From: an uncultured Desulfospira sp.
Lineage (GTDB): Bacteria; Desulfobacterota; Desulfobacteria; Desulfobacterales; Desulfobacteraceae
Assembly: GCA_963663165.1 (NCBI GenBank)
Contig: OY760175.1
Span: forward strand, 6,624,001 to 6,688,000
Reading direction: 5' to 3'
DNA length: 64,000 bases
The position numbers and the translations under genes were made by a program. Under the pieces are notes generated by a model. It saw only the letters and a program-made list of their open reading frames with translations, did not search any database and was not told the origin of the DNA. The first letter of the stretch is position 1, and each line of letters opens with the position of its first letter. Shown piece after piece: positions 1 to 64,000 of the stretch.

Positions 1-1392
1 GGGATCCGCCTTGCCCCTGGATTTTTTCATGATCTGCCCCATAAAGAAGCTGAACAACTTGGTTTTTCCCTGTCTGTAGGCGTCAACCTCATCGGGGTTT
101 TCCGTGATCACGGCCTCAACCATAGATTCGAGTTCAGACAGGTCGGACACCTGTTCAAGCCCTTTTTCGCGGACGATGTCGGCAGCCGGCTTGCCGGTCT
201 CAGCCATCTGCTCAAATACCTCTTTGCCGGCCCTGGCATTGATGGTTCCGTTTTCCATGAGATGGAGCAGTTCAAAAAATGCTTTGGCCGTGACCGGGGA
301 CTCATGGATTTCTATTCCCCTGGCATTGAGCATACCCAAAAGGGTGGTCATGGTCCAGTTGGCCGCCTGTTTGATATCTTTAAGACCTTTGACTGTCTCT
401 TCAAAGAAATCGGCTAAGTCAAGGCTTGCCGTCAGTACCTGGGCGTCATATTCGGACAGCGCATACTGGTCAACAAACCGCGCCTTTTTCTCATCGGGCA
501 GTTCAGGCATTTCTTTGGCAGCCGTCTTTATCCATTCATCATCCACAATCAGCGGCACCAGGTCCGGATCGGGAAAATACCGGTAGTCGTGGGCCTCTTC
601 CTTTCCTCTCATGGAAAAGGTCTTATTCTGGTCAGGGTCCCACAGGCGGGTTTCCTGGACCACGGTATCACCGGCATCCAGCACATAGGACTGGCGCTGG
701 ATTTCATACAAAATGGCCTTTTCGACATTTTTAAAGGAGTTCAGGTTTTTCAGCTCCGCCCGGATGCCGAATTCCTCCTGGCCTTTAGGCCGTAATGACA
801 CGTTGGCATCACACCGGAAACTGCCTTCTTCCATGTTGCCGTCACACACGTCAATATACTTTAAAATGGCATGAAGCTTTCTTAAATAAGCACCGGCTTC
901 TTCGGCGCTTCGGATATCGGGTTCGCTGACAATCTCAATTAAGGGAACACCGGTCCGGTTCAGGTCCACCATGCTTCTGGCCCTGGCCGGATCATGGATG
1001 AGTTTTCCGGCATCTTCTTCCATATGAATTCGGGTGATGCCGATGCGCCGGGGGCCGCGACCCTCGGTTTCAATATCTAAATGGCCGTGTTCGGCAATGG
1101 GGAATTCGTACTGGGAGATCTGGTATCCTTTGGGCAAATCCGGATAAAAGTAGTTTTTCCGGTCAAACCGGCTTTCTTTGTTGATGGTGCAGTTGGTGGC
1201 AAGGGCGGCCTTGATGGCAAAGGTGACGGCGGTCTGGTTGAGGACCGGCAACACCCCGGGCATCCCGGTGCAGACCGGGCAGGTATTGGCGTTGGGAGAT
1301 TTTCCAAACTCGGTGGAGCAGGCGCAAAAAATTTTTGTTTTGGTTTTCAGCTGGGCATGGACTTCAAGGCCAATGACAGGTTCATATATCAT
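1..1392 (-). CDS. gatB: Asp-tRNA(Asn)/Glu-tRNA(Gln) amidotransferase subunit B (3' end runs off the window)
   Basis: Manual translation of the minus strand from ATG at 1392 gives [23 protein letters not shown], followed by GatB motifs ([38 protein letters not shown]). Absent from the ORF track because its stop lies outside the window. Confidence 0.96.
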
Positions 1393-1545
1393 AAATGGTC
1401 TGTTTCCCGAATGGGTTCTAAGTTAATTAAAGTGTAATCAGGCTTTCTATATACCCATTGAATTTAGATTTTTCAAGTTATTTAAACTTAAGCAATCTTG
1501 TGATATATTCGCAGATTTAAAATAACCAAAGCATGGAAGGCTGTA

Positions 1546-1737
1546 ATGAAATTTTTCCTTAGTGTCATCGGCATGGTCATGATTGTGGAAGGACTGCCTT
1601 ACTTTGCCTTTCCTAAGCGGATGAAAGAGATGGTTCAGGTGATTTTAGGCCTTGAAGAGTCTCAGTTGCGGCGGTTTGGCTTTTTTCTCATGCTGATCGG
1701 GCTAGGGGTGGTTTACGCGGCTGCCGGGAGAGGGTAA
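1546..1737 (+). CDS. DUF2065-family small membrane protein
   Basis: 63 aa with two hydrophobic segments and a VEGLPYFAFP motif typical of DUF2065; directly upstream of queA. Confidence 0.8.
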   Translation: MKFFLSVIGMVMIVEGLPYFAFPKRMKEMVQVILGLEESQLRRFGFFLMLIGLGVVYAAAGRG

Positions 1738-2814
1738 GTGTATTTAATATCCGACTATGACTATGACCTGCCTGAGGACAAGATTGCCCAGGTGCCCTGT
1801 GAAAACCGGAGCCAATCCAGGCTCATGCACCTTCGGCGTGACGGCCATGGCCTGTTTCACCGAAAATTTCAGGATTTGCCGGACCTGCTTCACCCCGGGG
1901 ACCTGCTGGTGGTCAACGATACCCGGGTGGTTCCGGCCAGGCTGTTCGGAAAAAAGGAAACCGGGGGCAGGGTAGAGGTATTTGTCCTGGATTATGCCCA
2001 GGGGTTAAATCACCTTGAACAAACCGGGGTGTTTCAATGCAACTGCCTGATCCGGGCATCCATAAGCCCTAAGGCCGGGGCTGTCCTGACCCTTGAAGGA
2101 AAGGACGGCGCCCTAATGAAGGCCCGTGTGGAACAGGTTAAAGGCACGATGTTTGAACTTTGTTTTCTGGACGGGGATCTGTTCCCCGAGTTTTTACGGT
2201 GCAACGGCCGGGTGCCATTGCCGCCCTATATCAAGCGGGAACCGTCTTCCGGTGAACACAACAGCGACAAAGAAAATTATCAGACCGTTTATGCCAGAAA
2301 CGAGGGGGCAGTGGCCGCCCCTACGGCCGGGCTTCACTTTACCGGTGATTTGATCCGGGTGTTAACGCAAAAAGGGGTCACCCTGGCCCCCATCACCCTT
2401 CATGTGGGCTACGGCACCTTTGTTCCGGTCCGGTGCAAGGATATCCGAGACCATGAGATTCATACGGAAATTTATTCTCTGTCCCCGTCCACCGCTGAAT
2501 TGATCAATCAGGCCAAAGCGGAAAAAAGACGTGTGGTGGCCGTTGGCACCACATCGGTCAGGACCCTGGAGTTTTTGGCTGATGAGGCCGGGTGCGTTCA
2601 ACCCGGCTCAGGCACCTGTAACCTTTATATTTACCCGGGGTATCAATTTAAATGTGTGGATGCCATGGTCACCAATTTTCATTTGCCAAAATCCACGCTG
2701 ATTATGCTGGTGTCTGCATTTTATGACCGGGAACGGGTGCTGGCGGCCTATGAAACCGCCGTGACCGAGGATTACCGGTTCTTCAGTTATGGGGATGCCA
2801 TGTTCATCGAATAG
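1738..2814 (+). CDS. queA: S-adenosylmethionine:tRNA ribosyltransferase-isomerase
   Basis: YDYDLPEDKIAQ, VVNDTRVVPARL, AVAAPTAGLHF, TNFHLPKSTL and YRFFSYGDAM motifs; adjacent to tgt. Confidence 0.97.
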   Translation: MYLISDYDYDLPEDKIAQVPCENRSQSRLMHLRRDGHGLFHRKFQDLPDLLHPGDLLVVNDTRVVPARLFGKKETGGRVEVFVLDYAQGLNHLEQTGVFQCNCLIRASISPKAGAVLTLEGKDGALMKARVEQVKGTMFELCFLDGDLFPEFLRCNGRVPLPPYIKREPSSGEHNSDKENYQTVYARNEGAVAAPTAGLHFTGDLIRVLTQKGVTLAPITLHVGYGTFVPVRCKDIRDHEIHTEIYSLSPSTAELINQAKAEKRRVVAVGTTSVRTLEFLADEAGCVQPGSGTCNLYIYPGYQFKCVDAMVTNFHLPKSTLIMLVSAFYDRERVLAAYETAVTEDYRFFSYGDAMFIE

Positions 2815-2816
2815 AG

Positions 2817-2942
2817 GTATTTGAACGAAAACTTACCCATCTGCGGCGTTGCTGCGAAATTTTAAGATCCTCACGTACAACCGTACGCTCCGGTCTTAAA
2901 ATTCCTTGCGCCTTGCATATGGCCAAGGGGGCATCCAAATAT
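2817..2942 (+). repeat. Family-B palindromic element (about 125 bp, ERIC/RPE-like), copy 1
   Basis: Contains CCCATCTGCGGCGTTGCT...ATCCTCACGTAC-N4-GTACGCTCCGGT...CTTGCGCCTTGCATATGG; near-identical to the copies at 15658, 15783 and 33337. Confidence 0.9.
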
Positions 2943-2955
2943 CAAAGAGGTGTAG

Positions 2956-4152
<1,197 letters not shown>

Positions 4153-4176
4153 TTTCCTAAATACGGGAGAGTATAT

Positions 4177-4524
4177 ATGCATGAAATGGGAATTGCCCAG
4201 CAGCTGGTTCAGATCGCCATTGAGTCCATCCCAAAGGATATGGAAAATCCAAAGGTGGAGACGGTTAATTTGAGAATCGGAAAGCTGGCGGCTGTGGTGG
4301 AACACAGCCTGACGTTCTGTTTTGAAATTATTACCAAGGACACCCCTTTGGAGAATGCTCAGCTGGTCATCGATTCGGTTCCCGTAAAGATACACTGCAA
4401 CACCTGCGGCCATGAATGGGAGGCGGATTCCCCCATGTTCAAGTGTCCTGAATGCAAAGACGGGGAAATTGAGATGGTTTCAGGAAGGGAGATTGATATA
4501 ACGTCTATCGAAATAGCAGATTAA
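4177..4524 (+). CDS. hypA: Hydrogenase maturation nickel metallochaperone HypA
   Basis: N-terminal MHE Ni-binding motif, two CxxC motifs and a C-terminal SGRE. Confidence 0.96.
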   Translation: MHEMGIAQQLVQIAIESIPKDMENPKVETVNLRIGKLAAVVEHSLTFCFEIITKDTPLENAQLVIDSVPVKIHCNTCGHEWEADSPMFKCPECKDGEIEMVSGREIDITSIEIAD

Positions 4525-4544
4525 CAGGGAAAGGGTTTTAGCTT

Positions 4545-5213
4545 ATGGAAATCAAGATACAAAAACGGGTATTGGAGAAAAACGAGACCGATGCAGATAA
4601 AAACCGGGCCTTTTTCAAAGACGCCAATCTGTTTGTTTTAAATATGATGTCCTCCCCGGGATCGGGAAAAACCCAGACCCTGTGCGAATCTTTGGGAAAA
4701 CTCATGCCCGAGATCCGGACCGGGGTCATTGTGGGGGATATCTGCACGGCCAATGATGCGGACCGGCTCAAGGTCACCGGGGCCAAGGTCACCCAGATCA
4801 ATACAGACCAGTTCGGGGGAGACTGCCATCTGTCAGCCGCCCTTGTGGGGCAGTCCGCAAGGCAGCTCGGGTGTGAGGACCTGGATCTTTTGATTGTGGA
4901 AAATATCGGGAACCTGGTCTGCCCCGCCGAGTTTGATATTGGCGAGGACGCCAGGGCCGTTGTCTTGAGCGTGACCGAAGGCGAAGATAAACCCTTGAAA
5001 TACCCCCTTATGTTCCAGGTGGCGGATGTGGCGCTGTTAAATAAGGTGGATCTTCTGCCCTATCTTGATTTTGATGCGGCCCTGGCTGTGGAGAATATGG
5101 GACAGGTTCACCCGGGCATGCCGGTGTTTCAGGTTTCGGCTAAGACCGGCCAGGGGCTTGAGGCGTGGCTGGAGTGGATCCGGGAGAAGGTTTGGCTTAA
5201 GGTGGGAAGGTGA
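4545..5213 (+). CDS. hypB: Hydrogenase nickel incorporation GTPase HypB
   Basis: SSPGSGKT, CHL, ENIGNLVCPA, EGEDKPLKYP and NKVD motifs. Confidence 0.96.
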   Translation: MEIKIQKRVLEKNETDADKNRAFFKDANLFVLNMMSSPGSGKTQTLCESLGKLMPEIRTGVIVGDICTANDADRLKVTGAKVTQINTDQFGGDCHLSAALVGQSARQLGCEDLDLLIVENIGNLVCPAEFDIGEDARAVVLSVTEGEDKPLKYPLMFQVADVALLNKVDLLPYLDFDAALAVENMGQVHPGMPVFQVSAKTGQGLEAWLEWIREKVWLKVGR

Positions 5214-5259
5214 GAAAGTGAGAAAGCGAGCAGGTGAGAAATCCTGGCCCTGAGGGATC

Positions 5260-5289
5260 TTGACAGTTGATGTGCAATCATTGTATGTT
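5260..5289 (+). promoter_or_regulatory. Putative sigma70 promoter with an overlapping inverted repeat (candidate TA operator)
   Basis: TTGACA-N18-TATGTT upstream of the RHH gene, with an imperfect palindrome TGCAAT-C-ATTGTA between the boxes. Confidence 0.45.
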
Positions 5290-5324
5290 TCGATATAAGT
5301 CTTAAAGATTATGGGGGATATAAT

Positions 5325-5576
5325 ATGCGTACATGCACAGTGAATATTGCCTTTCAAAAAGATTTACTTCAGGAAATTGACCGGATTGCCAAGGAAGAGT
5401 CCCGCAGCCGCTCTGAGTTTCTTCGCGAGGCAGCGCGGGCATACATCCAGCGCAAACAAAGATGGGCCGATATTTTTTCCATGGGGCAAATGATTGCCAG
5501 GGATAAAAATCTTGTTCCTGAGGATGTATCTAAAGAGATCCAACTGTATCGAAGGGAAAAGGCAGCGGGAAGATGA
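5325..5576 (+). CDS. Ribbon-helix-helix (CopG-like) antitoxin
   Basis: TVNIAF...LLQEIDRIAKEESRSRSEFLREAAR RHH pattern; overlaps the PIN gene at ATGA. Confidence 0.85.
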   Translation: MRTCTVNIAFQKDLLQEIDRIAKEESRSRSEFLREAARAYIQRKQRWADIFSMGQMIARDKNLVPEDVSKEIQLYRREKAAGR

Positions 5577-5986
5577 CCGCTCGCGTAGTTCTGGATTCCA
5601 ATGTGATCACCTCTGGATTTTTATTCGGAGGGCCACCGGCCCGTCTAATTGAACATATTGTAAATGGGACGATACACGGCTTCACATCTTTGCCGATTCT
5701 TGATGAAGTGCGGGAGGTTTTACAGCGCCCAAAATTGGGCCTTTCACCTGAACAGGCATTCCGTTTAATTGAAGAACTGCATAACTCATGTGCTTTGGTG
5801 AAACCAAGCCGCCGGGTCCGGGCGATTATAGATGACCCGGATGATGATATGATTTTGGAATGCGCTTTCGAGGCCAATGCTGATCTGATCATATCCGGTG
5901 ACGCGCATTTGCTGAATCTCGGCTGTTGGGAACATATCCGGATATTGTCACCATCCCGCGCATTAAAGGAAATTGAGGGGCAATAA
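5573..5986 (+). CDS. PIN-domain toxin (PIN_3-type)
   Basis: RVVLDSNV, DPDDDMILECA and IISGDAHLL acidic PIN motifs. Confidence 0.9.
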   Translation: MTARVVLDSNVITSGFLFGGPPARLIEHIVNGTIHGFTSLPILDEVREVLQRPKLGLSPEQAFRLIEELHNSCALVKPSRRVRAIIDDPDDDMILECAFEANADLIISGDAHLLNLGCWEHIRILSPSRALKEIEGQ

Positions 5987-6000
5987 TTGATGGGGGTCTT

Positions 6001-6864
6001 ATGGAAATAAAGACGGCTGCTTTTGCAGGGTCCTGGTATCCCCGGGATAAAAAGGGGTGTGAGGTTGCCATCCAGGGATTTTTAAAAGAAAAATCCGGTC
6101 CCCTTAAAGGCGATTTTACAGCCGGTGTTGTTCCCCATGCCGGCTGGGTTTTTTCAGGCGCCATTGCCTGCCGGGTAATGGCAAGCCTTGTACCGGCCAG
6201 GGGGGGGGATGCGGTGGATACCGTTCTTCTTTTCGGGTGCCACATGCATGAGAATTCCCAAAGTTATGTCATGGGCGGCGGCGCAGTTGAAACCCCTTTT
6301 GGCATGATTGAAGTGGACACTGAACTTGCAGACGGCCTGGCTTCTGATGCCAGCCTGGGCATCCAATCCATTTCTCCGTCAAAATTCCCTCAGGAAAATA
6401 CCCTGGAACTTCAATACCCGTTTATCAAATATTTCTTCCCCAACGCCCGGATTCTGGTATCCGGGGTGGCCCCGTCTTCCCTGGCCGCCCGTATCGGCCG
6501 GGCCGCTGTCGCCCACGCCATGGATTTGAACCGGAACATCAAAATCATCGGGTCTACAGATATGAGCCATTATGGCCCGGGGTTTGGATTTACCCCGGCC
6601 GGAACCGGCCCCAAAGCGGTTGACTGGGTAACAAATCAAAATGATGCCAAGGCCATTGCCTCCATGAAATCCATGGATGAGGATGCCATACTTGAACAGG
6701 GACTGGAACATCATAATATGTGCTGCCCGGGTGCCGTGGCCGCAACCGTTGCCGCAGCCAAAAAAATGGGCGCCGCCAAAGCCTTTTTGCTTGACTATGC
6801 CACAAGTTTCGAAACATCCAGGTCTGACTCTTTTGTGGGCTATTCAGGCCTGCTTTACGGGTAA
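6001..6864 (+). CDS. amrB: AmmeMemoRadiSam system protein B (MEMO1-like)
   Basis: AGSWYP, VPHAGWVFSG, ELQYPF, STDMSHYG, NMCCPG and VGYS motifs. Confidence 0.9.
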   Translation: MEIKTAAFAGSWYPRDKKGCEVAIQGFLKEKSGPLKGDFTAGVVPHAGWVFSGAIACRVMASLVPARGGDAVDTVLLFGCHMHENSQSYVMGGGAVETPFGMIEVDTELADGLASDASLGIQSISPSKFPQENTLELQYPFIKYFFPNARILVSGVAPSSLAARIGRAAVAHAMDLNRNIKIIGSTDMSHYGPGFGFTPAGTGPKAVDWVTNQNDAKAIASMKSMDEDAILEQGLEHHNMCCPGAVAATVAAAKKMGAAKAFLLDYATSFETSRSDSFVGYSGLLYG

Positions 6865-6874
6865 GGCGGTTCCC

Positions 6875-7729
6875 TTACTCATACAGCAGGTGGTTCATGA
6901 TATCCTTAATATCTTCCGTGATTTCGTCCCAGATCTCCGGGGTCAGGTGATTTTTCCAGTCTCCTGAAATGCCTTTTCTAAAGAAATTGTTTTGATCTTC
7001 TGTTCCCTGTTTTCTGCCTTTGGACAGTTTGGAAAATTGATTTTCGTCAATGATTTTTTGAATTTCAGATGGCTCAGACCGGATATTTAAAAAATTGAGC
7101 AGGGCTGTCACGGTAGCCGTGGTATCGGATAAAAGGTCTTCGTACCTCACCCACAGCAGTTGGTTTGGCCGGTCATCAAAAGCGCTGCTCAATTTTTTAA
7201 TATGGGTTCCCCAGGTAAACGCCACCTTTTTTGCCCAGACCACTAAATCCCCGCCGGATCGCTCTAAAAAATCCGGTTCGACCCTTAGATTGTTGAACCA
7301 GCTGGATATGGCAACATCCTTTGGGTTTCGCACAATCCCTATAAATTTAGCCTCTGGGAATGATTGGATATAAATTTCAGGGTTACCGATGATGCCGTTG
7401 TCTTTGGAGCCCACATGGCTGATCGGTTTGTTCACCCGGGAATACTTTAATAAAGCCTGGGTGACTATCCATTTAAAACAGTATATCCGGTCGGTTTCAT
7501 CAAAAAGATAGGTGTCTTTCTGGTTGGCCGTCTCTTGGTTGGTTTTTTCGACCAATTGGTTATACCTGTCCAACAACTGGGTGATACCGGCAAGACAAGC
7601 AGTGAACTTGTCCTCAGGCCGGCAAAAAATTTGATGATGGCAGTTTAATATCATCTGAACCCAGGTGGTACCGGATTTGGGAACACCTGTGATAAAGAAA
7701 ACAGATGGGGGGCGGTTGGTTTTAATCAT
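6875..7729 (-). CDS. PAPS-dependent sulfotransferase
   Basis: GVPKSGTTW (5'-PSB loop), RNPKDVAIS (3'-PB), RYEDL and FFRKGISGDWKN motifs; AT-rich relative to its neighbours. Confidence 0.9.
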   Translation of the reverse strand: MIKTNRPPSVFFITGVPKSGTTWVQMILNCHHQIFCRPEDKFTACLAGITQLLDRYNQLVEKTNQETANQKDTYLFDETDRIYCFKWIVTQALLKYSRVNKPISHVGSKDNGIIGNPEIYIQSFPEAKFIGIVRNPKDVAISSWFNNLRVEPDFLERSGGDLVVWAKKVAFTWGTHIKKLSSAFDDRPNQLLWVRYEDLLSDTTATVTALLNFLNIRSEPSEIQKIIDENQFSKLSKGRKQGTEDQNNFFRKGISGDWKNHLTPEIWDEITEDIKDIMNHLLYE

Positions 7730-7802
7730 TTTAATTCCCTTTATTGGGTGTCTGACCGAAAACCCGTGTTAGAACGGCTCTGCCGAGCCGTTCAGGCAGA
7801 GT

Positions 7803-9203
7803 CTAAATGTCTGAACATTTGTCTGCTGCCTGTTTGATTCGGGCCACGGTCTTTTCCTTTCCCAAAGCCAGCAGCATTTCAAATATACCGGGGCTTACGG
7901 TGGTGCCGGTAACAGCTACCCGCAGCGGCTGGGCGATCTTGCCGAATTTGAGCCCGGTTTCTTCCATGATGGCTTTGAAAATATTTTCAAGGTTTTCCTG
8001 GGTATATGGGCCTATGGTGTCAATGGCCTGTCCCGCCTGTTCCAGCATGGGCCTGATGTCCGGCTTGAGGAATTTTTTGACCGCCTTTTCATCAAACTCT
8101 ACATGGTCCAGATAATAGAATCTGGCCCCTGCCGCCATCTCCTTCATGGTTTTGGCCCTGGGCTGAAGGGTTTCAATCACCCCTTTGGTAAATTCATCTT
8201 CTTGGGCTTGGATACCAAGCTCCCTGAGATGGAAAACCAGCTGGGGGGAAAGTTCTTCAGGGCTTTTTGCCTGGATATGTTTGGCATTGAGGGAGTTCAT
8301 TTTGTCCATGTCAAACATGGAGGCTGAACGGCCAAGGTGTTCCAGGTCAAATTTTTCAATCAAATCCTTTCGGGTGAAAAATTCCTGATCGCCATGGGAC
8401 CAGCCTAAGCGGACCAGATAGTTGATCATGGCATCGGGCAGAAAGCCCATGGCCTTGTATTCTCCCACAGACATGGCGCCGTGCCGTTTGCTTAACCTGG
8501 CCTTGTCCGGGCCAAGTACCATGGGCACATGGCCAAAGACCGGCAGGGCCGCATTCAGGGCCTGGTAAATGAGAATTTGTTTGGGGGTGTTGATCAGGTG
8601 GTCGTCTCCCCGGATGATGGTATTAATGCCCATGGTCAGGTCATCCACCACCACGGCCAGGTTATACATGGGGGAGCCGTCGCTTCTTTGAATGATAAAG
8701 TCGTCCATTTCCGCATTCTGAAAAGCGGTATCCCCCTTGACAATGTCCTTTACCACGGTAACCCCAGTGTCCGGGGTTCTGAGCCGGACCACGGTGTGGT
8801 CCCCTTTTTTGAGCCCCAAGTCCCGGCATTTGCCGTTGTACATGGGTTTAAGCCCTTTGGCTTTGGCTTGTTCGCGCATCTCATTAACCTCTTCGGGTGA
8901 GCATGAGCAGTAGTAGGCATGGCCTGAGGCGACCAGTTTTTCGATGTATTCTTTATAAATATCGTATCGTTTGGTCTGAAAATAGGGGCCCTCATCCCAA
9001 TCGATTCCCAGCCATTCCAGGGATTCCAGGATGGCGGCCGTTGATTCGTCCGTTGATCTGGCCTGGTCTGTGTCTTCGATTCTGAGGACAAATTTTCCTT
9101 GGGTTTTTCTGGCGTAAAGCCAGTTAAACAGCGCCGTCCTGGCCCCGCCAATGTGCAGGTAGCCGGTAGGAGAGGGGGGAAAGCGGGTGATGATGGTGTC
9201 CAT
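7803..9203 (-). CDS. gltX: Glutamate--tRNA ligase
   Basis: RFPPSPTGYLHIGG (HIGH), IIRGDDH and LSKRHGA (KMSKS-like) motifs. Confidence 0.98.
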   Translation of the reverse strand: MDTIITRFPPSPTGYLHIGGARTALFNWLYARKTQGKFVLRIEDTDQARSTDESTAAILESLEWLGIDWDEGPYFQTKRYDIYKEYIEKLVASGHAYYCSCSPEEVNEMREQAKAKGLKPMYNGKCRDLGLKKGDHTVVRLRTPDTGVTVVKDIVKGDTAFQNAEMDDFIIQRSDGSPMYNLAVVVDDLTMGINTIIRGDDHLINTPKQILIYQALNAALPVFGHVPMVLGPDKARLSKRHGAMSVGEYKAMGFLPDAMINYLVRLGWSHGDQEFFTRKDLIEKFDLEHLGRSASMFDMDKMNSLNAKHIQAKSPEELSPQLVFHLRELGIQAQEDEFTKGVIETLQPRAKTMKEMAAGARFYYLDHVEFDEKAVKKFLKPDIRPMLEQAGQAIDTIGPYTQENLENIFKAIMEETGLKFGKIAQPLRVAVTGTTVSPGIFEMLLALGKEKTVARIKQAADKCSDI

Positions 9204-9385
9204 ATAGGTTCTCCAGTTAGTTGTTTTTTAAATTAATTGGGGCATTACCTACCATAAAACCAATCAATGGGCAATCTTACATTACAAAAAACATTGACTA
9301 TTTTAACGGACTGGGGTATCTAAGTTTGTTTTATCGCAATTGTATGTAAATGGTAAGAATAACCATAAAACGTTAGGAGAGAACA

Positions 9386-9571
9386 ATGGCAGTACCAAAG
9401 CAGAAAAGCTCCAAGGCAAGGGGCAGAAAAAGACGGACCCATTACAAAACAAGCGCCCCCACGGTAACCCTGTGCCCGGAATGCCAGGAACCCAAACTGC
9501 CCCATACGGCCTGCCCCGAATGCGGTGCATATAAAAACAGAAACGTGAATGACCCGGAACCTGAGGATTAG
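9386..9571 (+). CDS. rpmF: 50S ribosomal protein L32
   Basis: MAVPKQKSSKAR...CPEC...PHTACPECGAY; strong GGAG RBS. Confidence 0.97.
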   Translation: MAVPKQKSSKARGRKRRTHYKTSAPTVTLCPECQEPKLPHTACPECGAYKNRNVNDPEPED

Positions 9572-9586
9572 AACAGGAGCCTTTGC

Positions 9587-9820
9587 ATGACAATCGAGAC
9601 CAAGGTAATAAAGGTGATTGCGGAAAAAATCCAGGGCATTGACATAGAAGACGTGGTTCCCGAGGCATCCCTGGTGGAGGATCTTGGGGCGGATTCGCTG
9701 ACCATAGTGGAACTGGTCATGTCAATGGAAGAGGTGTTTGAAATCGAAATTGACGATGATGATGCCCAGGCCCTGGTGACGGTTCAGGACGCCATCGATT
9801 ATATCAAGAAAAAATCATAA
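9587..9820 (+). CDS. acpP: Acyl carrier protein
   Basis: DLGADSL phosphopantetheine site; highly acidic 77-aa protein. Confidence 0.96.
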   Translation: MTIETKVIKVIAEKIQGIDIEDVVPEASLVEDLGADSLTIVELVMSMEEVFEIEIDDDDAQALVTVQDAIDYIKKKS

Positions 9821-9830
9821 GGACAGGGCC

Positions 9831-10286
9831 ATGAGCGCTGAGAACGCCGTTATTATCGGAAGCGACCATGCGGCCGTTGAATTAAAGGAAAAGGTTAAAA
9901 AATACCTTCTGGACCGGGGGATTGAAGTGGAAGACGCCGGGACCCATACAACGGACTCCGTCAACTATGTGGATTACGGCAAAAAGGTGGCCGGTGCCGT
10001 GTCCAGGGGAGAGTACCCCAGAGGAATCCTGCTGTGCGGAACCGGTATCGGCATGTCCATTACGGCCAACCGGTTTGAAAATGTCCGGGCCGCCCTGTGC
10101 TCCGATGTTTTCAGCGTAAAAATGAGCCGCCTTCACAATGATTCCAATATTCTTGTCATGGGCGGCCGGATTTTAGGGGATATCCTGGCTTTTGAACTGG
10201 TTGCCACCTGGCTGGACACCCCATTTGAAGGGGGCCGCCACCTGGAGAGAATCCAATCCATAGACCACCCGGAAACCGGAAAATAG
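9831..10286 (+). CDS. rpiB: Ribose-5-phosphate isomerase B
   Basis: GSDHA, CGTGIG, HNDSN and FEGGRH motifs. Confidence 0.96.
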   Translation: MSAENAVIIGSDHAAVELKEKVKKYLLDRGIEVEDAGTHTTDSVNYVDYGKKVAGAVSRGEYPRGILLCGTGIGMSITANRFENVRAALCSDVFSVKMSRLHNDSNILVMGGRILGDILAFELVATWLDTPFEGGRHLERIQSIDHPETGK

Positions 10287-10313
10287 AAGACAGGAAACAA
10301 GAGAGCGCAAACA

Positions 10314-11579
10314 ATGGACAGCACACCGGAAACATCATCTAACGGATCTCTGATTGCTCAAGTGGATCCCCAAATCGCGCAGGTTATTGAAAGGGAGGCT
10401 GTCCGGCAGGAGCTTGGGCTCAACCTCATTGCATCTGAAAATACGGTCAGCAAAGCCGTTATGGCGGCCCAGGGGTCGGTCCTGACCAACAAATACGCCG
10501 AAGGGTATCCCAGCAAACGATACTACGGCGGGTGTGAATTTGTGGACCAGGCCGAAAACCTGGCCATTTCCCGGGCCAAAGAACTTTTCAACGTAGAATA
10601 CGCCAACGTCCAGCCCCATTCCGGGTCCCAGGCCAATATGGCGGTGTACTTTTCGCTGCTGTCCCCCGGTGACCGGATCCTGGCCATGGACCTGTCCCAC
10701 GGCGGCCATCTTACCCATGGGGCCGGTGTCAGCTTTTCAGGCAAATTGTTTGATTTTAAGCATTACGGCCTGTCCCCGGAGACCGAGACCATTGACCTGG
10801 ATCAGGTAAGAACGCTTGCCAAAAAACATTCCCCCAAACTCATTGTGGCCGGTGCCAGCGCCTATCCCCGGATTATCGACTTTAAGGGATTTGCCGACAT
10901 TGCTGCGGAGACCGGGGCCTTGTTCATGGTGGACATGGCCCATGTGGCAGGCCTTGTGGCGGCCGGGGTTCACCCAAGCCCGGTAGGCCTTGCCGACGTC
11001 ATCACCTCCACCACCCACAAGACCCTCAGGGGACCTAGAGGCGGACTGATTCTGGCTTCCCAGGAATATGCCCAGAAGCTGAATGCCAATATTTTTCCCG
11101 GTATTCAGGGCGGGCCCCTTATGCATGTCATTGCGGCCAAGGCCGTGGCCTTTAAGGAAGCCCTGGCGCCTGAATTTAAAACCTACCAGGCACAGGTGGT
11201 TAAAAATGCCGCCGCCCTGGCCTCGGTAATCATGGAACGTGGCTACAAGCTGGTGACCAACGGAACGGACAACCACATGGTTCTGGTGGATTTTACCGGC
11301 AGGGACATCACGGGAAAAGCGGCGGAAGAACGGCTGGGCCGGGCCCATATCACGGTAAACAAAAATACCGTGCCCAATGAAAAACGCGGACCTTTTGTGA
11401 CCTCGGGCGTCCGGATCGGCGTGCCGCTGGTCACTTCCAGAGGAATGAAGGAAGATGCCGTAAAACAGATCGCCGGCTGTATCTGTGATATTCTGGACAA
11501 CGAGGCCAAGGTTGAAAAAACCGCTGCCCGGGTCAAAGAGATTTGCCTGGCCTATCCCCTTTACAGAGACCAGTCCTGA
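10314..11579 (+). CDS. glyA: Serine hydroxymethyltransferase
   Basis: [14 protein letters not shown] and [12 protein letters not shown] (PLP lysine) motifs. Confidence 0.98.
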
Positions 11580-11580
11580 T

Positions 11581-12039
11581 ATGAATCTGCCTGACCGCCC
11601 TTCCTGGCATGAATATTTTAAAGGCATTACCGATCTGGTGGCCCAGCGGGCCACATGCACCCGAAGGAAAGTCGGGGCGGTACTGGTCAAGGAAAAGCGG
11701 ATTCTGTGTTCAGGCTACAATGGTGCGCCGGCCGGCATTCCCCATTGCAGTGAAACCGGATGTTTAAGGGAACGGCTCAATGTGCCGTCCGGGGAAAAAC
11801 ATGAACTGTGCCGGGGGGTCCATGCGGAACAGAACGTTATTATCCAGGCTGCCTTTCACGGTATCCCGGTGAACGGCGCTGACCTCTACTGCACCAATCA
11901 GCCCTGTTCCATCTGTGCCAAAATGATCATCAATGCCGGCATTAAGAAGGTCTACTACTGGGACGGCTATGATGATCCCTTAAGTATAGAAATGTTTGAT
12001 CAGGCCGGGGTAGAACTGATCCGGCTGGATAAAAAATAA
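11581..12039 (+). CDS. Deoxycytidylate deaminase (ComEB-like)
   Basis: HAEQN and PCSIC Zn motifs; RPSWHEYF near the N-terminus; start moved to ATG 11581, just after the glyA stop. Confidence 0.92.
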
Positions 12040-12072
12040 CAGCTAACAGCTAATGGCTAGCAGCTAACAGCC
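12038..12072. repeat. Heptamer tandem repeat (CAGCTAA)n
   Basis: ACAGCTAACAGCTAATGGCTAGCAGCTAACAGC; the same unit occurs at 15964, 17025, 22991, 23503 and 36174. Confidence 0.8.
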
Positions 12073-12087
12073 AAGTGAGAACTCATT

Positions 12088-12594
12088 ATGAAATGCCCAT
12101 ACTGTGGAAAGATGAATACCCGGGTGATCGATTCCCGGCCGGGCAAGATTGAGTTTGAGGTTCGCCGCAGAAGAGAGTGTCAGACCTGTACCCAGCGGTT
12201 TACCACCTACGAACGGATTGAACAGACCCCTGTGGTGATCATCAAAAAAGACGGCCGCAGGGAAGAGTACGACCGCGAAAAAGTCCTCAAGGGGATTAAA
12301 AAGGCCTGTGAAAAGCGGGCCATTTCCATTGAATTGATCGAAAAAATGGTGGACCGCCTTGAAAAAGAGTTACGGGAAGGCAGCGAACGGGAACTTGCGT
12401 CCACCATTGTCGGGGAAAAGATCATCCAGGCCTTAAAAGATGTGGATGATGTGGCCTATGTCCGGTTTGCCTCGGTTTACCGGGAGTTTAAGGACGTGGC
12501 GGATTTTATTCAGGAATTGAAAAGCCTGATCCCCAAAGAGTGTCAGCCCATCGAATTTGACCAGATAACCGGCAAGGCCGATGACGGATCATGA
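12088..12594 (+). CDS. nrdR: Transcriptional repressor NrdR
   Basis: MKCPYC...VIDSR...RRRREC..C..RFTTYE, an ATP-cone region and VAYVRFASVY. Confidence 0.97.
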   Translation: MKCPYCGKMNTRVIDSRPGKIEFEVRRRRECQTCTQRFTTYERIEQTPVVIIKKDGRREEYDREKVLKGIKKACEKRAISIELIEKMVDRLEKELREGSERELASTIVGEKIIQALKDVDDVAYVRFASVYREFKDVADFIQELKSLIPKECQPIEFDQITGKADDGS

Positions 12595-13678
12595 ATACAT
12601 GTCCCAGGCCCTTTCCCTGGGGTTAAAAGGGAAGGGATTCACGTCTCCCAACCCCTGCGTCGGGGCCGTGGTGGTAAAAGACGGCCGTGTCGTGGGCCAA
12701 GGATGGCATCATGCCGCAGGACAGCCCCATGCCGAGGTTGAGGCCATTGAAGACGCCAGAGGCCATACAAAAAACGCCACCATCTATGTGACCCTGGAGC
12801 CGTGCAATCATTTTGGACGGACCCCGCCCTGCACAAAAAAAATCATTGAAAGCGGTATCACCCGGGTGGTGGTGGGATGCAAAGATCCCAATCCCAATGT
12901 CTGCGGTGGCGGCATAAAGACCTTGGAAGATCACGGTATAAAGGTCACCCATGGGGTTTTGGAAGAGGATGCCCGAACCCTGATAGAAGATTTTATCTGG
13001 TATACCTTGAACAAACGCCCCTTTGTCACTTTGAAGTGTGCGGCCACCCTTGACGGCCGGATTGCCACGTCTACCGGCGATTCCAAATGGATCACCGGTG
13101 AGGCGTCCAGAGGCCTGGGCCATCGCTTAAGGCATGAATCAGACGCTATTTTAATTGGTTCAGGCACCCTTGAGGCCGATAATCCGTCGCTTACTGCCCG
13201 GATTCCCGGACAGAAGACAAAAGATCCCATCCGAATCATTCTGGATTCGAATTTAAGGATATCCCCGGATGCTAAGGTGATCCAGCAGGAATCCTCAAGC
13301 CTTACCATTGTGGCCTGCGGCCCCGGAGCGTCACTTAAGAAAAAAAAGGTTCTTGAGAACGCCGGGGCACAGATCCTGGAATTTGGGATGACCGATACCG
13401 GGCTTGATTTAACGCAACTTGTGATTAAGTTAGGTCAGATGTCTGTCATGAGCCTGTTGATTGAAGGGGGCGGGAAAGTGGCTTCTTCGGCCTTGAAAGC
13501 CGGAATTGTCAACAAGGTCTGCTATTTTATGGCCCCTAAAATCTTGGGGGGCAGCGACGGGGTTCCGGTTTTCGGAGGAAAGGGACCTGAAAAAATCAGC
13601 CAGGTGTTTACCTTTAAACGGATGACCGTGGACCGGGTTGAAGAAGATATCCTGGTGCAAGGGTATTTAAAGGAATAG
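12581..13678 (+). CDS. ribD: Riboflavin biosynthesis deaminase/reductase RibD
   Basis: PNPCVG, HAE, TLEPCNHFGRTPPC, SKWITG and LIEGGG motifs. Confidence 0.97.
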   Translation: MTDHEYMSQALSLGLKGKGFTSPNPCVGAVVVKDGRVVGQGWHHAAGQPHAEVEAIEDARGHTKNATIYVTLEPCNHFGRTPPCTKKIIESGITRVVVGCKDPNPNVCGGGIKTLEDHGIKVTHGVLEEDARTLIEDFIWYTLNKRPFVTLKCAATLDGRIATSTGDSKWITGEASRGLGHRLRHESDAILIGSGTLEADNPSLTARIPGQKTKDPIRIILDSNLRISPDAKVIQQESSSLTIVACGPGASLKKKKVLENAGAQILEFGMTDTGLDLTQLVIKLGQMSVMSLLIEGGGKVASSALKAGIVNKVCYFMAPKILGGSDGVPVFGGKGPEKISQVFTFKRMTVDRVEEDILVQGYLKE

Positions 13679-13684
13679 GGAACG

Positions 13685-14347
13685 GTGTTTACCGGTATCA
13701 TAGAAAGCCTTGGAACCATTGAACGGATTCAGTCCCAGGGGGAAGGAAAAATCCTTCATATCTCATCGGACCTGGATCTGACCGAAAGCCGAATCGGGGA
13801 TTCCATTGCCGTGAACGGGGCCTGCCTGACTGCTGTCAGCCTGGGGAAAAAGGGCTTTTCCGTGGATGTGGCACCGGAAACCATTGACCGGACCAGCTTA
13901 AAGTCTGCCGGGCCCGGCACCCGGGTCAACATCGAGCGGGCATTAAAACTGTCATCCAGAATAGACGGCCATCTGGTGTCCGGCCATATTGACGGAACCG
14001 GAACCATTGCCGGCATATCCCGACGGAGCAATGCCGTTATCGTTGATATTCAGGTGGACCCGGTCCTTTCCCGGGACATGATCGAAAAGGGGTCGGTGGC
14101 GGTAGACGGGATCAGCCTGACCATCAACCAATGCCGGGACAATGGATTTGAAGTCAGCATTATTCCCCACACGGCTGCCGTGACCACCATCGGATTTAAA
14201 AAGCCCGGGGACCAGGTCAATATTGAGACGGACATGCTTGGCAAATATGTCCGCAAGATCCTGGGACGGCATCTGACAGACAATAAAGCGGAAAGCCCTG
14301 AACAGGGGATCTCTCTGGGCATGCTGGCCCAGAACGGATTTTTGTAA
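13685..14347 (+). CDS. ribE: Riboflavin synthase (alpha chain)
   Basis: MFTGIIE N-terminus; GDSIAVNGACLT and GHLVSGHID motifs. Confidence 0.97.
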   Translation: MFTGIIESLGTIERIQSQGEGKILHISSDLDLTESRIGDSIAVNGACLTAVSLGKKGFSVDVAPETIDRTSLKSAGPGTRVNIERALKLSSRIDGHLVSGHIDGTGTIAGISRRSNAVIVDIQVDPVLSRDMIEKGSVAVDGISLTINQCRDNGFEVSIIPHTAAVTTIGFKKPGDQVNIETDMLGKYVRKILGRHLTDNKAESPEQGISLGMLAQNGFL

Positions 14348-14428
14348 CTTGGACATGGGATATGAGACTTGGGATTTGAGAAAAGAAGTTGAAGTAAACC
14401 CCAAGTCCCAGGTCCCAAGCCCCATGTC
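14348..14428. repeat. Inverted pair of heptamer repeats (GGGACTT-like / CCCAAGT-like)
   Basis: TTGGACATGGGATATGAGACTTGGGATTTGAG ... CCCAAGTCCCAGGTCCCAAGCCCCATGTC. Confidence 0.7.
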
Positions 14429-14448
14429 TTTAAATAAAGGATAATACA

Positions 14449-15654
14449 ATGCCTCACATCACCATAGAACAGGCAATTGAAGATATTAAGAACGGGAAAA
14501 TGGTCATCCTTGTGGATGATGAAGACCGTGAAAACGAAGGGGATCTGACCATGGCCGCAGAGGCTGTCACCCCGGAGGCCATTAATTTCATGGCCAAATA
14601 CGGCAGGGGCCTGGTCTGCCTTTCTTTAGATTCCAGTATTGCAGACCGGCTGGACCTGCCCATGATGGTGGATCACAACACCTCTCAGTTCGAGACAGGG
14701 TTTACCGTATCCATTGAAGCCAAAAAGGGCGTGACCACCGGGATTTCAGCTGCGGACCGGGCCACCACCATCCTGACCGCCGTGGCAGACGACACCACCC
14801 CGGCGGACATCGCCAGACCGGGCCATATTTTTCCCTTAAGGGCCAGGGACGGCGGGGTCATGGTCCGGGTGGGCCAGACGGAAGGGTCTGTAGACCTTTC
14901 CCGGCTGGCGGGGTTGAAACCGGCCGGCGTGATCTGTGAGATCATGGATGAAGACGGTACCATGGCCAGAATGCCTTCCCTGGAATCATTTTCCGAAAAA
15001 CACGGCATTGGCATCTGCACCGTGGCCGATTTGGTAAAATACCGCCTTAAGACCGAGATTTTTGTCAGACGGGCTGCCCAGACTGTTATCCCCACAAGGG
15101 TAGGGGGCGAGTTTACCATTATTGCCTATGAAAACGATATTGACAACCTGACCCACATCGCCTTGGTCAAGGGGGACGTGGACCCTGAAAAGCCCACCCT
15201 GGTTCGGGTCCATTCCGAATGCATGACCGGTGACATTTTTACATCCTTAAGATGTGACTGCCAGGAACAATTGTACCAGGCCATGGCCATGATCAAAAAA
15301 GAGGGGGCCGGGGTTATTTTGTACCTGCGCCAGGAAGGGCGCGGCATAGGCCTTGTGAACAAACTTCGGGCCTATGAATATCAGCGCCAGGGGCTGGATA
15401 CCGTGGAGGCCAACGAGATTCTCGGGTTCAAGGCAGATATGAGAGATTATGGGGTCGGGGCTCAGATCCTGGTGGATTTGGGGGTTCGCAAGATCCGGTT
15501 GATGACCAACAACCCCAAAAAGATGGTGGGCCTTGATGGATACGGATTAAGCCTGGTAGAGCAGGTTCCCATTGAGGTTGAACCCAATCCCCATAATAAG
15601 GGGTACTTGAAATGTAAGCAGGCCAAGATGGGGCATCTGCTCCACATGCAATAA
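14449..15654 (+). CDS. ribBA: Bifunctional DHBP synthase / GTP cyclohydrolase II
   Basis: [30 protein letters not shown] and QEGRGIGL motifs. Confidence 0.98.
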
Positions 15655-15657
15655 TAA

Positions 15658-15906
15658 GTGTTTGAACGAAATCTTACCCATCTGCTGCGTTGCTTAACAA
15701 TTTTGAATCCTCACGTACTTTATGTACGCTCCGGTTCAAAATTGCTTGCGCCTTGCATATGGGCAAGCCTTCGTCCAAACACGGTGAATGAAAATTCACC
15801 CACCTGCGGCGTTGCTGGATAGTTTTAAGATCCTCACGTACAACAGTACGCTCCGGTCTTAAAATTCTTTGCGCCTTGCATCTGGGCAAATTTTCATCCA
15901 AACACC
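15658..15906 (+). repeat. Family-B palindromic element, tandem copies 2 (15658-15782) and 3 (15783-15906)
   Basis: Each has imperfect terminal inverted repeats (GTGTTTGAACGAA / TTCGTCCAAACAC) and a CCTCACGTAC-N5/6-GTACGCTCCGGT core. Confidence 0.92.
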
Positions 15907-15963
15907 GGGCCTTGAGAAATTGGGCATAGTACTGAATTTTAAATGGGTTTATGGTTAAAAATT

Positions 15964-16058
15964 CAGCTGATAGCTTATTGAAGACAGCTAACAGCTAAAA
16001 GCTAACGGCTAACAGCTAAATGCTAACAGCTAACAGCTAACGGCTAACAGCTAACCGC
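15964..16058. repeat. Heptamer tandem array (CAGCTAA)n, about 10 units
   Basis: ACAGCTAACAGCTAAAAGCTAACGGCTAACAGCTAAATGCTAACAGCTAACAGCTAACGGCTAACAGCTAAC. Confidence 0.9.
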
Positions 16059-16078
16059 TTTCAAAACGAGGAAAAAAA

Positions 16079-16555
16079 ATGCCGCAGATTATTGAAGCCG
16101 GACTTCAGGCACAGGGGAAGAAATTCGGGATCATCGTGTCCCGGTTTAATGATTTTATCACCTCCAAACTGGTGGAAGGGGCCGTGGATGCCCTGATCAG
16201 GAGCGGGGGAGACGACAAGGACATTGATCTGGTAAAAGTGCCCGGCGCTTTTGAGATCCCGTTAATGGCCCAGAAAATGGCCGGTTTGAAAAAATATGAC
16301 GCCCTGATCTGTTTGGGGGCTGTGATCCGGGGGGCCACATCCCATTACGATTACGTCTGTGCCGAAGTGTCAAAGGGGATTGCGGCGGTAAGCCTTGAGG
16401 CCGGGATCCCGGTTATGTTCGGCATTCTGACCACGGATACCATTGAGCAGGCCATTGAACGGGCCGGCACCAAAGCCGGGAACAAAGGATTTGAAGTGGC
16501 ACTGGGTGCGGTTGAAATGGCCAACTTGAGTGCTGCCATAAAAAAGGCCAAATAG
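16079..16555 (+). CDS. ribH: 6,7-dimethyl-8-ribityllumazine synthase
   Basis: [23 protein letters not shown] and [14 protein letters not shown] motifs. Confidence 0.98.
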
Positions 16556-16558
16556 TTT

Positions 16559-16990
16559 ATGGGTAGTCGCAGAAAGTCCCGGGAGCTGGCCCTCCAGGCA
16601 TTATTTTTCCTGGATGTCAGCCGGGGGGAGGCGGATAAGAATCTTCAGGCCTTTTGTGATGAACGGACTGAAGAACTGACCGATGAGGTAACGCCCTTTT
16701 TCCTGGACCTGGTTCATGGGGTTTTGGCGGGGATGGATGAAATAGACAGCCTGCTCAATCAGTATTCCAAAAACTGGAAGCTGTCCCGGATGTCCGTGGT
16801 GGACCGTAATATCATGCGCATGGCCGTATTTGAAATCCTGAAACGGGAGGATATTCCGGCCACGGTTTCCATCAATGAAGCCGTTGAAATCGGAAAAATA
16901 TACGGGACCCGGGAATCCGGCCCCTTTATCAACGGCATCCTGGACCGGATCAGAATAGAGCGTGAACAAGCGTCACCTCCTGAAGGATAG
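16559..16990 (+). CDS. nusB: Transcription antitermination factor NusB
   Basis: RRKSRELALQALF, VSINEAVEIGK and FINGILD motifs. Confidence 0.97.
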   Translation: MGSRRKSRELALQALFFLDVSRGEADKNLQAFCDERTEELTDEVTPFFLDLVHGVLAGMDEIDSLLNQYSKNWKLSRMSVVDRNIMRMAVFEILKREDIPATVSINEAVEIGKIYGTRESGPFINGILDRIRIEREQASPPEG

Positions 16991-17093
16991 ACCCTAGGAC
17001 TTCGGTTACAACCAACGGGAAGACCAGCAGCCAACAACTGACAGCGAAAAGCCAACAGCTAATTGCTAAAAGCTAAAAAACGGGAGAATTGTT

Positions 17094-17714
17094 TTGATCA
17101 TAAAAAAACTTGAAGTCGGGCCGATCATGGCAAATTGCTATATCCTGGGATGCGAACAAACCAAACAAGCCGCCGTTATAGATCCCGGAGACGATGCAGA
17201 CCGGATTCTCATGGAACTTGCCAAATCGGAACTGAAAGTCACATATCTGATCAATACCCATGGCCATTTTGACCATGTAGGGGCCAATAAGCGGATGAAA
17301 GAGGCCACCGGCGCCACCCTGGCCATTCACCCCGGGGACGAACCCATGCTGGGAAAGCTTTCCAAATCAGCTGCCATGTTCGGCTTAGCGGCAGAGAACT
17401 CCCCCGGGCCCGACATGCTGCTCAATGATGGGGATGAGGTGTCATTTGGCGAGATCACCCTCAAAGTCATCCATACCCCGGGCCATTCAGAGGGCGGCAT
17501 CTGTCTGTATATCCCGGGCTGTGTGTTTGCAGGAGATACCCTGTTTTACGGCTCTATCGGCCGGACAGACCTTCCCGGAGGGGATTATGACCTGCTGATT
17601 TCCAGCATCAAAACCAAGCTTTTCAGTCTTCCTGACGATACGGTCGTTTACCCCGGCCATGGCCCTGCAACCCAGATCGGAAAAGAAAAAATAATCAACC
17701 CGTTTCTTTCATGA
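17094..17714 (+). CDS. MBL-fold metallo-hydrolase (glyoxalase II-like)
   Basis: THGHFDHVG, HTPGHS, GDTLF and PGHG motifs; TTG start with a GGAG RBS. Confidence 0.92.
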   Translation: MIIKKLEVGPIMANCYILGCEQTKQAAVIDPGDDADRILMELAKSELKVTYLINTHGHFDHVGANKRMKEATGATLAIHPGDEPMLGKLSKSAAMFGLAAENSPGPDMLLNDGDEVSFGEITLKVIHTPGHSEGGICLYIPGCVFAGDTLFYGSIGRTDLPGGDYDLLISSIKTKLFSLPDDTVVYPGHGPATQIGKEKIINPFLS

Positions 17715-19957
17715 GCCACATCATCCAGTCCCTGCCGGTGATCAAAGAAATCCAGCAGGAACATATCGGGCTTGATTTATCCTTTGAACAGGCCGCTTCT
17801 GTGTTTGCCAATGACCCCGGCACTGTGGTTCTGCTGTCCGGCTCAGCCCTGGATTGTTCCCGATACCATATCCTGGGCGCTGATCCCTGGCTTGAGCTGA
17901 GGGGCAGGGGGGATGCCTTTTTTCTTTGCCTCCAGGGACAGACCTACCGGGTGGACAAGGATATCTTTGCCTTTTTAAATGACCTCTTAGGCCACTTTAA
18001 ATGTGTTTCCTCCGCAAGTTCTGACCTGCCCATTGACGCCGGGCTTTTAGGTTATTTTGCCTATGACTTAAAAGACCGGCTTGAAGAGTTGCCCAAGACA
18101 TGCCGGGATACCGGGCTGCCGGATCTGGTCTTATATGCCCCGTCGTTTATCCTGGTCCAGGACCGGTTGACGGCCAAAACGGTTTTGTCCATTCCGGTTT
18201 TGAGTACGGCTGATTCAAAACCCCCCATCCGCCAGGTCAGAGAAAAGGTGTTGGACAGGCTTGCCGGGTATCAGCCCGGCAAAACAGCCCCATCTTTTTG
18301 TGTGGGCCGTGACGGGCTGACGTCAAGCTATACCAAACCTGAGTATGTAGCGGCCGTAAACCGGATTATTCAATATTTAAAAGAAGGGGATATTTACCAG
18401 GCCAACCTTTCCCAGCGGTTTGAAACCCGGTTTAGAGGGGATGCCTATGCCCTTTTTTTAGAGTTGTATAAACAAAATCCCGCCCCCTTTTTTTCCTTTA
18501 TCCATGCCGGTGACCATGACATTGTCTCCACCTCGCCGGAACGGTTTATCAAGGTTTCAGGGACCCATATTGAAACCCGGCCCATCAAGGGGACCATCAG
18601 CCGGGGAAAGACAACGGCGCAGGACGAGCAGAACAGCCGGCTCCTGACATCAAGCCTGAAGGATGATGCTGAGCTGACCATGATTGTGGATCTCATGCGA
18701 AACGACATCTCACGGGTGGCCCGGCATGAATCCGTAAAGGTGGTGGAACATAAACGGCTGGAACCCTACGACAATGTGTTTCATCTGGTCTCTGTGGTGG
18801 AGGGGGAGCTGTTGCCCGGCAAAACCTGTGTGGACCTGCTCAAAGCGGTTTTCCCCGGCGGTTCCATCACCGGGTGCCCCAAAATCCGGTCCATGGAAAT
18901 CATTGATGAACTCGAATCGGTGCGCCGGCATGTGTATACCGGGTCCATCGGATATGTCAGCTTTCATGGCACCATGGACCTTTCCATTGCCATCCGGACG
19001 GCCACCATCAAGGGGGACACCCTTTGTTTTTCCGTGGGCGGCGGGATTGTCTATGATTCAGATCCCCTGCAGGAGTTTCAGGAAACCCTGGACAAGGGCC
19101 GGACCTTTCTGGATGTCCTTTCCCGGGCCGGAACGGAAAACGGCCGCCCCCGGGCCAGGGCCTGGGTGGACGGCAAAATAATAGATCAGGAAAAGGCCGT
19201 GATTCCGGCAGGAATTTCAGGGTTCCAGTACGGGGCCGGCCTGTTTGAAACCATCCGGGTGGAAAAAGGGCAGCCTGCCTTTTTGCATGAGCATGTCAGG
19301 CGCATGGAAACCGGCTGGCAGGCCCTGTTTAAATCCGATCCCCCGGATATTTCCTGGTCCTGGGTGGTGGACCTGCTGATCCGGGAAAATGGTTTTGAAA
19401 CGGTAACTGCGGCGGTTAAACTGATCATCTGTTTAACAGAGGATCATGATGGCCCCCGGCCATTTTGTGCCGCCTTTGCCCGGGAATATAAAAAACGGCC
19501 GGCCCTTGCGTTTAAACCGGGGCTGGACCTGGTTACCTATCCCCATCCGCGGCAGACCCCCCTGGCCGCTTACAAGACCTTAAATTACCTTTACTATGAC
19601 CAGGCCGGACGGTTTGCCCTGGATAACGACGCTGATGAGGCCCTGATCCTCAACCCGGACCATACCGTGTCCGAGACCAATACATGCAGCATACTGATCC
19701 GGGAAAATCAAAAGATCGTTGTTCCCGTTTCCGACCATGCCCTGGACGGGGTGACCCGGAAAGTTTTGGTCAACGGGTTGAAGAATGCCGGATATGAGGT
19801 GATTTCACGGCCTATCCCCTTATCTGAGTTTGTTTCCTGTTCTGATATCATCCTGACCAATGCCCTGATGGGGGCGGTTCCTGTCTGCCATGTGGACGGC
19901 CGCCAAATTGACTGTGATCTTGAGTTTTGCCATGAGCTCAATCGCCTTCTGGAATAA
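17711..19957 (+). CDS. pabB: Aminodeoxychorismate synthase component I fused to a class IV aminotransferase / ADC lyase domain
   Basis: Chorismate-binding motifs (SPERF, TRPIKGT, MIVDLMRND, FPGGSITGCPK), then a PabC-like domain (YGAGLFETIR, KTLNY, DEALILN, LDGVTR). Confidence 0.88.
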   Translation: MSHIIQSLPVIKEIQQEHIGLDLSFEQAASVFANDPGTVVLLSGSALDCSRYHILGADPWLELRGRGDAFFLCLQGQTYRVDKDIFAFLNDLLGHFKCVSSASSDLPIDAGLLGYFAYDLKDRLEELPKTCRDTGLPDLVLYAPSFILVQDRLTAKTVLSIPVLSTADSKPPIRQVREKVLDRLAGYQPGKTAPSFCVGRDGLTSSYTKPEYVAAVNRIIQYLKEGDIYQANLSQRFETRFRGDAYALFLELYKQNPAPFFSFIHAGDHDIVSTSPERFIKVSGTHIETRPIKGTISRGKTTAQDEQNSRLLTSSLKDDAELTMIVDLMRNDISRVARHESVKVVEHKRLEPYDNVFHLVSVVEGELLPGKTCVDLLKAVFPGGSITGCPKIRSMEIIDELESVRRHVYTGSIGYVSFHGTMDLSIAIRTATIKGDTLCFSVGGGIVYDSDPLQEFQETLDKGRTFLDVLSRAGTENGRPRARAWVDGKIIDQEKAVIPAGISGFQYGAGLFETIRVEKGQPAFLHEHVRRMETGWQALFKSDPPDISWSWVVDLLIRENGFETVTAAVKLIICLTEDHDGPRPFCAAFAREYKKRPALAFKPGLDLVTYPHPRQTPLAAYKTLNYLYYDQAGRFALDNDADEALILNPDHTVSETNTCSILIRENQKIVVPVSDHALDGVTRKVLVNGLKNAGYEVISRPIPLSEFVSCSDIILTNALMGAVPVCHVDGRQIDCDLEFCHELNRLLE

Positions 19958-19991
19958 GCGCCTGAAATGCCCTGCCGGCTATTTCAGGTGC
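19958..19991 (+). terminator. Hairpin after the pabB fusion (possible terminator or processing stem)
   Basis: GCGCCTGAAAT ... ATTTCAGGTGC inverted repeat directly after the stop; no U-tract. Confidence 0.4.
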
Positions 19992-20187
19992 TGCAGGGAA
20001 ACGGCTTTAAAGCCTGAAGAACTGAAAACAGCACCAGCCATCCTCTAAACTTAATTATTTGGTAATGGTCTAAAGGGAGGATTCCTGTATATGGCACTTG
20101 AATTTCAGACCGATTCCATATAATCTGGCATGCAAAACCGGACACTGATTTTGCCTTAAATTGTAATTTTCATAGAGAGTAAAGCAG

Positions 20188-20895
20188 ATGAAAAAAGTAT
20201 GGATAGCCTTGGTGGTTTTTTTCGGGCTGATATCTTTTCTGCCGATGTGCTGGGCCGGGCCAAAGGCAGTCTTTGTTGAGCCCGTGTTTGAGTTTGATCC
20301 CCTGATTGAAGGGCAGAGCGTCACCCATCAGTTTGTTGTTAAAAACCAGGGGGACACGCCCCTGAATATCATCAAGGTGTCACCGCCTTGAGGGTGTGAC
20401 AGCCGTTCTTATGACAAGCAGATTCCCCCGGGCGGGGAAGGAAAAATTGAAATCGGATTTAAAACCGGCGGATACGGCGGAAGAGCCCTGAAGAAAAGAA
20501 TTCAGGTTCTTACCAATGATCCGGACCAGACCAAGGTGGTGTTGACCATTACCGGCCAGGTTGACAGTGTGGCCGAAGTAAAACCGAGAACTACGGTCCG
20601 CATGAGCGGCGCCCCCGGGGATACGCTCGAATCCGTAGTCACCATTACCCCGGCTGAAAAATATAATTTTTCAATCACCGGGATTACCCAGAGGCAGAAT
20701 CAGAACATCACCGCCGAACTGATCAAACCCGGTGAAAATGACCGGACCTGGAAGGTAAAATTTAAAAGTACGTCACAGACGGCCCAGGACCTTTTTGATG
20801 TATTTACCTTGAAAACCGACAGCTCGTACAAGCCCAAAATTGTCATCAGAGCCTATGTGAGTTTTCGGGATAAAAACAAACCTGAAAAATCCTGA
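20188..20895 (+). CDS. Secreted DUF1573-like Ig-fold protein, probable selenoprotein (in-frame TGA at 20389-20391; U-G-C motif), 235 aa
   Basis: ORFs 20188-20391 and 20536-20895 share a frame. Read-through gives ...KNQGDTPLNIIKVSPP-U-GCDSRSYDKQIPPGGEGKIEIGFKTGGYGGRALKKRIQVLTNDPDQTKVVLTITGQV..., a continuous DUF1573-type pattern whose motif is normally C-G-C. N-terminal signal peptide present. Confidence 0.78.
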
Positions 20896-20930
20896 TCACC
20901 AAAAATTCAGATAGAAAGGGACGGGTTCAG

Positions 20931-21572
20931 ATGAACCGGATGAAAAATGCCTCAGGGATCAAGGCCGTAATTTTTGACTGTGACGGGGTGATGTTTGATA
21001 CGGCCCAGGCCAACCGGAAATTTTACGATGAGGTGTTGGAAAATTTTGGAAAACCCCCCATGGATCAGGACCAGTTTGAAAAGGCCCACATGATGACGGT
21101 GGCCGATGCCATTGCCATGCTGTTCCCTGAGATGGAAGACAGGGTTCCGGTGTTTAAATGTATGAAGGGCATTGGTTATTTTAAATTTATTCCGTACATG
21201 AAAATGGAGGACGGACTGATCCCCCTGCTGGAGACCATAAAATCCAGGGGCTGGATCAGGGGCATTGCCACCAACCGGACCAATACCATGGATACGGTTT
21301 TATCTGACTGGCATTTAGAGCCTCATTTTGATGTGGTGGTCACGGCAAGGGATGTAAAAAACCCCAAGCCGGCCCCGGACCAGCTGCTCAAGATCATGGA
21401 GCAATACGCCTTTGGTCCTGAAGAGATGGTGTTTTTAGGGGACACGGTGTATGACCAGATGGCAGCCAACGCCGCCGGGGTGGGATTTATTGCCTTTCGA
21501 AGCCCGACACTTACGGCCGATGCCCATGTGGATACCATGGACCAGGTAAGACAAGTTTTGCAGTTAAAGTAA
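20931..21572 (+). CDS. HAD-superfamily hydrolase (phosphoglycolate phosphatase-like)
   Basis: IFDCDGV, ATN, KPAP and GDTVYD HAD motifs I-IV. Confidence 0.9.
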   Translation: MNRMKNASGIKAVIFDCDGVMFDTAQANRKFYDEVLENFGKPPMDQDQFEKAHMMTVADAIAMLFPEMEDRVPVFKCMKGIGYFKFIPYMKMEDGLIPLLETIKSRGWIRGIATNRTNTMDTVLSDWHLEPHFDVVVTARDVKNPKPAPDQLLKIMEQYAFGPEEMVFLGDTVYDQMAANAAGVGFIAFRSPTLTADAHVDTMDQVRQVLQLK

Positions 21573-21635
21573 TAAAAATCTTGACAAATTTTTTAATCAT
21601 CATTAAATCTTACGAGATTTTGAATGTGATTATTG

Positions 21636-21660
21636 ATAAATGTTTGGTTCAAACATTTAT
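21636..21660. promoter_or_regulatory. Perfect palindrome upstream of sat (candidate operator)
   Basis: ATAAATGTTTG-GTT-CAAACATTTAT, about 45 bp before the sat ATG and downstream of a TTGACA at 21581. Confidence 0.5.
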
Positions 21661-21704
21661 TTGGGTATACGTTAATGCAATAAAAACCAAAGGAGAATGA
21701 TTGA

Positions 21705-22982
21705 ATGTCTAAATTAGTTGCCCCACATGGTGGAAAAGGCCTCGTGATTTGTAAACTCGAAGGCGCAGAACTTGAAGCAGAACTTAAAAAAGCAGCAGGC
21801 TTAAAAAAGATTGAGATTTCCTCCCAGGTTAAAGGCGACCTGATTATGCTGGGTATCGGTGGTTTCAGCCCCCTTAACGGTTTCATGACCAAAGCGGACT
21901 GGAAGAGCGTATGTGAGGATTTCCTCCTGGCCGACGGCACATTCTGGCCTGTCCCGGTAATGCTCGACGCTTCCAAGGAAGATGCCGACGCCATCAACGT
22001 CGGTGATGAAATCACCCTGGAAAGAAACGGCGAAATCTACGCCACAATGAAGGTCGAAGAAAAATTCGAGCTGTCCGAAGACGAGAAAAAATGGGAATGT
22101 GAAAAGGTCTACAAAGGCCATGGTGAAGAGTCTGCAGACGATGTTTTCTGGAAAATTGCCATGGAAGACCATCCTGGCGTTAAAATGGTTATGGCCAGAA
22201 AAGAATACTGCCTGTCAGGCCCTGTAAAAGTCCTTTCCGAAGGCGAATTCCCCGAAAAATTCAAAGGTGTTTACCTGACCCCGACCGAAACCCGTGCGAT
22301 CATGGATGAAAAAGGCTGGGCAAACGTTGCTTCCATGCAGCTGAGAAACCCCATGCACAGATCCCATGAGCATCTGTGCAAAATCGCTCTGGACGTTTGT
22401 GACGGCGTTCTGATCCACTCTTTGATCGGTAACCTCAAACCCGGTGATATCCCCGCAGAAGTCCGGATCAAATGCATTGACACCCTGATCAAGGGTTACT
22501 TTGTTCCCGAACACGTTATTAACGGCGGATATCCCCTTGACATGAGATATGCCGGCCCCCGTGAAGGCCTGCTCCATGCCACCTTCCGTCAGAACTACGG
22601 CGTTAACAGAATGATCATCGGCCGTGACCATGCCGGCGTTGGTGACTTCTACACCCTGTTTGAAGCCCAGGAAATTTTCGATACCATCCCCATGCCCGCA
22701 GAAGACGGCAAACGCCTGCTGTGCGAACCCCTGAAAATTGACTGGACCTTCTACTGCTACAAATGTGACGGCATGGCCTCCATGAGAACCTGCCCCCACG
22801 GCAAAGATGACCGCGTTATCCTTTCCGGTACCAAACTGCGTCATGCCCTGTCCAACAACGAACCGGTTGTTGATCACTTCGGCCGTGAAGAAGTTCTGGT
22901 TATCCTCAGAGAGTACTATGCCAGCCTGACCGAAAAGGTTGAAGTAAAACTGCAAAGCCACGCAGAAGGCACCAAGATGTAG
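21705..22982 (+). CDS. sat: Sulfate adenylyltransferase (dissimilatory type)
   Basis: [38 protein letters not shown] and LSGTKLR motifs; biased codon usage typical of a highly expressed gene. Confidence 0.98.
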
Positions 22983-23081
22983 CAAGAACTATTAGCTGTT
23001 AGCGATTAGCAGTTAGCTTTTCAAAGAAGTCATGAACGAAGCTGATTTTAAAAGCCGCTTCGTTCATGGCGGTTCATAAAG

Positions 23082-23124
23082 AAAACGGCCTTTCCCCGAA
23101 AAGGGGGGAAGGCCGTTTTTGTTT
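23082..23124 (+). terminator. Rho-independent terminator of sat
   Basis: AAAACGGCCTTTCCCC-GAAAA-GGGGGGAAGGCCGTTTTTGTTT; preceded by a second 12-bp hairpin at 23031-23068. Confidence 0.85.
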
Positions 23125-23235
23125 ATAACGGCCATACCCTAAAGGGCAGAAACCGGGGCCGCTTTGGTTATCCAACCAAGAGCCGCCCACAACAAATATT
23201 GAAAGTCTTTTTAGGTTGTTAGTGAGACTTTTTTA
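23124..23235 (-). repeat. Family-A two-hairpin repeat (reverse copy with a small insertion)
   Basis: Reverse complement reads AAAGTCTCACTAAC...AAGACTTTCAATATTTGTTGTGGGCGGCTCTTGGTTGGATAACCAA...GGCCGTTATA. Confidence 0.85.
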
Positions 23236-23285
23236 TGAAACATCATGAAGAGCATATCTCCCAATGCCTGACCCTGTCCGTTACT

Positions 23286-23466
23286 CTCTGTGAAGTTTGG
23301 CGCAGCCAAACCTTAAGTGTCCTCTGTGGTTTAAAAACATGAAATCCCAAAGGGATTGAAAGGTTTTTCTTGAAATTCCTGGTTTGTGAAATCAGCGGGC
23401 TTCGCCCGCATTTTCTATTTAACCACAGAGAGAATAGAGGTTTGGCTTGCGCCAAACTACACAGAG
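23286..23466. repeat. About 180-bp inverted-repeat element with about 45-bp arms and an internal GCGGGC-TTC-GCCCGC hairpin
   Basis: Left arm CTCTGTGAAGTTTGGCGCAGCCAAACCT...CTCTGTGGTT matches the reverse complement of right arm AACCACAGAG...AGGTTTGGCTTGCGCCAAACTACACAGAG. Confidence 0.75.
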
Positions 23467-23539
23467 GAGACCCGCAAATAACATACCCGAAAGACATTGA
23501 ATGGCTAACAGCTAAAGGCTAAAGGCTAATAGCTAATCG

Positions 23540-25822
23540 CTAATTGGGGGGTTTAAAGTCCAGATCCGCTTTCACCACCGGAACCCGGGTGGAAAAGGCC
23601 TGATTAAAGATTTCAAGGAGTTTGACGTTCTGCTTGGCCATCATCACGCAATTGCCTGAAATGGCGTAAAACAGGATGCTCAGGCGGGTTTTTGAGGAGT
23701 CATCCCTGATCCGTTCAATCTGGTTGGTGTTGTAATGGTCCACCAGGTTTCTAAGGTAATGGAACTGGTCAACAATTTCATGATAATCAACGATTTCTTT
23801 TTTGGCCAGGGCGGTTTCCACCTTAAGAAAAATATACAGAATCACCATTTTAATTTCCCTGAGTTCCTGAACCTGAACCGGTAAAAGCCCCTTGTGCCGG
23901 TTAGATACATGCATGGAGGCTTTGATGACCGTATCCCTGTACCCGTCACAGATTTTCTGGAGCCTTCGGATGATCTGGTAGTAATTATAGGAGACCTGGT
24001 TGTCTTCTTTTTGCAGATGGCGCAGCACCTTGAAGATGTTGGCAATGATGATATTGATGGCGCTTTGAAAGTGTTTGACCCGTTTTCGCTGGGTCCTTAA
24101 GGTAATCAGATCTTCTTCGAACAGGGCATCAAAGGAAAGCTCAAAGGCATGGCGGATTTCTTTTAAGATCAGGGCTAAATGATCAAAGGTTTCGGAAACA
24201 GCTGTTTCAAAATTATCGATTTTTTCCAGGTGAAATACCCGGATTTCATTTTTATCCTTTTCCTTTGTTTCATGGCTTTTTTTATTTTTCAGAATCATGA
24301 ATGCGGCAAAGGCTCCCAGCCCAACAATTCCAAATCCCTTTAAATAAAAAATCACATTGGCAAATACAAATGAAACCACAAAAGCGATAAAAGCGGTCAT
24401 AAACCAGCCGCCGACCACCGTGAGGACACCGGTAACCCTGAAAACCGCACTTTCCCTTCCCCAGGCCTGATCGGAAAAGGAACTGCCCATGGCCACCATA
24501 AAGGTCACATAGGTGGTGGACAACGGCAGTTTCAGTGATGTGGCAAAGGAGACCACCGCACTGGCCACCATGAGGTTGACAGATGCCCTGAGCAGGTCAA
24601 AAGACGGGGTTTCCAGGGCATTGAGATTCCGGCTGCCCTGTAAAGGGAGCAGCCGGTTTGAAATCCGTTCCCGGACGGTCTGCCCGGCCAAGGATTTGAC
24701 CGAGTTGAAAAGGGTATCGAACAGGTTAACAATTTTCCTGGAAAGCCAGATGGACTCAAACCGTTCCAGTCCTTCGTCCTGCCGCCCCAGGCGGATTTCA
24801 GTCTCTGTGACGGTTCTTGCCTTTTTGGAGATCCACAAGGTAACCACCATGATAGCCCCTGCAATGAGCATGATAAAGGTCTGGGAATGTACTTTTTTGC
24901 TTAAGGCCGCCATGGTGACATGAAGGGGATCTGAAGAGGCCAGGGCGTTTTGGAATGCATTCAGACCGGCTAAGGGGACACCGATGAAGTTGACCAGGTC
25001 ATTGGCGGCAAAGGCCATGGCCAGGGCAAAGGTCCCGACAAGGACAATGGGTTTGAGGATGTTGATGTTGAACATGGCAATGAGAAATTGAAACATAAGG
25101 GCGGAAATCAGGAAAATTCCGAACATGATGGCCATGGAATTGGCTTTGATCCATGCAATGGTCTGTTCATCCATAAAGGTAGCGCCTTTAGCGCCCTTGA
25201 CCAGGATGAAAAAGCAGATGGCAGTCATGGCAATGCCGCCCCAGGCCGCCCCGTACCGCCGAAGCCTGTCCCGGTAATCAAAGGTGAAAATCATCCGGGA
25301 TAGAAACTGGACCACGGCCCCTGAAAAAAAGGCCACCACAATGGACAGCAGGATGCCGCCCATAATGGCCATGGCCTTGGCTGTATTGATATACTGCCAC
25401 AACCCGAGTTCCCCATTTGACTCAGACATGATCTTAACGGCTGAGACGGCCACTGCCGCACCGAGAAGTTCAAATACAATAGAAACCGTTGTGGAGGTGG
25501 GCAGCCCATGGGTGTTGAACAGGTCCAATAAGAGGATATCCGTGATCATAACGGCAATAAAGATGGTTAACAGCTCGGGCATGGTAAAGAACTGGGGATG
25601 AAAAATGCCTTTCCGGGCCACTTCCATCATGCCGCCGGAAAAGGTCACCCCGGCCAGAATGCCCAGGCTTGCCACCAGCATGATAATTTTAAACGGGGCC
25701 GCCTTTGACCCGATGGATGAGTTTAAAAAATTAACGGCGTCATTGGTGACGCCGACAATCAGGTCAAAAACAGCGAAAAGGATTAATATACCGACGATGG
25801 CATAGCATAGTTGCAGGCTCAT
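23540..25822 (-). CDS. Inorganic phosphate transporter (PiT/PHO4 family) with a C-terminal PhoU-like helical domain
   Basis: GVTNDAVN and FAANDLVN PiT signatures, two GLPTSTT/LPLSTT motifs, many TM segments and a soluble helical C-terminus. Confidence 0.88.
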   Translation of the reverse strand: MSLQLCYAIVGILILFAVFDLIVGVTNDAVNFLNSSIGSKAAPFKIIMLVASLGILAGVTFSGGMMEVARKGIFHPQFFTMPELLTIFIAVMITDILLLDLFNTHGLPTSTTVSIVFELLGAAVAVSAVKIMSESNGELGLWQYINTAKAMAIMGGILLSIVVAFFSGAVVQFLSRMIFTFDYRDRLRRYGAAWGGIAMTAICFFILVKGAKGATFMDEQTIAWIKANSMAIMFGIFLISALMFQFLIAMFNINILKPIVLVGTFALAMAFAANDLVNFIGVPLAGLNAFQNALASSDPLHVTMAALSKKVHSQTFIMLIAGAIMVVTLWISKKARTVTETEIRLGRQDEGLERFESIWLSRKIVNLFDTLFNSVKSLAGQTVRERISNRLLPLQGSRNLNALETPSFDLLRASVNLMVASAVVSFATSLKLPLSTTYVTFMVAMGSSFSDQAWGRESAVFRVTGVLTVVGGWFMTAFIAFVVSFVFANVIFYLKGFGIVGLGAFAAFMILKNKKSHETKEKDKNEIRVFHLEKIDNFETAVSETFDHLALILKEIRHAFELSFDALFEEDLITLRTQRKRVKHFQSAINIIIANIFKVLRHLQKEDNQVSYNYYQIIRRLQKICDGYRDTVIKASMHVSNRHKGLLPVQVQELREIKMVILYIFLKVETALAKKEIVDYHEIVDQFHYLRNLVDHYNTNQIERIRDDSSKTRLSILFYAISGNCVMMAKQNVKLLEIFNQAFSTRVPVVKADLDFKPPN

Positions 25823-25880
25823 GGTTGTTGGCTCCTGTGTGGGTTCCTTTTAGGCGGGTTGGGGGTGGAATGTGGATGGT

Positions 25881-25909
25881 TCCTAATAAAATCCTAATCA
25901 AATCGCAAC
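25881..25909 (-). promoter_or_regulatory. 11-bp-period direct repeats upstream of the PiT gene (candidate Pho box / OmpR-PhoB site)
   Basis: On the + strand: TCCTAAT at 25881 and 25892, and TCGCAAC at 25903; 60-90 bp upstream of the start codon. Confidence 0.45.
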
Positions 25910-25972
25910 AAGATGCTTATATTTAGAGTATATTGAGAGAAAATTCAAGGGATTGATGGCTAAAACAGCGGC

Positions 25973-26830
25973 TTAACGGTTTTGCAGTTTTAAAATAGCG
26001 GCATAAACCTGTTTTTTGGGGATGGCGTACTGTTTTGAAATTTTCCCCGCAAGGGAAGCGGTGCCCTCATCATGACCCTGCTCAAGATGGTCTTGAATCA
26101 GGCCATCAAGTTGCTCTTCGGTCAGGCCGGGGCTTTTTTCCCGGCACCCTTCAACCAGCAGGGTGCATTCTCCTTTAACCTGGCCAAGGCTTTGAATTTT
26201 GGCCTCAAGACAGTCAATGATCCGGGAAAGGGTGCCCCTGATATATTCTTCATGTTGTTTGGTGATTTCCCGGGCCAGGCAGGCGTTTCTGTCGCCAAGG
26301 GTGTGTTTGATCTGATGGATCAGGGAAAGGATACGCCTTGGGGATTCGTAAAAAATCAGGGTGGCTTTCTGGTTTTCAAGTTCCTTGAGGGCATTGATCT
26401 GCTGCCCCTGTTTTTTGGGTAAAAATCCGACAAACAAAAACATATCAGACGGCAGTCCGGACACACTTAATCCGGCAATGGCCGCAGAACAGCCCGGGAC
26501 CGGGATAACCCGGATATCTTCTGCTGCAGCGGCACTGACCAGGCGAAAGCCCGGGTCTGAAATACAGGGTGTTCCGGCATCTGTAATCAGGGCAATGGTT
26601 TTTCCGTCGTTAAGGTGTTCGGTCAGCTGGGCTGATTTTTCTTGTTCATTGTATTCATGGCAGGAAACCATGGGGGTGGATATGCCGTAATGGGCCAGCA
26701 GTTTTCTGGAGTGGCGGGTATCCTCAGCGGCAATCATATCGGCTTGTTTCAGGATTCTTACGGCCCTGAAGGTCATGTCTTCCAGGTTGCCCAGAGGCGT
26801 GGCCACGATATAAAGAATACCGGCGCTCAT
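25973..26830 (-). CDS. rsmI: 16S rRNA (C1402-2'-O)-methyltransferase
   Basis: LYIVATPLGNLED, AAEDTR, DAGTPCISDPG, YESP and REITK motifs. Confidence 0.97.
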   Translation of the reverse strand: MSAGILYIVATPLGNLEDMTFRAVRILKQADMIAAEDTRHSRKLLAHYGISTPMVSCHEYNEQEKSAQLTEHLNDGKTIALITDAGTPCISDPGFRLVSAAAAEDIRVIPVPGCSAAIAGLSVSGLPSDMFLFVGFLPKKQGQQINALKELENQKATLIFYESPRRILSLIHQIKHTLGDRNACLAREITKQHEEYIRGTLSRIIDCLEAKIQSLGQVKGECTLLVEGCREKSPGLTEEQLDGLIQDHLEQGHDEGTASLAGKISKQYAIPKKQVYAAILKLQNR

Positions 26831-27198
26831 GGTCCATCAGCCTGGAATGCATTGGGGATCAGGTTCATCTGCCAGCGGCCGTTATTGAGGACCATTTCCA
26901 TGACATCAAACCGGGACCGCTGGTCATGAAGGTTGTTTTCTTTCAGATACCAGGCGGCTGCGGTAATGATTTTGCGCTGTTTGGCCACGGTCACGGCCTG
27001 CCTTGGCAGGGCCTTGTCCTTACGGGTTCTGGCCTTGACCTCTATAAAGCACAGGGTGTCCCCATCCCGGGCAATGATGTCGATTTCGGCAAATCTGGTC
27101 CGGTAATTCTGACAGACCAGGATGTATCCGTTTTGTTTCAGAAAGTCTACGGCCAGGGCCTCCCCGGTTTTCCCAAACGCTATCCTGTCCCGGCTCAT
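26827..27198 (-). CDS. yraN: YraN family (UPF0102) nuclease-like protein
   Basis: GE.LA..FL..NGY, EIDII, FIEVKAR and RFDV motifs. Confidence 0.93.
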   Translation of the reverse strand: MSRDRIAFGKTGEALAVDFLKQNGYILVCQNYRTRFAEIDIIARDGDTLCFIEVKARTRKDKALPRQAVTVAKQRKIITAAAWYLKENNLHDQRSRFDVMEMVLNNGRWQMNLIPNAFQADGP

Positions 27199-27794
27199 GG
27201 GCAGCGTACCCCTTTAAACGTGAGCCGGTGGACAGGGCAGTGCCCATGGTCAAGAATGGCCTGTTTGTGGGCTTGGGTGGGATAGCCCTTGTGCCTGGCA
27301 AAGCCGTATTGGGGAAAGGCCTTGTCCAGGTCTGCCATGATCCGGTCCCGGGTGACCTTGGCAATGATGGAGGCCGCAGCAATAGAGATGCTTTTTGAGT
27401 CCCCCTTGACAATGGCTTCCTGCTTGATTTCAGGGCCAAGGTCCAGGGTGAATTTCCCGTCAATGAGCAGATATTCCGGCTGGATAGAAAGAGCCTCTAC
27501 GGCCCGCTTCATGGAAAGAAGGGATGCCCTTAAGATGTTGATCCGGTCAATCTCCTCATGGTCACAGATCCCGACTTCAGCGGCCAGGGCCTGTTCCATG
27601 ATCATGGGAAAGAGGACCTCTCTTTTCTTTTCGGACAATTTTTTTGAATCGTTGATGTCCGGGCAGGTAAAGTCCAGGGGAAGGATCACCGCCGCAGAAA
27701 CGACAGGGCCGGCAAGGGGCCCCCTGCCGGCTTCGTCACATCCTGCAATATATTGGTATCCCTTTTGGGATAAGGCTGTTTCAAACTGCCGCAT
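27195..27794 (-). CDS. rnhB: Ribonuclease HII
   Basis: GCDEAGRGPLAGPV, DSKKL, LIDG, IAAASIIAKV and HKGYPT motifs; start moved to ATG 27794 because the upstream extension is repeat-derived. Confidence 0.95.
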   Translation of the reverse strand: MRQFETALSQKGYQYIAGCDEAGRGPLAGPVVSAAVILPLDFTCPDINDSKKLSEKKREVLFPMIMEQALAAEVGICDHEEIDRINILRASLLSMKRAVEALSIQPEYLLIDGKFTLDLGPEIKQEAIVKGDSKSISIAAASIIAKVTRDRIMADLDKAFPQYGFARHKGYPTQAHKQAILDHGHCPVHRLTFKGVRCP

Positions 27795-27802
27795 AAGAAG
27801 GT

Positions 27803-27906
27803 GGTTAGGCTGAAGGTATTTAGACTGAAGGGGGTCAGGTTTAAAACACAAGATAGGCTAAGGAGTTTGTCAGCCTTAAGCCTATCTGCCTTCAGTCTTC
27901 AGCCTA
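27803..27906. repeat. Inverted short-repeat pair (CTGAAGG / CCTTCAG)
   Basis: TTAGGCTGAAGGTATTTAGACTGAAGG ... CCTTCAGTCTTCAGCCTA between rplS and rnhB. Confidence 0.7.
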
Positions 27907-27910
27907 TTTC

Positions 27911-28261
27911 CTATACCGGTCTTTTCTCTTTAATTCTGGCGGCTTTGCCCCTCAGGTTTCTCAGATAGTAGAGTTTGGAGCGGCGTACCCGGCCCCGGGT
28001 CACCACTTCAATTTTATCAATGGCCGGTGAGTAAAGGGGAAAAATTCTTTCCACCCCGACACCCGAAGATATTTTTCTTACGGTAAACCGTGCGCCGGAA
28101 AGGCCCCCGGTTTTTTTGATAACAACACCCTCAAATACCTGGATTCTTTCTTTTTCTCCTTCTTTGATTTTGACGTGAACCTTTACGGTGTCCCCTGAAT
28201 CAAAGTCCGGAATATCCAGACGCATCTGTTCTCTTTCCAATTTTGCGATAACTTGTGACAT
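27911..28261 (-). CDS. rplS: 50S ribosomal protein L19
   Basis: [32 protein letters not shown] and [10 protein letters not shown] motifs; GGAGG RBS before ATG 28261. Confidence 0.98.
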
Positions 28262-28309
28262 GCTTCCTCCTGGTTTTCTTAACCTGCCGGCCAATATCAG
28301 CCGGCTTTT

Positions 28310-28873
28310 TCAGCTGTTCGTAATTCTGTCCAAATATATAGATGCAGCAGACCTGACGGAAAGGTGGTTATACTCTCCTGGTCCTTTAATGGGGTCAAGC
28401 CTCAGGTCGCATGACCCGGTAATGGTTTCGGCAAGTCCCCATGCCGTGCCCAAAACCAGGACATGAGCTGCATTTTCCGTTAACTGTTCCTTAAGTGCCC
28501 GGGCCGGTATGGTGGCTTCCGATTCCCTTGCACTGGTTGCTATGGTGACAACCTTTTTATATCCCCTGCTCAATAAATCTTCTTTAACCTGATCAAAGCT
28601 TTGCGCTGTTTTAATCAGTTCTAACGCCTCTTTTCTGGCCGGGTTCAGTTCCCCGCCAACCCCGCAGGTCCAATGCCCTATGATCTGACGGGCCAGTTCT
28701 ATCTGGTCTTCATAGGGAGTGACCACATAATACCCGGCCGCCCCAAATGTCCGGCACGCCCGGGCAATATCATGAAGATCCATATTGGTCAAGGCCGAAC
28801 CAATTTCTTTGCCCCGTTTGTTCACCACCGGAAAATGGATCAAGGCAACATATAGCGTGTCCAAACCTGCCAT
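28310..28873 (-). CDS. SPOUT-class RNA methyltransferase (TrmD-associated standalone domain)
   Basis: LYVALIHFPV, TNMDLHDIAR, GTAWGL and YNHLSVRSAASIYLDR motifs. Confidence 0.88.
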   Translation of the reverse strand: MAGLDTLYVALIHFPVVNKRGKEIGSALTNMDLHDIARACRTFGAAGYYVVTPYEDQIELARQIIGHWTCGVGGELNPARKEALELIKTAQSFDQVKEDLLSRGYKKVVTIATSARESEATIPARALKEQLTENAAHVLVLGTAWGLAETITGSCDLRLDPIKGPGEYNHLSVRSAASIYLDRITNS

Positions 28874-28881
28874 AATCCGGT

Positions 28882-29652
28882 CTATTCCACTGCTCCGGCC
28901 AGGGTTTCAAGGCGGCGGGCCCAGTTGAGAAGAATCTGTTTTTCTTCCGGTGTCGGGCCGGTGGCCTTAAACAGGTCAGGCCGTTTGATCACCGTCCTGA
29001 GAAGCCCTGATTCCATACGCCATTGGGCCACTCTGCCATGGTCCCCGGACAGCAGAACCCCCGGAACCTCAAGGCCTTCAAAATTTTCAGGCCGGGTATA
29101 CTGGGCATGTTCAAGCCGGTCACCCACAAAAGAGTCAGCCAGGGGGGAGTCGTCGCTTCCCAAAACCCCGGGGATCAGCCGGGCCGTTGCATCAATCACT
29201 GCCATGGCCGCTAATTCTCCCCCGGTCATGACATAATCCCCTAGGGATATCTCCTCATCAACAAACAGATCATGGACCCGTTCGTCTATGCCCTCATAAC
29301 GGCCGCAGATAAATATCAGGTCCTGCTGCGCCTGGGCAAACCTTAAGGCATCTGACTGGTCAAACCGCTTCCCCTGGGGACTTAAAAGGATGACCTTTGC
29401 CCCGGGGGTCTTTTGCCTGGCCCATACCACTGCTTTTGACAAGGGGCCCGGCGTCATCACCATGCCGGCGCCGCCCCCGTAGGGCCGGTCATCCACCGTA
29501 TTATGCCGGTCCTCGGAAAAATCCCTGATCTGGATGCTTTCACCGGATATCAGCTTCCGGTCAATGCCCCGTTTAACCATGCCATGGTCAAAAAAAGCAT
29601 TGGTCAGTTCCGGGAAAAGGGTGAGTACCGTAAAATTCATGGCTGGCTTCAT
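28882..29652 (-). CDS. trmD: tRNA (guanine37-N1)-methyltransferase
   Basis: VDDRPYGGGAGM, LSPQG, CGRYEGIDER and SLGDYVMTGGE motifs. Confidence 0.97.
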   Translation of the reverse strand: MKPAMNFTVLTLFPELTNAFFDHGMVKRGIDRKLISGESIQIRDFSEDRHNTVDDRPYGGGAGMVMTPGPLSKAVVWARQKTPGAKVILLSPQGKRFDQSDALRFAQAQQDLIFICGRYEGIDERVHDLFVDEEISLGDYVMTGGELAAMAVIDATARLIPGVLGSDDSPLADSFVGDRLEHAQYTRPENFEGLEVPGVLLSGDHGRVAQWRMESGLLRTVIKRPDLFKATGPTPEEKQILLNWARRLETLAGAVE

Positions 29653-29695
29653 GGATGGGCCTTAAAAAAAAGACTGCCCTTAAGGACCCATATCC

Positions 29696-30232
29696 TCAGG
29701 AGCAGTACCCTTCCGGCAGCGTGGTCCGGATCACCTTGTTTTTAAGGTCAACCGATGCCACAAACTGCCGGTGCATGGGGATCAGTGTTTCCCGGCCGGT
29801 CTCTTTGTCCTTGATCACCAGAACATCATGGGCCCCGGTGGGCAAAATGGAATCCACCACACCCAGATTCCCATAGGCCTTGTCGGCGACGGTAAGACCG
29901 TAAAGGTCGTTCCAGTACCAGGTGTCGTCATCGAGTTCGGGCAGGCTGTCCCTGGGGATCAGGATGTCCTGGCCCACAAGCTCTTCGGCCATATCCCTTG
30001 AATCCACCTCTTTAAACCCCAGCAGCAGCCCTTTTTTCATGGGTGAAGACCGGGTGATGGTAAATGCCTCTCCAAGGGAAGCGGCTGATCCCGCATCCGG
30101 CCGCTTCAGCCTGACCTGCCTGCCAATGGAAAAAATTTTGTGGGACTCGGCAAAGGAGTGAACTTTAAGATTCCCGCCAAGGCCGTGAACCCCGGTGATT
30201 TTCCCGATGGTAAGCAGCCCTTCTTCATCCAT
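29696..30232 (-). CDS. rimM: Ribosome maturation factor RimM
   Basis: IGKITGVHGLGG, WYWNDLYG and TGAHDVL motifs; operon position. Confidence 0.95.
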   Translation of the reverse strand: MDEEGLLTIGKITGVHGLGGNLKVHSFAESHKIFSIGRQVRLKRPDAGSAASLGEAFTITRSSPMKKGLLLGFKEVDSRDMAEELVGQDILIPRDSLPELDDDTWYWNDLYGLTVADKAYGNLGVVDSILPTGAHDVLVIKDKETGRETLIPMHRQFVASVDLKNKVIRTTLPEGYCS

Positions 30233-30235
30233 GAC

Positions 30236-30466
30236 CTACTCGATAATCTCCAGGACCGTCCTTTTTTTCATCTTTGTGGATGCCGCGCTTAAAATGGTCC
30301 TCATGGCCCGGGCAGACCGTCCCTGTTTTCCGATCACCTTTCCCAGATCTTCTTTGGCCACCTTCAGCTCGAGTACCGATGTCTGATCACCAACAACTTC
30401 AGACACCTGAACCTGGTCAGGATTGTCCACCAGTGCCTTTGCAATGTATTCTATCAGCTCTTTCAT
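30236..30466 (-). CDS. khpA: KH-domain RNA-binding protein
   Basis: [17 protein letters not shown]...[11 protein letters not shown]; start moved to 30466. Confidence 0.95.
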
Positions 30467-30523
30467 AAGTACATCTCCTTTTTCCGTATATATAGGGTGG
30501 GTGAGAATACCTGGGTTTAACTT

Positions 30524-30584
30524 GTGTTTGAACTGAAAATTGACCATCTGCGCCTTGCATATGGACACCCTTTCATCCAGACAC
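30524..30584 (+). repeat. Family-B element, internally deleted copy
   Basis: GTGTTTGAACTGAAAATTGACCATCT joined directly to GCGCCTTGCATATGG...CATCCAGACAC. Confidence 0.8.
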
Positions 30585-30623
30585 GGGTTTTTGTTCAGAC
30601 GCTAACTTGCCGGGGTGGGCCGG

Positions 30624-30872
30624 TTATGCTGCGGCCACGCCCTGTTTTTTCAATATGGACTGGACGGTTGTGGAGGGCTGTGCCCCCTGTCCAAGCCAGT
30701 ATTGAATCCGTTCGGCTTTCAGCTCAATGGCCGCCGGTTCTGTCATGGGGTTGTAGGTGCCGAGAACCTCAAGGAATCTTCCATCCCTGGGGGATTCAAT
30801 GTCGGCCGCCACGATTCTGTAAAAAGGCCTTTTTTTAGTCCCTTTTCTGGTTAACCTGATTCTTACGGACAT
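30624..30872 (-). CDS. rpsP: 30S ribosomal protein S16
   Basis: [26 protein letters not shown] and GAQPS motifs. Confidence 0.98.
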
Positions 30873-30882
30873 ATGTTTCTCC

Positions 30883-32208
30883 TTAGAACGGCAGCATGCC
30901 CCGCATGGAGCGCATCCCGCCTTTATTAAACTTTTTAATCATTTTCATGGACTGGGTATAGCTTTTCAAAAGTTTGTTTACATCCTGGACCGTGGTCCCG
31001 CTGCCTGTGGCAATCCGTTTTTTCCGTGACGCCTTGATGATGCTGTGTTCAGCCCTTTCCTGGGGGGTCATGGAATTGATGATCGCCTCAATTTTTACAA
31101 ACTCTTTATCGTTAATCTCCAGCCCTTTGAGCTGTTTTTTATTTAAGCCGGGCAGCATGCCCAAAAGATCCTTGATAGACCCCATTTTCCGGACGGATTT
31201 CATCTGGTTTCTAAAGTCTTCAAGGGTAAAGGCATTTGCCCGAAGTTTTTTCTCAAGTGCCTTTGCCTCTTCCTGGTCAACGGCATTGGCCGCTTTCTCT
31301 ATAAGGGAGAGAGTGTCTCCCATGCCCAGTATCCGTGAGGCCATCCGGTCCGGATGAAAGGGCTCCAGTGCAGTGGATTTTTCCCCCACACCGATGAACT
31401 TTAAGGGTTTTCCCGTAACCGCCTTAATGGACAGGGCCGCACCGCCCCTGGCATCGCCGTCCATTTTGGTTAAAATAAACCCGTTCAGGTCCAGTCGTTT
31501 GTCAAAGGACTCGGCAATGTTTACCGCATCCTGGCCGGTCATGGCATCGGCCACCAGAAGGATTTCTGATGGGTTTACCCCTTTTTTGATGCCCTCAAGC
31601 TCTGCCATGAGTTCTTCATCCATGTGCAGCCGGCCGGCCGTGTCAAGGATGAGGGTGTCGCATCCCGCATCTCTTGCAGCCAGCTGCGCGTCCTGGCATA
31701 TCTTCAGGGGTTTCATGTCAGTTGATGAATCAAATACCGGGATGTCCAGCTGGCCCCCGATTTTTTTCAACTGATCAATGGCGGCGGGCCGGTACACATC
31801 CACAGGAACCAGGAAGGGCTTTTTTCCCTGCTTGCGCAGAAATCTGGCCAGCTTTCCCGCCGTGGTGGTCTTGCCGGACCCCTGAAGGCCCACCAGCATT
31901 ATAGAACCCGTTGACCGTCCCCCAAAATCCAGGCCCTGGTGTTCAGACCCCATCATCCGGGTGAATTCTTCATTGACGATCTTAATCACCTGCTGAGCCG
32001 GTGTCAGACTCTTCATGACGTCCTGGCCCAGGGCCCTCGTTTTAATGTCTGAAATGACTTTTTTGGCCACCTTATAATTGACATCTGCCTCAAGGAGTGC
32101 CATCCTGACCTGTTTGAGGCCTTCTTCGATGTTGCTCTCGTTAAGGGTGCCGTGACCTTTTAGCTTTTTGAAGACTGAATCCAGTCTGTCGCTCAAGTTT
32201 TCAAACAT
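30883..32208 (-). CDS. ffh: Signal recognition particle protein Ffh
   Basis: [15 protein letters not shown] and [10 protein letters not shown] motifs; Met-rich M domain. Confidence 0.98.
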
Positions 32209-32302
32209 AAAAATAGCCGATTTAGGGTGTCAAATCAAATCATTGAAATTAAAATATAATCCGTGATATGTCAAGAAAATAATAATTTTTTACGGGAAAA
32301 TC

Positions 32303-33343
32303 ATGAAAGAGAACATCCTCAACTACACCCGTCCCCAACTGGTTGAATGGCTTGACAGCAAAGGCGTTCGATCCTTCAGGGCCGGTCAGATTTTTAAGTG
32401 GATCTACCTTCGGCAGGCCAACGAATTCGAACAGATGACTGACCTTGGCAAACCGATGCGCGCTGTCCTTGATGAACATTTTTATCTCAACCGGCTGGTG
32501 CTGGAGAAAAAACAGGTGTCTTCGGATACAACGGAAAAATATCTGTTCCGACTTGAAGACGGGCTTTATGTGGAATCGGTACTGATCCCTGAAAAAGACC
32601 ACTTTACCCTGTGCGTTTCCTCCCAGGTGGGCTGCGCCATGGACTGCCGGTTCTGCCTGACGGCAAAAGGCGGATTTATCCGGAATCTGAAGGTGTCCGA
32701 GATTGTTTCCCAGGTCCGGGATGCCCGGTATTTTCTGATCCAAAAGGGGGTGGATCCGTTAAAACTGTCCAATATCGTGTTTATGGGCATGGGAGAGCCC
32801 CTTGCCAATTATGACCATGTGATCCGGTCCCTTGGCATTCTCACAGACACGGATTTTGGCATGAAGTTTTCTCCAAGACGGGTGACGGTGTCCACCTCCG
32901 GGCTGGTTCCCCGGATTCTGGACCTTGGCAATGAGACCGACGTGAACCTTGCCGTCTCCTTAAACGGGGTCAGCGACCAGGTTCGGGAAAAACTCATGCC
33001 CATCAACAAAGCCTATCCGTTAAAGGTGCTTCTGAATGCCTGCAAAGATTTTAAAATGAAGCCCAGAAACAAGATCACCTTTGAGTATATCCTGATTGCC
33101 GGGGAGAATGATTCGGACCAGGATGCCCGGGCCCTTGTCAAACTGCTTTCCCCCATCAAGGCCAAGGTGAACCTGATCCCCTTTAACGAACACCATGGGT
33201 GCGATTTTAAACGGCCTTCCCCGAACCGGATAAAGGATTTTCTTCAGATTCTGCTGGACAGCGGCATGACCGCCATAGTCCGGAAAAGCAAGGGGGATGA
33301 TATACTGGCGGCCTGCGGGCAACTCAAGGCAAAGCTGGTTTAA
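32303..33343 (+). CDS. rlmN: 23S rRNA (A2503-C2)/tRNA methyltransferase, radical SAM
   Basis: CVSSQVGCAMDCRFC, MGMGEP and AACGQL motifs. Confidence 0.97.
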   Translation: MKENILNYTRPQLVEWLDSKGVRSFRAGQIFKWIYLRQANEFEQMTDLGKPMRAVLDEHFYLNRLVLEKKQVSSDTTEKYLFRLEDGLYVESVLIPEKDHFTLCVSSQVGCAMDCRFCLTAKGGFIRNLKVSEIVSQVRDARYFLIQKGVDPLKLSNIVFMGMGEPLANYDHVIRSLGILTDTDFGMKFSPRRVTVSTSGLVPRILDLGNETDVNLAVSLNGVSDQVREKLMPINKAYPLKVLLNACKDFKMKPRNKITFEYILIAGENDSDQDARALVKLLSPIKAKVNLIPFNEHHGCDFKRPSPNRIKDFLQILLDSGMTAIVRKSKGDDILAACGQLKAKLV

Positions 33344-33462
33344 CTCAAAACCTGATCCACCTGCTGCGTTGCTGCAAAAATTTGCAATCCTCACATATTT
33401 CAATATGCTCCGGTTGCAAATTTTTTTGCGCCTTGCATCTGGACCAGGTTTTGAGTCAAACT
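33337..33462 (+). repeat. Family-B element copy 4 (overlaps the rlmN stop codon)
   Basis: TTTAACTCAAAACCTG...CAGGTTTTGAGTCAAA ends; core CCTCACATAT-TTCA-ATATGCTCCGGT carries compensatory changes. Confidence 0.88.
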
Positions 33463-33481
33463 GAAAGCCAGAACCTGGCAC

Positions 33482-33550
33482 CTGAAGGGGGGAAAGTGAG
33501 AAAGCGGGCAGGTGAGAGGGTGAGAAAACACAGATTCCTTCAACCTATCT
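33482..33550. repeat. Purine-rich short-repeat block, left of an imperfect direct-repeat pair (partner 35043-35135; related block at 5207-5240)
   Basis: GGGGGAAAGTGAGAAAG..GGGCAGGTGA.AGGGT..ACAGATTCCTTCA.CCTA is shared by both copies. Confidence 0.75.
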
Positions 33551-33580
33551 CTTTAAGTTGGCGTCTGGTCGAAGACCATT

Positions 33581-33642
33581 GGTTGGACGAAAAGTTGTCC
33601 ATATGCAAGGCGCAGCAGATGGGTGACTTTTCGTTAAACCAC
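33581..33642 (-). repeat. Family-B element, internally deleted reverse copy
   Basis: GGTTGGACGAAAAGTTGTCCATATGCAAGGCGCAGCAGATGGGTGACTTTTCGTTAAACC; abuts the ATPase stop codon. Confidence 0.8.
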
Positions 33643-34913
33643 TATTGAAAAAGTCTTCGGGACGGGACAGCCCAGATATTCAAACCGGCATCCAAAAGGG
33701 TGATTTGTTTTCCCGTGTAAACAACGAGCCCCCCCTTCCACTGATCACCAAGCTCACCGGCCAGCCGGGTCATGACCTGAAAATCTTTTTTTGCAACGGT
33801 TTCACGCGATTTTATCTCCATACCGACAACACCTGCCTGGGTGATAAGCATTAGATCCAGTTCCATACCGGACTGGGTCCTGTAAAAGTACATATCGGTT
33901 TGTGTCTGGGATGTTTTGACCCATTTGTAGACTTCACCAACTACCATGGTTTCGTATAATTCACCGTTCAGTCCTTCTTTAAATCCGGACAATTGCCGAA
34001 GTATTCCCATATCGGTCCAGTACAATTTGGGCGATTTGATGACCCGGCTGGTCAGGTTGCGGTAGAACGGCTGTAATGTCATGGACTGATATGAAATCTT
34101 CAGGTATTCAAGATACCGTCTGGCCGTATCGACACTGATCCCTGTGTCCCGGGCCAGTTCCGAATAGTTCAGCAGTTTTCCCGACCTCAACGCGGCCAGT
34201 TTCTGAAATTTTTGAAAGGGTCGCAAATCATCCAGCTTGGCCAGGTCGCCCAAGTCCCGCTCCAGATACAGATAGCAGTAATCTTTGAGCCATTTCCATC
34301 GCTCCTGTTCCGATAACGGTAATAACCCCGGCATGCCGCCCCATTTTAGAAGGTGGTTTTCCGTTTCAATGGAATCCATTTCCTGATCCCCGAACAAAAC
34401 CGGCGGTGTCTGTGTCAATACGTCGGACAAATCGGGTTGGACAATAATTTTATGGAGCAGCGGGGGGGATGGGGCCTGTTTCGTACTATCCGGGTGCAGT
34501 TCGGATTGCAGCAATGGCCAAAGCTCAAACAGGAAGGCCCTTCCGGCCAGTGTCTCCCGGATATTTTTCAGCAGCAGGATCTGACTTGAGCCCGTTAATA
34601 CGGAAAATGAAATGTCTCCGGCATCATAGGCAAATTTTATTTTTTCAAAAACAGACGGTTCTTTTTGTGCTTCATCAATAACAGCAGATCCGATCACCCG
34701 GTGCCAGGCCAGGGCGGAGGTGCTGCCCGCAATCTCTCTGTATTCAGCCGCGTCCAGGTTTAAATAGGTCAAATCAGCATAACGGGACTTTACCAGGGTT
34801 GTTTTTCCCGTCTGCCTGGCCCCTGTAAGAATGACAATCCGTTTTTGATCTGCCAAAGGCAAATGATTTGTGACATGTCGGTTTATCTGTAATTCTGACG
34901 TCATAATCGTCAT
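33642..34913 (-). CDS. AAA_14 ATPase with a C-terminal DUF4143 / PD-(D/E)xK-like domain
   Basis: GARQTGKT, IDEAQK, TGSS, GGMP, KSPKLYWTDMG and ELDL...EIK motifs. Confidence 0.9.
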   Translation of the reverse strand: MTIMTSELQINRHVTNHLPLADQKRIVILTGARQTGKTTLVKSRYADLTYLNLDAAEYREIAGSTSALAWHRVIGSAVIDEAQKEPSVFEKIKFAYDAGDISFSVLTGSSQILLLKNIRETLAGRAFLFELWPLLQSELHPDSTKQAPSPPLLHKIIVQPDLSDVLTQTPPVLFGDQEMDSIETENHLLKWGGMPGLLPLSEQERWKWLKDYCYLYLERDLGDLAKLDDLRPFQKFQKLAALRSGKLLNYSELARDTGISVDTARRYLEYLKISYQSMTLQPFYRNLTSRVIKSPKLYWTDMGILRQLSGFKEGLNGELYETMVVGEVYKWVKTSQTQTDMYFYRTQSGMELDLMLITQAGVVGMEIKSRETVAKKDFQVMTRLAGELGDQWKGGLVVYTGKQITLLDAGLNIWAVPSRRLFQ

Positions 34914-35042
34914 TTTACCTTTAAAATTTACGACGTCAAGCGAAAATTTAAAGGCTTTTTAATTTTTTAAGATATTCTGGCGGTATTTCAAGCTTGGATT
35001 GGCATCCAGGCGAGTTCGGGACCAGATTGTAACCTATCCCGC

Positions 35043-35135
35043 CTGGAAGGGGAGGGGGGAAAGTGAGAAAGTGGGAAAATGGGCAGGTGAAAGGGTACAG
35101 ATTCCTTCAGCCTAACCCCCTTCAGCCTAAACCCC
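35043..35135. repeat. Purine-rich short-repeat block, right copy, plus CCTTCAGCCTAA units
   Basis: Imperfect direct repeat of 33482-33550. Confidence 0.75.
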
Positions 35136-35137
35136 TG

Positions 35138-36163
35138 CTAAATCATTAAGTCCCTGAATTCTGCGGATGGCCGGGTCAAGACGGGGATGATCCGTTCGGT
35201 TTCATTGAACATCAGACGGATTTTGGATTCCGTGCCGGTTTCGGCCTTGCTGTAGGCGGCCACAATGGATGCCGCCGTTTCAATCTGCCGCTGGTTGAAT
35301 TCTCCGGTCAGGACCGCTTCAGGGCCGGGGAGGAAAGCGTGCCTGAACCGCAGATCCGTTTGAGGGTCTAACAGGGCCAGGATCTTTTTATTGTCGGCAT
35401 TGGATTTTCCCACCACCAGCTTGGCCTTTTCCGGTTCTTCAGGGGTATTGAGCCTGAAGTGGCGGCCATGTTTGAGCAGCCTTATCAGCCGCGGGTCACA
35501 GGAACCCTGGACATCCATAAGGTCTTTGAGCTTTCTGGAAAAGCCCACATCCGTGAGCAGGCAGCCGCCCGCCGGGGACGGATATTCAAGGATGCCGAAA
35601 TTTTCAGCCATCTGCATCTGGATTTTTCTGGACCGGCCAGTGATGTTCAGCAGCTGATCCCTGTTTACCAGGCCCTCTTTTTCCATAAGGGTTTCGGGCA
35701 GGCACCGGGCGCTCAAGGGCCTTAAAATATACCCATCCATTCCGGAATTTTTTTCCACATACCGAAGGGAATTTTTGGTCTGGGACTTGGGGCGCTGGCC
35801 CACCACTTCGCCGCTGAACAGAAAATCAAAGCCCAGTTCTTTCATCAAGAGGCCTGCTTTGTTGAACATCAGGGCATGGCAGTCCATGCAGGGGTTCATG
35901 TTTTTGCCGTATCCGGCCCTGGGGTTCTTGAGCATTTCCATGTAATCTTCGGTGATGTCCCGGATGATCAAGGGTATCCCGGTCTGCTTCGAGGCGTTTG
36001 CTGCGGATTTGGCAGAGAAAAACGGGGTTTCAAACCCAACCCAGGTAACGTCAATCCCCTGTTCTTTTAGAACCAGGGCAGAGAGCATGCTGTCCAGTCC
36101 CCCGGAACAAAGTCCTAAGGCTTTGACCGGTCCTGCCGGCCTTGTGCTTTGATTTTCGGTCAT
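35138..36163 (-). CDS. ThiI/MnmA-like PP-loop tRNA thiouridylase (DUF814-associated family)
   Basis: SGGLDS PP-loop, NPCMDCH, GEVVGQRPKSQ, PAGGCLLT and GRHFR motifs. Confidence 0.85.
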   Translation of the reverse strand: MTENQSTRPAGPVKALGLCSGGLDSMLSALVLKEQGIDVTWVGFETPFFSAKSAANASKQTGIPLIIRDITEDYMEMLKNPRAGYGKNMNPCMDCHALMFNKAGLLMKELGFDFLFSGEVVGQRPKSQTKNSLRYVEKNSGMDGYILRPLSARCLPETLMEKEGLVNRDQLLNITGRSRKIQMQMAENFGILEYPSPAGGCLLTDVGFSRKLKDLMDVQGSCDPRLIRLLKHGRHFRLNTPEEPEKAKLVVGKSNADNKKILALLDPQTDLRFRHAFLPGPEAVLTGEFNQRQIETAASIVAAYSKAETGTESKIRLMFNETERIIPVLTRPSAEFRDLMI

Positions 36164-36173
36164 GTATATTGTG

Positions 36174-36236
36174 AGCTTTTAGCGGTTAGCCTTTAGCCAT
36201 TAGGTTTTGGCTGTCGGCTGACAGCTGATGGCTAAA
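36174..36236. repeat. Heptamer repeats (TTAGC.. / ..GCTAA) in inverted arrangement
   Basis: AGCTTTTAGCGGTTAGCCTTTAGCCATTAGG ... GGCTGACAGCTGATGGCTAA. Confidence 0.65.
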
Positions 36237-36247
36237 AGATTAAATCT

Positions 36248-36901
36248 ATGAAATCTTCCCATGTTAAAATTTTGTTAGACACACTAAGTGAGCGGTATCC
36301 GGTTGTCAAGACCCAGCTGGATCATAAAAGCGCCTTTGAGCTTCTCATTGCCACCATTCTTTCCGCCCAGTGTACCGATGCCCAGGTCAACCGGGTGACG
36401 GTAAAATTGTTTGAGCAATATCCCGACCCCAGGGCCCTTTCCAAAGCCCCTTTGGAAAAGATCAAAAAATTGATCTTTTCCACCGGGTTTTACAATAATA
36501 AAGCCAAGAATATCAAGGCCTGTGCGGCAGCGCTTGTAGAAGATTATAACGGGGTGGTCCCCCGGGATATGGAATCCTTAACCCGGCTTCCGGGGGTGGG
36601 CAGAAAAACCGCTAACGTGGTCCGGTCGGTATGCTTTGGGGTTCAGACCATTGTTGTGGATACCCATGTGCTTCGAATTTCCAACCGCCTTGGGCTGGTC
36701 CGGACCAAAGACCCGGTAAAGGCTGAATTTGCGCTGATGGAGAAGATTGCTGAAAGCTCATGGAATGATCTTTCCCTTCAGTTGATTTATTTTGGCCGGG
36801 ACATCTGCAATGCCCGCAAGCCCCTGTGCCATGCGTGTCCCCTTTACGGCATCTGTCCTTCCCGGACCGGGAAAGTGAAAGACCCTTTATCTTTAAGCTG
36901 A
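36248..36901 (+). CDS. nth: Endonuclease III
   Basis: LSAQCTD, LPGVGRKTANV (HhH), VDTHV and C-x6-C-x2-C-x5-C FeS motif. Confidence 0.97.
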   Translation: MKSSHVKILLDTLSERYPVVKTQLDHKSAFELLIATILSAQCTDAQVNRVTVKLFEQYPDPRALSKAPLEKIKKLIFSTGFYNNKAKNIKACAAALVEDYNGVVPRDMESLTRLPGVGRKTANVVRSVCFGVQTIVVDTHVLRISNRLGLVRTKDPVKAEFALMEKIAESSWNDLSLQLIYFGRDICNARKPLCHACPLYGICPSRTGKVKDPLSLS

Positions 36902-37222
36902 ACCGCCGAACACCTCTTTGAAAATCCGGTCGTCTTCAATAATACACCGGTCCTTTAATTTCTTGTACAGCACCAGCAGGGACTTGCCTTCCGGGGTCAG
37001 GGAGGTGCCGTCGATTTTGTCCGCCAGCACCACCGGCTTTTGATAATGTTCTTCCGTGGCCTTGATCTTGTTCCATACGGTTTTATAGGCCATGTTCAAT
37101 TCCTTGGCGGTTTTGTTGATAGAACCGGTCCGGTCAATGGATTCGAGTATTCTCATTCTGCCGGTTCCCATGATGATATCCCCGTTTTCATTGACAAGGA
37201 GCTGGGTTGATCTTAATTTCAT
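36893..37222 (-). CDS. ModE-like winged-helix regulator (DNA-binding domain only)
   Basis: GTGRMRILESIDRTGSINKTAKELNMAYKTVW and G..LTPEG match the ModE N-terminal domain; divergent from Mo-cofactor genes. Confidence 0.82.
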   Translation of the reverse strand: MKLRSTQLLVNENGDIIMGTGRMRILESIDRTGSINKTAKELNMAYKTVWNKIKATEEHYQKPVVLADKIDGTSLTPEGKSLLVLYKKLKDRCIIEDDRIFKEVFGGSA

Positions 37223-37318
37223 TGGTATCCCCCTTATGCGGCACTATACCCTAGTCGGCCCAAACAGGAAACAAGAAAAAAAGGAAAAATAATTACGCAA
37301 TAGCCACCTTTTTTCTTG

Positions 37319-37344
37319 ACCTTATGTTGAATTTACCATAAGGT
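37319..37344. promoter_or_regulatory. Candidate ModE-type operator
   Basis: Perfect ACCTTATG-N10-CATAAGGT palindrome overlapping a TTGACC -35 box between the divergent modE-like and fmdE genes. Confidence 0.6.
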
Positions 37345-37381
37345 GGCATTCGTTGTAAACATCAAACAGGAGCAACCCCCC

Positions 37382-37978
37382 ATGGAAGACTTTGAAACCC
37401 TGCTGGAAGGTTCTGGAAAAGCCCACGGACATCTTTGCCCGGGGCAGGTGGTCGGCGTCAGAATGGCCATGGAAGGCTGCCGCCTCATTGGCCTTGATGA
37501 GCCAAGTAAACTTCCCCAGATCAAAAAGCTGATTGTGTACATTGAAATGGACCGGTGCGCCACGGATGCCATTTCTTTTGTCACCGGCGTAAGACTGGGC
37601 CGGCGGTCTTTAAAATTTATTGACAACGGCATCATGGCCGCCACTTTTGTCAACCTGGAAACCAAAAAGGCTTTCAGGATTGTTTCCACAGAAGAATCCA
37701 GAGATCTGGCAGCCGGGTATGCCCCTGAAATAGAAGATAAAAGACAGCAGCAATTGGAAGGGTACAAGCGCATGCCCTTAGAAGAGTTGTTTACCATCCA
37801 GGAAGTCACGGTGGATGTGCCGGCCAGCGACATGCCGGGCCCCACCCGGTTCAAAGCGGTTTGCGAAGCATGCGGGCAGGTGGTCAGGGACAAGCGGGAA
37901 ATCATGAAGAACGGCAAAATTTTGTGTCGACCCTGTGCCTTGGGAAGTTATTATCAGGTTTTGGAAAAAGGAGAATAA
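37382..37978 (+). CDS. FmdE family protein with a C-terminal zinc finger
   Basis: HGHLCPG, EMDRCATDAI and CEACG...LCRPC motifs; GGAG RBS before ATG 37382. Confidence 0.9.
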   Translation: MEDFETLLEGSGKAHGHLCPGQVVGVRMAMEGCRLIGLDEPSKLPQIKKLIVYIEMDRCATDAISFVTGVRLGRRSLKFIDNGIMAATFVNLETKKAFRIVSTEESRDLAAGYAPEIEDKRQQQLEGYKRMPLEELFTIQEVTVDVPASDMPGPTRFKAVCEACGQVVRDKREIMKNGKILCRPCALGSYYQVLEKGE

Positions 37979-37979
37979 G

Positions 37980-39035
37980 ATGAGCAACCTCGTTGGAAAT
38001 CAGGCTTTTAAGACCATCCCGGTAGACCAGGCCGTGGGCACCACCCTGGCCCATGACATGACCGAAATTATCCCCGGGGAATCCAAGGGGCCGGCTTTTA
38101 AAAAAGGGCACAAGATCAGTGCCGGGGATGTCTGCCGCCTCATGCGCATGGGAAAAAACAACCTGTATGTCCTGGACCTTGAAGATCACCAGGTCCATGA
38201 GGATGATGCCGTTCTCGAGCTTGCCTCAGCCCTGGCCGGCCCGGGCGTGACCTTTTCCGGCGCCCCTTCCGAAGGAAAGCTGGCCCTCAAAGCCGAATAT
38301 CCGGGTTTGCTCAAAGTGAATGTGGATGCCTTAACCGAATTTAACATGGTGGATGACGTGATGTGTGCTGCCATGCACAATAACACGGCGGTTAAGAAAG
38401 GACAGGATCTTGCCGCCACCCGGGCGGTCCCCCTGGTAATTGACCGAAAAGAGCTTGACCGGGCCGTTAAAATTTCCCGGGAATTTTATCCCGTCATCAG
38501 CGTGAGCATGTTCAACCCCCTTAAGATCCGGCTGGTCATCACCGGCAACGAGGTGTACAAAGGGCTGATCAAGGACCGGTTCCACGATATTGTTGAAAAA
38601 AAGGTGACCGCCCTTGGCGGGACGTTAGAAGAGTTCACAATCCTGCCCGACGACCGGGAACAGATCAGCCAAAAGGTCCGGGAATACCTGGAAAAAGATA
38701 CCGACCTGATTATTACCACCGGCGGCATGTCCGTTGATCCCGATGATGTGACCCGGGCCGGAATTCAGGATGCCGGGTTTGATACCCTTCATTACTCTGC
38801 GGCGGTTCTGCCCGGTGCCATGTTCCTGTTAGGTTATGCCGGGAAAAAGGCCATCATGGGCCTGCCGGCCTGCGGCCTTTACCACAGGACCACCATATTT
38901 GACCTGGTGCTGCCCCGGGTTATGGCCGGCGAAACCCCGGGCAAACGGGACCTTGCCGCCCTGTGCCACGGCGGTCTTTGCCTGAACTGCCCCACCTGCC
39001 GGTTTCCGGCCTGTTCATTCGGCAAGGCCGGATGA
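37980..39035 (+). CDS. Molybdopterin-binding protein (MoeA-like)
   Basis: LAHDMTEI, TGNEV, TGGMSVDPDD, LPGAM and GLPAC motifs; C-terminal GGLCLNCPTCRFPAC. Confidence 0.88.
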   Translation: MSNLVGNQAFKTIPVDQAVGTTLAHDMTEIIPGESKGPAFKKGHKISAGDVCRLMRMGKNNLYVLDLEDHQVHEDDAVLELASALAGPGVTFSGAPSEGKLALKAEYPGLLKVNVDALTEFNMVDDVMCAAMHNNTAVKKGQDLAATRAVPLVIDRKELDRAVKISREFYPVISVSMFNPLKIRLVITGNEVYKGLIKDRFHDIVEKKVTALGGTLEEFTILPDDREQISQKVREYLEKDTDLIITTGGMSVDPDDVTRAGIQDAGFDTLHYSAAVLPGAMFLLGYAGKKAIMGLPACGLYHRTTIFDLVLPRVMAGETPGKRDLAALCHGGLCLNCPTCRFPACSFGKAG

Positions 39036-39556
39036 TGATGAAGGTTGTCCAGATCATCGGCCAGCAGAACGCCGGCAAAACCACCCTCATGAAGGAGGTG
39101 ATTGAAGCCCTGGTTCAAAAGGGGCTTTCCGTGGGCTCCATCAAACACACCTCCCATCAATATGAACTGGACAAACCGGGCAAAGATTCCTTTATCCACC
39201 GGCAGGCCGGCGCCAGTCCGGCGGCCATGGTTTCCGGCTGCCTTGCCGCCATTTACTTTCCCCTGCCCGAGGCCGGGGAAGGGCTCACCCCGGAAACCCT
39301 CCTGGAAAATCCCTTTTATCAAAACCTGGATATCGTGCTGATTGAGGGCTGGATTGCCGCCCCGTTTCCCAAAATCGAGGTCTTTCGTGAAGATATTGGC
39401 CGGGACCCGCTGTTCTTCAGGGTCCCGGGGGTAACGGCACTGGTCACCGACGATCCCCTTTCCCCTGCCGTGGAAGCCGAAGCCGGCCGCCAGGGCATCA
39501 ACCCATTCCCAAGAAAAAATCTTTCGCCTCTGGTGGCGTATTTGGCCGCTTTATAA
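39032..39556 (+). CDS. mobB: Molybdopterin-guanine dinucleotide biosynthesis protein B
   Basis: GQQNAGKTT, IKHTSH, DKPGKDS and LIEG motifs; ATGA overlap with the upstream gene. Confidence 0.9.
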   Translation: MMMKVVQIIGQQNAGKTTLMKEVIEALVQKGLSVGSIKHTSHQYELDKPGKDSFIHRQAGASPAAMVSGCLAAIYFPLPEAGEGLTPETLLENPFYQNLDIVLIEGWIAAPFPKIEVFREDIGRDPLFFRVPGVTALVTDDPLSPAVEAEAGRQGINPFPRKNLSPLVAYLAAL

Positions 39557-39616
39557 AATTTGCGGTCCTTAGTATTGCAGTCCCAATAAATAAGTTATAC
39601 ATTAGTATTCCAATAC

Positions 39617-39705
39617 TAACGGTCACGGGTCGTCTTGGTTATCCAAGCAAGCACCGCCCAAAACAAATATTGAAAGAACTCAAAAGGTTGCTGAGTCTTT
39701 CATAT
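39617..39705 (-). repeat. Family-A two-hairpin repeat (reverse copy)
   Basis: Reverse complement ATATGAAAGACTCAGCAACCTTTTGAGTTCTTTCAATATTTGTTTTGGGCGGTGCTTGCTTGGATAACCAAGACGACCCGTGACCGTTA. Confidence 0.88.
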
Positions 39706-39733
39706 CTAACATGAAAGATACTGGGAAAAGTCC

Positions 39734-40963
39734 ATGATTGAACAATTGTTCAGCCTTCATCGCAGTCTCATCAGCATTTTTAACCGTCCTTTTAAAAGGT
39801 ATTTCTTAAAAAAACATGATTTTTCAAACCGGTTTTCCATTATCACAGGGCAGCGGGGCGTCGGTAAAACAACGGCCATCATTCAGTATATTCATTCTTT
39901 TTTAGGCGGCGACAACTCAAGTACAAAAGCATTATATGTGCCGGTGGACCATGTTTCAGTGGCCGGGCTGTCCCTTTATGACATGGCGCAAGAGTTTGTA
40001 AACAATGCCGGTGAACTGTTGTGCCTGGATGAAATCCATAAATACCGCAACTGGTCCAGGGAATTGAAAAGTATTTATGACTCATTTCCCGGTCTTAAGC
40101 TGATTGTATCCGGAAGTTCTGCCATGGAAATCCATAAAGGCAGCCATGATTTGAGCCGGAGAGCCGTGATCCTCAAAATGACCGGCTTGTCCTTAAGGGA
40201 GTACATCGGCCTGAAACATGGGATTGATCTGCCGGACCACGGGTTTGACACCCTCCTTGAACATCATGAAAAACAATCCATGAACATTACGGATACACTT
40301 GCTGAAAGCGGACTCAAAATTCTTCCTGTTTTCAAGGCCTACCTTAAATCAGGGTATTTCCCTTATTTTCTGGAACATCCCGACCGGCGAACCTACTGGA
40401 AGACGCTTGAGCAGGGGCTTCACACCACAATTGAAAGCGATCTTTTATCCATTTACCCCAGTTTAACCGGTGCCAGTATTAAAAAATTAACCTTATTGTT
40501 GTCGGCCATTGCCGGGTCTGCACCGTTTACGCCTGATATGAAACGATTAAAAAATATCATTGAAGTCGGCGATGAAAGAACGTTGAAAACCTATTTGAAA
40601 TACCTTGAAGACGGCAGGGTCATTACATGTTTTCCCAAAAAAGGGAAAAGTATCAGGGGACTGGAAAAGCCGGAAAAGATATACTTAAACAATCCCAACC
40701 AGGCATTCGCCATTAGCAGCAATGCCGAACCCGGCAGTTTAAGGGAGTTGCTTTTTGCCTGTATGCTAAAAGAATCCCATGCCCTGGCCATTCCCCCTAA
40801 AGGCGATTTCATAGTTGACAATCAATATACGTTTGAAATCGGGGGGAAGGGGAAAACCTTTCAGCAGATTAAAGATCTGCCGGATTCCTACCTTGCCCTA
40901 GATGACATTGAGCATGGCTTTAAAGCGAAAATTCCCCTTTGGATGTTCGGGTTTTTATATTAA
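39734..40963 (+). CDS. AAA_14-family ATPase
   Basis: GQRGVGKTT, LDEIHKY, SGSS, GYFP, KPEKIYLNN, FEIGGK and IPLWMFGFLY motifs. Confidence 0.88.
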   Translation: MIEQLFSLHRSLISIFNRPFKRYFLKKHDFSNRFSIITGQRGVGKTTAIIQYIHSFLGGDNSSTKALYVPVDHVSVAGLSLYDMAQEFVNNAGELLCLDEIHKYRNWSRELKSIYDSFPGLKLIVSGSSAMEIHKGSHDLSRRAVILKMTGLSLREYIGLKHGIDLPDHGFDTLLEHHEKQSMNITDTLAESGLKILPVFKAYLKSGYFPYFLEHPDRRTYWKTLEQGLHTTIESDLLSIYPSLTGASIKKLTLLLSAIAGSAPFTPDMKRLKNIIEVGDERTLKTYLKYLEDGRVITCFPKKGKSIRGLEKPEKIYLNNPNQAFAISSNAEPGSLRELLFACMLKESHALAIPPKGDFIVDNQYTFEIGGKGKTFQQIKDLPDSYLALDDIEHGFKAKIPLWMFGFLY

Positions 40964-40998
40964 CCCGGGTCTGTTATGAGGTCATTTCGGTATGGTTG

Positions 40999-42063
40999 TC
41001 ATGAATTCTGAAAACCGGAAGAGGCCTTTTTGTCGGGTCCAAACACAGATTTTCTGTACTGGGAGGGCCTGACACCGTATTCTTTGAAAAAAGAAGCGGC
41101 AAAATGGCTTGAACTGCAAAAGCCGGATTCATAAGCGATCCATGTCAGATCCACCAGGTTTTCTTCCATCAGCATCCGGGCATAGGACAGGCGCTCTTTT
41201 CGCAGGTATTCAAATACCGTGCATCCAAACAACGCTTTGAACCCTTTGCTCAGCTGGGTGTGGCTCATGCCTGCCTGCCTGGCCAGGTCCCGCAAAGAGG
41301 GGGGAAATTGACGATTTTTAACCAGCAGGTCCCTGGCCCGGCAAATCCGGGCTTTGTCGTCAGGCCCCATGGGGGGCTTTGCCGGCAGAAAATCATCCGG
41401 GAAAAAGACCTGATCCAGTCTTAAGGCAATGAGTTCAAGTACTTTGCTTTCCAGGTAGATATGGCCCACCCGGCCTTTGTGGGGATTGTTCAAAATCTGG
41501 TAAACGGTGGTTTTCATCTGAGCTGTCATGATCTGGTCGGCATAAAAGCGGCGGCTTTTAAAAAATTGTTCCGGTATATCGTTATATTGTACATCCCGGA
41601 GGGGTTCCGGGTTGAGCAGTTTGAGTAAAAAATCAGGAGAAATGTGGATGGCAAGGGCCAGGACTTCCTGCGCCCCTTTGATTTTCCGTTCAACAATCCG
41701 GCCTTTAAAAAAACAGGCCGATGAATGATCCGGTGTCATTGGCATTGAATGCAAAAGGCCTGACCCCCCAGATGAACAATTGGATGAACAATTGGATGGA
41801 CAATTTCCTTTAAGACAAAATCCAAAAGTAAAAAAAGGCTTTTCCAATGTGAACCTGGCCTTATAGTCTTCGTCAAATCTGCACCGGCATATGCCCAAGT
41901 CCAACCCTTTGCATATGGCAAAAGATGAAAAATGACCGCTGCCTTTTTGCCTTGGCAGGGGACGAATGACTTCGTTTGGATTCGTCATTTTATCATCAGG
42001 CACCATGGGTTTGAAATCAACATAACCGCCTTTATGGTCTTTTATCAGAATCTGTGACAGCAC
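40999..42063 (-). CDS. AraC-family transcriptional regulator (PchR/YbtA-like)
   Basis: YLESKVLEL, PPSLRDLARQAG...LSKGFKALFGCTVFEYLR and GFCSSSHFAASF..YGVRP. Confidence 0.9.
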   Translation of the reverse strand: MLSQILIKDHKGGYVDFKPMVPDDKMTNPNEVIRPLPRQKGSGHFSSFAICKGLDLGICRCRFDEDYKARFTLEKPFFTFGFCLKGNCPSNCSSNCSSGGSGLLHSMPMTPDHSSACFFKGRIVERKIKGAQEVLALAIHISPDFLLKLLNPEPLRDVQYNDIPEQFFKSRRFYADQIMTAQMKTTVYQILNNPHKGRVGHIYLESKVLELIALRLDQVFFPDDFLPAKPPMGPDDKARICRARDLLVKNRQFPPSLRDLARQAGMSHTQLSKGFKALFGCTVFEYLRKERLSYARMLMEENLVDLTWIAYESGFCSSSHFAASFFKEYGVRPSQYRKSVFGPDKKASSGFQNS

Positions 42064-42167
42064 GCTCCGGGTTCCTTTATGTTTCCTTGTTTCATGTCGG
42101 CGACAGCCACTATGTAAACCAAGCTCATCTTATTTTGTCAATATGATATTTTTATGCGCGTCTTATC

Positions 42168-42199
42168 TTTTACGCAAATGCTCTTTTTTTACGCAAATG
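42168..42199 (+). promoter_or_regulatory. Direct repeat TTTTACGCAAATG x2 (candidate AraC-type binding site)
   Basis: Exact 13-mers at 42168 and 42187 in the divergent AraC/methyltransferase promoter region. Confidence 0.55.
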
Positions 42200-42276
42200 A
42201 TATTATTGGGGGGGTGAACAGGGCTAAAAGTCAGTCTGACAGAAAAACTAAAAACGTTTAACCTGGAGAAAATGTT

Positions 42277-43329
42277 ATGATGTCACAGCCGCTTCACTCA
42301 CCCCAAACCCCCTATCCCTGTCTTTCCTTTTTGTTTGAAGCCCTGGTGGCCCCTGTAAAACAGGCCGTCATGGAAACCGCCATTACGCTTGATATGGCGC
42401 ATATTCTTTCCAGTGCATCCACCGTTGATGACATTGCAAACAAAGCAGGCATACAGACCGGAACTCAGGGTCTTATCTGCTTTTTGGATGCCTTGGTCGC
42501 CGTGGGGCTGGCAAATAAGGAAAACGGCAAATACAGCAACACGGACACCGGCCGATATTTTTTCGACAAAACCAGTCCTGTTTATATGGGGGATTATATA
42601 CAAGATATGAAATCCCTGGTGCAAAAAAACCTGGCCGGCATGGCAGACATCGTAAAACACGGGATGCCGGATCTGCCTGAAACCGAATCCTGGCAGAACG
42701 AATCCCGGTGGGAACGCGCCGTGGCAAACCTGGCGCTGGGCCAGCGTGCCGGCATGGCCGCCATTTATGCGGATCTGGTCGAAGAACTCCTACAGTTCAG
42801 CCGCATTAAAAAAATCCTTGATCTGGGGGGCGGACCAGGCCTTATCGGTGCCCAGATCCTTGGGCGGATTCCCGGGGCAACCGGGGTGCTGATGGACCTG
42901 CCCGCCGTTATTGGTCTGGCCAGGCAGGAGATCGAAAAAGAGGGGATGGCAGACCGGATCTCCTTTATTGCCGGAGACTATAATGAGACAGATTTGGGCA
43001 GCGGCTATGACCTGATCTGGGCCAGCCACAACCTGTATTTTGTCAAAGACCGGGTGCCGTTCTTCAAGCGTGTGAAAACCGCTTTGGCCGAGAAAGGCGT
43101 CTTTGTCTGCCTGCACGAAGGGTTGGTTCAAGAGCAGACCGCACCTGCTGACATCATTTTGATGCGCCTTTCCAGTGCCATAGAAACTGTAAGCGCCCCG
43201 GACGGACAAAACTATGCCTTTAACAAAGCCGAGATTGCCGGCTACCTGAAACAGGCCGGATTTAACCGGGTTGAATCACGGATGGTTCATTTGCCCAGTG
43301 GTGAAGCAGAACTGGTGGTGGCAAGTTAA
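42277..43329 (+). CDS. SAM-dependent O-methyltransferase (family 2, with dimerisation domain)
   Basis: LDLGGGPG, MDLPAV, AGDY and YDLIW motifs; N-terminal helical dimerisation region. Confidence 0.88.
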   Translation: MMSQPLHSPQTPYPCLSFLFEALVAPVKQAVMETAITLDMAHILSSASTVDDIANKAGIQTGTQGLICFLDALVAVGLANKENGKYSNTDTGRYFFDKTSPVYMGDYIQDMKSLVQKNLAGMADIVKHGMPDLPETESWQNESRWERAVANLALGQRAGMAAIYADLVEELLQFSRIKKILDLGGGPGLIGAQILGRIPGATGVLMDLPAVIGLARQEIEKEGMADRISFIAGDYNETDLGSGYDLIWASHNLYFVKDRVPFFKRVKTALAEKGVFVCLHEGLVQEQTAPADIILMRLSSAIETVSAPDGQNYAFNKAEIAGYLKQAGFNRVESRMVHLPSGEAELVVAS

Positions 43330-43351
43330 ACCGGCCCCTGTGAGAATAAAT

Positions 43352-44452
43352 ATGAAAAAAAGACAGGCCGCTTTGATATGCCGTATCCTGGCAGTCCTGC
43401 TCATGGTTGCCGGCAGTCCTGTGGTATCGGCTATAGTTGCCGGATATGCGTCCCCGGATCTTTCTTCCCGAACGGTGACGGATCTTCAGGGGAACCGGGT
43501 TCTGCTGCCGCCGGCAAATGATCTGCAACGGGTGGTTATTATTGCGCCTACGCTGGTCTCTTCGTTTGCAAGCCTTGGCTTACCCCGGGCCCAAATGGTT
43601 GGTGCCAATAAAATGGCCTTTGAGAATGCCAACGAAAAACTGCTGGATCTGATGCTGCCGGGATGGCGAAAGATACCCACCGGTTTTCTTACCGGGTTCA
43701 GGTCAAACACCGAAGAGTTGTTAACCCTTAACCCGGACATTATCCTGGTCTATGGAAATTTTCAGAAAAAAGGGCTTGAGGGAATAACGGTTCCGGTTTT
43801 GGACTTCTATTTAAGCGGCCACGATAACGAAACCGGTTCAACTGCCGCAGAAACGCTTTTAAGACAGGTGTTTGGGGCCGGCAGTGGCGGTTCTTCTCTT
43901 GCCAAAGAGTGGGAGTGGTCCAAAAAGCTGACCGCGGATCTTCTGGGAAGGGTGCCGAACCCTGTGAAAAAAGGCCTGATGATTGTGTCCAACACCGGGG
44001 ATAAACTGATCGTTATGGGGGCGGGCTCATGTGGTGATGACTGGTTAAAAAAAAGCGGGCTTGTTAATGTCGCGGATGTGGCAGACCCTCAAGGCGGCGG
44101 CCGGGAAGTCTGCCTGGAACAGATCTATGCCTGGGACCCTGATATTATCTATATATTCTGGGGAATTCCCGCATCCCAATACAAAAAAGAACAAATCCCC
44201 GGCCAGAACTGGCATCACGTGAAAGCGGTTCGAAATGGTGCCGTATATGATATGCCCCATGGGCTTACGAACTGGGGCACGGCAAAAGCCGATTCGCCCC
44301 TGACGCTGTTATGGCTGGTCAGTAAAAATTACCCGCATCTTCTCAGAGAAGCTGATTTCTTAGGCATGATGAAGGCCTTTTATTTGCGCCGGTACAACAT
44401 TGACCTTTCCGATGACCTCATGGAAGAGATCCTTTATCCCAATGGAAAATAA
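43352..44452 (+). CDS. ABC transporter substrate-binding protein (iron-siderophore/cobalamin type)
   Basis: Signal peptide; TVTDLQG, EELLTLNPDII, EQIYAWDPDII and W..VKAVRNG.VY motifs. Confidence 0.88.
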   Translation: MKKRQAALICRILAVLLMVAGSPVVSAIVAGYASPDLSSRTVTDLQGNRVLLPPANDLQRVVIIAPTLVSSFASLGLPRAQMVGANKMAFENANEKLLDLMLPGWRKIPTGFLTGFRSNTEELLTLNPDIILVYGNFQKKGLEGITVPVLDFYLSGHDNETGSTAAETLLRQVFGAGSGGSSLAKEWEWSKKLTADLLGRVPNPVKKGLMIVSNTGDKLIVMGAGSCGDDWLKKSGLVNVADVADPQGGGREVCLEQIYAWDPDIIYIFWGIPASQYKKEQIPGQNWHHVKAVRNGAVYDMPHGLTNWGTAKADSPLTLLWLVSKNYPHLLREADFLGMMKAFYLRRYNIDLSDDLMEEILYPNGK

Positions 44453-45452
44453 GAAAAATTACATCTTGATATACAGTTTGCTGACCCTATGCCTTGTCGC
44501 GTTGATGTTTTTGTCGCTTTTTAAAGGCCGGTATACAGTGCCGCCGGATATGGTGGCGGCCATTTTGTTTAATAAGCTTACCGGAACCGCGTTAACCGGT
44601 ACCGAGGCCACGGTGGTCTGGAATATTCGGTTGCCCAGGGTGCTTCTCGGGGTGATGGTGGGAGCGGGTCTATCCGTTTCCGGGGCCTCTTTCCAGGGCA
44701 TCTTCCGGAACCCGCTGGTCAGCCCCGATATCCTCGGTGTCAGTTCCGGGGCCGGGTTCGGCGCGGCACTGGGAATCATTTTAACATCGGCAAACACCGG
44801 CATCACCATGGCGTTAGCTTTTGGTTTCGGGCTCATAAGTGTGGTCCTTGCCTATACCATTTCAAAAATAAAAAACATGTTCTCCCCCATATCCCTTGTG
44901 CTGTCGGGAATGATCGTGGGATTTTTTTTCAATGCCCTCATATCCCTGGTTAAACTTTTATCCGACACCGATTCCCAATTGCCGGCTATCACCTACTGGC
45001 TGATGGGCAGCTTTGCCAACACCACGTTTAAGGAGATATCCCTTGTTCTGCCCCTGGTTGCCGGGGGAACCCTCCTGCTTGTTTTATTGCGGTGGCGCAT
45101 GAACATCCTTTCCATGGGAGATGAAGAGGCCTATTGTCTTGGCATCAATCCTCACCGCTTAAGGCTTGCCATCGTTGCCGTGGCCACCGTGATCACTGCG
45201 GCCGGTGTTATGGTGTCCGGGATTATCGGGTGGGTCGGGCTGATCATTCCAAATATCTGCAGGATGTTTGTGGGGGCTGATCACAAGCACCTGTTGCCGG
45301 CCTCTTTTCTCATGGGCGGTATTTTTGTCCTTTTAGTGGACTTTTTTGCCAGGGTTTTAACTGTGGCGGAGATTCCTATCGGCATCCTGACCGCCATTGC
45401 CGGAGTGCCCTTGTTTATCTATGTGTATAAATATTCCGGGTGGGGGCGCTGA
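44442..45452 (+). CDS. FecCD-family ABC permease
   Basis: IRLPRV, FRNPLVSPDILGVSSGA, GIIGWVGLIIP and EIPIGILT motifs. Confidence 0.93.
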   Translation: MENKKNYILIYSLLTLCLVALMFLSLFKGRYTVPPDMVAAILFNKLTGTALTGTEATVVWNIRLPRVLLGVMVGAGLSVSGASFQGIFRNPLVSPDILGVSSGAGFGAALGIILTSANTGITMALAFGFGLISVVLAYTISKIKNMFSPISLVLSGMIVGFFFNALISLVKLLSDTDSQLPAITYWLMGSFANTTFKEISLVLPLVAGGTLLLVLLRWRMNILSMGDEEAYCLGINPHRLRLAIVAVATVITAAGVMVSGIIGWVGLIIPNICRMFVGADHKHLLPASFLMGGIFVLLVDFFARVLTVAEIPIGILTAIAGVPLFIYVYKYSGWGR

Positions 45453-46240
45453 TGGAGGTTGAAGTCAAAAACGGCCATTTTGGCTATACCTCAGAAGAAC
45501 AGATCCTGACCGATATCTGTTTCAGGCTGCCGCCGGCCGGAATTTTAACCATACTCGGCCAGAACGGTATCGGCAAAACAACCCTGTTAAAATGCCTGCT
45601 CGGCATTCTGCCGTGGGAAAAGGGCCACACCCTGATCAACGGCGAACCAATGAACTATAAAAAACATATGGGAAGGATCGGCTATGTGCCCCAGGCATAT
45701 AAATTTGTCTTTCCCTATTCCGTTGAAGAAACTGTAACCATGGGACTTGCCGGAAGGATCGGCTTGTTCTCCATCCCCACCCAAAAGGATAGAGAAGCGG
45801 TCCACGCCATCCTTTCCGAAGTGGGGATATTTCATCTTAGAAAGCGGCTTTGCTCCCAGCTCAGCGGTGGGCAGCTCCAGCTCGTTTTTATGGCACGGGG
45901 ACTGGTAAAAAGACCGGAGCTGATGATTTTAGATGAGCCCGAGTCCCACCTGGATTATAAAAATCAGATCCTGGTTTTAAAGATGCTTGAAAAGCTTTCA
46001 CGGGAACAGGGTATCTCTTGCATCATCAACACCCATTACCCTGACCATGCCTTAAGAATTTCCGATGCCACACTCATGTTAAGACGCACGGCATCCGGAA
46101 AGAAGACGTATGTACACGGGCCTACCCCAGACATTATTACCCAAAAGAATATCAAACTGTTTTTCGATGTGGAGTCCCAAATTATGACCATTGATAAAAA
46201 GGACAAAACAAAAATCAGAACCCTTGTTGTAGTGGAATAG
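45452..46240 (+). CDS. ABC transporter ATP-binding protein
   Basis: GQNGIGKTT, LSGGQ, LDEPESHLD and NTH motifs. Confidence 0.93.
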   Translation: MEVEVKNGHFGYTSEEQILTDICFRLPPAGILTILGQNGIGKTTLLKCLLGILPWEKGHTLINGEPMNYKKHMGRIGYVPQAYKFVFPYSVEETVTMGLAGRIGLFSIPTQKDREAVHAILSEVGIFHLRKRLCSQLSGGQLQLVFMARGLVKRPELMILDEPESHLDYKNQILVLKMLEKLSREQGISCIINTHYPDHALRISDATLMLRRTASGKKTYVHGPTPDIITQKNIKLFFDVESQIMTIDKKDKTKIRTLVVVE

Positions 46241-46267
46241 GACAACTTTTCAAAGAGGAGAGAAAAC

Positions 46268-48295
46268 ATGAACAGCCAGGCTAAAAACAATAAACGGCAA
46301 CACAACCGGGTATTATGCTTTGTTTATATTATTGCAATGATCGTTGGCCTTTCAGTCGGGCCGGTATGGGCCGGGGATGACAACGCCGGCAAGTCAAGTA
46401 TTCAACTTGGAGATATAACGGTGACCGCAACTAAAATGTCCACACAGGTGGATAACCTACCCACCAATATCAGCGTTGTTACCAGAGAAGAACTCGAAAA
46501 GTTCCCGGGGCATTACAATGCCTTAACCGTACTTCAGGCCGCCAATATTCCGGGACTGTTTTTTCCCACCAACGTCTTTGGCGGCGGGAGCGCCAGCACC
46601 TCAGTGAGTACCAGGGGCAGCGAGGTCTCAAGCTGGGGAATGAAGGTCATGGTAAACGGTATTGAGATGAACCGGGCAAACGGGAATATATCGGCAGGCC
46701 GCCTGGCGGTACACGACATAGAGCGTATTGAGATCACCAAAACGCCTTCGGCCGAGTATGGGGACCAGGCCCTGGGCGGGGTTATCAATATTATTACCCG
46801 AAAGGCAAAGGAACCTGTGGAAGGCCGGGCCGGCATTGCCTTTACAAGTTTTGGGGGCGGCAACGGTTACAGCGTACTCAGCGGCACACTGGACAAATGG
46901 GAATACTATATTGATGCGGCCGTACAACGGGAAGATACCTACCAGGATAACGGATTTGAAGATGGCAACAACGTTTATACCCGGGTGGGTTACGGGCTTA
47001 ACGACGGAGCACAAATCACCTTTCACGGATCCTATAACAACACCAAAGGGCTTTATGCCGCAAGCCTGACCAGGGATCAGTTTGATGATGACCCTTCACA
47101 AAATCCCAATGCCGGGGCGGATTATGACTATGAATCCGAGGATACACTGGGGGCACTGGTCTATAATCAGCAATTGGGAGCCTACGAACTCATGGCGAAA
47201 ATGGAGGTTCAGAACTGTGATTATCAGCTTTACTGGGGGCATTTAACCCACATGGATTCCAGCCAGGTACATCCGGAAGTCAGCCTGACCTTTAATCATA
47301 ATCTTGGGGGCATGGCAAATAAACTGGTGATCGGCGGGGAGTACCGCAATCATGACTATGATGTGAGAAGGTATACGGCATCAAGCTTTAATGACATAAC
47401 CGCCGTTAATCAGGATTTCAGCAGAAAAGATATCAGTTATGCCGGGTATGTGCAGGATGAACTGCTCGTAACCGATGCGCTCACGGTTACCGCCGGTATC
47501 CGCTACGATTTTTTTGATCTCGAGCAAACCGCCCATATTGCCGCAAGCGACGCCTGGGACCAGAAAAAAGGCGACATCAGCCCAAAGCTTGGTTTTACCT
47601 ACCAGTTTTGCAATGAGGTCAACTTTTTTGCCGGATACAACAGCGGCATCAAAAGCCCGGTCAGGCTGCCGGTCTATTACACAAACGGCGAGCTGGACCC
47701 GGAAAAGCTTGAGGCTTATGAACTCGGGTTTCGCGGCAATGTTGCCGGCTGGTTCAACTACAATATGGCCTTTTTCTGGCAAACCGTAAAAGATAAGTTT
47801 GTTCTGCCCAGTGCCGACTGGACGGCACAATATGAAAACGCCGGGGAAACCAGTTCAAAAGGGATTGAATTGGGCGCCGGTGCCAAATTGCCCCACGGCT
47901 TTTACACATCGGTTAATTTCACTTACCAGGAAGCCGAATTTGAAGAGTTCGTCAGCATGGGGGTTGACTATTCGGGAAACAAACTGACCGGTGTGCCGGA
48001 TATGATTTTTTCCTTTACACTGGGATACCAGAATGACCGCTTGGGCAACCTGTCACTGAATCCTGTCTACACCGGCAGGCAGTATTTTAACTATGCAAAT
48101 ACCAATGAGGAAGACGGCTACTGGGTATTGAACGCCAAATATGCAAAACAAATCGGGCGGGCGGAATTCTACCTTCTGGCAAACAATCTGTTTAATCAAA
48201 GCGCTGTGGGCTACGGCAGCGGCAATCCCGGCAATGAATCCTTGTATCCCATTTCCGGGTTCAACATGGTACTGGGCATGAACATAACGTTTTAA
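46268..48295 (+). CDS. TonB-dependent receptor
   Basis: Signal peptide, TonB box region DITVTAT, plug (IERIEI...YG..ALGGVINIIT), NNLFN and a C-terminal Phe. Confidence 0.93.
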   Translation: MNSQAKNNKRQHNRVLCFVYIIAMIVGLSVGPVWAGDDNAGKSSIQLGDITVTATKMSTQVDNLPTNISVVTREELEKFPGHYNALTVLQAANIPGLFFPTNVFGGGSASTSVSTRGSEVSSWGMKVMVNGIEMNRANGNISAGRLAVHDIERIEITKTPSAEYGDQALGGVINIITRKAKEPVEGRAGIAFTSFGGGNGYSVLSGTLDKWEYYIDAAVQREDTYQDNGFEDGNNVYTRVGYGLNDGAQITFHGSYNNTKGLYAASLTRDQFDDDPSQNPNAGADYDYESEDTLGALVYNQQLGAYELMAKMEVQNCDYQLYWGHLTHMDSSQVHPEVSLTFNHNLGGMANKLVIGGEYRNHDYDVRRYTASSFNDITAVNQDFSRKDISYAGYVQDELLVTDALTVTAGIRYDFFDLEQTAHIAASDAWDQKKGDISPKLGFTYQFCNEVNFFAGYNSGIKSPVRLPVYYTNGELDPEKLEAYELGFRGNVAGWFNYNMAFFWQTVKDKFVLPSADWTAQYENAGETSSKGIELGAGAKLPHGFYTSVNFTYQEAEFEEFVSMGVDYSGNKLTGVPDMIFSFTLGYQNDRLGNLSLNPVYTGRQYFNYANTNEEDGYWVLNAKYAKQIGRAEFYLLANNLFNQSAVGYGSGNPGNESLYPISGFNMVLGMNITF

Positions 48296-48308
48296 GGAGA
48301 ACACAGCG

Positions 48309-48944
48309 ATGTATACTGGAATTCAAAAAACATGGACAATGATCATCTCAGTGGCAATATGTATCTTTATCATCTCCCAGGTCAGGGCCGAAACATCAGG
48401 TGGTATTTTCGCCGGCTGGCAGGGGAATTTTATAAACCAGGCGTTTGTATATGAAATGCCTGAAATGAACGCCGTCTATAAAAAGATCGTGGCTGAAGCC
48501 AAAAATATGGGAAAAACCCAGAGTGTTGAGCAGGTCAAAGCTTTTTTCAAAACATTGGGGGTGACGGGTTTTTGCAGACTCTCAATAGCCGGTGATGAAG
48601 TAACCTTTTACGATAAGGAAAAAATTCAGGCCAAGCACCGGTATAAGGCACTTGGAACTGTCCCGGACACCTATGGAGACCACAAATTAGAATGGTATGC
48701 GTTTGAGGCGGCAGATAAAGAGGGCCAGGCATCTGAGTATCGGTATATTATGATGCTCCAAATTCATCAACACCAAAACGGGCAGTCTCACTTTCACATC
48801 AGGTACGGCAGCAACGGGGTTAAGGAGCTGACCGGCCTGGGGGGCATGGGAAACTGGTGGCCCACGATGGTCAAGCCTGATTTTGATGTAACCGCTTATA
48901 TCGACAGCATCAATTCTAAGCTTATGGTTAAACTGCTGCCGTAA
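48309..48944 (+). CDS. ZinT/AdcA-like periplasmic metal-binding protein
   Basis: Signal peptide; W.G.F start, YRYIMM, HQH...HFHIRYG and NWWPT resemble ZinT's HFH and NWPT motifs. Confidence 0.7.
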   Translation: MYTGIQKTWTMIISVAICIFIISQVRAETSGGIFAGWQGNFINQAFVYEMPEMNAVYKKIVAEAKNMGKTQSVEQVKAFFKTLGVTGFCRLSIAGDEVTFYDKEKIQAKHRYKALGTVPDTYGDHKLEWYAFEAADKEGQASEYRYIMMLQIHQHQNGQSHFHIRYGSNGVKELTGLGGMGNWWPTMVKPDFDVTAYIDSINSKLMVKLLP

Positions 48945-49046
48945 ATGCAACACAAAATAGCGGGTACACCGCTATATATAAACGCAAATACCCGTTTGGA
49001 TGTAAGGATTTTTATCATAACCCCGGCTCGCTGCGGCCATACCGCT

Positions 49047-49850
49047 TCAGCGGCCTTGGGCATCTCCTTTGATCTGCGTAAGGTCAAGGCTGAAATATTG
49101 GCTCAACATTTGTGCAAACAGCGCATCGTCGTTAATTTCGGTCTGGGTGGTCTCATCCCCGGCCACAATGGTCAGCTGCCGGTCCGTTAAGGTGATCCGC
49201 CCCTGGCGGGTGGGGGTGGTGCAAAACTTCATCTGGGTAAAAAAGGAGACCGGATGGGTTGAGGTAAAGTGGTTGGACATTAGAAAATCAATGGGCAGGC
49301 AGGGCTCCATGGTAAAAAGATAAAGGTTTCGGTAGTTTCCGGCCTCTTTTTTCTGGAGAATAAAGCTTTGGTCCGGACATTTCTCAAGCCGGTAGATCCG
49401 GTTAAAATGGGACTGGTCTATCCCCGGTTCAAGCCGGATGGGGGCCACGATGCCGTCGTTGCCGAATCCCACATCGGCCATCCATTTTTGGCCATTGATA
49501 TTTATCACGGACAGCTGATGGGTCTTGGCGGTCAGAGTTGGCGGATCACCGGAAAAGACCCGGGCCAGAAGATCGGTCACCTCAAAGCCCAGAGACTTGA
49601 GGACAAAGGAGAACAGGCCGTTCATTTCAAAGCAGTATCCCCCCCGGCGGTTTGTTACCAGTTTGGCAAGCAGGGAGGCAATGTCCAGGTGAATGGTCCG
49701 CTGGTAAAATACATCCAGGTTTTCAAAGGGAATGTTCAGGGTATGGGCGCAGTGAAGATCTTTCAGGGTGGATTCGCTGATGTCGGCCGGCCCTTGATAC
49801 TGCACCCGGTTAAAATATTCATCCAGAAGATGGCGGCATTCTTTATCCAA
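49047..49850 (-). CDS. Arylamine N-acetyltransferase
   Basis: IPFENL, RGGYCFE, TH and DVGFG catalytic triad motifs. Confidence 0.93.
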   Translation of the reverse strand: MDKECRHLLDEYFNRVQYQGPADISESTLKDLHCAHTLNIPFENLDVFYQRTIHLDIASLLAKLVTNRRGGYCFEMNGLFSFVLKSLGFEVTDLLARVFSGDPPTLTAKTHQLSVININGQKWMADVGFGNDGIVAPIRLEPGIDQSHFNRIYRLEKCPDQSFILQKKEAGNYRNLYLFTMEPCLPIDFLMSNHFTSTHPVSFFTQMKFCTTPTRQGRITLTDRQLTIVAGDETTQTEINDDALFAQMLSQYFSLDLTQIKGDAQGR

Positions 49851-50074
49851 GGGGTGTCCTCTTAAGTTTCAGGTTTTTAAATCCGCACCATAGCCTTGAA
49901 CGGCGGCCAGATCAAGTTCTCTGGTGAAAAACCACAGGTTAACCGCATTTATAATAAAAGTGCTATCGGGATCAGATATGATAATAAGCCGGTTCGATAG
50001 CGATGATAGAGCAACAGGTATAATTATAAATCCAGTTACCATCTTGCCCTGCCCGTATTACACCTCACGTAATT

Positions 50075-50167
50075 TTATATGAAAGTCTCACTAACAGCGT
50101 GATAAGACTTTCATTATTCGTTGTGGGCGATACTTGGTTGGATAACCAAGACGGCCCGTGGCCGTTA
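50075..50167 (+). repeat. Family-A two-hairpin repeat
   Basis: TTATATGAAAGTCTCACTAAC...AAGACTTTCATTATTCGTTGTGGGCGATACTTGGTTGGATAACCAAGACGGCCCGTGGCCGTTA. Confidence 0.9.
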
Positions 50168-50239
50168 GTGAAACAGATATGTTGCCCAAAAGGAAGATAG
50201 CATATATCATGAAGACTGAATATTTTAAGAGAGGATTAT

Positions 50240-50461
50240 ATGATGCAAATATCTTTACCCTTAAATAAAATGACGAAGGCGGAAAAAATCATGGTAATGA
50301 ACGAGATCTGGGATGACCTCGTTCGGAATTCAGAAGATATTCCATCACCGGAGTGGCATAAGGATATTTTATCCGCCCGTGCGGAACGTGTTAAAAATGG
50401 ACAAGCTCATTTTCAAGACTTTGATTCTGTGAAATCAGAACTGCGCTCCGAGTTCAAATGA
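50240..50461 (+). CDS. Addiction module antitoxin (TIGR02574-like)
   Basis: MT.AEKI..M..IWDDL...SPEWHKDIL..R pattern; ATGA overlap with the toxin remnant. Confidence 0.85.
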   Translation: MMQISLPLNKMTKAEKIMVMNEIWDDLVRNSEDIPSPEWHKDILSARAERVKNGQAHFQDFDSVKSELRSEFK

Positions 50462-50592
50462 AAATTCGAATTCTTGATGAAGCCAAAGCCGATTTGCGAG
50501 AAGGTGCCCAATTTTACGAAAGACAAAACCAAGGACTTGGAAGTTATTTTCTTGATACGATCCTTTCTGAAATAAATTCTTTAATTCTCTAG
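50458..50592 (+). pseudogene. Truncated RelE/ParE-family toxin
   Basis: MKIRILDEAKADLREGAQFYERQNQGLGSYFLDTILSEINSLIL*, only 44 aa. The N-terminal half of ParE-like toxins is recognisable; the C-terminal half is missing. Confidence 0.8.
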
Positions 50593-50761
50593 GCCGGAGG
50601 TCCTAAGTGGGATAGGACTCCCATCATTGAGGACGCTTCCCACACAGCTCGCCCTTCCTGCCAAGTACCCAGAGGGATCTCAAATCCGGTCTCCTGCTTC
50701 CGGCCCCCCGGTCTCCTTTTTACCAGTGTGCATAAAAATAGATTTATGATAAAGATATCCC

Positions 50762-53095
50762 ATGAAAAAGATATTGGCCATACTGGTCCTGGCGGGGGCC
50801 GCCTTTTTTTTCTATAAGTATTTCACCGGCTTTAATACCCTGGTTCTGGAACGGTTTGAAGGCCGGCTCTGGGAACTGCCCGCAAGGGTGTATGCCCGGC
50901 CCATGGAAATTTATCCGGGCATGGTGCTTAATGCCGACCGGTTTGAAAAAGAATTGCAACAGCTCGGGTACCGGCGTCTTAAAAAAAGCGACCAAACCGG
51001 GGGGCAGGGCACCTATACCCGGAACGGCAATTATTTTGAGCTTCATTGCCGGGAATTTGATTTCGGGGACGAGGTCCGGCCTGACCGGTGGGTGAGAATC
51101 AGCATAAAAGACAATATGGTCGAGGGCCTTCGGGGCATCAAGGCCTTTGAGAAAAAAGAGATGGAACGTCTGGACCCGGTCATCATCGGCGGGTTTTACC
51201 CCTCCTCCATGGAAGACCGGATTCTGGTATCCATGGATGATATTCCGTCTCTCTTAAAACAGACCATCGTGGCCGTGGAAGACCGCAATTTTTATTCCCA
51301 TTACGGCATTGACCCCAAGGGCGTCTTAAGGGCCATGGTGGCCAACATCAAGAACCGCCGCATGGCCCAGGGCGCATCCACCTTAACCCAGCAGCTGGCC
51401 AGGAATTTTTTCTTAACCCGGGAAAAGAGCCTGATCCGGAAGGTCAATGAAGCCTTTACCGCAGCGGCCTTAGAACTTCATTTTACCAAAGACCAGATCC
51501 TGGAGGCCTATATCAATGAGGTCTACCTGGGCCAGGACGGCAAACGGGCCATCCACGGGTTTGGCCTGGCCGCCGATTTTTATTTTGGCAAAGCCCTTTG
51601 TGATCTGAGTGTGCCTGAAGCCGCCCTGCTGGTGGGAATGCTCAAAGGGCCTTCCGCATACAACCCCAGAAAATCCCCTGACCGGGCCCTCGCCCGCCGG
51701 AACACGGTTTTAAAGTTGATGCAGGGCCAGGGCCTGATCCCCAAAGAGACTTTGGAAAAAAGTCTGTCAGCACCCTTGGGGGTAATTGACAAGCCCGCCC
51801 AGGGCGGAACGTATCCCTTTTACCTGGACCTGGTCAAACGGCGGCTTTTGTCGGAATACCGGGAAGATGACTTAAGAACCATGGGGCTTAGGATTTTCAC
51901 GGCCCTGGACCCCCAGGTCCAGCTGGCGGCCCAGGAAGCGGCCGCCGCCTTTTTAAAGAAAAAAGATAAAACCCTTGAAACCGGCATCGTGGTCACCAGC
52001 CTGGCCGGAAACGAAATCAAGGCCGTGGTCGGGGCAAGGCAGTTCCAGTACAACGGGTTTAACCGGGCCCTGGATTCCAAACGGCCCATCGGCTCCCTGG
52101 TCAAGCCGGCCGTGTTTCTGACGGCCCTGCTTCATCCTCAAACCTATACCCTGATTACGCCGTTAAGTGATGATCCCATAAAGATCAAAAATCCCGACGG
52201 CACTTTTTGGGAGCCCCAGAATTATGACCGGGAAAACCACGGGACATTAAAGCTTTACCAGGCCCTGGTTCACTCCTATAATGTCTCAACGGTTCGTTTA
52301 GGTCTGGATCTCGGTCTTGAGGCGGTGGCCGGCACCCTTGAAAAACTGGGCTGCCCGGTTAAAAAAACATTGCTGCCGTCCATGCTTTTGGGCAGTATTG
52401 AACTGTCGCCGGTTCAGGTGGCCCAGGTTTACCACACCCTGGCGTCGGGCGGGTTTTACACCCCGGCCAAGTCCATCCGGGCCGTGTACACCCAGGAGGG
52501 AGAGGCATTGAAGCGGTATCCCATGACCATTGAGCACCGGCTGGATTCCGGGGCGGTTTTTTTAGTCAATAAAATTCTCCAGGCCGTGGTGACCAATGGC
52601 ACGGGCAAATCCCTTGAACAGTGGGTCCCCAAATCCATGGGCTTAGCCGGCAAAACCGGCACCACAAATGATCTTCGGGACAGCTGGTTTGCCGGGTTTT
52701 CCGGGTCCCACACGGCCGTGGTCTGGGTGGGCCGGGACGACAACAAACCCGCCGGTCTGACCGGGGCTTCCGGGGCGCTCCAGGTGTTTGGCGCCCTGAT
52801 GGCCAAAATCGGGAACACCGCCTTAACCCTTCCGGTGCCGGAAAATATCGGGTGGGCGGTCATTGATCCTGAAACCGGGGCACGCACCGATAAAGACTGC
52901 CCCAATGCCATGGCCGTGCCGTTTGTGGCAGGATCAGAACCTGAAGATTATCAGTCCTGCCACGCGGTCCAGATAGTGCCGGAACAAACAAAACCCGTGC
53001 AGACACCCCGGCAAAAAGCCTCTCAAAAGGCTCAGCCCGGGAAAAAAGACAAGCCCCGGTATCTGATGGACTGGTTAAAGGAGATATTTAAATGA
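50762..53095 (+). CDS. mrcB: Penicillin-binding protein 1B
   Basis: UB2H-like region; EDRNF..H.G, GASTLTQQL and RKVNE (transglycosylase); SLVK, SYN and KTG (transpeptidase). Confidence 0.93.
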   Translation: MKKILAILVLAGAAFFFYKYFTGFNTLVLERFEGRLWELPARVYARPMEIYPGMVLNADRFEKELQQLGYRRLKKSDQTGGQGTYTRNGNYFELHCREFDFGDEVRPDRWVRISIKDNMVEGLRGIKAFEKKEMERLDPVIIGGFYPSSMEDRILVSMDDIPSLLKQTIVAVEDRNFYSHYGIDPKGVLRAMVANIKNRRMAQGASTLTQQLARNFFLTREKSLIRKVNEAFTAAALELHFTKDQILEAYINEVYLGQDGKRAIHGFGLAADFYFGKALCDLSVPEAALLVGMLKGPSAYNPRKSPDRALARRNTVLKLMQGQGLIPKETLEKSLSAPLGVIDKPAQGGTYPFYLDLVKRRLLSEYREDDLRTMGLRIFTALDPQVQLAAQEAAAAFLKKKDKTLETGIVVTSLAGNEIKAVVGARQFQYNGFNRALDSKRPIGSLVKPAVFLTALLHPQTYTLITPLSDDPIKIKNPDGTFWEPQNYDRENHGTLKLYQALVHSYNVSTVRLGLDLGLEAVAGTLEKLGCPVKKTLLPSMLLGSIELSPVQVAQVYHTLASGGFYTPAKSIRAVYTQEGEALKRYPMTIEHRLDSGAVFLVNKILQAVVTNGTGKSLEQWVPKSMGLAGKTGTTNDLRDSWFAGFSGSHTAVVWVGRDDNKPAGLTGASGALQVFGALMAKIGNTALTLPVPENIGWAVIDPETGARTDKDCPNAMAVPFVAGSEPEDYQSCHAVQIVPEQTKPVQTPRQKASQKAQPGKKDKPRYLMDWLKEIFK

Positions 53096-53679
53096 AATAC
53101 GGATTTTTTTCCAGGACGGCCTTTATCTTACCGGCCCTGTTTTTATTTGCCTGTGCCCAGCCCCGTCCGTCAAACGTGCCCAGGTCCTATATCCCACCGG
53201 ACAATATCCCCCGGATTGAAACGCCCGGCACCCCGTCAACACCTGAACCATCAGATTCTACCTCTCAAACTGCGGCACCTGAGGCGCCTTTAAAGTCCTC
53301 GGCACCGGATTCTTCCATGACGGTGGCATCCTATTTCCCCTCTGCGCCTGCGGTGGAAAAAAAACGGCCACAGGTTTTAAGATCAATGATTGACAGGGCC
53401 AACACCCAGATCAGACAAGGCCAGCCCGCCCAGGCTTTCCAGACCCTGGAGCGCGCCCTTTCCATAGACGGCCAGGACCCGTTGGTCTGGCATCTGATGG
53501 CCAAGGCCCAGCAGGATCAAGGCCAGTACGGACAGGCCAAGTCCCTGGCCGAAAAATCCAATACCCTGGCCGGGAGCGATTCATCTTTAAAGAAAAAAAA
53601 CTGGCAGATCATTGCCCAGGCCCTGGACAAACAGGGAAAGTTCCAAGAGGCTGAACAGGCAAGGCTCAGGGCCCGTTAA
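53092..53679 (+). CDS. TPR lipoprotein, LpoP-like PBP1B activator
   Basis: Lipobox LFAC, Pro/Ser-rich linker and C-terminal TPR (LERALSID...VWHLMA...AEKS); coupled to mrcB. Confidence 0.75.
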   Translation: MKYGFFSRTAFILPALFLFACAQPRPSNVPRSYIPPDNIPRIETPGTPSTPEPSDSTSQTAAPEAPLKSSAPDSSMTVASYFPSAPAVEKKRPQVLRSMIDRANTQIRQGQPAQAFQTLERALSIDGQDPLVWHLMAKAQQDQGQYGQAKSLAEKSNTLAGSDSSLKKKNWQIIAQALDKQGKFQEAEQARLRAR

Positions 53680-53712
53680 CCCATTAACATTAAATATTGA
53701 AGGGAGAGCATC

Positions 53713-53976
53713 ATGGGAAACATCAGTGAAATTGACATGCGCGTCATCAAGATCAAATTGATTGACGGGACCCAGATTAATGCTTCCATCAATCTGAACA
53801 GGGAACCGGGGTATGACCGGTTAAGCGATATTGTGGCCAGCAGCAGAGAACCGTTTTTAATCGTGTTCAACGGAACGTCTTACCATAAAGAATTTGACCA
53901 CCCCGTCCACCACGACACCCTGTTTGTGAACAAAGACCACATCTTATGGGCATCGCCGGACGATACCGCGAAATGA
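53713..53976 (+). CDS. Conserved hypothetical protein (DUF6812-like)
   Basis: 87 aa with an RBS; RLSD and LFVNKDHILW pattern seen in small deltaproteobacterial proteins. Confidence 0.65.
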   Translation: MGNISEIDMRVIKIKLIDGTQINASINLNREPGYDRLSDIVASSREPFLIVFNGTSYHKEFDHPVHHDTLFVNKDHILWASPDDTAK

Positions 53977-54059
53977 TCCCTGTGGGCCGATAACTATTGG
54001 ACAAATTTATATTTTTCCTTTAGGGTAGGCGTCAATTGTAATGAGGCATATGTTCATAC

Positions 54060-54215
54060 AGGGGCCTTTCAACGGTCCCTATCCTGGCCGGATACCGGCC
54101 CGGGGAGCTGTCTATCAGGCAATTTACAATGGTTAATGCCCGGTTTACCGGGAAAAATTTAAAAAAAATCCCGGAAGCCTCCGGGGCAACGGATACGGCA
54201 GGACAGCCGGTCCGA
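54060..54215 (+). promoter_or_regulatory. Highly structured 5' leader of slyD (candidate cis-regulatory RNA)
   Basis: At least five hairpins plus a closing GCTGTC/GACAGC stem, with mutually exclusive CCGG pairings close to the RBS. Confidence 0.4.
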
Positions 54216-54229
54216 AAAGGAAAATGCTT

Positions 54230-54754
54230 ATGACTGAAGCAATCAAATCAGGGGACACCATTGCAGTGGATTACACTGGCAAACTTGAAAACGGAGAAGT
54301 GTTTGATACATCCGAAGGCAGGGACCCCCTGGTATTTACGGTTGGATCGGGAATGCTGATCAAGGGCTTTGACGAGGCCGTCATCGGAATGAAAACCGGG
54401 GACTCCAAAACCGTTAACATTCCGCCGGAAATGGGGTACGGCCCCAGAGATGAAAATGCCATGGTGGAACTTCCCCGGAATCAGTTTCCCGATGATTTTC
54501 CCATGGCCGAAGGGCAGCAGCTCCAGCTTCAGGACCCCACCGGACGGCCTGTGCCGGCAAAGATCGTCAGCTTTACCGACGATACGGTAAAAATGGACGT
54601 CAATCATTTCCTGGCCGGCAAGACCCTGACCTTTGACATCACCATCGCAAAGACCGGCGTCACCCCGCCGGCCTCGAGCTGCGGCAGCTGCGGTACCAAT
54701 GACTGCTGCTCAAGCTGCTCAGGCGCCCCAGGCGGCTGCGGCACGGATTCATAA
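54230..54754 (+). CDS. slyD: FKBP-type peptidyl-prolyl isomerase (SlyD-like) with a Cys-rich tail
   Basis: VDYTGKLENGEVFDTS, LIKGF, YG and DVNHFLAGKTL motifs; tail SSCGSCGTNDCCSSCSGAPGGCG. Confidence 0.88.
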   Translation: MTEAIKSGDTIAVDYTGKLENGEVFDTSEGRDPLVFTVGSGMLIKGFDEAVIGMKTGDSKTVNIPPEMGYGPRDENAMVELPRNQFPDDFPMAEGQQLQLQDPTGRPVPAKIVSFTDDTVKMDVNHFLAGKTLTFDITIAKTGVTPPASSCGSCGTNDCCSSCSGAPGGCGTDS

Positions 54755-54773
54755 GCCGCTGCCCGGTCAATGT

Positions 54774-54868
54774 TTATATGAAAGTCTCACTAACAAGCTG
54801 AAAAGACTATCATTTTTCGTTATGGGCGGTGCTTGGTTGGATAACCAAGGCGGCCCGTGGCCGTTATA
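54774..54868 (+). repeat. Family-A two-hairpin repeat
   Basis: TTATATGAAAGTCTCACTAACAAGCTGAAAAGACT...GGGCGGTGCTTGGTTGGATAACCAAGGCGGCCCGTGGCCGTTATA. Confidence 0.9.
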
Positions 54869-54872
54869 TCAT

Positions 54873-54911
54873 AAGGCCCGGAATCCTTAACCAGGGTTCC
54901 GGGCTTTTTTT
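54873..54911 (+). terminator. Rho-independent terminator after slyD
   Basis: AAGGCCCGGAATCCT-TAACC-AGGGTTCCGGGCTTTTTTT. Confidence 0.85.
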
Positions 54912-54948
54912 ATTTCAAATAGTCCTGTTCAGGCATTGAAAGCGTGAA

Positions 54949-54982
54949 AATGAGCGAAGATGAGGCACTGCTGAACCGTTAC
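54949..54982 (-). repeat. Family-C half element
   Basis: AATGAGCGAAGATGAGGCACTGCTGAACCGTTAC is the reverse complement (2 mismatches in 34) of 57741-57774. Confidence 0.85.
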
Positions 54983-55183
54983 AACGCCTCTTTAACCGAC
55001 AAGCCTAAACCCAAATCGCCAGCTAAATTAATATGCTTTCCCTGGAACGTCACTGTCCTAGGAGTTGCCCCAGATTTTTCTTGCACGGCCCAGTCATAGC
55101 CGGTATAAGTTCACCATAAAAAAAACGAGTTGAACCGATCCGAAGCAAAATCCGGTTAACCTTTTTCAAAAGGGGTTGGACTT

Positions 55184-57715
55184 ATGCGAAAAACAAGTTT
55201 TATCCTTGTCTTTACGGTTGTCTTTCACCAGTTTCTGTTAATGGCGGCGTGGCCGTCAACCGGAGTGGTCCTGGTGGATTTCGGGCCGGCACAGGCGCAA
55301 AACAGCTTTGGCCTGCCGGGGTGGGACAGCGTTAAGACGGATATTTATACACTGAATGTGGATATCGGCCCCGGGGGAACATCCATATCAGTGGGAGATA
55401 ACGAAGCCTACAACTATCAGCAGGTCAGCGGCGGCGACCGGGCCTATGCCCAGGGAGATATCATCCGGGTCACCTGGTACAATGATTCAGCAGCAGAGGT
55501 CTCCTTTACCCCGAAAATCAGTTTCAATGATCCGGACAGGCCGATCAGTGGCGCTGAAGGGGACTGGTATGACATGGGAACCACGGTCGTCGGCCCCTAC
55601 GGAACCGCTTTCTCCGAGTACACGGTCACCGGGGGTTCCGCCGGGATTTACAGCCTGGTCAATGTAAACGTTAATTACCAGAACCATCAGGCTTTAATCT
55701 GCGATAAGATAGAGCTCATTTCTGCCCAGGACATGTTCCGTGTGACCGTGGAAAAGTCCGGTGACGGCAGCGGAATAGTGACCAGCGAACCGTCAGGCCT
55801 GGACTGCGGTGCCCTGTGCAGTGAAAGTTTTTTTCCAGGCCTGGTTGTTGAACTGGCGGCAAGCGCTTTTGAGGGATCCAAATTTTCCGGCTGGAGCGGG
55901 GATTGCAACGGGGATTGCAGCGGGGAACAGACCTGCCGCCTGATCCTGGATGATGATAAAACCATAAACGCCCAGTTTACCGGCGGCCTTCCCATTGCCG
56001 ATTTCCAGGTGGATCAGGCCATGGGCACCGCCCCGTTTACCGCCGTGTTCACGGACAATTCTTCCAACGACCCGGAAAGCCTGCAATGGGATTTCAACAA
56101 TGACGGCATCATTGACGCCACTGGGCAAAATCCCTTTTTTCAATACACTGAACCGGGTGTCTACACCGTTTCCCTGACTGCCGCCAATGCCCTGGGAAGC
56201 CATACAACAATCAAAAAATATTTGATAACTGTCATGGACCACGAAGGCGGCACCGTCTATGAAATCGGTCCTGAAAAGCCATACGATTCAACCCATGATG
56301 TGGCGCTGTGGCAGTTAACGGCAGGGGATGTGGTCCGGATATATGCCAAACCGGACCGGGAACCCTACAGGGAAAAATTTATTGCCGCCGGAACCGGAAC
56401 GTCCTCCAATCCCATCCGCATCATCGGCATCCCGGACGATGATGGGAACAAACCCGTTTTTTACGGTTATAATGCCGTGGACAATCCAAACTACGGCAAC
56501 TATTACTGGAATGAGGACCGCCAGGTCATCCTGATCGGGCAGTACGGTTCAAAATCCGCTGAGCATTTGATTCTGGAAGGCTTTGAGGTTCACGGCGCCG
56601 TTTATGGCGATTCCTACACCGACGATGCCGGCCAGGCCTGTTATTATGCTTCCAATGCCAGCGGTATCCGGGTGTCCGTAGGCACAGTGACCATCAAAGA
56701 TTGCGAAGTCCACGGCAATGAAAACGGTATTTTTTCTTCCAACACGGACAACCTGCTCATTGAAGGCTGCGCCGTTTATGACAACGGGGTCCATACCAGT
56801 TCCTATCTGCAGCACAACCTTTATCTTGGCGGCGGCGCCCAAAGCCTTGTCACGGTCCAGTATTGTCACATCAAAGATCTGTTGAACAGCGGGCAACAGG
56901 CCAAATTCAGGGCCGAAACCCTGATTTTCAGGTACAACTGGGTGGAAGGCGGCAAAAACAGCGTGCTTGATCTGGTGGAGGATGCCGGCAACGGTGTTTC
57001 CAATGCCTATGTTTATGGCAATATCCTCATCAAACCCGCCTATGCCGATAATGGCAGAATGATTCATTTTGGCGGAGATCAATATGATGCCGACCGGACC
57101 GGCACCCTGTTTTTTTTCAACAATACCTGCGTTGTGAAAACCACCAACCGGAATGTATATCTGTTTCAAATCACAGAAGACAGGGCCAATGTTATTGCGG
57201 ACAACAACATTTTTTATCAGCCCCCCCACATTCCCACCTCCCTTTATTTATATGATACCAGCCGGGAACCCAACCTTACCGGAGAAAACAACTGGGTGCC
57301 GGACGACACCCTTGGAACCAGCCTCTTATCTTCAAGCCTGTCCGGCGAGGACCCGGGATTTGAGGATGCCGGAAATGACGATTATCATCTGGCAGAAGAA
57401 TCCCCGGCAAAGGACATTGTTGAGGACTATACATTCCCGGACGCAATGGTGCCTGACCGGCAATACGTGATGCACCAGGCGTCTGAGCCCCGCCCTGATG
57501 ACGGCCGGCTGGATCTGGGGGCATATGAATCAGCGGGCTCGTCTTGTCCGGGGGATCTGGATCATAACGGCCGTGTAGATGCCTTTGATCTCATCCTGCT
57601 GGTGGCTGATTTCGGCAAAACCAGTGCCGTTGAAGATGTTGACGGTGACAACGATATGGATGGAAAGGATCTGTACCAGATGGCTGCCGGATTTAACCAG
57701 GCGTGTCCCCCCTGA
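55184..57715 (+). CDS. Secreted multidomain protein: InlB-B/bacterial repeat, PKD, right-handed beta-helix and C-terminal dockerin/EF-hand-like motif
   Basis: Signal peptide; G.G.VTS.P.G.DCG..C...F.GWSG.C repeat; PKD (ADF...FTD.S...WDF...YT.PG.YTV.LT); GNENGI/HNLY/FRYNW beta-helix; GDLDHNGRVDAFDL...DVDGDNDMDGKDL. Confidence 0.82.
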   Translation: MRKTSFILVFTVVFHQFLLMAAWPSTGVVLVDFGPAQAQNSFGLPGWDSVKTDIYTLNVDIGPGGTSISVGDNEAYNYQQVSGGDRAYAQGDIIRVTWYNDSAAEVSFTPKISFNDPDRPISGAEGDWYDMGTTVVGPYGTAFSEYTVTGGSAGIYSLVNVNVNYQNHQALICDKIELISAQDMFRVTVEKSGDGSGIVTSEPSGLDCGALCSESFFPGLVVELAASAFEGSKFSGWSGDCNGDCSGEQTCRLILDDDKTINAQFTGGLPIADFQVDQAMGTAPFTAVFTDNSSNDPESLQWDFNNDGIIDATGQNPFFQYTEPGVYTVSLTAANALGSHTTIKKYLITVMDHEGGTVYEIGPEKPYDSTHDVALWQLTAGDVVRIYAKPDREPYREKFIAAGTGTSSNPIRIIGIPDDDGNKPVFYGYNAVDNPNYGNYYWNEDRQVILIGQYGSKSAEHLILEGFEVHGAVYGDSYTDDAGQACYYASNASGIRVSVGTVTIKDCEVHGNENGIFSSNTDNLLIEGCAVYDNGVHTSSYLQHNLYLGGGAQSLVTVQYCHIKDLLNSGQQAKFRAETLIFRYNWVEGGKNSVLDLVEDAGNGVSNAYVYGNILIKPAYADNGRMIHFGGDQYDADRTGTLFFFNNTCVVKTTNRNVYLFQITEDRANVIADNNIFYQPPHIPTSLYLYDTSREPNLTGENNWVPDDTLGTSLLSSSLSGEDPGFEDAGNDDYHLAEESPAKDIVEDYTFPDAMVPDRQYVMHQASEPRPDDGRLDLGAYESAGSSCPGDLDHNGRVDAFDLILLVADFGKTSAVEDVDGDNDMDGKDLYQMAAGFNQACPP

Positions 57716-57740
57716 TACCGGACTTTTTTCTATGAAAATT

Positions 57741-57848
57741 GTAACTGTTCAGCAGTGCCCCATCTTCGCTCATTCAGGCCTTCTCACATAGCAAAAGTAT
57801 GCTACGAAGTCCTGACTAAACAAATATGAAGCACTGATGAACAGTTAC
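57741..57848 (+). repeat. Family-C palindromic element (108 bp), followed by an extra CTGAATAGTTAC end at 57881-57892
   Basis: Terminal inverted repeats GTAACTGTTCAGCAGTGC / GCACTGATGAACAGTTAC; core CTCACATA-N7-TATGCT resembles the family-B core. Confidence 0.82.
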
Positions 57849-57900
57849 GGACCCTGGTTTTGCTTAGTTTTCAGCATTAGCTGAATAGTTACTGAAAATT

Positions 57901-58428
57901 TTATATGAAAGTCTCACTAACATCCTGCGAAGACTTTCATTTTTTGTTGTGGACGATTCTTGGTTGGATAATCCAAGCCGTCCGTGACGGTTTTATATGA
58001 AAGTCTGACTAACTACCCGTAAAGACTTTCAATATTTGTTGTGGGCGGTGCTTGGTTGGATAACCAAGACGGCCCGTGGCCGTTATAAGAAACTGGAGAC
58101 AAGAAACAAGAGACAAGAGGGCGAAGCACCTGCGGTGCCCAATTTATAGTCTACCGTTGCTGGTATCTTCAGTTTCATTATTCGTTGTGGGCTTGTGGCC
58201 CGTGGCCGTTATATGAAAGACTCAGCAACCTTTTGAGTTCTTTCAATATTTGTTGTGGGCGGTTCTGGGTTGGATAACCAAGGCGGCCCGTGGCCGTTTA
58301 TAAGAAACTGGAGACAAGAAACAAGAGACAAGAGGGCGAAGTACCTGCGGTTCCCAATTTATAGTCTACCGTTGCTGGTATCTTCAGTTTCATTATTCGT
58401 TGTGGGCTTGTGGCCCATGGCAGTTATA
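57901..58428 (+). repeat. Tandem array of five family-A units (starts 57901, 57993, 58083, 58209, 58298)
   Basis: Each unit is TTATAW-GAAA-[stem-loop]-TTTCA-N6-GTTGT-GGRC-[stem-loop]-GYCC-RTGRC.G; units 3 and 5 are near-identical and 215 bp apart. Confidence 0.9.
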
Positions 58429-58467
58429 TAAATAATTGGATTCAATCTTTGTTAAATCGTACTGAAT

Positions 58468-58555
58468 TCATTTGGCGATTACGCTTTGGGCCTCTGAAAA
58501 AACTTCATTGGCTGGTATTCCAGGACGTAGCCCTTGCTGATATTCTTTATTTATT
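58468..58555 (-). pseudogene. 3' remnant of an addiction-module antitoxin
   Basis: ...INKEYQQGLRPGIPANEVFSEAQSVIAK* resembles the C-terminus of TIGR02574-type antitoxins; no 5' part seen. Confidence 0.45.
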
Positions 58556-58776
58556 CCTTGCATCATAAGCTGTTTGATAAGGGCGCATTCTCCTTGGGGT
58601 ATGATCATACCATCCTTGTCTCGGAAGAGGTGAGTGGGGCTACCGGTTTGAATGAACAGTTGCTGAAATTTCATGGCAAAAAATTAGCAAGGCCCATTCG
58701 TGATTCTTATAAGGTTTGCGAAGATTCTATTGCATGGCACAATAATGAAGTTTTATATGGGGATTTTCGTGAATAA
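58552..58776 (+). pseudogene. 3' remnant of an HNH restriction endonuclease (HNH_2 type)
   Basis: SLHHKLFDKGAFSL...ILVSE...FHG...WHNNEV matches the C-terminal part of HNH_2 endonucleases; the N-terminus and first HNH residues are absent. Confidence 0.7.
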
Positions 58777-58811
58777 CCATAAAACCATCCGGCAAAGCGA
58801 CTTCATCCAAA

Positions 58812-58868
58812 TACAGTCCAGATAAGGAACATTGCGAGGCTGATTTTAAAACCAAAAGGAAACGATGA
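58812..58868 (+). pseudogene. 3' remnant of a DUF4258-type toxin
   Basis: YSPDKEHCEADFKTKRKR* resembles the Y.PD...W..DF..RR tail of DUF4258 proteins; ATGA overlap with the YgiT-type gene. Confidence 0.55.
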
Positions 58869-59109
58869 ATTCTACTATTGATCAATGTCCGGTTTGCGGA
58901 GGCAAAAAAAAGCATGGGACTACGACGTTTACTGTAGATCTGGAGTCAACCCTGGTCGTTATTAAAAAAGTTCCGGCGACGATTTGTGCCCTGTGTGGTC
59001 ATGAGTGGCTGTCCCCGATGATACGGTTAAGGCCATTGAGCATATTGTCCAAGAAGCAAAAAATGAATATCGGATGGTTGAGGTGAGCCAGTACAGGGAA
59101 ATTGCATAA
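58865..59109 (+). pseudogene. YgiT/MqsA-type zinc-finger antitoxin, frameshifted
   Basis: CPVCGG...VPATICALCGHEWLS, then the natural continuation DDTVKAIEHIVQEAKNEYRMVEVSQYREIA* lies in another frame; the shift is at the CCCC run near 59013. Confidence 0.7.
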
Positions 59110-59179
59110 TTCCCCATGATGCATTCTAACAGTTGGGCGGTCGCCTTGGTCTGGGTTAGGTCATCCTGGCGTTGAAGAT

Positions 59180-59460
59180 TCATGCTAAACCGGACCGTAT
59201 TTCATCTATTGCCTTTGGCAGCGCTTCAACCAGGTACAGGGGCAGGGACAGCAGGGTGTAATTGGCGGTTTCGATGCCAGCTGCCGTGTTGATCTGGTGG
59301 GAAAAATCCTGGAGGCTGTGGGGATTTAAGTCAAATCTGACGGCAAGAGGAATGCCCTTTTGGGTGACAAACTGCTGGAGGGACTTTAAAGCGCCGCTTT
59401 TTCCTGATTTCACCTCTACCGGGATGATCAGCGGACCATGGGAGATAACGTAATCTACCT
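59180..59460 (-). pseudogene. 3' remnant of an AAA_14/DUF4143 ATPase
   Basis: VDYVISHGPLIIPVEVKSGKSGALKSLQQF...LLSLPLYLV is the DUF4143 nuclease-like tail; the ATPase part is missing. Confidence 0.78.
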
Positions 59461-59594
59461 TATTGGTTTTTGAACTCTCTGGGTTCCATAAAAAAGACTT
59501 TATGAAAAAAGGATCGCGAAATCAAGGTGGTAAAAAATTACCTGTCCTAATTTCATCATAAGGGCCTTTGGCAACGGCAGAAATGGCTTAACAG

Positions 59595-59651
59595 TTGAAA
59601 ACACCCCCGTATTTTATGGTGTTAGATATTAAAATACGGGGGTGTTTTCAA
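59595..59651. repeat. Perfect 22-bp inverted repeat
   Basis: TTGAAAACACCCCCGTATTTTA-N13-TAAAATACGGGGGTGTTTTCAA. Confidence 0.85.
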
Positions 59652-59811
59652 GAGTTGATATATCTAATGGCTTTCGGTTACAATCTTTATTTGAAAACAA
59701 AGCGTGAAAAATGGTAAGGATGGAACCTGTTCTTGAAAAGTGATACGTTGCCTTGATTCAAACGGTGGGGCAAAAACAGGTTATAATTTTGTTTTAAAAA
59801 AGGACAAGAAG

Positions 59812-60870
59812 ATGAGTGTTACCCTCAAAACAATAAGAACGGTCTGCCTGGCTTTGGCGGTGATGGTTGCCGCAGGCCTGGTGGCCGCGTCCCAGGGATT
59901 TGCCGGCGATAAGACCTACCATATCCGGTTCAGTACCTGGCATGTGCCCACAGGCGCTGATGTGCAGAAGCTGTGGATTCCCGTACTCGAAGAAATGAAA
60001 AAGAAAAGCAACGGCCGCCTGACCTATACCATGTATGCCGGCGGCGCCTTAGGGAAAGGCCCGGACCATTACGATATTGTTAAAACCGGATTGTCCGACA
60101 TGGGGTACGCCACCTTGAGCTGGACTCCGGGCCGGTTCCCCTTGTCCGATACCCTGTCCGCGCCGGTGACCTGTCCGTCCAAGATCAAGGCATCCATTGC
60201 CGGCAGGGCCATGTATGATAAAATTTTGAGCCCTGAATTTAAGGGGATCCATGTGCTTGAAATCAACAATTGTGTCATGGCCCATTTGTGGACCACCAAA
60301 CCGGTCCGGACCATGGAAGACCTTAAGGGGATGAAGATCAGGAGTCCGGGCGGCCTTCAGACCAAGGCCATTCAGGCCCTGGGCGCTACCCCGGTATTCA
60401 TGCCTTTGGGGGATGTGTACCTGTCCATGGAAACCGGTGTGATTGACGGTGTGGTGACCTGTCCGGCCCTGGTCCGGGCCTTTAAGTTGCATGAGGTTTC
60501 CAAATACTGTGTTCCCACCTCCTTTGGCTGCGTATCAGAAGGGCTGTTCATGAACCAGAAATTTTACGATAAACTGCCCGATGACCTTAAGGCCATTGTG
60601 GATGACGTGGGCGGCAATGCCTATCAGGTTGCCGGGATGTTTGACGAAACCTGGTACAACTTTGTCATGGCCCAGATCAGAAAAACCGTCAAGGTCGACC
60701 CCCTGTCTGCAGACGAACAGGCCCGCTGGGACAATGCCTTTAGGGACATGCTGGTGAACTGGTCCGATGAGCTTGAGAAAAAGGGCCTGCCCGCCCGGAA
60801 GGCCTTGACCATGTTTAAGGAGGAACTGGGTAAGGTAGGGGTGGATTTTAATGCATGTCCGGAGTTTTAA
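59812..60870 (+). CDS. dctP: TRAP transporter substrate-binding protein
   Basis: Signal peptide; GRFPL, DLKGMKIR, LGATPV and ETGVIDG motifs; start moved to ATG 59812. Confidence 0.92.
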   Translation: MSVTLKTIRTVCLALAVMVAAGLVAASQGFAGDKTYHIRFSTWHVPTGADVQKLWIPVLEEMKKKSNGRLTYTMYAGGALGKGPDHYDIVKTGLSDMGYATLSWTPGRFPLSDTLSAPVTCPSKIKASIAGRAMYDKILSPEFKGIHVLEINNCVMAHLWTTKPVRTMEDLKGMKIRSPGGLQTKAIQALGATPVFMPLGDVYLSMETGVIDGVVTCPALVRAFKLHEVSKYCVPTSFGCVSEGLFMNQKFYDKLPDDLKAIVDDVGGNAYQVAGMFDETWYNFVMAQIRKTVKVDPLSADEQARWDNAFRDMLVNWSDELEKKGLPARKALTMFKEELGKVGVDFNACPEF

Positions 60871-60946
60871 AAGGATGAGGGATGAAGGATGAAAGGGGAC
60901 CTCATTCCTTTTAGTCTGACCCCTTAACCCAACAGGGATATTTAAA

Positions 60947-61507
60947 ATGGATCGGATGGCTGGCTTTGTTGCGGCCTTTAAGGTTTTTGTGGAAAAATTG
61001 GCCCGGATGGCCCTTTACCTTGGCATGGGCTGGGTCCTGGTGATGATGCTGGTGACCACGGTGGATGTGGCCGGCCGGTATTTTTTGTCCAAACCCCTGC
61101 CCGGGGCCATTGAACTCGGGCAGATCATGCTGGCGGTGTTCGGCATCCTGGGCATGGCCTATACCCATTTTTCCGGGGCCAATGTCCGGGTGACCATGTT
61201 TACCCGGCTGTTCGGGCCAAGGGTTCAAAGCGCATTGGAGGTCCTGGCCGGTGTCCTTTGCCTTCAGGTCATGCTCATGCTCACCTGGTACGGCGGCGTG
61301 ACCGCCATGGAAGAGCTTGCCGCCGGCACCACCACGGACCAGTTGAAAATACCCATTTATCCCCTGTACTGGCTTTTGAGCGTGGGCGCAGGCCTTTTAA
61401 GCCTTGTGATCCTTTCCCGGATCATGGAAAAGGGGCTTGAAATAGGAGGCCGGAGACCGGAAACGGGAGACCGGAAGAGAAAGACAGGGGGCGATAGACC
61501 GGTTTGA
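60947..61507 (+). CDS. dctQ: TRAP transporter small permease
   Basis: Four TM segments; DVAGRYF..PLPGAIE motif; C-terminal tail encoded by heptamer repeats. Confidence 0.9.
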   Translation: MDRMAGFVAAFKVFVEKLARMALYLGMGWVLVMMLVTTVDVAGRYFLSKPLPGAIELGQIMLAVFGILGMAYTHFSGANVRVTMFTRLFGPRVQSALEVLAGVLCLQVMLMLTWYGGVTAMEELAAGTTTDQLKIPIYPLYWLLSVGAGLLSLVILSRIMEKGLEIGGRRPETGDRKRKTGGDRPV

Positions 61508-61632
61508 ACTTTTTGAGGCGAGAAAAAAGGGAAAAGGGATGGCGGATCAAATGCAGCGGGGAGCTGTTTGCCTTTTTTGTCCCCCCGATTGCTGATTTCC
61601 GGTTTCCGGCCTCCGGTCTCCGGCCTCCGGTC
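61446..61632. repeat. Inverted heptamer arrays (GGAGACC)n ... (GGTCTCC)n
   Basis: GGAGGCCGGAGACCGGAAACGGGAGACCGGAAG at 61446 and TTTCCGGTTTCCGGCCTCCGGTCTCCGGCCTCCGGTC at 61596; a related block lies at 50684-50717. Confidence 0.78.
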
Positions 61633-61643
61633 AGGAATTCTTC

Positions 61644-62945
61644 ATGGCCCCCCAGTTAATCGGCATTATCGGCATTGCAGGGCTTTTTTTGCTGCTGCTC
61701 ATTGGCATGCCCATTGGCTTTTCCCTGGCCTTTGTGGGGTTCTGGGGGATTGGCGCACTCACCGATGTGTCCGTGGCCCTGCCGTGTCTGTTACGTTCCT
61801 TTTACGGGACCTTTACCACCTATTCGTTTACGGTGATTCCGCTGTTTGTCCTCATGGGGGAACTGGCCACGGTATCGGGGTTGAGCCGGGGCATTTACAC
61901 GGTGGCGGACAAATGGTTTGCCCGCCTTCCCGGAGGCCTTGGCATTGCCACCATTGGTGCATGTTCGGGATTTTCCGCCATTTGCGGATCTTCTGTGGCC
62001 ACGGCTGCCACCCTGGGCAAGGTGGCCTTGCCGGAAATGGCCCGGTATCACTATGACACCCGCCTGTCCACGGGGGCTGTGTCTGCCGGCGGAACCCTGG
62101 GATTTCTGATCCCGCCCAGTATCGGGTTTGTGGTTTACGGGATTTTAACGGAACAGTCCATTGGAAAGCTTCTGGTTTCAGGGTTCATCCCCGGGATCAT
62201 CCTTGCCCTGGCCTATGCCGGCATTATTGTGGCCTGGGCCATGATCCATCCCGAGGCCGCGCCCGTGAACACCGAAAAGGTCAGTTTAAAAGAAAAGCTG
62301 GCCTGCCTGAAAACCGTCTGGGAACTGGTGGTGGTGTTTTTGCTGGTCATGGGGGGAATTTATCTGGGATTTTTTACCCCTACCGAGGCCGGGGCCGTGG
62401 GCGCGTTTTTCCTGCTCGCCGTTACCCTGCTGCGCCGCAAGCTTTCACGGCCTGCCATGGTTGAGGCCATGAAGTCCACCACAAAGGTATCGGTCATGAT
62501 TTTCATGATCCTGGCCGGGGCTTACGTGTTTACCTATTTCATGGCCCTGACCATGATTCCTATGAACCTGTCCGTTGCCCTGTCACAACTGGCCATGTCC
62601 CGGTATGTTGTCCTTGCCGTCATTCTTATGGGCTACCTGGTCCTGGGCTGTTTTCTGGATGCCACCTCCATGATGGTGTTGACCCTGCCGGTGATTTTTC
62701 CAACGATTTTAAAACTGGGGTTCAACCCCATTTGGTTCGGGGTGATCTCGGTTCTCATGATGGAGGCAGGGCTCATTACCCCGCCCCTGGGGCTGAATAT
62801 TTTTGTGATTTCCGGCGTGGCCGGTGTGCCCATGGAAACGGTTTTCAGAGGCGCGGTTTATTTTCTCCTGGCCATCTTTGCCGTGGTGGTCCTGGTCACG
62901 ATATTTCCCGGGCTGGTACTTTTTTTGCCCGGTATTATGGGGTAG
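61644..62945 (+). CDS. dctM: TRAP transporter large permease
   Basis: IPLFVLMG, GSSVATAA, GGTLGFLIPPS, FTPTEAG and ITPPLGLN motifs. Confidence 0.94.
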   Translation: MAPQLIGIIGIAGLFLLLLIGMPIGFSLAFVGFWGIGALTDVSVALPCLLRSFYGTFTTYSFTVIPLFVLMGELATVSGLSRGIYTVADKWFARLPGGLGIATIGACSGFSAICGSSVATAATLGKVALPEMARYHYDTRLSTGAVSAGGTLGFLIPPSIGFVVYGILTEQSIGKLLVSGFIPGIILALAYAGIIVAWAMIHPEAAPVNTEKVSLKEKLACLKTVWELVVVFLLVMGGIYLGFFTPTEAGAVGAFFLLAVTLLRRKLSRPAMVEAMKSTTKVSVMIFMILAGAYVFTYFMALTMIPMNLSVALSQLAMSRYVVLAVILMGYLVLGCFLDATSMMVLTLPVIFPTILKLGFNPIWFGVISVLMMEAGLITPPLGLNIFVISGVAGVPMETVFRGAVYFLLAIFAVVVLVTIFPGLVLFLPGIMG

Positions 62946-63049
62946 GGTGAGTGCTTTGCCTGTGCTTTAAAAATAAATTTTGAATTTTTACAAGAAGGTA
63001 TTTATTTACTGTTGCTCATTGGTAAACGCAAATGGTATAATTTTTATTA

Positions 63050-63328
63050 ATGATAAAAAGTTTTAAACACAAAGGGTTAAAGAAATTTTTTACCACCGGC
63101 AGCACCGCCGGGATAAATCCGAACCATGCGCCAAAGATAGAGGTGCAATTGCAGGCATTGCACACGGCAATTGGTATTGATGATATGGATATCCCGGGTT
63201 GGCGCCTGCATCCCCTAAAGGGGGAGCTTGAGGGGCAATGGGCGATAGAGGTCAGTGGCAATTGGCGGATTGTTTTTGAGTTTGAAGATGGTCACGCAAA
63301 TGTCGTTGACTACAGGGATTACCATTAA
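63050..63328 (+). CDS. higB: HigB-type RelE/ParE toxin (plasmid maintenance killer family)
   Basis: MIKSFKHKGLKKFF, PGWRLHPLKG, VSGNWRI and DYH C-terminus. Confidence 0.92.
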   Translation: MIKSFKHKGLKKFFTTGSTAGINPNHAPKIEVQLQALHTAIGIDDMDIPGWRLHPLKGELEGQWAIEVSGNWRIVFEFEDGHANVVDYRDYH

Positions 63329-63342
63329 AAAAAGGGAACCAT

Positions 63343-63651
63343 ATGGAGATAGAACAATTCAAACCTATCCATCCGGGAGAGTTTATAAAGAGGGTTTATA
63401 TGGAACCTTTTAAAATCGGCTCTAATGAATTAAGCCGGAGATTAAAGGTCAGCTCCGGGGCTGTCAGCCGTTTGCTGAACGCTAAAATGGATATTTCTCC
63501 GGCCATGGCATTAAAACTTTCCCAGGTGCTGGGCAGGTCGCCGGAAAGCTGGCTGCTCATGCAGGGAAATTACAATTTATGGAAGGAACGGCAGCAATTG
63601 GATTTGACCTTATATGAACCAATTGATTTTGCCCAATTGCAAGCCGGTTAA
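63343..63651 (+). CDS. higA: HigA antitoxin (XRE HTH)
   Basis: PIHPGEFI, ISPAMALKL..LGRSPESWL.MQ..Y.LW. Confidence 0.92.
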   Translation: MEIEQFKPIHPGEFIKRVYMEPFKIGSNELSRRLKVSSGAVSRLLNAKMDISPAMALKLSQVLGRSPESWLLMQGNYNLWKERQQLDLTLYEPIDFAQLQAG

Positions 63652-64000
63652 CCATTGTGCCAATGCCACGGGCGGCAGATTTTCTCCAACAGATTACTGC
63701 CCTCGTTGAGGATTAGCCCCAAAAGGCTCATGCCGAAGATGCCCACAAACATCAGTCTCCGGTCTCTTTTCTTCCGGTCTATCGTTTTCTTACATTGTCT
63801 AATTTACAAACGGTATCCCAAAACTATGCCGGTTATAAATGCGGTTCCCCTGGTGTTTGTGCAAAACCCTGTTGAAAAATGTGTGGATAAAGATTATTTT
63901 TGAATGAGCCCCTGACAGGGGCCCGTCGTTTGAGCATGGGAACCGCCGGGAATCAAGGACAATGAACACCTGAATTCCGGCTGGCTGTTAAGCCTGCTTG

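Follow-up and report, generated by a model that had tools for sequence, protein, structure and literature searches.

We examined a stretch of 64,000 nucleotides from an uncultured Desulfospira sp. (the window), in which a gene on the + strand begins with an ATG at 20188, carries an in-frame TGA at 20389–20391 (codon 68) and ends with a terminal TGA at 20893–20895. When the internal TGA is taken as selenocysteine (Sec), the product has 235 residues and contains a U-G-C motif, as the first-pass annotation had predicted. The gene, its parts and its downstream neighbours are as follows.

20188..20895, + strand: predicted OS_HP2/DUF1573 selenoprotein gene, 235 aa, UGA read through (NF041425, 129.8 bits; PF07610, E 4.7e-20)
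20188..20256, + strand: probable cleavable signal peptide, residues 1–23 (basic start, hydrophobic core, small residues at −3/−1; predicted cleavage site)
20257..20565, + strand: domain 1, residues 24–126, an ASH/PapD-like Ig domain equivalent to DUF1573 that carries U-G-C (Pfam, model, structure search)
20389..20397, + strand: Sec(TGA)-Gly-Cys motif, U68-G69-C70, in a loop leading into a beta strand (sequence, model)
20423..20439, + strand: candidate SECIS upper hairpin with a 6-bp stem, a 5-nt loop and GG at loop positions 2–3 (folding, family comparison)
20566..20865, + strand: domain 2, residues 127–226, a second Ig-like beta sandwich with no Cys (model, structure search)
20931..21572, + strand: HAD-family hydrolase, probable operon partner after a 35-nt gap (PDB 4rn3, E 1.4e-46; synteny)
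21705..22982, + strand: sat, sulfate adenylyltransferase, probably a separate transcript (NF003166, over cut-off)

The TGA at codon 68 is the sole interruption of a single frame, as had been claimed, and is followed by 167 open codons; the count of 48 stop-free codons between it and the GTG start of the second listed ORF (20536) is exact. The ORF list contains the two halves of the gene as ORFs of 67 and 119 aa, 48 codons apart, and we count the gene as cut in the protein collection too, because it is present there as fragments of 67 and 117 aa. The open frame alone is weak evidence for read-through, since the frame also stays open for at least 167 codons past 31 of 1014 true-looking TGA stops (ORFs of at least 300 aa, same genome); judged across homologues, it is codon conservation, not the open frame, that settles how the TGA is read. 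Contigs of two public runs (X1 and X2), which may be the source of the same DNA, matched this stretch with no differences. The closest orthologue differs from the gene by 24 synonymous and 12 non-synonymous codons, and the changes are mostly synonymous in both halves.

The read-through protein matched 59 of 61 related genomes, yielding 84 matches, 83 of which span the Sec column. This column holds TGA in 65 of them (own gene included), Cys in 16, another codon in two distant Cys-less paralogues (L051 and L054) and TAA or TAG in none. Adding loci from named genomes (the best 80 of 495 confirmed ones) and removing duplicates brought the sample to 148 distinct homologues, comprising 129 with TGA, 19 with Cys and none with TAA or TAG. 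Initial flags of TAA/TAG at this column proved to be terminal stops or to lie at other positions. In a phylum-wide sample, NF041425 was matched in 60 of 161 genomes; among 52 distinct copies from 70 fetched loci, 31 have TGA, 19 have Cys and two are misaligned, with their TGA two codons off. Cys forms arise repeatedly within Sec clades, with nine changes, at least four of them forced, in a quick tree of 79 rows in which 36 of 76 inner branches are weak.

The genome itself encodes selA, selB, selC and selD, the three protein genes scoring over their cut-offs and selC being present as tRNA-Sec, and selD has an in-frame TGA of its own. In three phylum genomes that have neither selA nor an over-cut-off selB (G064, G190 and G218), all four copies are Cys forms. 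Matches to selB were missing from seven of the 61 relatives, all of them drafts of 60–92% completeness, and five of these carry TGA copies. The conservation of the TGA column and the presence of the Sec machinery bear out the Sec reading in the first-pass annotation: relatives keep the TGA and Cys homologues exist, and we encountered neither a TGA confined to one genome, nor TAA/TAG in relatives, nor a lack of Sec machinery, which the annotation had named as grounds for abandoning it. The apparent stop therefore almost certainly encodes selenocysteine, and we are close to sure that UGA68 would be decoded by SelB and tRNA-Sec with the help of a hairpin 32–48 nt downstream.

The gene scored 129.8 bits against the NCBIfam model NF041425, 'OS_HP2 family (seleno)protein' (cut-off 100; 120.6 bits on genomic DNA), and 71.9 bits against the Pfam model PF07610 (DUF1573; cut-off 26.1, E 4.7e-20), confirming the DUF1573-like identity assigned earlier. 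OS_HP2 is one of six new families predicted in 2007 from Olavius algarvensis symbionts, where it had two Sec copies (PMC1976440), and a 'DUF1573 domain-containing protein, UGC' is listed in two reviews (PMC9312934, PMC13188914). We equate the reviews' entry with OS_HP2 because of the NCBIfam name and because both profiles match the same residues. Over both curated cut-offs, with Sec at the first Cys position of U-G-C, the gene is by its profile matches an ordinary member of the already catalogued OS_HP2 family. The family occurs in Sec-using deltaproteobacteria, and its named relatives are mostly Desulfobacterales. The copy studied here shows no family-level difference; it belongs to a subclade whose motif is flanked as P-P-U-G-C-D. 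The proximal of two hairpins described below, seen in most family members, is weak in this subclade.

OS_HP2 is near-universal in the order (59/61 genomes) and mostly Sec-encoded; gene callers cut our copy and proteomics databases can therefore miss OS_HP2 proteins. A literature search, mostly of papers outside subscription journals, found no experimental work on OS_HP2/DUF1573 selenoproteins; mentions of DUF1573 were confined to tables, and PMC8318568 had none. Export, the second Ig domain, the link to a HAD gene and the association with MauE, all described below, are absent from the portions of the earlier OS_HP2/DUF1573 descriptions that we consulted.

The candidate SECIS hairpin folds at −8.9 kcal/mol, with its loop 37 nt after the UGA. 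The bacterial consensus, as excerpted from PMC13188914, comprises a stem of 4–16 bp, a loop of 3–9 nt with a G in its first two positions, a distance of 16–37 nt from the UGA and an MFE of −7.5 or lower; the hairpin at 20423–20439 falls within these constraints, with its 37 nt at the upper distance limit and a G at loop position 2. Taken singly, the hairpin of our gene does not exceed chance expectation (z −0.35 against shuffles, −0.76 against synonymous recoding), because its Pro-Pro-Gly-Gly codons pair anyway. Across the family, where kin are not independent, a hairpin of −5 kcal/mol or lower is present in 63 of 65 Sec genes versus 5 of 16 Cys genes, with median z values of −1.50 and +0.17, respectively. 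Pairing extends to 81% of cells in 62 distinct ungapped Sec rows (without L053 and L076), a level reached by 0 of 500 shuffles, and 17 cells show double changes; the paired share in 15 Cys rows (without L052) is 56%. One slid control of the main register gave more double changes (37 versus 17 cells) and fewer pairs. These comparisons indicate that the downstream hairpin is selected across the family, while not being demonstrable in our gene alone. A second base-pair register considered for the same hairpin was no better than shuffles.

A proximal hairpin, at about +11 to +30, is likewise selected in Sec genes, with a median z of −2.11 versus −0.34 in the others, and is weak in our gene. Two tandem hairpins spanning +11 to +48 after the UGA are visible in L024 (1678–1731) and most Sec homologues; the proximal one uses clade-dependent pairing registers, and both are weaker in Cys copies. 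The tandem hairpins possibly form a two-hairpin SECIS, with a putative SelB-binding hairpin. Elsewhere in the same genome, in-frame TGA codons occur in two genes of the FlpD family, in two that encode molybdopterin oxidoreductases and in selD (G000:C1 427367–427735, 3151211–3151579, 1059713–1061722, 6425982–6426731 and 4859732–4860658); these genes have downstream hairpins too, with GG-led loops in four of the five.

An AlphaFold2 model based on a 66-sequence alignment (pLDDT 95.9) has an N-terminal helix (residues 2–16) followed by two domains that are all beta; U68 sits in a loop, and a strand starts at C70. The Sec-pathway signal peptide noted in the first-pass annotation is supported by inspection and by a crude hydropathy test: each of the 147 homologues whose upstream sequence was long enough shows a hydrophobic stretch at its N-terminus. 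From this signal peptide we infer periplasmic export. Domain 1 matched the Ig domain of VesB (Z 11.6, rmsd 2.0 Å over 96 residues) and the PapD-like domain of Hydin (Z 10.4, rmsd 2.1 Å over 97 residues), and thus shares its fold with the ASH/PapD-like Ig domains of Hydin, the VesB/VesC C-terminal domain and PDB 2qsv. The last of these, a Porphyromonas protein, gave a weak match by sequence as well (E 0.00076) and keeps the fold, with no Cys motif in the aligned stretch. To our knowledge, none of the Hydin, VesB/VesC and 2qsv Ig proteins is a selenoprotein. The Ig matches of domain 2, among them a domain of the S-layer protein SbsC (Z 8.7, rmsd 2.8 Å over 86 residues), are middling. Comparison shows the protein to be one two-domain Ig unit.

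The motif reads UGC in 129 of the 148 distinct homologues, C-x-C in 18 and CGV in one, and outside the motif the scanned region is free of Cys in 129 of the 148; this U-x-C site and the model support the Ig-fold protein with such a site that had been proposed. Conserved polar residues are few (H47, N53, T93, D111, T210 and D211). We found neither a thioredoxin fold nor a CXXC motif: the model is all-beta, the motif is U-x-C, and Pfam and NCBIfam scans returned no thioredoxin family. Like DsbA, DsbC, PDI and MauE, the protein appears to be exported and has a close, redox-capable residue pair, and the glycine-spaced U-G-C resembles the CGC site of MauE as excerpted from the preprint cited below. 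In contrast to DsbA, DsbC and PDI, it lacks the thioredoxin fold and CXXC, and it may work like them without being a member of their group; it is also predicted to be soluble, whereas MauE is membrane-embedded. Five matches had long fusion partners, none of them informative.

Several distant copies depart from this anatomy. L253, L255 and L256, from the wider phylum, keep the TGA without the +2 Cys (U-S-M, U-G-T and U-G-V occur among the group of L255, L256, L253 and L244), and L244 has adjacent Cys-TGA codons. L255 and L256 are short single-domain forms situated between an NrfD-type gene and a HAD gene. A subfamily with U/C-S/A-C motifs (L053 590–1773, L254, L261, P0014 and P0021) lies right after, or is fused to, a multiheme c554-like cytochrome, and L261 has a C-terminal cytochrome c domain.

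Downstream of our gene, the order of HAD hydrolase gene and then sat is as first described. A HAD gene comes next in 107 of 141 evaluable loci (104/124 Sec copies and 3/17 Cys copies), and the pair occurs outside the order too (L255, L256 and L266). The gap to the HAD gene is at most 20 nt in 69 of 94 HAD-linked loci and at most 0 in 28 of them; in our locus it is 35 nt, and a purine-rich stretch precedes the HAD start. By comparison, sat follows the HAD gene in 34 of 100 evaluable HAD-linked loci; among 81 clustered loci, sat is confined to the family of our genome, and other families often have priA upstream and no sat. A consensus promoter scan of the HAD–sat spacer returned no full site; nevertheless, sat probably has its own promoter, because TTGACA is conserved within 200 nt upstream of it in 32 of 36 loci. 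The position two genes upstream of sat, which the first-pass annotation had pointed out, is thus correct, but we reject the functional link that it implied, given the limited co-occurrence and the conserved TTGACA in the spacer. As far as gene order tells, the position of sat is lineage-specific, family-level synteny and not evidence for a role in sulfate activation. The notion that the HAD protein serves as a pyrophosphatase for Sat was likewise unsupported, with the PpaX model scoring far below its cut-off; a DHHA2 gene (family II pyrophosphatase type) is present elsewhere in the genome, in which no H+-PPase was found.

Copies not linked to a HAD gene lie near type II secretion, Tad, HdrA/Fdh-like, glycosyltransferase, murJ and cytochrome c genes. 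L058, L063, L064 and L080 are Sec copies that immediately precede the G, E and F genes of type II secretion; most of these copies have C-terminal extensions (313–387 aa as called). In L046 (4014–5696), tandem Sec and Cys copies precede the HAD gene, the Cys copy having weaker hairpins.

A further set of contexts connects the family with MauE. Seven paralogues lie in clusters with rhodanese and MauE genes (G010, G020, G032, G034, G059, G126 and G156). Most of the clusters in the first five genomes also contain thioredoxin, CcdA/DsbD and ArsR/ArsP/Acr3-type genes, and these five order-level paralogues fall into two separate starred clades of the quick tree; in G126 and G156, which belong to one family, the copy is directly followed by rhodanese and then MauE. 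In the 61 relatives, as read from tables, 5 of 83 MauE matches lie within 10 kb of a homologue. Phylum-wide, MauE is present in 41 of 60 genomes with the family versus 19 of 101 without it (OR 9.3, kinship ignored at depth), and the median OR is 12.8 with one genome per taxonomic family. By genome-size class, the ORs are 4.6, 14.5 and 3.1, that of the largest class not being significant (p 0.14). The single control family, BioY, gave an OR of 0.6. The single MauE of our genome is encoded far away from the selenoprotein gene; the genome also has three DsbA-like thioredoxins, with no match to DsbB or VKOR; DsbB occurs in 4 of the 161 phylum genomes.

According to excerpts of a recent preprint, MauE is a DsbB-like oxidase, the MauE of Desulfatibacillum (Desulfobacterales) replaces DsbB by way of a periplasmic CGC, and a thioredoxin-type intermediary has been suggested for it (bioRxiv 10.64898/2026.03.05.709764); a second, also excerpted, reports a potential of −0.167 V for the CGC tripeptide, similar to that of PDI (bioRxiv 10.64898/2026.01.27.701630). 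Our search found no literature joining MauE, rhodanese and a selenoprotein. For OS_HP2, predicted in 2007, the MauE context provides a functional lead: the association with MauE, rhodanese, thioredoxin and CcdA offers a concrete test of periplasmic disulfide formation or repair in strict anaerobes without DsbB.

We propose, giving it an even chance of being right as a whole, that the gene encodes an exported two-domain Ig selenoprotein whose Sec-Gly-Cys redox pair serves thiol-disulfide exchange or repair in the cell envelope. SelB and tRNA-Sec would decode UGA68 via the downstream hairpin, and the product would be carried to the periplasm by its signal peptide. There, Sec-Gly-Cys, the sole conserved reactive group, would most likely cycle between the selenol/thiol and selenenylsulfide states, in that Sec attacks and Cys resolves. 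The Ig domains would bind clients, allowing a non-thioredoxin type of thiol-disulfide exchange or repair of envelope proteins, and the pair would be recycled by membrane systems, with MauE (oxidising) or CcdA/thioredoxin (reducing) as presumed partners.

The general absence of other Cys residues, the MauE–rhodanese clusters and the co-occurrence with MauE speak for this redox role. Against it, our gene and most orthologues adjoin a cytoplasmic HAD hydrolase rather than redox genes, few MauE matches in the relatives (5 of 83), and not that of our genome, lie near a homologue, the co-occurrence loses significance among the largest genomes, the ArsR, ArsP, Acr3 and ArsM genes in the MauE clusters equally support a metal(loid) role, three DsbA-like thioredoxins already exist in the genome, and no redox relatives appear among the top structural matches. 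A narrower version, in which OS_HP2 would be a selenium-based, non-thioredoxin disulfide shuttle or isomerase with an Ig/PapD-like client scaffold, recycled by MauE in cells without DsbB/VKOR and expressed through a tandem two-hairpin SECIS, is speculative, and we would not expect it to hold in full.

The same selenoprotein might instead be a chaperone or scavenger in the periplasm that binds soft metals or metalloids (Cu(I), Hg or As(III)) through U-G-C, which we consider unlikely but worth keeping in mind. Two-thiol sites on beta-sandwich proteins do bind Cu or Hg, paralogues adjoin ArsR, an ArsP-type permease, Acr3, ArsM and a multicopper oxidase, and His47 is retained across 92% of alignment A1. 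However, the protein lacks a Met/His-rich site as well as a third conserved soft ligand, only U68, C70 and H47 being conserved, and the HAD-linked main lineage has no metal genes among its clustered neighbours; no copper-chaperone fold is among the structural matches listed. Also unlikely, in our estimate, is a structural role, with the Ig protein being part of the envelope, a scaffold or similar to an adhesin; U68–C70 would then be a stabilising bridge and a substrate of the MauE pathway, not a catalyst. The top structural matches are indeed non-catalytic Ig modules (Hydin/CEP192 ASH domains, VesB, PapD-type chaperones and S-layer), some paralogues precede type II secretion or Tad genes, and substrate status would also explain the co-occurrence with MauE. 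A passive bridge, though, hardly explains why costly Sec is kept in 129 of 148 copies, and the fold stands without the motif in 2qsv and in the Cys-less paralogues L051 and L054. We favour a catalytic Sec over a structural bridge because at least three distant copies (L253, L255 and L256) keep the UGA without the +2 Cys.

Two further explanations concern the UGA rather than the motif. Read-through could act mainly as a selenium-dependent gate on coupled translation of the HAD gene, a very improbable account that draws on the short or overlapping junctions (≤20 nt in 69/94 and ≤0 in 28/94 HAD-linked loci) and on the persistence of the gene–HAD pair outside the order. Tight gene spacing is, however, common in operons and hence not specific, Cys copies are HAD-linked too (L037, L039, L042 and L226), the gene next to 20 of 124 Sec copies is not a HAD gene, and in our own locus 35 nt separate the two genes, with purine-rich sequence leading up to the HAD start. 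That the locus is a pseudogene, a sequencing error or two separate genes is scarcely credible: gene callers do list two fragments and the hairpin is not significant in our gene alone, but the TGA is kept at one column across order and phylum, never as TAA/TAG, the break falls inside one confidently modelled domain and the Sec machinery is complete. A broken gene is thus already largely refuted.

Beyond the selenoprotein gene, the flanks of the locus show some features of their own. Upstream, a 748-aa ORF (17711–19957), kept in this position in the family of our genome, combines a chorismate-binding PabB-like part with a class IV aminotransferase PabC-like part. Downstream, sat is followed by a phosphate transporter gene on the opposite strand (23540–25822), and no apr- or qmo-like genes were seen right after sat in the clustered related loci. 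An Rfam scan of 19900–23600 gave four matches, all below the gathering score. The HAD–sat spacer holds the TTGACA at 21581–21586 and an inverted repeat at 21637–21659 with 10-bp arms and a 3-nt loop. Among 36 related sat leaders, 33 have a stem of 9–12 pairs, in most cases 32–49 nt ahead of the start; its arms have changed, G-U pairs occur, and the loop often contains GG. This sat-leader stem resembles a conserved RNA hairpin or an operator that would control sat.
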